Shown piece by piece: positions 1 through 35,106 of a stretch of DNA of 35,106 bases. The notes beneath the pieces are model-generated. The model had not been told where the DNA came from, searched no databases, and worked only from the letters and a program-made list of their open reading frames with translations. Origin of the DNA: Marinospirillum sp. (GTDB lineage Bacteria; Pseudomonadota; Gammaproteobacteria; Pseudomonadales; Halomonadaceae); NCBI GenBank assembly GCA_007116865.1, contig SKHR01000140.1, positions 1-35,106 of the forward strand, read 5' to 3'. Every line of letters starts with the position of its first letter. Positions within the stretch are counted from its first letter, which is position 1. The translations under genes were made by a program, and so were the position numbers.

Positions 1-39
1 CTAAATTCGGGTGAATTATCACTTAGGGTAAGTCCATGA
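1..39 (+). CDS. birA: C-terminal fragment of biotin ligase/repressor BirA (partial at window start)
   Basis: Frame 1 reads LNSGELSLRVSP*, matching the BirA C-terminal GE(I/L)SLR motif; its TGA overlaps the coaX ATG (ATGA); birA-coaX adjacency is typical. Confidence 0.75.
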   Translation, partial: LNSGELSLRVSP

Positions 40-821
40 TTCTGGATCTTGATGTGGGTAATACCCTGACGAAGTGGCGGATGAAACGCATCGACTCTGG
101 TCAGATAGTTGATCGTGGATCTGTCTGGACACGGGATCGCTGGGAGGACTCAGATGCTGTGCCTGACTTTCGCGATATCAAAGTGATGCGTGTTTCAAAC
201 GTGGCTGGAAAGGAAGTCGAGGCGGAAGTTGAACGCATCTCAAGGCGTTACCGTGTGCCCATGCATTTGGCGCGCTCCACTGAGCGTTTTGCAGGAGTCA
301 CCAATGGGTATAAAGTGCCGGGCCAGCTAGGGGTGGATCGCTGGCTTGGTGTGTTGGCGGGATACCATGTGTTTGGAGGCTGTTGTGTGGTTGATTGTGG
401 CAGTGCAATCACGATTGATTTTGTGCTTGAGCAGGGCGAGCACCTAGGTGGGTTCATTTCTCCTGGCATTCGCTTGATGAAGGAAAGCTTGAAGCTGGGC
501 ACCAGAAATGTCCCAGTAGATCCAGATGAGTCGCATGAATGGTTGAGTGCACCAGGGCGCTGTACTGCTGAAGCGGTCAGTCATGGAATTTATTTGGCGG
601 CCATCGGTCAGATCAAAACGGTTTATGAGCAGGTCAGTCAAAAAACAGCGACGCAGTTGCCAGTGATTCTGACGGGGGGGGATGCCGGTCTGATTGCTAG
701 TGGAATTGGAGTGTCACAGGTCTGGCCTGACATGGTTTATGCGGGATTGGAGCTGATGTTTCCAGTCAGTGCGTCGGAGCGCCAGGGGGTGCTGTCGGGT
801 GCCCCAAGTGCTTGTCCTTAA
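36..821 (+). CDS. coaX: Type III pantothenate kinase
   Basis: Motifs LDVGNT, GVDRW, VVDCGSAITID, GGFISPG, LTGGDA; 261 aa. Confidence 0.95.
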   Translation: MILDLDVGNTLTKWRMKRIDSGQIVDRGSVWTRDRWEDSDAVPDFRDIKVMRVSNVAGKEVEAEVERISRRYRVPMHLARSTERFAGVTNGYKVPGQLGVDRWLGVLAGYHVFGGCCVVDCGSAITIDFVLEQGEHLGGFISPGIRLMKESLKLGTRNVPVDPDESHEWLSAPGRCTAEAVSHGIYLAAIGQIKTVYEQVSQKTATQLPVILTGGDAGLIASGIGVSQVWPDMVYAGLELMFPVSASERQGVLSGAPSACP

Positions 822-829
822 AAAAGTTG

Positions 830-858
830 TTGCACTGCCCGGGGGTGGCTGTTAAAGT
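830..858 (+). promoter_or_regulatory. Putative sigma70 promoter P1 of the tRNA cluster
   Basis: TTGCAC-17bp-TAAAGT, preceded by an A-tract and followed by a GC-rich discriminator GGCCGCCG. Confidence 0.5.
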
Positions 859-891
859 GGCCGCCGTTGTCGGGAAGCGAGTAAAAATCGC

Positions 892-919
892 TTGACACGC
901 GGCCTCAAATATCTATAAT
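892..919 (+). promoter_or_regulatory. Sigma70 promoter P2 of the tRNA cluster
   Basis: Perfect TTGACA-16bp-TATAAT ending 13 bp before tRNA-Tyr. Confidence 0.85.
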
Positions 920-932
920 TTGTCGCCACGCT

Positions 933-1016
<84 letters not shown>

Positions 1017-1029
1017 GTTTCAGCGGTTA

Positions 1030-1103
<74 letters not shown>

Positions 1104-1109
1104 GGATTG

Positions 1110-1184
1110 GCTCATGTAGCTCAGGGGTAGAGCACACCCTTGGTAAGGGTGAGGTCGACGGTTCAAATCCGTCCATGAGCTCCA
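1110..1184 (+). tRNA. tRNA-Thr(GGT)
   Basis: GCTCATG/CATGAGC acceptor stem, anticodon loop TTGGTAA, TTCAAAT loop, CCA end. Confidence 0.97.
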
Positions 1185-1215
1185 CGAACAAGTTTGGATT
1201 GTCCAGCCTGTCGTG

Positions 1216-1243
1216 TTGCATGCCGATGCTTAAAAAGTAAATT
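1216..1243 (+). promoter_or_regulatory. Possible internal promoter for tRNA-Trp-secE-nusG
   Basis: TTGCAT-16bp-TAAATT ending 10 bp before tRNA-Trp. Confidence 0.4.
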
Positions 1244-1253
1244 TGCCAGATTT

Positions 1254-1329
<76 letters not shown>

Positions 1330-1393
1330 ATCTTCCCCAGATTGGTTTGAGTCATATTCCAATATTTAGCTGCAGCGAGGAGAATTTTCTCTG

Positions 1394-1762
1394 ATGAAAG
1401 CAAAAGCCGAAGCTCAGCCAGCTAGACTGGACGGTATGAAGTGGGCCGTCGTTGTACTGTTAATTGCAGTTGCGGTCTTGGGTAATGGGTACTTCTCCGA
1501 TGAAGCTTTGCTTTATCGGGTGATTGGCGTTGTCGTTTTGGCTGCGGGGGCGGGTTTTGTGGCGTTGCAAACCATCAAGGGGCAGCGCTTTTTGGTCATG
1601 GCTAAAGAGGCGCGTACTGAGCTACGTAAGGTGATCTGGCCGACTCGCCCTGAAACCACGCAGACGACTCTGATTGTTCTTGCTGCAGTGGCGATTGTGG
1701 CCTTCCTGCTATGGCTGATTGATTCATTCCTCAGCTGGATCATTCAAAGCCTGATTTACTAG
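1394..1762 (+). CDS. secE: Preprotein translocase subunit SecE (3-TM form)
   Basis: [13 protein letters not shown] motif, three hydrophobic segments, position before nusG. Confidence 0.97.
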
Positions 1763-1772
1763 GAGAACTCTG

Positions 1773-2306
1773 ATGGCCAAGCGCTGGTACGTGGTACATG
1801 CCTACTCGGGCTTTGAAAAGCAGGTCATGCGCTCTTTGCAAGAGCGAGTAAAGCTCAAGGAGATGGAGTCTGATTTCGGCCAGATTCTTGTGCCCACCGA
1901 GGAAGTGGTTGAAATGCGCGACGGTAAAAAGCGTCGTAGTGAGCGCAAGTTCTACCCAGGTTATGTGTTGGTCGAAATGGAAATGAATGACGCGACCTGG
2001 CACCTGGTTAAAGAAACGCCCAAAGTCCTTGGTTTTATTGGTGGTACGCCAGAAAAGCCCGCGCCGATCACGAGCAAAGAAGCCGATCAGATCCTGCGTC
2101 GTGTTCAGGATGGGACTGATAAGCCGCGGCCCAGAACGATGTTTGAACCGGGTGAGGTGGTGCGAGTACTTGACGGTCCCTTTGCCGACTTTAATGGGGT
2201 GGTCGAGGAAGTGAATTATGAGAAGAGCCGTCTGCATGTTTCGGTTCTGATTTTTGGACGTGCCACTCCCGTCGAGCTGGAGTTTGGTCAGGTCGAAAAA
2301 GACTAA
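1773..2306 (+). CDS. nusG: Transcription termination/antitermination factor NusG
   Basis: [13 protein letters not shown]-terminus, [11 protein letters not shown] motif [20 protein letters not shown]. Confidence 0.99.
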
Positions 2307-2337
2307 GCAGTTTCGTCGCTTGTTGCGACAATTAACC

Positions 2338-2362
2338 GGGGAGCCTTTTGGCGCTACTACCC
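2338..2362 (+). promoter_or_regulatory. L1 autoregulatory binding site (rplK leader)
   Basis: GGGGAGCC-TTTT-GGCGCTACTACCC just upstream of the rplK SD; resembles the E. coli L11-operon L1 operator as recalled. Confidence 0.75.
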
Positions 2363-2376
2363 ATTAGGAGTAAAGC

Positions 2377-2808
2377 ATGGCTAAGAAAGTACAAGCCTAT
2401 ATCAAGCTGCAGGTTGCAGCTGGTAAGGCAAACCCAAGTCCACCCGTTGGTCCTGCGCTGGGTCAGCATGGCGTAAATATCATGGAGTTCTGTAAAGCGT
2501 TTAACGCCCAGACTCAAGAGCTGGAAGCTGGCCTGCCAATTCCAGTTGTGATCACAGTTTACAGTGACCGCAGCTTTACCTTCATCACTAAGACGCCGCC
2601 CGCCGCTGTATTGCTGAAAAAAGCCCTGGGCCTCAAGTCTGGATCTGCTGAGCCTAACAAGAAAAAGGTTGGCAAGATCACTCGTGCGCAGCTGGAAGAA
2701 ATTGCCAAGACCAAAGAGCCCGACCTAACAGCGGCCGATTTGGATGCTGCGGTTCGTACGATTGCGGGCACTGCGCGCAGTATGGGTATTGATTCGGAGG
2801 GCGTGTAA
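2377..2808 (+). CDS. rplK: 50S ribosomal protein L11
   Basis: [26 protein letters not shown]. Confidence 0.99.
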
Positions 2809-3504
2809 ATGGCTAAGCTCACTAAGCGTCAGAAGCTGATTGCAGAAAAAGTCGATCCGAACAAGGCATACAGCATTGAAGAAGCTGTGGCTCTGCTGGC
2901 CTCTCTGCCTGCCGTTAAGTTTAAAGAAACCATCGAAGTGGCAGTCAATCTGGGTGTTGATCCCAGAAAGTCTGACCAGGTCGTTCGTGGTGCCACGGTT
3001 CTGCCTAATGGAACCGGTAAATCTGTCCGTGTGGCGGTTTTTGCCCAGGGCGCTGCTGCTGATGCGGCTAAAGAAGCCGGTGCAGACTTGGTCGGCATGG
3101 ATGAACTGGCTGAACAGGTCAAGAAAGGCGAGATGAACTTTGATGTGGTCATCGCTGCGCCTGATGCCATGCGCGTCGTTGGTCAGCTGGGCCAGATTCT
3201 CGGCCCTCGTGGTCTGATGCCTAACCCCAAGGTTGGCACGGTCACTCCCGATGTGGCGACTGCGGTTAAAAATGCCAAGGCGGGTCAGGTGCGTTTCCGT
3301 ACCGACAAGAATGGCATCATTCACGCTGGCGTTGGCAAAATCGATTTCAGCGCGGATGCGATCAAAGGCAACATTGAAGCACTGTTGGCCGATTTGAAAA
3401 AGCTGAAGCCCTCTTCATCCAAGGGTATTTACATGAAGAAGGTTTCACTGTCGACTACCATGGGTCCAGGCCTGACGATTGATCAGTCAAGCTTGACTCT
3501 GTAA
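2809..3504 (+). CDS. rplA: 50S ribosomal protein L1
   Basis: [37 protein letters not shown]. Confidence 0.99.
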
Positions 3505-3537
3505 ACCTCTTTGCGGATCCGGCCTTTGGCCGGATTC

Positions 3538-3584
3538 CCGTCAAAGACCGCAGGTGCCCTAGGCTTAATTTCCTGCGCAGATGG
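3538..3584 (+). promoter_or_regulatory. L10(L12)4 leader (rplJ autoregulatory element)
   Basis: CCGTCAAAGACCGCAGG...CTTAAT..CCTGCGCAGATGG with CGCAGG/CCTGCG and CCGTC/GATGG stems in the rplA-rplJ spacer. Confidence 0.85.
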
Positions 3585-3685
3585 ATGACCGCCTCTCTGA
3601 TGTCGGTCCAACCATCAAAAGACTCCGGAGACGGAGGGTTGGAAACCGGGAAAGCCATCGCTTTCCATAATAGGAGCAAGTTAAC

Positions 3686-4189
3686 GTGGCAATTGGTCTG
3701 AAAGACAAAAAAGCAATCGTCGCTGAAGTGAACGAAGCTGCCAAAGTTGCTCAATCTGTGGTCGTTGCAGACTCACGTGGTGTCACTGTTGCGGCAATGA
3801 CGGAATTGCGTAAGCAAGCCCGCGCCGAACAGGTTCAGCTGCGTGTTGTTCGCAACACCCTTGCTAAGCGTGCATTTGAAGGCACGACTTACGAGTGCTT
3901 GAGCAATGAGTTTGTCGGTCCTACATTGATCGCTTTTTCGATGGAGCACCCTGGGGCAGCAGCGCGTCTGTTCAAAGAGTTTGCGAAAAATCAAAAAGCG
4001 TTTGAAGTAAAAGCACTGGCCTATGAAGGCGAGTTGATTCCTGCCAAGGATATCGACCGTCTTGCCAGTCTGCCGACTTACGAAGAAGCCCTGGCCAAGC
4101 TGATGGCAACAATGAAAGAAGCCTCTGCTGGCAAGCTGGTTCGTACTCTGGCTGCTTTGCGCGACAAGAAACAGGAAGAAGCCGCCTGA
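3686..4189 (+). CDS. rplJ: 50S ribosomal protein L10
   Basis: GTG start, [28 protein letters not shown]. Confidence 0.98.
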
Positions 4190-4246
4190 TCAGGCTGGCT
4201 TTGTTTATCGGTAACGAACGAATTATTCAATTTTAGGTAAAAGATC

Positions 4247-4615
4247 ATGGCACTTACGAAAGACGATATCATCAATGCAGTTGCTGAAATGTCAGTCATG
4301 GAAGTTGCAGAGCTGGTTTCTGCAATGGAAGAAAAATTTGGCGTTTCTGCGGCAGCAGCCGTTGTTGCTGGCCCTGCAGCTGGCGGCGAAGCCGCTGAAG
4401 AACAAACCGAGTTTGACATTGTTCTGACTTCTGCTGGCGACAAAAAAGTTAACGTTATCAAGGCGGTTCGTGAAATCACTGGTTTGGGCCTGAAAGAAGC
4501 CAAAGCGATGGTTGATGGTGCGCCTGCAACCGTTAAAGAAGCAGCTTCTAAGGATGAAGCAGAAGCGGCTAAAGCGAAGCTTGAAGAAGCTGGCGCTACG
4601 GTGGAACTGAAGTAA
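4247..4615 (+). CDS. rplL: 50S ribosomal protein L7/L12
   Basis: [27 protein letters not shown]. Confidence 0.99.
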
Positions 4616-4645
4616 TTCTTCTGCAGCGCAAGCTGCAAAAAAAGT

Positions 4646-4676
4646 GGCTGGTGGCGTTCGCGCCGCCGGCCTTTTT
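4646..4676 (+). terminator. Intrinsic terminator/attenuator between rplL and rpoB
   Basis: GGCTGGTGGCG-TTCG-CGCCGCCGGCC hairpin followed by TTTTT; equivalent position to the known rplL-rpoB attenuator. Confidence 0.85.
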
Positions 4677-4784
4677 CTGTCTCAGGCGGGTGTTGAGGCA
4701 GAACCAGGATCAAGGTGACACCTGCCGTACAGGTGAAGCGACCCTCGTGGTCTGACTTTCTGGTGAACAAACCGGGGAAAACTG

Positions 4785-7700
4785 ATGGCTTACTCCTATA
4801 CAGAGAAAAAACGCATCCGTAAGGACTTCAGCAAACTTCCACAGGTCATGGATGTGCCCTATTTGCTGGCGATCCAGCTGGATTCTTACCGCCAGTTCTT
4901 GCAAGAGGACACTAACGACGAAGCGCGCGCTGAAACTGGGCTGCATGCGGCCTTTCAGTCCGTATTCCCGATTGAGAGTTACTCTGGTAATGCCGCATTA
5001 GAGTATGTGAGCTATCGCCTGGGTACCCCCGGTTTTGATGTTAAAGAATGTATTTTGCGTGGGGTGACCTATGCTGCGCCTTTGCGTGTCAAAGTGCGCT
5101 TGGTCATCTACGATAAAGATTCGCCTAACAAGGCGATCAAAGATATCAAAGAGCAAGAAGTTTATATGGGTGAAATCCCCTTGATGACTGAGAACGGGAC
5201 TTTTGTCATCAATGGGACTGAGCGAGTGATCGTGTCACAGCTACATCGCTCGCCCGGTGTTTTCTTTGATCATGACCGCGGTAAAACTCACTCTTCTGGC
5301 AAGCTGCTTTATTCTGCTCGGATCATACCTTACCGTGGCTCCTGGCTGGATTTTGAATTTGATCCTAAAGACATGCTGTTTGTGCGGATTGACCGTCGCC
5401 GCAAACTCCCAGCGTCAATTTTGTTACGTGCGCTGGGTTACAGTGCAGAACAGATTCTGGAAATGTTCTTTGAAACCAGTTGCTTCCATGTTGAGAAGTC
5501 AGGTTTCACTGTGGATCTGGTGCCATCGCGCCTACGTGGCGAGACCTCTTCTTTCGAGATTCTCGATAAAAAAGGCGAAGTGCTGGTCGAAAAAGATCGT
5601 CGCATCACCCAGAAACATATTCGCCTGATGGAAAAAGCGGGTATCAAGCGCTTGTCCGTCCCGGCTGAATATATCTATGGCAAGGTGTTGGCGCGTGACA
5701 TGATCGACCCTGCTTCAGGTGAACTGATTGCCGAGTGCAATACCGAAGTCACTGAAGACCTGCTCAATAAGTTGGTCGAAGCCAAGATCAAGTCTTTTGA
5801 AACCCTGTATACCAACGAACTGGATTGTGGTCCTTTTGTTTCGGACACCCTGAAAATCGACCCCACCCGTTCACAACTAGAATCCCTGGTCGAAATTTAT
5901 CGCATGATGCGCCCAGGTGAGCCACCCACCAAGGAAGCAGCGGAAAGCCTGTTTGGTAACCTGTTCTTCTCCGAAGAGCGTTACGACCTGTCTGTTGTCG
6001 GGCGGATGAAATTCAATCGCCGTCTGCGCAAAGAAGAAGACACTGGCTCCAGCATACTGACACATGAAGACATCATTGATGTCATGCGTGAACTGATCAG
6101 TATTCGTAACGGTAAAGGTGAAGTGGATGATATTGATCACCTGGGCAACCGTCGTATCCGCTCAGTGGGTGAAATGGCAGAAAACCAGTTCCGCGTTGGC
6201 TTGGTTCGAGTTGAGCGTGCAGTGAAAGAACGCTTGTCACTGGCTGAAAGTGAAGGCCTGATGCCCCAGGACTTGATCAATGCCAAGCCCGTTGCCGCTG
6301 CCGTGAAAGAGTTTTTTGGCTCTAGTCAGCTGTCTCAGTTCATGGATCAGAACAACCCCTTGTCTGAGGTCACACACAAGCGCCGAGTTTCGGCTTTGGG
6401 CCCAGGCGGTTTGACGCGTGAGCGGGCTGGTTTTGAAGTTCGTGACGTACACCCAACCCACTATGGCCGTGTCTGTCCGATTGAAACACCTGAAGGTCCA
6501 AACATTGGTTTGATCAACTCTTTGGCAACCTATGCGCGGACTAACTCTTATGGCTTTCTGGAAACGCCTTACCGTAAGGTCATTAATAGCAAGGTGACCG
6601 ATGAGATGGTGTACCTCTCCGCCATCGAAGAAGGTCAGTACGTCATTGCCCAGGCTTCTGCCGGTGTCAATGCGAAAAATGAGTTGATCGATGACTTGGT
6701 TCAGGTGCGTCATAAGGGTGACACCACTTTTGTGACCCCGGATCAGGTGACTCTGATGGATGTTTCACCGCGCCAGGTGGTTTCAGTCGCGGCCTCGTTG
6801 ATTCCCTTCCTGGAGCACGATGATGCTAACCGTGCCTTGATGGGATCGAACATGCAGCGCCAGGCCGTACCGACCTTGAAGGCTGATAAGCCGTTGGTTG
6901 GTACTGGTATGGAGCGTTTTGTTGCGCGTGACTCCGGTGTGTGTGCGGTTGCTCAGCGGGGCGGGGTGGTGGATTCGGTTGATGCTTCTCGTATTGTGGT
7001 GCGCATCAATGAGGATGAAGTCATAGGTGGCGAGGCAGGGATCGATATCTACAACCTGACTAAGTACACCCGGTCTAACCAGAACACCTGTATCAATCAA
7101 CGCCCGATTGTCAAACCGGGTGATGTGATTCAGCGTGGAGATATTTTAGCGGATGGCCCTTCTGTTGACATGGGTGAGCTGGCGCTGGGTCAGAACATGC
7201 GCATTGCCTTCATGCCCTGGAACGGCTTTAACTTTGAGGATTCGATCCTGGTTTCTGAGCGGGTGGTGCAGGAAGACCGCTTCACCACGATCCATATCCA
7301 GGAGTTGACCTGCGTCTCGCGTGATACCAAGCTGGGCTCAGAAGAAATCACTGCGGATATCCCCAATGTGGGTGAGTCTGCACTGAGCAAGCTGGATGAG
7401 GCGGGTATCGTTTACATCGGTGCTGAGGTAGGCCCGGGTGATATCCTCGTTGGCAAGGTAACGCCAAAAGGTGAAACCCAACTGACACCAGAAGAAAAAC
7501 TGCTGCGTGCGATCTTTGGTGAAAAAGCATCGGATGTGAAAGACACCTCTTTGCGCCTGTCTTCAGGCATGAAGGGCACGGTCATCGACGTTCAGGTGTT
7601 CACCCGTGATGGTGTTGAGAAAGACAGTCGCGCCATCGCCGTTGAGCAGATGCAGCTGGACAAGGTTCGCAAGGACCTGAAAGAAGAGTTTCGTATTGCT

Positions 7701-8864
7701 GAAGAAGCCACCTTCATCCGTCTGCGTAATGCCCTGGTCGATCAGCCTGTCAATGGCGGACCTCAACTGACCAAAGGCAAAAAAGTCAGCGCTGACTATC
7801 TGGATGAGCTTGAGCTGAGCCAATGGTTCAAACTGCGCATGCAGGATGAAGCACTGAACGAGCTCCTGGCTCAGGCGCAACAGCAGTTGGAAGAGCGCAA
7901 GCAGGACATGGAAGCCAAGTTTGAAGATAAAAAGCGCAAGCTGCAGCAGGGCGATGATCTTGCCCCAGGTGTGCTTAAAATCGTCAAGGTGTATGTGGCC
8001 GTGAAACGTCGCATTCAGCCAGGCGACAAGATGGCGGGCCGTCACGGTAACAAAGGGGTTATCTCGGCCATCATGCCGGTTGAAGATATGCCCTACGATG
8101 AAGCCGGTGTACCGGTTGATATCGTGCTCAACCCCTTGGGTGTACCCTCGCGGATGAACGTTGGTCAGGTTCTGGAAACCCACCTGGGTCTTGCGGCCAA
8201 AGGTCTGGGCGATAAGCTGACAGTGATGCTGGCAGAAGAGCGCAAAAACCAGGTTACTGAGATTCGTGGCTTCCTGGAGCAGGTCTATAATCAGATTGGC
8301 GGCATGAACAAAGAGTCTTTGGATTCTCTCAGTGATGATGAAATCATCGATCTGGCACAGAACCTGAAAGGTGGCGTGCCAATGGCGACTCCCGTTTTCG
8401 ATGGCGCCAATGAGAAAGAAATCAAAGCCATGCTTGAGCTGGCAGGTCAGCCGCGCTCAGGCCAGATGGACCTCTACGATGGCCGGACTGGCGACAAGTT
8501 CGACCGCCCTGTCACCGTTGGTTACATGTACATGCTCAAGCTCAACCACCTGGTGGATGACAAGATGCATGCGCGTTCAACCGGCTCTTATAGCCTGGTC
8601 ACGCAGCAGCCTTTGGGTGGTAAAGCCCAGTTTGGTGGTCAGCGCTTTGGTGAGATGGAGGTTTGGGCGCTGGAGGCTTATGGTGCCGCCCATACACTGC
8701 AAGAAATGCTGACGGTTAAATCGGACGACGTGAATGGCCGGACCAAGATGTACAAGAACATCGTGGATGGAAACCACAAGATGGAGCCAGGCATGCCTGA
8801 ATCCTTCAATGTTCTGATCAAAGAAATTCGTTCCCTGGCGATCGATATCGACCTGGAATACTGA
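4785..8864 (+). CDS. rpoB: RNA polymerase beta subunit
   Basis: [55 protein letters not shown]. Confidence 0.99.
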
Positions 8865-8967
8865 GCGCCTTCGGTGTGAGAGCGGGGAATGCCTTGACTT
8901 TAGGGCAAGCGAAAAGACAGTACTGGCAGGGGCTTCCCTGTCAGTACGCCAACAGGAGCTGCGGCTG

Positions 8968-11900
8968 ATGAAAGACCTGGTGAATATTTTGCGTACTCAG
9001 GGGCAACCTGAGGAGTTTGAATCTCTTAAAATCTCTTTGGCCTCACCGGACATGATTCGTTCTTGGTCCTTCGGTGAAGTTAAAAAGCCGGAAACCATTA
9101 ACTACCGTACCTTCAAGCCGGAGCGTGACGGCTTGTTCTGTGCCAAGATTTTTGGCCCAGTCAAAGACTATGAGTGTTTGTGTGGCAAATACAAGCGCAT
9201 GAAGCATCGCGGCATCATTTGTGAGAAGTGTGGCGTTGAAGTCACCCAGGCCAAGGTGCGTCGTGAGCGCATGGGCCACATTGAGCTGGCATCACCGGTT
9301 GCGCACATCTGGTTCTTGAAGTCCTTGCCTTCGCGCATTGGCCTAATGCTGGATATGACGCTGCGGGATATTGAGCGAGTGCTCTATTTCGAAAGCTTTA
9401 TTGTCATCGATCCAGGCATGACCACGCTGGAAAAAGGTCAGTTGCTGAATGACGAGCAATATTTTGATGCACTAGAAGAATTTGGTGATGACTTCGTTGC
9501 TCTGATGGGTGCAGAAGCGATCCAGGAGCTGCTTAAGGATATCGATCTGAATGACGAGATCGAAACCATCCGTGAGGAAATCCCACAGACCAGCTCAGAA
9601 ACCAAGCTGAAAAAGCTGACCAAACGCTTGAAGATTCTTGAGGCTTTCCGTGACTCCAACAACCAGCCTGGCTGGATGGTGATGGAGGTCTTGCCAGTAC
9701 TGCCACCGGATTTGCGGCCATTGGTTCCGCTGGATGGTGGTCGTTTTGCTACTTCCGACCTGAATGACCTCTATCGCCGGGTCATCAACCGTAATAACCG
9801 CTTGAAGCGTCTGCTGGAACTCAGCGCACCCGATATCATCGTGCGTAATGAAAAACGCATGTTGCAGGAAGCGGTGGATGCACTGCTGGATAACGGCCGT
9901 CGCGGTCGGGCGATCACCGGTAGCAACAAGCGTCCGTTAAAATCCCTCGCCGATATGATCAAGGGTAAGCAGGGGCGTTTCCGTCAAAACCTGCTGGGTA
10001 AACGCGTCGACTATTCTGGTCGTTCGGTCATCACCGTGGGCCCGACCCTGCGCTTGCATCAGTGCGGTCTGCCCAAGAAGATGGCGCTTGAGCTGTTCAA
10101 ACCCTTTATTTTTGCCAAGTTAGAAGCCCGAGGTCTGGCAACGACCATCAAGGCGGCGAAAAAGATGGTTGAGCGTGAGCTGCCCGAGGTTTGGGATATT
10201 CTGGCTGAAGTCATCCGTCAGCATCCTGTCCTGCTGAACCGTGCGCCTACTCTGCACCGCCTGGGTATTCAGGCGTTTGAGCCTGTGTTGATCGAGGGTA
10301 AAGCGATTCAGCTGCACCCTTTGGTTTGTGCGGCCTATAACGCTGACTTTGACGGTGACCAAATGGCGGTTCACGTGCCCCTGACCCTTGAGGCTCAGCT
10401 GGAAGCGCGTGCGTTGATGCTGTCGACCAATAACGTCTTGTCGCCTTCTAACGGCGAGCCAATCATCGTACCTTCACAGGACGTGGTACTGGGTCTTTAC
10501 TACATGACCCGCGAAAAAGTCGGTGCCCTGGGTGAGGGGCGTATGCTCAGCGGTATTGATGAGGCCGAGCGGGGTTATGCCACCGGTCACCTCAGCTTGC
10601 ATGCACGGGTCCGTGCACGGGTTGAAGAAACCGTGAAAGAAATTGAAGGCGAACCGATGAGCCGCACCTTTATTGCGGACACCACGGTTGGTCGTTTGCT
10701 GCTGTTCCGGGTGCTGCCCAAGGGCTTGCCTTTTGAACTGGTCAACCTGCCGCTGACCAAAAAAGCGATTTCACGCCTGATCAACGAGGCCTACCGCCGT
10801 GTCGGTCTGAAAGATACGGTGATTTTTGCGGATCAGTTGATGTACACCGGCTTCCGTTATGCCACCTGGTCTGGCTGTTCGATCGGTGTCAACGACTTCG
10901 TTATTCCTGAAGAAAAAGCCAGCATCGTGGCCGAGGCCGAGGCCGAGGTCAAACAGATTGAACAGCAGTTTGCTTCCGGTTTGGTGACTCAGGGCGAGAA
11001 GTACAACAAGGTGATCGATATTTGGTCTAAAGCCAATGACAAGGTTGCCAAGGCGATGATGGCGGGGATCTCTAAAGAGAAGGCCGTGGATCGTCAAGGG
11101 GTTGAGCATGAGCAGGACTCTTTTAACAGCGTCTTCATCATGGCAGACTCAGGTGCGCGGGGTTCTGCGGCCCAGATTCGTCAGTTGGCCGGTATGCGCG
11201 GTCTGATGGCCAAGCCAGATGGCTCGATCATTGAAACCCCGATCGTGGCGAACTTCCGTGAAGGTCTGAATGTACTCCAGTACTTTATTTCGACCCACGG
11301 CGCACGTAAGGGTCTGGCCGATACCGCCTTGAAAACGGCCAACTCGGGTTATCTGACTCGTCGTTTGGTGGATGTGGCGCAGGATCTGGTTGTTACCGAA
11401 GAAGATTGTGGCACCGAAGAAGGCCTGGTCATGCACCCAATCATTGAGGGTGGAGACATCATCGTGCCGCTGTCTCAGCGTGTGCTGGGGCGTGTCGTGG
11501 CTCAGGATGTGGTTAGTGCTGAAACCGGTGAGGTGGTGATTCCTAAAGATACGCTCTTGGATGAGAAGTGGTGTAATCGTCTGGACACCCTGAGTGTGGA
11601 TGAAATCATTGTCCGCTCCGCGATCACCTGTGAAACCCGTTTTGGTGTGTGCTCCAAGTGTTATGGCCGTGACCTTGCGCGTGGCCACCAGGTCAACGTG
11701 GGTGAAGCCGTTGGTGTCATCGCGGCCCAGTCGATCGGTGAGCCAGGCACCCAGTTGACCATGCGGACCTTCCACATCGGGGGTGCGGCTTCCCGTGCCT
11801 CGGCGGCGGATAGCGTGCAGGTCAAACATGGTGGCAGCATCCGTTTCCACAACCTTAAGGTGGTGGATCGTGATGATGGCAAACTGGTGGCCATTTCACG

Positions 11901-13182
11901 TTCGGGTGCCCTGGCAGTTGCCGATGCTCAAGGACGTGAACGTGAATACTACAAGCTGCCTTATGGTGCTGAAATCAGCGTCAATAATGGCGAAGCGGTG
12001 GAAGCGGGTCAGATCGTTGCCAAGTGGGATCCACACACGCATCCCATCGTGGCTGAGGTGGCCGGTCAAGTACAGTTCGCTGATATGGAAGATGGCATCA
12101 CCATCAACCGTAATATCGATGATTTGACGGGTCTGTCTTCGATTGAAATCATCGAAACCCAGCACCGTCCGGTCGCCGGTAAAGACAAGCGTCCGATGTT
12201 GCTGCTGCTGGATGCCAAGGGCAAGGAAATCACACTGCCCGGCAGCCAAACGCCCGTGCAGTACATTCTGCCTGGCAAAGCGGTGGTCACGCTGGAAGAC
12301 CGAGCACAGGTCAAGGTTGGTCAGATCATTGCGCGGATTCCGCAGGAAACCGGCGGTAACAAGGATATCACCGGGGGTCTGCCTCGCGTGGCGGACTTGT
12401 TCGAAGCGCGTAAGCCCAAAGAGCCTGCGATTCTGGCCGAGATCAGTGGCACCATCTCGCTGGGCAAGGAAACCAAGGGCAAGCAGCGTATTGTGATCAC
12501 GCCGAATGATGGTGGTGATCCAACCGAGATCCTGATTCCCAAGTGGCGTAAGATCAACGTGTTTGAAGGTGAAACGGTTGAGCGCGGCGAGGTGATCTCG
12601 GATGGCCCATCCAACCCGCATGACATCCTCCGTTTGCTGGGTGTCAGTGAGCTGGCCAAGTACATCACCAATGAAGTGCAAGAGGTTTACCGCCTCCAGG
12701 GTGTTGTGATCAACGATAAGCACATCGAGGTCATCGTGCGTCAGATGCTGCGTAAAGTTGAAATCCTTGAAGCCGGTGACTCAAGCTTTATTGCGGGTGA
12801 ACAGGTTGAATACTTCAAGGTGATTGAAGAAAACCAGCGTCTGAATGCGGACAACAAGTTCGCAGCGCGTTTCGAGCGTCTGCTGCTGGGTATTACCAAG
12901 GCATCTTTGGCGACCGAATCGTTCATCTCGGCGGCTTCCTTCCAGGAGACCACACGAGTACTGACCGAAGCGGCCGTGACCGGCAAAAAAGACTACTTGC
13001 GTGGCTTGAAAGAAAACGTGGTTGTTGGCCGCTTAATACCGGCTGGCACCGGCCTGGCTTATCACTCACAGCGTCGTCGCCGCCGTGAAGAGCAGGCAGC
13101 AGTACTGGCAGGTCCAAGTGCCAGTGAAGTCGAAGCGGCTCTGACTAGTGAGCTTTCGGCTTTGGACCAGGGCGAAGACTAA
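8968..13182 (+). CDS. rpoC: RNA polymerase beta' subunit
   Basis: Zn-binding CLCGKY...CEKC and catalytic NADFDGD. Confidence 0.99.
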
Positions 13183-13185
13183 GTG

Positions 13186-13215
13186 AAAAGGGGGTGTTCA
13201 ATGCGGACACCCCTT
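13186..13215 (+). terminator. Hairpin after rpoC (weak U-tract on + strand)
   Basis: GGGGTGTTC-AATGC-GGACACCCC stem; A-tract upstream, only TT downstream. Confidence 0.5.
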
Positions 13216-13243
13216 GACCTCTTGCCTCGTCTGACCGTAGAAT
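13214..13243 (+). promoter_or_regulatory. Putative str operon promoter
   Basis: TTGACC-18bp-TAGAAT followed by GCGC discriminator, about 90 bp before rpsL. Confidence 0.7.
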
Positions 13244-13293
13244 GCGCTTCCTCAAAAGAGGGGATAGGTGCGTCTATCCATTTTGTCTGTTGA

Positions 13294-13707
<414 letters not shown>

Positions 13708-13726
13708 TCAATTTATTATTAACGTC

Positions 13727-14258
<532 letters not shown>

Positions 14259-14276
14259 ACTCAAGGGAGGCCCAAA

Positions 14277-16382
14277 GTGGCACGTAAAACTCCAATTAAT
14301 CGTTACCGTAACATTGGTATCTGTGCACACGTTGATGCGGGTAAAACCACAACAACTGAGCGCGTACTTTATTATACCGGTGTCAACCATAAGTTGGGTG
14401 AAACGCACGATGGTGCGTCGACCACCGACTGGATGGAGCAAGAGCAAGAGCGCGGTATCACCATCACTTCTGCTGCAGTGACCACCTTCTGGAAAGGCAT
14501 GGATCACCAGTTTGAAGAGCACCGTGTCAACATCATCGACACCCCGGGGCACGTTGACTTCACGATTGAAGTTGAGCGCTCCTTGCGTGTTCTGGACGGT
14601 GCAGTCGTGGTTTTCTGTGGTTCTTCAGGGGTTGAGCCTCAGTCTGAAACGGTTTGGCGTCAGGCGACTAAGTATGAAGTCCCGCGTCTGGTCTTTGTGA
14701 ATAAGATGGACCGTTCTGGTGCGGATTTTGAGCGTGTTTTGGGTCAAATCAAAACCCGCCTGGCTGCGACCCCGATCGCTATTCAGCTCAATATTGGCGC
14801 AGAAGATGAGTTCGAAGGTGTGATTGATCTGATGCGCATGAAGGCCATCTACTGGAATGAAGCAGACATGGGTATGACCTATGAGCTGCGTGATATTCCA
14901 GCAGAGCTAGCCGAGAAGGCTGAGCAGTATCGCGAGCAGATGATTGAGGCGGCAGCCGAAGCCAATGAAGAGTTGATGGACAAATACCTCGAAGGCGGTG
15001 AGCTGTCAGTCGAGGAAATCAAAGCCGGTTTGCGTCAGCGCGTCATCAATAACGAAATCGTTCTGGCGATGTGTGGCTCTGCCTTTAAGAACAAAGGCGT
15101 TCAGGCTATGTTGGATGCGGTTGTTGAATATCTGCCTGCGCCCGATGAAGTGCGTGCGATTGAGGGTGAGCTGGAGAACGGTGAGGTGGCCACGCGTCCT
15201 GTCGACGACAAAGAGCCCTTCGCAGCCCTGGCTTTCAAAATCGCAACCGACCCCTTCGTAGGAACCTTGACGTACATTCGGGTTTACTCTGGCGTGCTGG
15301 AAACTGGCTCCGCTGTGTATAACTCGGTCAGACAGAAAAAAGAGCGGATCGGCCGTTTGGTGCAAATGCATGCCAACAACCGTGAAGAGATCAAAGAAGT
15401 TCGCGCGGGTGATATTGCCGCCTGTGTGGGCCTGAAAGATGTCACTACCGGTGATACGCTGTGTGATATCAATAACAAGATTGTTCTTGAGCGCATGGAG
15501 TTCCCTGATCCGGTGATTTCGGTTGCGGTTGAGCCAAAATCGAAAGCAGACCAGGAAAAAATGGGTATTGCCTTGGGTAAACTGGCCCAGGAAGATCCTT
15601 CTTTCCGCGTGAAGACTGATGAAGAGTCGGGTCAGACTATCATCTCAGGTATGGGTGAGCTGCACCTGGATATCATCATCGACCGGATGCGTCGTGAGTT
15701 TAAAGTTGAAGCAAACATTGGTAAACCGCAGGTTGCCTACCGTGAAACGATCCGTAAGGGTGTTGAGCAGGAAGGTAAATTTGTTCGCCAGTCAGGTGGT
15801 CGTGGCCAGTATGGTCACGTCTGGCTGAAAATCGAGCCTTTGACTGACAAGGGTGAAGATGGCGAAAAAACCTACGAGTTTGTCAATGAAGTCGTGGGTG
15901 GTGTGGTGCCGCGTGAGTACATTCCTGCAGTGGATAAAGGCTGTTACGAGCAGCTGCAGAATGGTGTTCTGGCCGGCTACCCAATGATCGACGTTAAGGT
16001 CACCATCTATGATGGTTCTTACCATGACGTTGATTCGAACGAAATGGCCTTTAAGATTGCCGGCTCTATGGCAATCAAAGAGGGAGCCAAAAAAGCAGGT
16101 GCTGTACTGCTCGAGCCGATGATGAAGGTCGAAGTGGTCACCCCCGAGGAGTACATGGGCGACGTCATGGGCGACTTGAACCGCCGTCGTGGTCTCGTGC
16201 AAGGCATGGACGATTTGCCCTCAGGCAAGGTCATTCGTGCCAAGGTGCCGCTGGGCGAAATGTTTGGTTATGCAACCGACCTGCGCTCTGCGACCCAGGG
16301 TCGTGCTAGCTACTCTATGGAGTTCTCTGAGTACTCAGAGGCGCCAGCTAGCATCGTTGAAGCCGTTATTAATCAGAAGTAA
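14277..16382 (+). CDS. fusA: Elongation factor G
   Basis: GTG start; [23 protein letters not shown]; 701 aa. Confidence 0.99.
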
Positions 16383-16418
16383 TTTTAAACTCTGCCGTTA
16401 ACTGAAGAGGTTATCGTT

Positions 16419-17612
16419 GTGGCTAAAGAAAAATTTGAACGTAGTAAACCCCACGTAAACGTTGGCACCATTGGTCACGTTGACCATGGTAAAACCACTC
16501 TGACTGCTGCTCTGACTCGCGTTTGTGCTGAGGTTTGGGGTGGTTCGGCCGTTGCTTTTGATGGTATCGATAACGCGCCTGAAGAAAAAGAGCGTGGTAT
16601 CACCATCGCAACTTCACACGTAGAGTATGAGTCTCCTACTCGTCACTACGCGCACGTCGACTGTCCTGGTCACGCTGACTATGTTAAAAACATGATCACT
16701 GGTGCGGCACAGATGGATGGCGCGATCCTGGTTTGTTCTGCAGCGGATGGCCCGATGCCCCAGACTCGTGAGCACATTCTGCTTTCACGTCAGGTTGGCG
16801 TACCTTACATCGTTGTGTTCATGAACAAAGCCGACATGGTTGACGATGAAGAGTTGTTGGAGCTGGTTGAGATGGAGATCCGTGATCTGCTGTCTACCTA
16901 TGAGTTCCCTGGCGACGACACCCCAATCATCATCGGTTCTGCGTTGATGGCTTTGGAAGGTAAAGACGACAATGAAATGGGTACCACCGCTGTTAAGAAG
17001 CTGGTTGAAGCCCTGGACAGCTACATTCCTGAGCCTGAGCGTGCGATTGACAAGCCTTTCCTCATGCCAATCGAGGACGTGTTCTCTATCTCTGGTCGCG
17101 GTACGGTTGTGACGGGTCGTGTAGAGCGCGGTATCGTCAAGGCCGGTGAAGAAATCGAGATTGTTGGTATTAAAGACACCACCAAAACCACCTGTACGGG
17201 TGTTGAAATGTTCCGTAAGCTGCTTGATGAAGGTCGTGCAGGTGAGAACATTGGTGCACTGCTGCGTGGCACCAAGCGTGATGACGTTGAGCGTGGTCAG
17301 GTACTGGCTAAGCCAGGTTCGATCACTCCTCACACTGTCTTTGAAGCAGAAGTTTACGTTCTGTCTAAAGACGAAGGTGGTCGTCACACGCCTTTCTTCA
17401 AGGGCTACCGTCCTCAGTTCTACTTCCGTACCACTGACGTGACCGGAAGCTGTGAGCTGCCAGAAGGCGTCGAGATGGTCATGCCTGGCGACAACGTCAA
17501 GCTGGTTGTGACTTTGATCGCGCCAATCGCGATGGAAGATGGTTTGCGTTTCGCGATTCGTGAAGGTGGTCGTACCGTTGGTGCTGGCGTTGTTGCCAAA
17601 GTCATCGAGTAA
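16419..17612 (+). CDS. tuf: Elongation factor Tu
   Basis: GTG start; [28 protein letters not shown]. Confidence 0.99.
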
Positions 17613-17633
17613 TTGATCCCTGAGCATTCGGTT

Positions 17634-17666
17634 AGAGGGCCTCTCGTTTGAGAGGCCCTCTTTCTT
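17634..17666 (+). terminator. Terminator after tuf
   Basis: 12-bp perfect stem AGAGGGCCTCTC-GTTT-GAGAGGCCCTCT followed by TTCTT. Confidence 0.8.
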
Positions 17667-17678
17667 GTAAATATTCGT

Positions 17679-17708
17679 TTGACAGGCGTTGTTTTGCAGC
17701 ACTATAAT
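17679..17708 (+). promoter_or_regulatory. S10 operon promoter
   Basis: TTGACA-18bp-TATAAT ending 62 bp before the rpsJ start. Confidence 0.8.
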
Positions 17709-17770
17709 GCTGCTCCTTTTTTGGTGCAGCCGTGGCTGCATCGTGTGTGTCCGTATCGGAGCATTGAATA

Positions 17771-18082
17771 ATGCAAGACCAAAAAATCCGTATTCGGCTG
17801 AAATCGTTTGATCATCGACTGATTGATCAGTCTGCGCTGGAGATTGTTGAGACAGCCAAGCGCACTGGTGCTCAGATCAAGGGTCCGATTCCTCTGCCGA
17901 CTCGTAAAGAAAAATTTACTGTGCTGATTTCTCCGCACGTAAATAAGGATGCTCGTGATCAGTACGAGATCCGCACTCATAAGCGAGTGCTGGATATCGT
18001 CGAGCCAACTGAAAAAACAGTTGATGCTCTGATGAAGCTCGAACTGGCTGCTGGTGTTGATGTGCAGATCAGCCTGGGTTGA
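17771..18082 (+). CDS. rpsJ: 30S ribosomal protein S10 (NusE)
   Basis: [37 protein letters not shown]. Confidence 0.99.
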
Positions 18083-18134
18083 TCTGTCGCTCGTAATGCG
18101 TGGTTCGCGTCGTGAGGCGCCATACAATTGAGAG

Positions 18135-18185
18135 AGTGGAATGCCCTGGAAAAGGCAGCCATAGCGGGTGATAGCCCCGTACACT
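18135..18185 (+). promoter_or_regulatory. Candidate cis-regulatory RNA mimicking 23S rRNA H18-H20 (L4/L24 site) upstream of rplC
   Basis: AGTGGAATGCCCTGGAAAAGGCAGCCATAGCGGGTGATAGCCCCGTACACT; stems AGTG/CACT, TGCC/GGCA, GGG/CCC; colinear with recalled 23S domain I sequence; ends 3 nt before the SD AGGAG. Confidence 0.7.
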
Positions 18186-18200
18186 GATAGGAGACATGAA

Positions 18201-18842
18201 ATGGCTCTTGGTTTGATCGGTAAGAAAAGCGGTATGACCCGCATTTTCACCGAAGACGGCGTTTCTATACCCGTCACCGTGATTGAAGTCACGCCAAATC
18301 GCGTTACCCAGTTGCGCACCCCTGAGGTCGATGGATACTCAGCTGTGCAGTTGACTGTGGGCGAGCGTAAGGCCAAGCATTTGACTAAGGCGCAAGCTGG
18401 TCACTTTGCTAAAGCCAAGGTTGAGGCGGGACGTACTCTACGTGAGTTTAGAGTTGATGCAGGTGTTGAATTGCCTGAAGTTGGCTCTGAGCTGAGCGTT
18501 CAGATTTTCGAAGCTGGTCAGTTGATTGATGTGACCGGCACCTCTAAAGGTAAGGGCTTTCAGGGCCCAGTCAAGCGCTGGAACTTCAGTACGCAAGACG
18601 CTACCCACGGCAACTCACTTTCCCACCGTGCACCGGGTTCGATTGGTCAAAACCAAACACCGGGTCGCGTTTTCAAGGGCAAGAAGATGGCTGGCCAAAT
18701 GGGTAATGAGCGTATGACCGTTCAGTCCCTGGAAATTGTGCGTGTTGATGCAGAGCGTCATTTGCTTCTGGTTAAAGGTGCCGTCCCCGGCGCAACCGGA
18801 AGTGATGTGATCGTGCGTCCCGCAGTCAAGGCTCGCAGCTAA
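18201..18842 (+). CDS. rplC: 50S ribosomal protein L3
   Basis: Start reassigned to ATG 18201 (SD AGGAG at 18189-18193); [25 protein letters not shown]. Confidence 0.98.
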
Positions 18843-18856
18843 GAGGAAAGCGATCT

Positions 18857-19462
18857 ATGAACCTGAATCTAGCCGGAGCACAGGGTACTGTTGAAGTATC
18901 TGATGCGACCTTTGGAAAAGAGTTTAACGAGTCACTTGTTCATCAGGTGGTCGTCGCTTACTTGGCGGGTGCTCGTCAAGGAACACGTGCGCAAAAGTCT
19001 CGTGCTGAAGTCAGTGGCGGTGGTAAGAAGCCTTGGCGTCAGAAGGGAACGGGTCGTGCGCGTTCTGGTACTGCGACCTCTCCAATCTGGCGTAAAGGTG
19101 GTGTCACCTTTGCTGCTAAGCCGCAAAACCACAGCCAGAAAGTGAACCGCAAAATGTATCGTGCAGCGATGCGCTCAATCCTCTCAGAACTGGCTCGCCA
19201 AGAGCGTCTGGTTGCTGTCGAGTCAATGAGTGTTGAGGCGCCGAAGACTCGTTTGTTGGTCAATAAGTTGGCGGAAATGCAGCTGGACAAGGTGTTGATT
19301 GTCACTGCTGAGATGGATGTCAATTTGTACTTGGCTGCCAGAAATCTACCGAATGTAGAAGTCATTGAGGCGCAGTCTGCTGATCCGGTCAGCCTGATTG
19401 CCTACGATAAAGTGCTGGTGACTGTGCCTGCGCTGCGTCAGTTCGAGGAGAGATTGGGATGA
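18857..19462 (+). CDS. rplD: 50S ribosomal protein L4
   Basis: [22 protein letters not shown]. Confidence 0.99.
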
Positions 19463-19755
19463 ACCAGGAGCGCGTATTTAAAGTGCTGCTCGGTCCACAT
19501 ATGACCGAGAAGGCCGCTGTGCTGGCAGATGCAAAAAGCCAGTATGTGTTTAAGGTGGCTTCTGATGCGACCAAGCCTGAAATTAAAAGGGCTGTAGAGC
19601 AACTGTTTGATGTGAAAGTCGACTCTGTCCGCGTGGTCAACACCAAGGGCAAAACACGACGCACACTGCACGGTCTCGGTCGTCGTAAAGGTTTCCGCAA
19701 GGCGTATGTCAGCCTGGCGGAAGGTCAAGCGATCGATTTCGCTGATGCGGAATAA
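19459..19755 (+). CDS. rplW: 50S ribosomal protein L23
   Basis: [34 protein letters not shown]. Confidence 0.99.
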
Positions 19756-19771
19756 GGCAAGGGGTTGAATC

Positions 19772-20596
19772 ATGGCAGTCATTAAAGCTAAGCCGACTTC
19801 ACCCGGTCGCCGCCACTTGGTTAAAGTGGTGAACAAGGATCTGCACAAGGGTGCGCCTTATGCGCCTTTGCTGGATACCAAGCGTAAAACGGGCGGCCGT
19901 AACAATAATGGACGTATCACAACGCGTCACATTGGTGGTGGTCACCGCAAGCACTACCGCATCGTCGATTTCAAACGGAATAAAGATGGTGTGCCAGGTG
20001 TGGTTGAGCGTCTGGAATATGATCCAAACCGTTCAGCTCATATCGCGCTGATCAAGTATATGGATGGTGAGCGTCGCTACATCATTGCACCTAAGGGTTT
20101 GCAAGCGGGCGCAAGCATCCAGTCTGGTATGGACTCACCGATCAAGGTCGGTAACTGCATGCCATTGCGTAACATTCCAGTGGGCTCCACGGTTCACTGT
20201 ATTGAAATGAAGCCTGGCAAGGGTGCGCAGTTGGCACGTTCTGCTGGTGCCTCAGCTCAGCTGGTCGCACGTGAAGGGGCTTACGCCACTCTGCGTTTGC
20301 GCTCCGGTGAGATGCGTAAGGTGCTGGTCGACTGCCGCGCTACGCTGGGCGAAGTTGGTAATAACGAACACAGCTTGCGCGTTTTGGGCAAGGCCGGTGC
20401 GAGTCGCTGGCGCGGTGTTCGCCCCTCTGTTCGTGGTATGGCGATGAACCCGGTTGACCACCCACATGGTGGTGGTGAAGGCCGTAATAAAGGTAAGCAG
20501 CCAACAACGCCTTGGGGTGTACCAACCAAGGGTTACAAAACTCGCAAAAACAAGCGCACGAATCATTTGATTGTTCGTCGCCGTAAAGCGAAATAA
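19772..20596 (+). CDS. rplB: 50S ribosomal protein L2
   Basis: [21 protein letters not shown]. Confidence 0.99.
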
Positions 20597-20615
20597 CGAA
20601 TAAGGGGATACCGCT

Positions 20616-20891
20616 GTGCCTCGTTCACTGAAGAAAGGTCCTTTCATTGACCTTCATCTGCTGAAAAAAGTGGAAGTTGCGGTCGAAGGCAACGACAAAA
20701 AGCCAATTAAAACCTGGTCGCGTCGTTCAATGATCATTCCAGATATGATCGGCCTGACCATTGCTGTCCACAATGGACGCCAGCATGTACCGGTTTACAT
20801 CACTGAAGAGATGGTCGGTCACAAGCTGGGTGAATTCGCTGCTACCCGCACTTATCGCGGCCATGCAGCTGACAAGAAAGCCAAGCGCTAA
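20616..20891 (+). CDS. rpsS: 30S ribosomal protein S19
   Basis: GTG start; [17 protein letters not shown]. Confidence 0.99.
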
Positions 20892-20902
20892 TCCGGGAGG
20901 TC

Positions 20903-21238
20903 ATGATGGAAGTAGCCGCTAAATTGCGTGGTGCCCGCATGTCTGCACAGAAGGCGCGCTTGGTTGCTGATCAGGTGCGTGGCAAGAAGGTTGCGGATGC
21001 ATTGAATCTGCTGACCTTCAGCCCTAAAAAGGCTGCCAGTGTGGTCAAGAAGGTTCTCGAGTCTGCGATTGCGAATGCTGAGCATAATGAAGGTGCAGAT
21101 ATTGATGAGCTGCGTGTCTCTACCATCATGGTAGATGAAGGCATGACCATGAAGCGCATTAAACCGCGTGCAAAAGGTCGTGCAGATCGCATCTTCAAGC
21201 GCACTTGTCATATTACTGTCAAAGTTGCAGACCGGTAA
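20903..21238 (+). CDS. rplV: 50S ribosomal protein L22 (start may be 20906)
   Basis: [26 protein letters not shown]. Confidence 0.98.
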
Positions 21239-21249
21239 GGAGTTACCCG

Positions 21250-21951
21250 ATGGGTCAGAAAGTCAATCCAACAGGCATTCGACTGGGTATCGTCAAGGAT
21301 CATACCTCTAACTGGTATGCCGAAGGCGCTGCTTATGCCGATAAGCTAAACAACGACTTGCAGGTGCGTAGCTTCTTAGAAGAGCGTCTCAAGCAAGCCG
21401 CTGTCAGCCGCATTCAGATTGAGCGTCCTGCCAACAATGCTCGCATTACCATTCACACTGCCCGCCCAGGCATCGTGATTGGTAAAAAAGGCGAAGATGT
21501 TGAGCGCTTGCGTCAAGATGTGTCTGACATGATGGGTGTGCCTGTGCACATCAATATTGAAGAAGTCCGCAAGCCTGAGCTTGATGCGGCTCTGGTCGCA
21601 CAGAGTGTGGCTGGTCAGTTAGAGCGTCGTGTGATGTTCCGTCGCGCGATGAAGCGAGCTGTCCAAAACGCCATGCGTCTGGGTGCCAAGGGCATCAAAA
21701 TTCAGGTCGGTGGTCGTCTGGGTGGTGCCGAAATCGCACGCACTGAGTGGTATCGTGAAGGCCGCGTGCCTCTGCACACTCTTCGTGCTGATATCGACTA
21801 TGCCACAGCTGAAGCCCACACTACTTACGGCGTCATTGGCGTGAAAGTGTGGATCTTTAAAGGCGAGATCCTGGGCGGGATCGAAGAGGTGCGTGCGAAT
21901 GCAGCGAAAGCTCAGCAGCCAAGCGCGCCTAAGAAGAAAGGTTCCAAGTAA
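21250..21951 (+). CDS. rpsC: 30S ribosomal protein S3
   Basis: Start reassigned to [13 protein letters not shown] (SD AAGGAG upstream); [13 protein letters not shown]. Confidence 0.98.
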
Positions 21952-21962
21952 GGGGATAGTCG

Positions 21963-22376
21963 ATGTTACAGCCCAAGCGTACAAAATTCCGCAAGATGCA
22001 TACAGGCCGCAACCGTGGTCTGGCAAATCGCGGTAATAAGGTGAGCTTTGGTGAATTCGGTCTGAAAGCCACCGGTCGTGGACGTCTCACTGCTCGTCAA
22101 ATCGAAGCAGCGCGCCGTACCATGACACGCCATATCAAGCGTGGTGGTAAAATCTGGATCCGAGTTTTTCCAGACAAGCCAGTTACTGAAAAGCCGTTGG
22201 AAGTTCGTATGGGTAAAGGTAAGGGTAACGTAGAGTACTGGGTAGCCCTGATCCAGCCCGGCAAGGTTCTGTACGAAGTAGAAGGTGTGTCAGAAGAACT
22301 GGCACGTCAAGCCTTCGCTTTGGCCGGTGCCAAGCTTCCTATCCCGACCACTTTTGTTAAACGGACGGTGATGTAA
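21963..22376 (+). CDS. rplP: 50S ribosomal protein L16
   Basis: [18 protein letters not shown]. Confidence 0.99.
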
Positions 22377-22567
22377 TGAAAGCTCAAGAACTGCGTGGAA
22401 AGTCCGCTGACGAGCTTAAGGAGCAGCTGCTCAGTTTGCAGCGTGAGCAGTTCCAACTGCGCATGCGCAAGGTCACTGGTCAGTTGGGTCAGTCCCATCT
22501 GCTCAAGCAACTGCGTCGCGATATAGCACGCGTTAAAACCGTGCTGAACGATAAGGCAGGTAACTAA
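22376..22567 (+). CDS. rpmC: 50S ribosomal protein L29
   Basis: [19 protein letters not shown]. Confidence 0.98.
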
Positions 22568-22568
22568 A

Positions 22569-22835
22569 ATGGCCGAAGTCGAAAAGAAAGCCAGAACTGT
22601 CACCGGCAAGGTGGTCAGCGATAAAATGGACAAAACTGTCACCGTCATGATTGAGCGCAGTGTGGCTCATCCTCTGTATGGTAAGTATGTTCGTCGCTCC
22701 ACCAAGCTACATGCACATGACGAGTCGAATGAGGCTCGCATGGGTGACACCGTAACCATTCAGGAAAGTCGTCCGCTGTCTAAGTCGAAATCCTGGAAAC
22801 TGGTTGAGATTGTTGAGCGGGCGAAGGAAGTCTGA
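22569..22835 (+). CDS. rpsQ: 30S ribosomal protein S17
   Basis: [26 protein letters not shown]. Confidence 0.99.
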
Positions 22836-22875
22836 GTAGCTCAGGCCCCTACCGCTTTAAGTTTGGAGATAACAA

Positions 22876-23244
22876 ATGATTCAGACGCAATCAATGCTGG
22901 ATGTTGCCGACAACAGCGGCGCGCGTCGCGTCATGTGTATTAAGGTGCTCGGTGGTTCCCATCGTCGCTATGCACGTGTTGGTGACATCATTAAGGTCAC
23001 CGTTAAAGATGCCATTCCGCGTGGCAAGGTGAAGAAAGGCCAGGTTCTCAAGGCTGTTGTGGTCCGCACCAAAGCACCGGTACGCCGTCCGGACGGTTCT
23101 GTTATTCGCTTTGATGGCAATGCTGCCGTCATTCTGGATAACAAGGATGCGCCGATGGGCACCCGTATTTTCGGACCGGTGACCCGTGAGCTGCGTGGCG
23201 ACAAGTTCATGAAGATCATTTCCTTGGCACCTGAAGTGCTGTAA
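22876..23244 (+). CDS. rplN: 50S ribosomal protein L14
   Basis: [26 protein letters not shown]. Confidence 0.99.
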
Positions 23245-23260
23245 GGAGCGAGGCCCGGTT

Positions 23261-23578
23261 ATGCGTAAAATCAAACGTGACGATGAAGTTATCGTCATTG
23301 CAGGCAAAGACAAGGGTAAGCGTGGCACCGTCAAGCGTGTTCTAAAGGACGACCGTTTTGTGGTCTCCGGTGTGAACATGATCAAACGTCATACGCGCCC
23401 AAACCCCTATGCAAATCAGCCTGGCGGCATCATTGAGCGCGAAGCGCCCATTCATGCCTCCAACGTTGCCATCTTTAATAAAGAAACTGGCAAGGCTGAC
23501 AGAGTAGGTTTCAAGGTCCTGGAAGACGGTTCCAAGGTACGTATTTATAAGTCGACTCAAGCCGAGATCGACGCCTAA
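23261..23578 (+). CDS. rplX: 50S ribosomal protein L24
   Basis: KOW motif [24 protein letters not shown]. Confidence 0.99.
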
Positions 23579-23595
23579 TCAAGTCAGGTATCAGC

Positions 23596-24135
23596 ATGGC
23601 TAGATTGAAAAAGCTTTATCAAGATGAAGTAGCCGCCAAACTGAAAGAAGAGCTTGGCTTAAAGAATGTGATGGAAGTTCCACGCATCACCAAAATCACC
23701 CTGAACATGGGTGTGGGTGAAGCACTCAGCGATAAAAAGCTGATGGAGAACGCTGTTGCAGATCTGGAAAAACTGAGTGGTCAAAAAGCCGTCATCACCA
23801 AAGCACGCAAATCAATTGCTGGCTTTAAGGTGCGTGAAGGTTGGCCGATTGGCTGTAAGGTCACTTTGCGTAAAGAGCGGATGTGGGACTTCCTTGACCG
23901 TTTGGTCGATGTGGCGATTCCACGTATCCGTGACTTCCGTGGCCTGAGCCCCAAGTCTTTCGATGGACGCGGCAACTATAGTATGGGTGTGCGTGAGCAG
24001 ATCATCTTCCCTGAAATCGACTATGACAAGGTCGACAGGGTGCGTGGCCTGGATGTGACCATCACCACGACTGCCCGTAACAATGACGAAGGTCGTGCGC
24101 TTTTAACTGCGCTCGGCTTCCCGTTCAAGAAGTAA
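23596..24135 (+). CDS. rplE: 50S ribosomal protein L5
   Basis: [24 protein letters not shown]. Confidence 0.99.
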
Positions 24136-24145
24136 GGGGAATAAC

Positions 24146-24451
24146 ATGGCGAAGGTTTCCATGGTTCAGCGTGAGCTCAAGCGTGCCAAACTGGTTGAGA
24201 AGTTCGCAGCCAAGCGTGCTGAGCTAAAGGCGATCATTGCGAACCCCGGCTCTTCGGAAGAAGAGCAGTGGGACGCACTGCAGAAGCTGCAAAAGCTGCC
24301 GCGTGATGCAAGTCCAGTCCGTCAGCGTAACCGCTGCCGCGCGACCGGTCGCCCGCACGGTTTTTACAACAAGTTCGGCCTGAGCCGCAACGCCCTGCGT
24401 AAAGCAGCAATGCGTGGCGATGTTCCTGGCCTGCGCAAGTCCAGCTGGTAA
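24146..24451 (+). CDS. rpsN: 30S ribosomal protein S14 (long, zinc-independent type)
   Basis: 101 aa, [12 protein letters not shown], single Cys. Confidence 0.98.
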
Positions 24452-24477
24452 GCATTGGATCCAGGAGTGCAAAGCGA

Positions 24478-24870
24478 ATGAGCATGCAAGACACCCTGGC
24501 GGATATGGTCACCCGTATTCGCAACGCACAAATGGCAACCAAAGAAGTGGTCACCATGCCGTCTTCTAAAGTGAAGGTTGAGGTTGCCAGAGTGCTGAAA
24601 GAAGAGGGTTACATCACTGACTACCAAGTCTCTGGTGATGTAAAGCCCGAACTGACTGTGACTTTGAAGTACTTCGAAGGTAAAGCGGTCATCGAGAAGA
24701 TCGAGCGTGTTAGTAAGCCCAGTCTGCGTAGCTACAAAGGCAAAGATGCACTGCCTAAAGTGGCCGGCGGTCTAGGTGTGGCGATTGTTTCCACCTCTAA
24801 AGGTGTGATGACAGATCGTGCAGCACGCGCGGCCGGTGTCGGTGGCGAAGTCATCTGCACCGTGTTCTAA
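24478..24870 (+). CDS. rpsH: 30S ribosomal protein S8
   Basis: [22 protein letters not shown]. Confidence 0.99.
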
Positions 24871-24881
24871 GGGAGAGTACA

Positions 24882-25418
24882 ATGTCCCGTGTAGCAAAGA
24901 AACCGATTGAATTGCCAGCAGGCGTTGAGCTCAAGCTGGATGGCGCCAAGCTGAGTGTCAAGGGTGGTAGTGCCACGCTTGAAACTCAAGTGCACCCTCT
25001 GGTTGAGGTCAAGGTGGAAGACAAAACTGTCACCGTGACTGCTGGAAATGCGAATAACAAGGCTGCCTGGGCGCATGCCGGAACCACTCGCGCTTTGGTC
25101 AACAATATGGTGACCGGCGTATCTCAAGGCTTTACTCGTACGCTTGAGATCACAGGTGTAGGTTACCGTGCACAAGCCAAAGGCCAAACTATTAACTTGA
25201 CGCTTGGCTTCTCTCACCCTGTGGACTATACCGTTCCAGCGGGTGTAACTGCCGAAACTCCCAGCAACACTCAGATTATTCTGAAGAGTGCTGACAAGCA
25301 ATTGCTTGGCCAGGTTGCTGCTGAGATTCGTGGTTATCGCCCCCCTGAGCCCTATAAGGGTAAAGGTGTACGCTATAGTGACGAACAGGTTCGTCGTAAA
25401 GAAGCTAAGAAGAAGTAA
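24882..25418 (+). CDS. rplF: 50S ribosomal protein L6
   Basis: [17 protein letters not shown]. Confidence 0.99.
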
Positions 25419-25427
25419 GGCAGGGTT

Positions 25428-25778
25428 ATGAACGCGAAGAAAGAAGCTCGTTTACGTCGTGCCCGCCGTGCCCGCGCCAAGATCCGCGAGCTGGGTGCCG
25501 TTCGCCTGTGTGTGAACCGTACCCCCCGGCATATCTATGCACAGATTATTTCAGCCGATGGCGGCCAGGTTCTGGCCAGTGCATCAACGCTGGACACCAG
25601 TCTGCGTAGCGGGGCAACCGGCAATATCGAAGCCGCAACCAAGGTCGGCAAGCTGATCGCTGAAAGAGCAAAAGCAGCGGGCATCAATGCTGTTGCTTTT
25701 GATCGTGGCGGTTTCAAATATCATGGTCGTGTAAAAGCCCTGGCTGATGCGGCTCGTGAAGGCGGCCTGGAATTCTAA
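25428..25778 (+). CDS. rplR: 50S ribosomal protein L18
   Basis: [27 protein letters not shown]. Confidence 0.99.
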
Positions 25779-25789
25779 AGGGTGTGACG

Positions 25790-26290
25790 ATGGCAAATAT
25801 CGAAAAAACAGCCGGTGACCTGCAAGAGAAGCTCGTTCAGGTTAACCGTGTTGCCAAGGTGGTCAAGGGTGGTCGTATTTTCGGCTTTACCGCTTTGACA
25901 GTCGTTGGTGACGGAAATGGACGTGTTGGTTTCGGTCGTGGTAAAGCGCGCGAAGTGCCAGTTGCGATTCAAAAAGCAATGGAGCAAGCGCGCCGCAATA
26001 TGATCAACGTTCAGTTGGATGGCAACACTTTGCAGTACCCTGTGCGCGCTGCACATGGCGCTTCTAAAGTGTTCATGCAGCCAGCCTCTGAAGGTACTGG
26101 GGTCATTGCGGGTGGTGCGATGCGTGCGGTGTTGGAACTGGCCGGCGTACAAAACGTACTCGCCAAGTGCTACGGGTCAACCAATCCGGTGAATGTTGTG
26201 CGTGCTACGGTCAAGGGTCTGGCAGCAATGCAAGCACCTGAAGACGTAGCTGCCAAGCGCGGCAAAACGGTCGAAGACATTCTGGGGTGA
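25790..26290 (+). CDS. rpsE: 30S ribosomal protein S5
   Basis: ATG at 25790 preferred; [20 protein letters not shown]. Confidence 0.98.
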
Positions 26291-26294
26291 GACC

Positions 26295-26474
26295 ATGGCA
26301 AAAGTAAAAGTTACGCTCGTGCGCAGCCCGATTGCGACTCAGCCCAAGCACAAACTCTGTGTCAAAGGCTTGGGCTTGCGTCGGATTGGTCACCAGGTCG
26401 AACTGGAAGACACACCTGCAGTCCGTGGCATGATCAATAAGGTCAGCTACCTGCTGAAGGTTGAAGGAGCATAA
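26295..26474 (+). CDS. rpmD: 50S ribosomal protein L30 (not in ORF track)
   Basis: Hand translation [59 protein letters not shown], 59 aa. Confidence 0.97.
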
Positions 26475-26477
26475 GTC

Positions 26478-26912
26478 ATGCATTTGAACGATTTGAGCCC
26501 GGCACCGGGTTCTAAAACTGATGCCCGCCGTGTTGGTCGTGGTATTGGCTCTGGCCTGGGTAAAACCGGTGGCCGCGGTCACAAGGGGCAGAAGTCTCGC
26601 TCTGGCGGCCGAGTCAAGCCTGGATTTGAAGGCGGTCAAATGCCTTTACAGCGTCGTTTGCCAAAGTTTGGCTTTACTTCTCATAAAGCGCCCCTGACTC
26701 AGGAAGTGCGCTTGCATGAGATCGCTAAAGTTGAGGGTGACGAAGTCACGCTGGCAAGCCTGAAAGCCGCTGATGTGATCAAAGAATGCACTCAGTTTGT
26801 GAAGGTGATTCTGTCCGGTGAAATCAATCGTGCAGTCACTTTGAAAGGCATTAAAGCAACTCAAGGTGCGCGCGCTGCGATTGAAGCGGCCGGCGGTAAA
26901 GTCGAAGACTGA
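26478..26912 (+). CDS. rplO: 50S ribosomal protein L15
   Basis: [22 protein letters not shown]. Confidence 0.99.
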
Positions 26913-26926
26913 TAGTCGAGGACGAC

Positions 26927-28255
26927 ATGGCAAAAGCAGGATCCTTACCAGGAAAACAAAGCGGGCTTGGAGAAGTCTGGGCACGTTTACGATTCGTCGT
27001 TTTGGCGATCATTGTTTATCGCATTGGTGCGCATGTGCCGGTGCCTGGTATCAACCCTGATCAGCTGGCTGCCATTTTTGAGCAAAACCGGGGCACCATC
27101 CTCGACATGTTTAACATGTTTTCGGGTGGTGCACTGGAGAACATGAGTATCCTGGCGCTGGGCATCATGCCTTACATTTCCGCCTCGATCATCATGCAGC
27201 TCCTGACTGCAGTCACACCTAAGCTGGAAGCCCTGAAAAAAGAGGGTGAGGCTGGGCGTCGCAAAATCAATCAGTACACCCGTTATGGAACCGTGTTGCT
27301 GGCTTTCGTGCAGGCGATCGGTATGTCGGTTGGCCTTGCCAGCCAGTCTGGAGTGGTCTATCTGGCCAACTTCGGTTTCTATTTCGTGGCGGTCACGACC
27401 CTGGTTTGCGGTGCAGTCTTTCTCATGTGGCTGGGTGAGCAAATCACTGAGCGCGGCATCGGTAACGGCATTTCGTTGCTGATTTTTGCCGGTATTGTAG
27501 CGGGTCTGCCCGGTGCAATTGGCAGCTCATTGGAGATTGCCCGTAGCGAAGGAAGCTGGAACCTGATTCCATTGTTGGTGATCGGTGTTCTCGCTATTGC
27601 CACGGTGGCTTTTGTGGTCTTTATTGAACGCGGCCAGCGTCGTGTGACGGTCAACTATGCGAAGCGTCAGGTTGGCAATCAGATGTATGCGGCTCAGTCC
27701 AACCATTTGCCACTTAAAGTCAACATGGCCGGTGTTATTCCGCCGATTTTTGCATCGAGCATTTTGCTCTTCCCTGCATCAATCGGTCAGTGGTTTGGCA
27801 GTGCTGAAGGCATGAGCTTATTGCAGGATCTGGCGCAGTTACTTGCTCCAGGTGCTCCGCTGTATATCTTGCTTTTTGCGCTCAGTGTTGTATTCTTCTG
27901 CTTCTTTTATACAGCACTCATGTTCAACCCCAAAGAAATTGCTGAAAACCTGAAGCGTTCAGGCGCTTTCTTGCCTGGTATTCGTCCAGGTGAGCAGACG
28001 GCAAAATACATCGATGGGGTGGTGACACGCCTGACCCTGTTTGGGGCACTGTATATAACGGCTGTTTCTCTGATGCCTCAGTTTCTGCAGGTTGCATGGA
28101 ATATCCCCTTCTATGTTGGAGGTACCTCACTGCTGATCGTTGTAGTGGTGGTGATGGATTTCATGGCTCAACTGCAGTCTCATCTGATGTCGCATCAGTA
28201 TCAGAATCAGTCACTGCTTAAGAAAGCCAACCTTAAAGGTTATGGTCGTCGTTGA
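26927..28255 (+). CDS. secY: Preprotein translocase subunit SecY
   Basis: [37 protein letters not shown]. Confidence 0.99.
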
Positions 28256-28282
28256 TCGGCCTTCAGGGTACGGGAGTAGAAA

Positions 28283-28396
28283 ATGAAAGTTCGTGCTTCG
28301 GTAAAAAAGATTTGCCGTAATTGTAAAATTATTCGTCGTCGTGGCTCAGTACGTGTGATTTGTATCGAGCCTCGTCACAAACAGCGCCAGGGCTGA
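28283..28396 (+). CDS. rpmJ: 50S ribosomal protein L36, zinc-ribbon type (not in ORF track)
   Basis: Hand translation [37 protein letters not shown], 37 aa. Confidence 0.97.
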
Positions 28397-28434
28397 TCTC
28401 TGGACTGGACCACTTGGGTTTTATGGCAGACCCC

Positions 28435-28463
28435 TTGATATTTCGTGTATCAAGGGGTATCCT
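28435..28463 (+). promoter_or_regulatory. Putative alpha operon promoter
   Basis: TTGATA-17bp-TATCCT upstream of rpsM, lying within an 11-bp inverted repeat. Confidence 0.65.
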
Positions 28464-28527
28464 TTTGCGCCCTTTGTGGACATAAAAACAGGTGCTGGCT
28501 TCGTCCAGCCGGAATCGGAGTAAAAAA

Positions 28528-28884
28528 ATGGCACGTATTGCTGGTGTCAACGTACCAGACAATAAGCATGCAGTGATTTCACTGACCTATATTTTTGGGG
28601 TTGGTAAAACACGTGCACAGCTGATTTGTGAAAAAACAGGCATCGAACCAACCCGTAAAATCGGTGATCTCTCAACTGATGAGTTAGACACCCTTCGTGC
28701 GGCGGTTGGTGGCTTCACTGTTGAAGGTGATTTGCGTCGTGAGATCACTCTGAACATCAAGCGTTTGATGGACCTGGGTTGTAATCGTGGTATTCGCCAT
28801 CGCCGCAACTTGCCTGTTCGCGGTCAGCGTACCAAAACCAATGCGCGCACTCGTAAAGGGCCGCGTAAACCTATTCGTAAATAA
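28528..28884 (+). CDS. rpsM: 30S ribosomal protein S13
   Basis: Start reassigned to MARIAGVN (SD GGAG); [17 protein letters not shown]. Confidence 0.98.
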
Positions 28885-28942
28885 GCGGTACTTGCGCCCT
28901 TGCCAGGGTGCAATGCCCGATCTATTAGGAAAGTAAACTACT

Positions 28943-29326
28943 ATGGCTAACCCGCGTACTCGTAAAAAAGTTAAAAAGACGGTCGTGGATGGGATCGCCC
29001 ATATCCATGCCTCTTTTAACAACACCATCATTACGATCACTGATCGCCAGGGCAATACCCTTTCTTGGGCAACAGCCGGCGGTTCGGGTTTTCGTGGTTC
29101 TCGTAAGAGCACCCCGTTCGCAGCACAGGTTGCCAGCGAACGTGCCGCGACTGCGGCAGCCGAGTATGGTTTGAAGAATGTCGACGTTATGGTCAAGGGC
29201 CCTGGTCCTGGCCGTGAATCTGCCGTTCGAGCCCTCAACGCCGCTGGTTTCAAGGTCACCAATATTACCGATGTGACCCCGATTCCACACAACGGTTGCC
29301 GTCCACCGAAGAAACGCCGCGTATAA
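28943..29326 (+). CDS. rpsK: 30S ribosomal protein S11
   Basis: [32 protein letters not shown]. Confidence 0.99.
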
Positions 29327-29338
29327 GGAGACAGATTC

Positions 29339-29959
29339 ATGGCACGTTACTTAGGTCCCAAGTGTAAGCTCTCACGTCGTGAGGGTACTGACCTGCTGCT
29401 GAAGAGCGGTGTGACCCCTTTTGAGAAAAAGTGTAAGTCAGAAGCCGTTCCCGGTCAGCATGGTCAGCGTCGCGGTCGTCTTTCAGACTATGGTCTGCAG
29501 CTTCGCGAGAAACAGAAAGTCCGCCGCATGTATGGTGTACTGGAAAAGCAATTCCGTAATTACTACAAAGCCGCTGCCCAGATGAAAGGGGCAACCGGTG
29601 AGAACCTCCTGCAACTTCTTGAAACTCGTTTGGATAATGTGGTCTACCGCATGGGTTTTGGTGCCACTCGCGCCGAAGCACGCCAGCTCGTAAGTCACAA
29701 GTCACTGACCGTGAATGGCCAGGTCGTCAATGTTCCATCCTACCGCGTAAAAGCGGGTGATGTGATCTCTGTGCGTGAAAAGGCAAAGCAGCAGCTGCGT
29801 ATTAAAAATGCACTGCAGTTGGCTGGTCAGCGTTCTGAGATTTCCTGGGTCGAAGTTGATGCAGGTAAGATGGAAGGTACGTTCAAGGCTCTGCCAGAGC
29901 GTTCTGATCTGTCTGCAGAAATCAACGAAAATCTCATCGTCGAGCTTTACTCTAAGTAA
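29339..29959 (+). CDS. rpsD: 30S ribosomal protein S4
   Basis: [26 protein letters not shown]. Confidence 0.99.
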
Positions 29960-29996
29960 GCCTGACACAATGACTGGCAGCTAAACAGGTGACTCT

Positions 29997-30998
29997 ATGC
30001 AGCGTTCAGTGACTGAGTTTCTTCGCCCTCGAGACATCAAGGTCGAAACACTAAGCCCTACCAAGGCAAAGATTGTACTGGAGCCCTTTGAACGGGGTTT
30101 TGGGCACACCCTGGGCAATGCACTGCGCCGGATTCTTCTGTCTTCCATGCCTGGCTGTGCCATCGTGGAAGCGGAAATCAAAGGTGTTGAGCATGAATAC
30201 AGCACGCTTGAGGGTGTTCAGGAAGATGTGATCGAAATTCTTCTGAATCTCAAGCAGGTCGCGATCAAGCTTCATACCCGTGAAGTGGCTACCCTGACGC
30301 TGGATAAAACCGGCCCTGGTGTGGTGACTGCGGGTGATCTCAAAGGCGATCACGATGTTGAAATCATCAATCCTGATTTGGTGATTGCCCATGTGAATGA
30401 AGGCGCAAGCCTCGTAATGGAGCTTAAAGCCGAGCTAGGCCGGGGTTATTTGCCTGCGGATGCACGTCTGTCTGACGAAGATGAAACTCGTCCGATCGGC
30501 CGTCTTGCGCTGGATGCAACCTACAGCCCTGTATTGCGCGTCGCCTATGCGGTTGAGGCCGCTCGGGTCGAGCAGCGTACTGACCTCGACAAGCTGGTTC
30601 TTGAGTTGGAAACAGACGGTACCCTGGACCCGGAAGAGTCTATCCGCCGTGCTGCGACTATCTTGCAGGAACAATTGGCTGCCTTCGTTGATCTAGAGAC
30701 CAATAAACAGCAAGAGCCCGAAGAAGAAGAGGACCAGATTGATCCTGTTCTGCTTCGTCCGGTAGATGATCTTGAATTGACCGTGCGTTCGGCCAATTGT
30801 CTGAAAGCCGAAAACATTTACTACATTGGTGACTTGATTCAGCGGACTGAAGTTGAACTGCTGAAAACACCGAACCTGGGCAAAAAATCTTTGACTGAAA
30901 TTAAAGATGTCCTGGCTTCTCGTGGTTTGTCACTCGGCATGCGTTTGGAAAACTGGCCACCAGCGAGTTTGAAAAACGAAGACAAGGCCAGCGCCTGA
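29997..30998 (+). CDS. rpoA: RNA polymerase alpha subunit
   Basis: [34 protein letters not shown]. Confidence 0.99.
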
Positions 30999-31036
30999 GC
31001 GTTTATACAAGATTAAGGTTTTAAAGGATAACGACA

Positions 31037-31420
31037 ATGCGTCATCGTAAGAGTGGTCGTAAATTAAACAGAACCAGCGCACACCGCAAGTCGATGTTCA
31101 AGAATATGAGCGTCTCACTTGTCGAGCATGAGCTGATCAAAACAACCCTGCCCAAGGCTAAAGAGCTGCGTCGAGTGATCGAGCCGCTGATCACCTTGGC
31201 AAAAGTGGACAGCGTGGCGAACCGCCGTCTGGCGTTTGCGCGTACTGGATCTAAAGAAGCGGTTGGCAAGCTTTTCACTGATCTGGGCAAGCGTTACGCG
31301 GAGCGTCCCGGTGGTTACGTGCGGATTCTGAAGTGTGGTTTTCGTGCTGGTGACAATGCGCCGATGGCGTATGTTGAGCTGGTCGATCGCCCACAGGCTG
31401 ACGCCGCAAGCGAAGACTGA
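31037..31420 (+). CDS. rplQ: 50S ribosomal protein L17
   Basis: [30 protein letters not shown]. Confidence 0.99.
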
Positions 31421-31435
31421 TTCAGGCTTCGACAT

Positions 31436-31470
31436 AAAAGCCGGGCAGGGTGATTCCTGTCCGGCTTTTT
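31436..31470. terminator. Bidirectional intrinsic terminator between rplQ and uvrA
   Basis: AAAAGCCGGGCAGGG-TGAT-TCCTGTCCGGCTTTTT between convergent genes. Confidence 0.9.
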
Positions 31471-31473
31471 GCG

Positions 31474-34305
31474 TTACAGGCCCAGCACCTTGCGCAAGAA
31501 ACGACCGGTGTGAGATTGAGGCATGCGTGCGACTGCCTCCGGGGTGCCCTCGGCGATGACTTCACCGCCGCCCTTGCCGCCTTCCGGGCCCATATCAATG
31601 ATCCAATCGGCAGTTTTGATGACATCCAGGTTATGCTCAATCACCACCAGTGTGTTGCCGTGATCGCGCAGGCGATGGAGTACTGCCAGTAGTTGCTTGA
31701 TATCCTCAAAGTGCAGACCCGTAGTCGGCTCATCCAGAATATACAGGGTTTTCCCCGTATCCCGGCGGGCCAGCTCCTTGGCCAGTTTGACGCGCTGTGC
31801 CTCGCCGCCTGACAGGGTGGTCGCACTTTGTCCCAGCTTGATATAGGAGAGGCCAACATCCATCAAGGTTTGCAGTCGACGAGCCAGTGCGGGCACCGCA
31901 GCAAAGAACTCGCGCGCTTCTTCAATCGTCATTTCCAGCACTTCGTGAATATTCTTGCCCTTGTAACGTATCTCCAGGGTTTCACGGTTATAGCGTTTGC
32001 CTTTGCACACGTCGCAGGGTACATAGATGTCAGGCAAAAAGTGCATCTCCACCTTGATCAGACCGTCGCCCTGGCAGGCTTCACAGCGCCCCCCCTTCAC
32101 GTTAAAGCTAAAGCGTCCTGGTTTATAGCCACGTGAGCGGGACTCCTGGGTCCCCGCAAAAAGTTCGCGCACCGGTGTGAAAATGCCGGTATAGGTAGCC
32201 GGGTTGGAGCGGGGGGTCCGCCCAATCGGACTTTGATCGATGTCGATCACCTTATCCAGCAGGTTCAGCCCTTCAATTGCTTCGCAGGGTTCGGCGGTCA
32301 GGCTGGTGGCGTGATTCAGCTGGGTTGCAGCGTGCGGGTAGAGGGTGCCATTGATCAGGGTTGACTTGCCTGAGCCAGATACGCCGGTCACGCAGGTCAT
32401 CACGCCCAAAGGAAGGTTCACCGTGACCTGCTTGAGATTGTTGCCCGTGGCCTTGTGAATACGCAATTGCTGATCCGGCTGGCCCAGGTGGCGGCACTCA
32501 GGAATCGCAATGCGACGACGCCCGGACAGGTAGTCGGCGGTGATTGAGTTGGGGTTGGCGATCACACTTTCAGGTGTGCCCTGGGCGACAATCTGGCCGC
32601 CATGAACACCCGCGCCCGGGCCGATATCGATCAACCAATCGGCCTGGCGGATCGCATCCTCATCATGTTCAACCACCAGCACCGTGTTACCCAAATCGCG
32701 CAGGTGCATCAGGGTTTTCAGCAGGCGTTCGTTATCGCGCTGATGCAGGCCGATGGAGGGCTCATCGAGGATGTATAAACCCCCCACCAGCCCGGCGCCG
32801 ATCTGACTGGCCAGGCGGATCCGCTGCGCTTCACCGCCGGACAGGGTTTCGGCACTGCGTTCCAGGGAAAGATAGTCGAGGCCAACATTGACCAGAAAGT
32901 CGAGGCGCTGGACGATCTCCTGCAGGATTCGTGCGGCAATTTCGCCTCGTCGCCCTGGCAGGCTGAGCTGATGATAATAGTCGCGTGCATCACCCAGTGA
33001 GAGATGAACCATTTCCGGCAGGCTGCGATCGTCAATGAAAACATGACGCGCGGCCTGACACAGGCGGCTGCCCTGGCAGTCCGGGCAGGCGTGGGTGGTC
33101 AGCAGGCGGGCCAGCTCTTCCCGCAGGCTTTGTGAGTCGGTTTCCCGATAGCGGCGCTCCAGGTTGGGCAGCACGCCCTCAAAAGGGTGGGCTTTGACGA
33201 TTTCACGTCCACGATCACCCCGGTAACTGAAGGGGACGGGTTCTTCACCGCTGCCATGCAAAATGCACTGGCGTACCTTTTCCGGCAGCTGTGCCCAGGG
33301 CGTTTCCAGGGTAAAGCCATAGTGATTGGCGAGTTGCTTGAGCAGGCCAAAATAATAAATATTGCGGCGATCCCAGCCGGTTATCACCCCCTCCGCCAGC
33401 GACAGCTCGGGGGAGCGAATCAGCTTGGCCTCATCAAAAAACTGTTTGACGCCCAGGCCGTCACAGCTAGGGCAGGCACCGACCGGGTTGTTGAACGAAA
33501 AGAGTCGTGGTTCCAGCTCGGCGACGGCATAACCGCAGTGGGGGCAGGCATAGTTGGCAGAGAGCAAAAGCTCATCCAGCTCTCCGTCCATGGAGGCAAC
33601 CAGTGCCAGTCCGCCAGAAAGACTCAAGGCGGTTTCAAAGGATTCGGCCAGGCGTAGAGCCTGATCAGGATGGACTTTCAACCGGTCAACCACCACCTCA
33701 AGGGTGTGTTTGCGTTTTTTATCCAGTGCGGGGGCTTCATCCAGCTCATAAATCTCGCCGTTGATACGTGCACGAATAAACCCCTGCGCGCGCAAGTCGG
33801 CAATCAAGTTGAGGTGTTCGCCTTTACGGTTTTGAACCACCGGTGCCAGCAGCATCACCTTGCTGCCTTCGGGCAGCTGCAACACCTGATCAACCATCTC
33901 GCTGACCGTTTTTGCTTCTAAATCAATCTGGTGTTCGGGGCAGCGTGGAATGCCGGTGCGGGCATATAAAAGCCGCAGATAATCATAAATTTCGGTGATG
34001 GTGCCCACGGTTGAACGCGGGTTGTGCGAAGTGGATTTTTGTTCAATCGAAATGGCCGGAGATAATCCCTCGATTGAGTCCACATCCGGCTTCTCCATCA
34101 TGGATAAGAACTGGCGTGCATAGGCCGACAGCGACTCGACATAACGCCGCTGTCCTTCGGCATAGAGGGTGTCAAACGCCAGGGAAGACTTGCCTGATCC
34201 CGACAGCCCGGTGATCACCACCAGCTGATCGCGGGGAATGTCCAGATGAAGGTTTTTTAGGTTATGCGTGCGTGCGCCACGAACACTGATTTGATGGAGT
34301 GCCAC
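31474..34305 (-). CDS. uvrA: Excinuclease ABC subunit A
   Basis: GARTHNLKN, two Walker A motifs ([18 protein letters not shown]), two LSGGEAQR signatures, CxxC zinc modules; 943 aa, GTG start. Confidence 0.99.
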
Positions 34306-34495
34306 GGTTGACCTCTTTTTCGGATGCAGCCGAGCATTATAATTTTTTTAGATGGTTTTTGCCCGCCTGAATGAAGTTTTGTTCAGGTTGGCCGGTGGCA
34401 GGGTAGTTTGGTCGTGGTTTTGTTTCTGGTCACCCTGGCCATTTAACAGGTAAACTAGCGCCTTTAAATCAAGTTGACCTTTCAAGCGCCTCAAT

Positions 34496-35106
34496 ATGTC
34501 TCTGTCTGGATTGAATGCCCCTGAATTACGTGCTGTGACGGGTTTGGCGAGTCTTTATGGCTTGCGCATGCTGGGCCTGTTCATGGTGCTGCCGGTCTTG
34601 CCTTTGCTGGCCGCCGACCTGGATGGCGCGACCCCGGTTGCGCTGGGTCTGGTGATCGGGATCTATGGTCTGACCCAAGCCATCTTGCAGCTTCCCTTTG
34701 GCTGGTTATCGGATCGCGTTGGACGCAAGCCGCTGATTTTTATCGGGCTTGGGTTGTTTGCCCTGGGCAGTCTGGTGGCTGCGCTGGCGGATAGTCTGAC
34801 CGGGCTGGTGATCGGTCGTGCGCTGCAGGGCAGTGGTGCCATTGCCAGCGTGCTGATGGCGCTGCTGGCAGACTTGACCCGTGATGAGAAGCGTACCCAG
34901 GCCATGGCCAGTGTTGGTCTGAGCATCGGTCTGGCCTTTATTCTTGCCATGGCGTTGGGTCCCTGGCTGGCTGGTTGGCTGGGTTTGTCCGGTTTGTTCT
35001 GGCTGATTTTTTTGCTCACACTACTGGGAATGGGGGTGCTGTGGCGCTGGGTGCCCACCCCGACACGAGTACGCAGCCACCTGGATGCGGGTATTCAGCC
35101 TCAGGA
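34496..35106 (+). CDS. MFS transporter, YajR-like (partial, runs off window; not in ORF track)
   Basis: Hand translation MSLSGLNAPELRAVTGLASLYGLRMLGLFMVLPVL...GWLSDRVGRKP (MFS motif A); divergent from uvrA as in the common uvrA-MFS-ssb arrangement. Confidence 0.9.
   Translation, partial: MSLSGLNAPELRAVTGLASLYGLRMLGLFMVLPVLPLLAADLDGATPVALGLVIGIYGLTQAILQLPFGWLSDRVGRKPLIFIGLGLFALGSLVAALADSLTGLVIGRALQGSGAIASVLMALLADLTRDEKRTQAMASVGLSIGLAFILAMALGPWLAGWLGLSGLFWLIFLLTLLGMGVLWRWVPTPTRVRSHLDAGIQPQ

What the first reader, a model, noticed from the sequence alone, without database searches (positions are those of the whole stretch)
18135..18185. A 23S rRNA H18-H20 (L4/L24 site) mimic abutting the rplC ribosome-binding site: candidate internal autoregulatory operator
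Seen: the rpsJ-rplC spacer is 118 nt and contains AGTG-GAA-TGCC-CTGGAAAA-GGCA-GC-C-ATA-G-C-GGG-TGATA-GC-CCC-GTA-CACT, ending 3 nt before the SD AGGAG. Established, with sequences recalled rather than aligned: gammaproteobacterial 23S domain I at about nt 295-343 reads approximately GTGGAAGCGTCTGGAAAGGCGCGCGATACAGGGTGACAGCCCCGTACAC in E. coli and GCGGAACGCTCTGGAAAGTGCGGCCATAGTGGGTGATAGCCCCGTACGC in Pseudomonas. That fragment is the primary binding site of L4 and L24. The element is colinear with it and keeps the three-way junction stems with apparently compensatory changes. It also keeps the AUA triloop closed by a lone C-G pair, the UGAUA loop, and the two GC dinucleotides that form the rRNA pseudoknot. 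Inference: free L4 (rplD, the gene after rplC) and/or L24 bind here and block rplC initiation and coupled downstream translation. This would be a literal rRNA mimic, unlike the E. coli S10-leader attenuator. I do not know of a named RNA family for it, but could not verify novelty.
Basis: partly seen in the sequence, partly recalled or inferred. Interest (0 to 1): 0.9.

Follow-up and report, generated by a model that had tools for sequence, protein, structure and literature searches.

The report
23S rRNA junction copy before rplC
The gap between the genes for ribosomal proteins S10 and L3 holds a near-literal, structurally conserved copy of the 23S rRNA site where proteins L4 and L24 first bind; it is shared by most Pseudomonas-, Halomonas- and Marinobacter-like bacteria examined and likely lets spare L4 turn down translation of its own operon.

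Summary
Confirmed. Window 18136-18184 is colinear with E. coli 23S nt 295-343 (H18-H20) and matches Rfam's LSU model (E 1.6e-9 genome-wide). It is no assembly artefact: 10 of 10 same-genus relatives and 65 of 87 genomes drawn evenly from the order carry it directly before the rplC Shine-Dalgarno; 0 of 97 spacers from other Gammaproteobacteria do. In 56 distinct copies 99.5% of cells pair, 8 of 14 pairs covary, the pseudoknot included. The published L4 footprint (319-322) is kept; two L24-footprint bases that never vary in rRNA (G298, G338) drift, though the window keeps both. Carriers have short S10 leaders without the E. coli L4 hairpin; the sister clade lacking it has such a hairpin, and 21 of 301 class genomes have that hairpin right before rplC. 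This swap is one evolutionary event. Best reading (0.72): an internal L4-bound translational operator; binding and repression are untested. It has no Rfam family of its own and was not found in 10 literature searches (several key papers not held). This scan noted the same element twice before on other DNA.

The parts
17634..17661 (+). intrinsic-terminator-like hairpin after tuf
17679..17708 (+). sigma-70 consensus promoter (12/12) of the S10 operon; leader to rpsJ about 56 nt, no HD-like hairpin
17771..18082 (+). rpsJ (S10), upstream of the element
18107..18120 (+). GNRA-tetraloop hairpin upstream of the element, kept with varying stems in the genus and family; role unknown
18135..18185 (+). 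23S rRNA H18-H20 three-way-junction copy (18136-18184 = E. coli 23S nt 295-343)
18136..18141 (+). H18 5' strand (18136-18138, pairs with 18182-18184) and junction strand 298-300 (part of the published L24 footprint 298-301)
18142..18157 (+). H19 hairpin; all five pairs covary; arm 9-56 nt long in relatives
18158..18164 (+). pseudoknot 5' dinucleotide (317-318) and the C-AUA-G lone-pair triloop (319-323), holding the published L4 footprint 319-322
18166..18181 (+). H20 stem, loop with the pseudoknot 3' dinucleotide (18174-18175), and junction strand 338-340
18189..18193 (+). Shine-Dalgarno AGGAG of rplC, 4 nt after H18 closes
18201..18842 (+). rplC (L3), the gene predicted to be controlled directly
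18857..19462 (+). rplD (L4), the predicted repressor
23261..23578 (+). rplX (L24), possible co-ligand; rpsQ-rplN gap is only 40 nt with no consensus promoter, so probably on the same transcript

Best explanation
The element is a conserved mRNA copy of the 23S rRNA H18-H20 junction placed four bases before the rplC ribosome-binding site, and it likely works as an internal feedback operator: free L4 would bind the C-AUA-G triloop and pseudoknot as it does on rRNA, would lock the junction against the Shine-Dalgarno, and would lower initiation of rplC and of genes coupled behind it. Shown: sequence identity with the rRNA site, fixed position, a fold kept by compensatory changes, and retention of the L4 footprint. 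Inferred: that L4 is the ligand, that binding represses, that the block is steric (the Shine-Dalgarno is not paired by the element), and that the effect spreads downstream by translational coupling or polarity. rpsJ would lie outside this control.
For: Match to LSU rRNA, E 1.6e-9. This rRNA fragment is the primary site of uL4 and uL24 (PMC6426284, abstract, introduction and passages). Of 56 distinct rRNA-length copies 99.5% of cells pair, 8 of 14 pairs change on both sides (40 cells; shuffles 6.2; slid controls at most 12), the pseudoknot pair 317:334 being G-C 50, A-U 5, G-U 1. L4 footprint 319-322 (PMC2770661, Fig. 2D legend): C319 65/65, purine 320 65/65, U321 62/65, A322 65/65; L24 footprint: G298 10/65 and G338 52/65 against 27/27 each in rRNA. 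Distance from H18 to the start codon is narrow, mostly 13-16 nt, 16 in the window. Carriers have short S10 leaders (median 65 nt, 64 of 65 with a promoter call) and 1 of 65 has an HD-like hairpin, against 15 of 22 non-carriers. The E. coli HD hairpin, implicated in L4 binding (PMC3616713 section 14; sequence), sits directly before the rplC Shine-Dalgarno in 21 of 301 class genomes, reversed-pattern control 0, so this position is used by an L4-type RNA elsewhere. A 2024 review states that E. coli-like L4 control was not found for Pseudomonas (PMC10931766, passage).
Against: No binding or expression data. Nearest-neighbour folding does not favour the junction: -9.2 kcal/mol against -16.9 for an alternative, z -1.46; true rRNA segments behave alike, so the fold needs tertiary contacts or protein. 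The element does not pair with the Shine-Dalgarno. Carriers form essentially one clade and HD-leader genomes its sister, so the complementary distribution is one event, not many. The HD-like loop pattern was written after seeing the data; some of the 15 hits (L323, L328) look like chance. 7 of 22 non-carriers have neither element, and three such genomes lie inside the carrier clade. The parser demanded purines at 320 and 322, so part of that invariance is built in. In the window both footprints are intact and L24 is probably on the same transcript, so L24 is not excluded here.
Confidence: 0.72

Rival explanations
1. The operator senses L4 and L24 together, or L24 alone: the two bind the rRNA fragment cooperatively, and repression would need both to be in excess.
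For: About sixfold cooperative binding on the rRNA fragment (PMC6426284, passage). The window keeps G298, A299, A300, C337, G338 and both rRNA loops. rpsQ-rplN gaps are 12-130 nt in 41 of 41 carriers examined, mostly under 80, so S10 and spc genes probably share a transcript. A299 58/65, A300 64/65 and C337 65/65 are kept.
Against: G298 is U in 55 of 65 and G338 changes in 13 of 65; the H19 arm runs from 9 to 56 nt and G329 is kept in 23 of 65. Short rpsQ-rplN gaps occur equally in non-carriers. No L24 leader is listed among known r-leaders (PMC7247131 Table S1).
Confidence: 0.14
2. The RNA binds L4 but acts through mRNA fate rather than initiation: a processing or decay site, a pause or Rho-dependent termination trigger, or a positive element for rplC translation.
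For: The element does not sequester the Shine-Dalgarno. An upstream hairpin and an ACAAUU run recur in several families. E. coli L4 acts at transcription as well (PMC3616713).
Against: No terminator-like site follows the element in the window; the tight spacing to the start codon suits an initiation effect.
Confidence: 0.09
3. The element is a non-regulatory holding site that parks or chaperones newly made L4/L24 near their place of synthesis.
For: It copies a full early-assembly module rather than a minimal site.
Against: A holding site would not need a fixed spacing to the rplC start, nor would it be expected to alternate with the HD hairpin. No precedent known to me (recalled).
Confidence: 0.04
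4. It is an assembly chimera or a neutral remnant of an rRNA fragment.
For: The genome is a 77.5% complete assembly that lacks its own 23S.
Against: Same element at the same place in 10 of 10 same-genus relatives with rplC found, among them a single-contig genome, and across the order; compensatory changes; copies are no closer to their own genome's 23S than to others (38.0 against 37.9 of 49, 20 genomes).
Confidence: 0.01

Closest known systems
E. coli / enterobacterial L4-interacting S10 leader (hairpins HA-HG upstream of rpsJ; Fu et al. 2013, PMC3616713)
   Same: Same operon and same likely ligand (L4); binding to it is outcompeted by the 23S fragment that holds the L4 site (PMC10931766, passage).
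   Different: Different sequence and fold (hairpin series with terminator against a three-way junction with pseudoknot), different place (before rpsJ against before rplC), and it attenuates transcription; the window's S10 leader is about 56 nt with no HD hairpin.
E. coli S8 operator of the spc operon (internal site at rplE)
   Same: An rRNA-like operator inside an operon, at the initiation region of a later gene, acting by blocked initiation and coupling (PMC10931766, passage).
   Different: Binds S8 and resembles 16S helix 21; unrelated sequence.
23S rRNA domain I H18/H19/H20 junction (RF02541 positions 332-380; E. coli nt 295-343)
   Same: Colinear sequence, same helices, triloop and pseudoknot.
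   Different: A 49-nt stand-alone copy in mRNA; G298, G329, A311, G338 and the H19 arm length, fixed in 27 rRNA segments, vary in the copies.
L4-Archaeoglobi r-leader candidate (Eckert and Weinberg 2020, PMC7247131)
   Same: Predicted L4 leader upstream of rplC.
   Different: Archaeal, rated borderline, not marked as resembling the rRNA site in their Table 1; its alignment was not compared here.

Membership tests
E. coli-type L4 S10 leader | lies upstream of rpsJ | tested here: not met
   element is between rpsJ and rplC
E. coli-type L4 S10 leader | HD hairpin followed by terminator hairpin HE with U tract | tested here: not met
   no HD-like hairpin in the window's leader or spacer; no terminator after the element
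r-leaders that mimic rRNA (kind) | consistently upstream of r-protein genes | tested here: met
   65 of 87 order genomes, always before the rplC Shine-Dalgarno
r-leaders that mimic rRNA (kind) | secondary structure supported by covariation | tested here: met
   8 of 14 pairs change on both sides, 0 of 500 shuffles as high; R-scape not run, shuffles ignore relatedness
r-leaders that mimic rRNA (kind) | resembles the rRNA site of a protein encoded downstream in the operon | tested here: met
   23S nt 295-343; rplD is the next gene after rplC
r-leaders that mimic rRNA (kind) | binds the r-protein specifically | not testable with these tools
   needs binding assays
r-leaders that mimic rRNA (kind) | lowers downstream expression when the protein is in excess | not testable with these tools
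   needs reporter assays
23S rRNA gene or pseudogene fragment (RF02541) | reaches the gathering score or extends along the rRNA | tested here: not met
   36.1 bits against 50; match confined to model positions 331-383
any Rfam cis-regulatory leader family | match at gathering score | tested here: not met
   only four tRNAs in the window; only LSU and a weak suhB match at E up to 10 in 17600-18300

The most novel reading that the evidence does not exclude
A piece of the 23S rRNA gene itself was copied once into the S10 operon mRNA at the base of the main Pseudomonadales clade, displaced the older HD-hairpin L4 operator, and in lineages such as the window's, where both protein footprints are intact, works as a two-protein AND gate that reads free L4 and L24 cooperatively over one long S10-spc transcript.
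Probability: 0.25. Interest if true: 0.88.

Novelty: new variant of a known kind. Interest (0 to 1): 0.72.

Why it matters
How Pseudomonas and its relatives balance the eleven proteins of the S10 operon is open: a 2024 review records that E. coli-like L4 control was not found in Pseudomonas (PMC10931766). This element gives a precise, 49-base candidate with defined positions to mutate, in a large and well-studied group. It is also an unusually literal case of rRNA mimicry (a whole three-way junction with pseudoknot, colinear with the rRNA), a natural mutagenesis series of the L4/L24 assembly site freed from ribosome constraints, and, with the HD hairpin found before rplC in other Gammaproteobacteria, a view of one operator replacing another.

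Tried and rejected
Alignment to this genome's own 23S: not assembled. cmscan of 18 relative loci at E up to 0.5 returned nothing (the filters are stricter with more sequence, and the LSU family search did find the copies in 5 of 5 relatives). Single-sequence folding does not give the junction. RNA evidence: no RNA holder listed for a Pseudomonas locus, and three raw RNA runs laid 0 reads: no test either way. rpsQ-rplN gap as a discriminator for L24: short in carriers and non-carriers alike. Ongoing gene conversion from rRNA: not supported, own 38.0 against other 37.9 of 49. Internal promoter in the spacer: no consensus site in the window. Shine-Dalgarno pairing by the element: not seen; 6 of 64 start-codon distances there (0-1 nt) are miscalls of my picker and were disregarded. 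Two copies with other arm lengths (L023, L062) were dropped before alignment A2; two rows were re-anchored by hand. Literature: 10 searches found no description. Not held: Allen 1999, Stelzl 2000, 2001 and 2003, Zengel 2002, Meyer 2018. The supplement of PMC11109978, with 30 ribosomal-leader candidates, could not be read and may bear on novelty; supplements of PMC8632094, PMC5737381 and PMC6429828 were not opened.

Full report
Observation. Against E. coli 23S fetched here it is nt 295-343, 37/49 identical, and 42/49 and 43/49 identical to the 23S of two same-genus genomes. The genome's own 23S is not assembled. No Rfam leader family matches.

Not an artefact; distribution. Of 28 genomes with rplC found among the window's genome and 30 relatives, 26 carry the element at the same place, including 10 of 10 same-genus relatives. 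In an even draw from the order, 87 genomes had rplC; a covariance model built on 56 copies finds the element in 65, and nothing in the other 22. A pattern scan of GTDB stopped at 120 loci: 119 are rplC junctions with the element, one is chance; titles name Pseudomonas, Stutzerimonas, Halomonas, Marinobacter, Microbulbifer, Cellvibrionaceae, Halieaceae, Endozoicomonas and SAR86. Outside the order, 0 of 97 spacers match (the 97 best-scoring of 186 out-of-order class genomes with rplC), and 0 of 365 genomes of the phylum match the pattern, against 30 of 36 in the order (one further match there lies elsewhere in its genome). Copies in the window's family equal those of named Halomonas loci, so the window is probably from the Halomonadaceae (inference).

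Structure. On a gapless alignment of 56 distinct 51-nt copies, 99.5% of cells form standard pairs; 8 of 14 pairs change on both sides (40 cells; shuffles 6.2, none of 500 as high; slid controls at most 12). All five H19 pairs, two H18 pairs and the pseudoknot pair 317:334 (G-C 50, A-U 5, G-U 1) covary; H20 never varies and says nothing. The shuffles ignore relatedness and R-scape was not run. Against this, nearest-neighbour folding prefers another structure (-16.9 against -9.2 kcal/mol; z -1.46), as it does for true rRNA segments.

Which protein. The rRNA fragment is the primary site of uL24 and uL4, which bind it cooperatively (PMC6426284; abstract, first 10,000 characters and passages read). 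PMC2770661 (passages, Fig. 2D legend) gives the biochemical footprints: L4 at 319-322, L24 at 298-301 and 337-338. In the 65 copies C319 is 65/65, position 320 a purine 65/65, U321 62/65, A322 65/65 (purines at 320 and 322 were demanded by the parser). G298 is kept in 10/65 and G338 in 52/65, both 27/27 in 27 rRNA segments; A299 58/65, A300 64/65, C337 65/65; G329 23/65; the H19 arm is 9-56 nt. So the L4 face is held and the L24 face partly relaxed across the order, while the window keeps both. The rpsQ-rplN gap is 40 nt in the window with no consensus promoter and short in carriers and non-carriers alike, so L24 is probably on the same transcript and is not excluded.

Alternation with the known L4 element. 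The window has a 12/12 sigma-70 promoter and a leader of about 56 nt before rpsJ; E. coli's is 171 nt by the same scan and holds hairpin HD, whose loop is implicated in L4 binding (PMC3616713, section 14). Carriers have a median leader of 65 nt and 1 of 65 has an HD-like hairpin; 15 of 22 non-carriers have one (pattern written after seeing the data, two hits doubtful). In other Gammaproteobacteria the E. coli HD hairpin stands directly before the rplC Shine-Dalgarno in 21 of 301 genomes, control 0. A FastTree of ten concatenated r-proteins from 81 genomes (61 of the order, 20 others, chosen by me) puts 41 carriers in one supported clade with three genomes that have neither element, and the 12 HD-leader genomes in the sister clade. 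The alternation is therefore a single event and counts as consistency, not as a statistic. Copies are no closer to their own genome's 23S than to others (38.0 against 37.9 of 49; 20 genomes): no sign of ongoing conversion, and copying cannot be told from convergence.

Mechanism. H18 closes 16 nt before the AUG and 4 nt before the Shine-Dalgarno in the window, mostly 13-16 nt before the start in relatives. The element does not pair with the Shine-Dalgarno, so the likely block is steric: protein locks a marginal junction at the edge of the 30S landing site (that the 30S covers this distance is established knowledge, recalled). A weak hairpin over the Shine-Dalgarno and AUG is predicted in this genus. 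No terminator follows. Spread to rplD and beyond by coupling is inferred from the S8/spc precedent (PMC10931766, passages). Confidence 0.72 for L4-led translational repression; 0.14 for L4 with L24 or L24 alone; 0.09 for an effect on mRNA fate; 0.04 holding site; 0.01 artefact.

What is known. Table S1 of PMC7247131 (first 10,000 characters, passages, supplement 1 parts 2-3 and searches read) lists one bacterial L4 leader, the gammaproteobacterial E. coli type, and no L24 leader. PMC3616713 found only helix HG in Pseudomonadaceae; PMC10931766 says the E. coli-like control was not shown for Pseudomonas. Term searches in PMC2965389, PMC11109978, PMC8632094, PMC5737381, PMC6429828 and PMC8632103 (main texts, passages only) gave no mention. 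Ten library searches found no description; six primary or review papers were not held and one supplement with 30 leader candidates could not be read, so novelty is probable, not proven. This scan noted the same element in two other genomes (e1-9556674, e1-5125115); those notes agree and are not independent support.

Verdict. A real, clade-wide, structurally conserved copy of the 23S L4/L24 site at the rplC initiation region; a new variant of the rRNA-mimicking ribosomal-protein operator, not a member of the E. coli S10-leader family. Interest 0.72.

Noticed in passing
L164, L168, L174, L183, L185, L194, L195, L203, L227, L231, L234, L241, L245 and L469-L478 (rpsJ-rplC spacers outside the order): An E. 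coli HD-type hairpin (5-9 bp stem, 8-nt loop like the L4-binding loop of the S10 leader) sits directly before the rplC Shine-Dalgarno in 21 of 301 class genomes; in most of those inspected tuf or fusA abuts rpsJ with no leader. Likely a second, undescribed placement of the L4 operator.
   Followed up: partly
L257, L266, L283, L288, L293, L295, L301, L304, L309, L310, L313, L317, L324 (upstream of rpsJ): Order genomes without the mimic have long S10 leaders with an HD-like hairpin of a variant loop, in most followed by a terminator-like hairpin with U tract; they form the sister clade.
   Followed up: partly
window 18188-18210: A weak hairpin (-4.8 to -7.9 kcal/mol) pairing the Shine-Dalgarno and start codon with rplC codons 2-3 is predicted in 11 of 11 copies of this genus; it may add to the block.
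   Followed up: partly
window 18107-18129: A GNRA-loop hairpin followed by an ACAAUU run upstream of the element; the run recurs in spacers of several families. Role unknown.
   Followed up: no
L024 (G027) rpsJ-rplC spacer: A copy with about 32 extra bases in the H20 loop that keeps the core.
   Followed up: no
L051, L064, L083, L085, L118: SAR86-labelled records carry a minimal copy with an AU-rich or weak H18 and a 9-10 nt H19 arm.
   Followed up: no
L052, L116: Records titled Verrucomicrobiaceae and Pontibacter carry spacers that look like those of gammaproteobacterial loci; probably misbinned or mislabelled.
   Followed up: no
window 34663-35058 (-): A 131-aa ORF near the window end without NCBIfam (E 1e-10) or Pfam match; may not be a gene.
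   Followed up: partly
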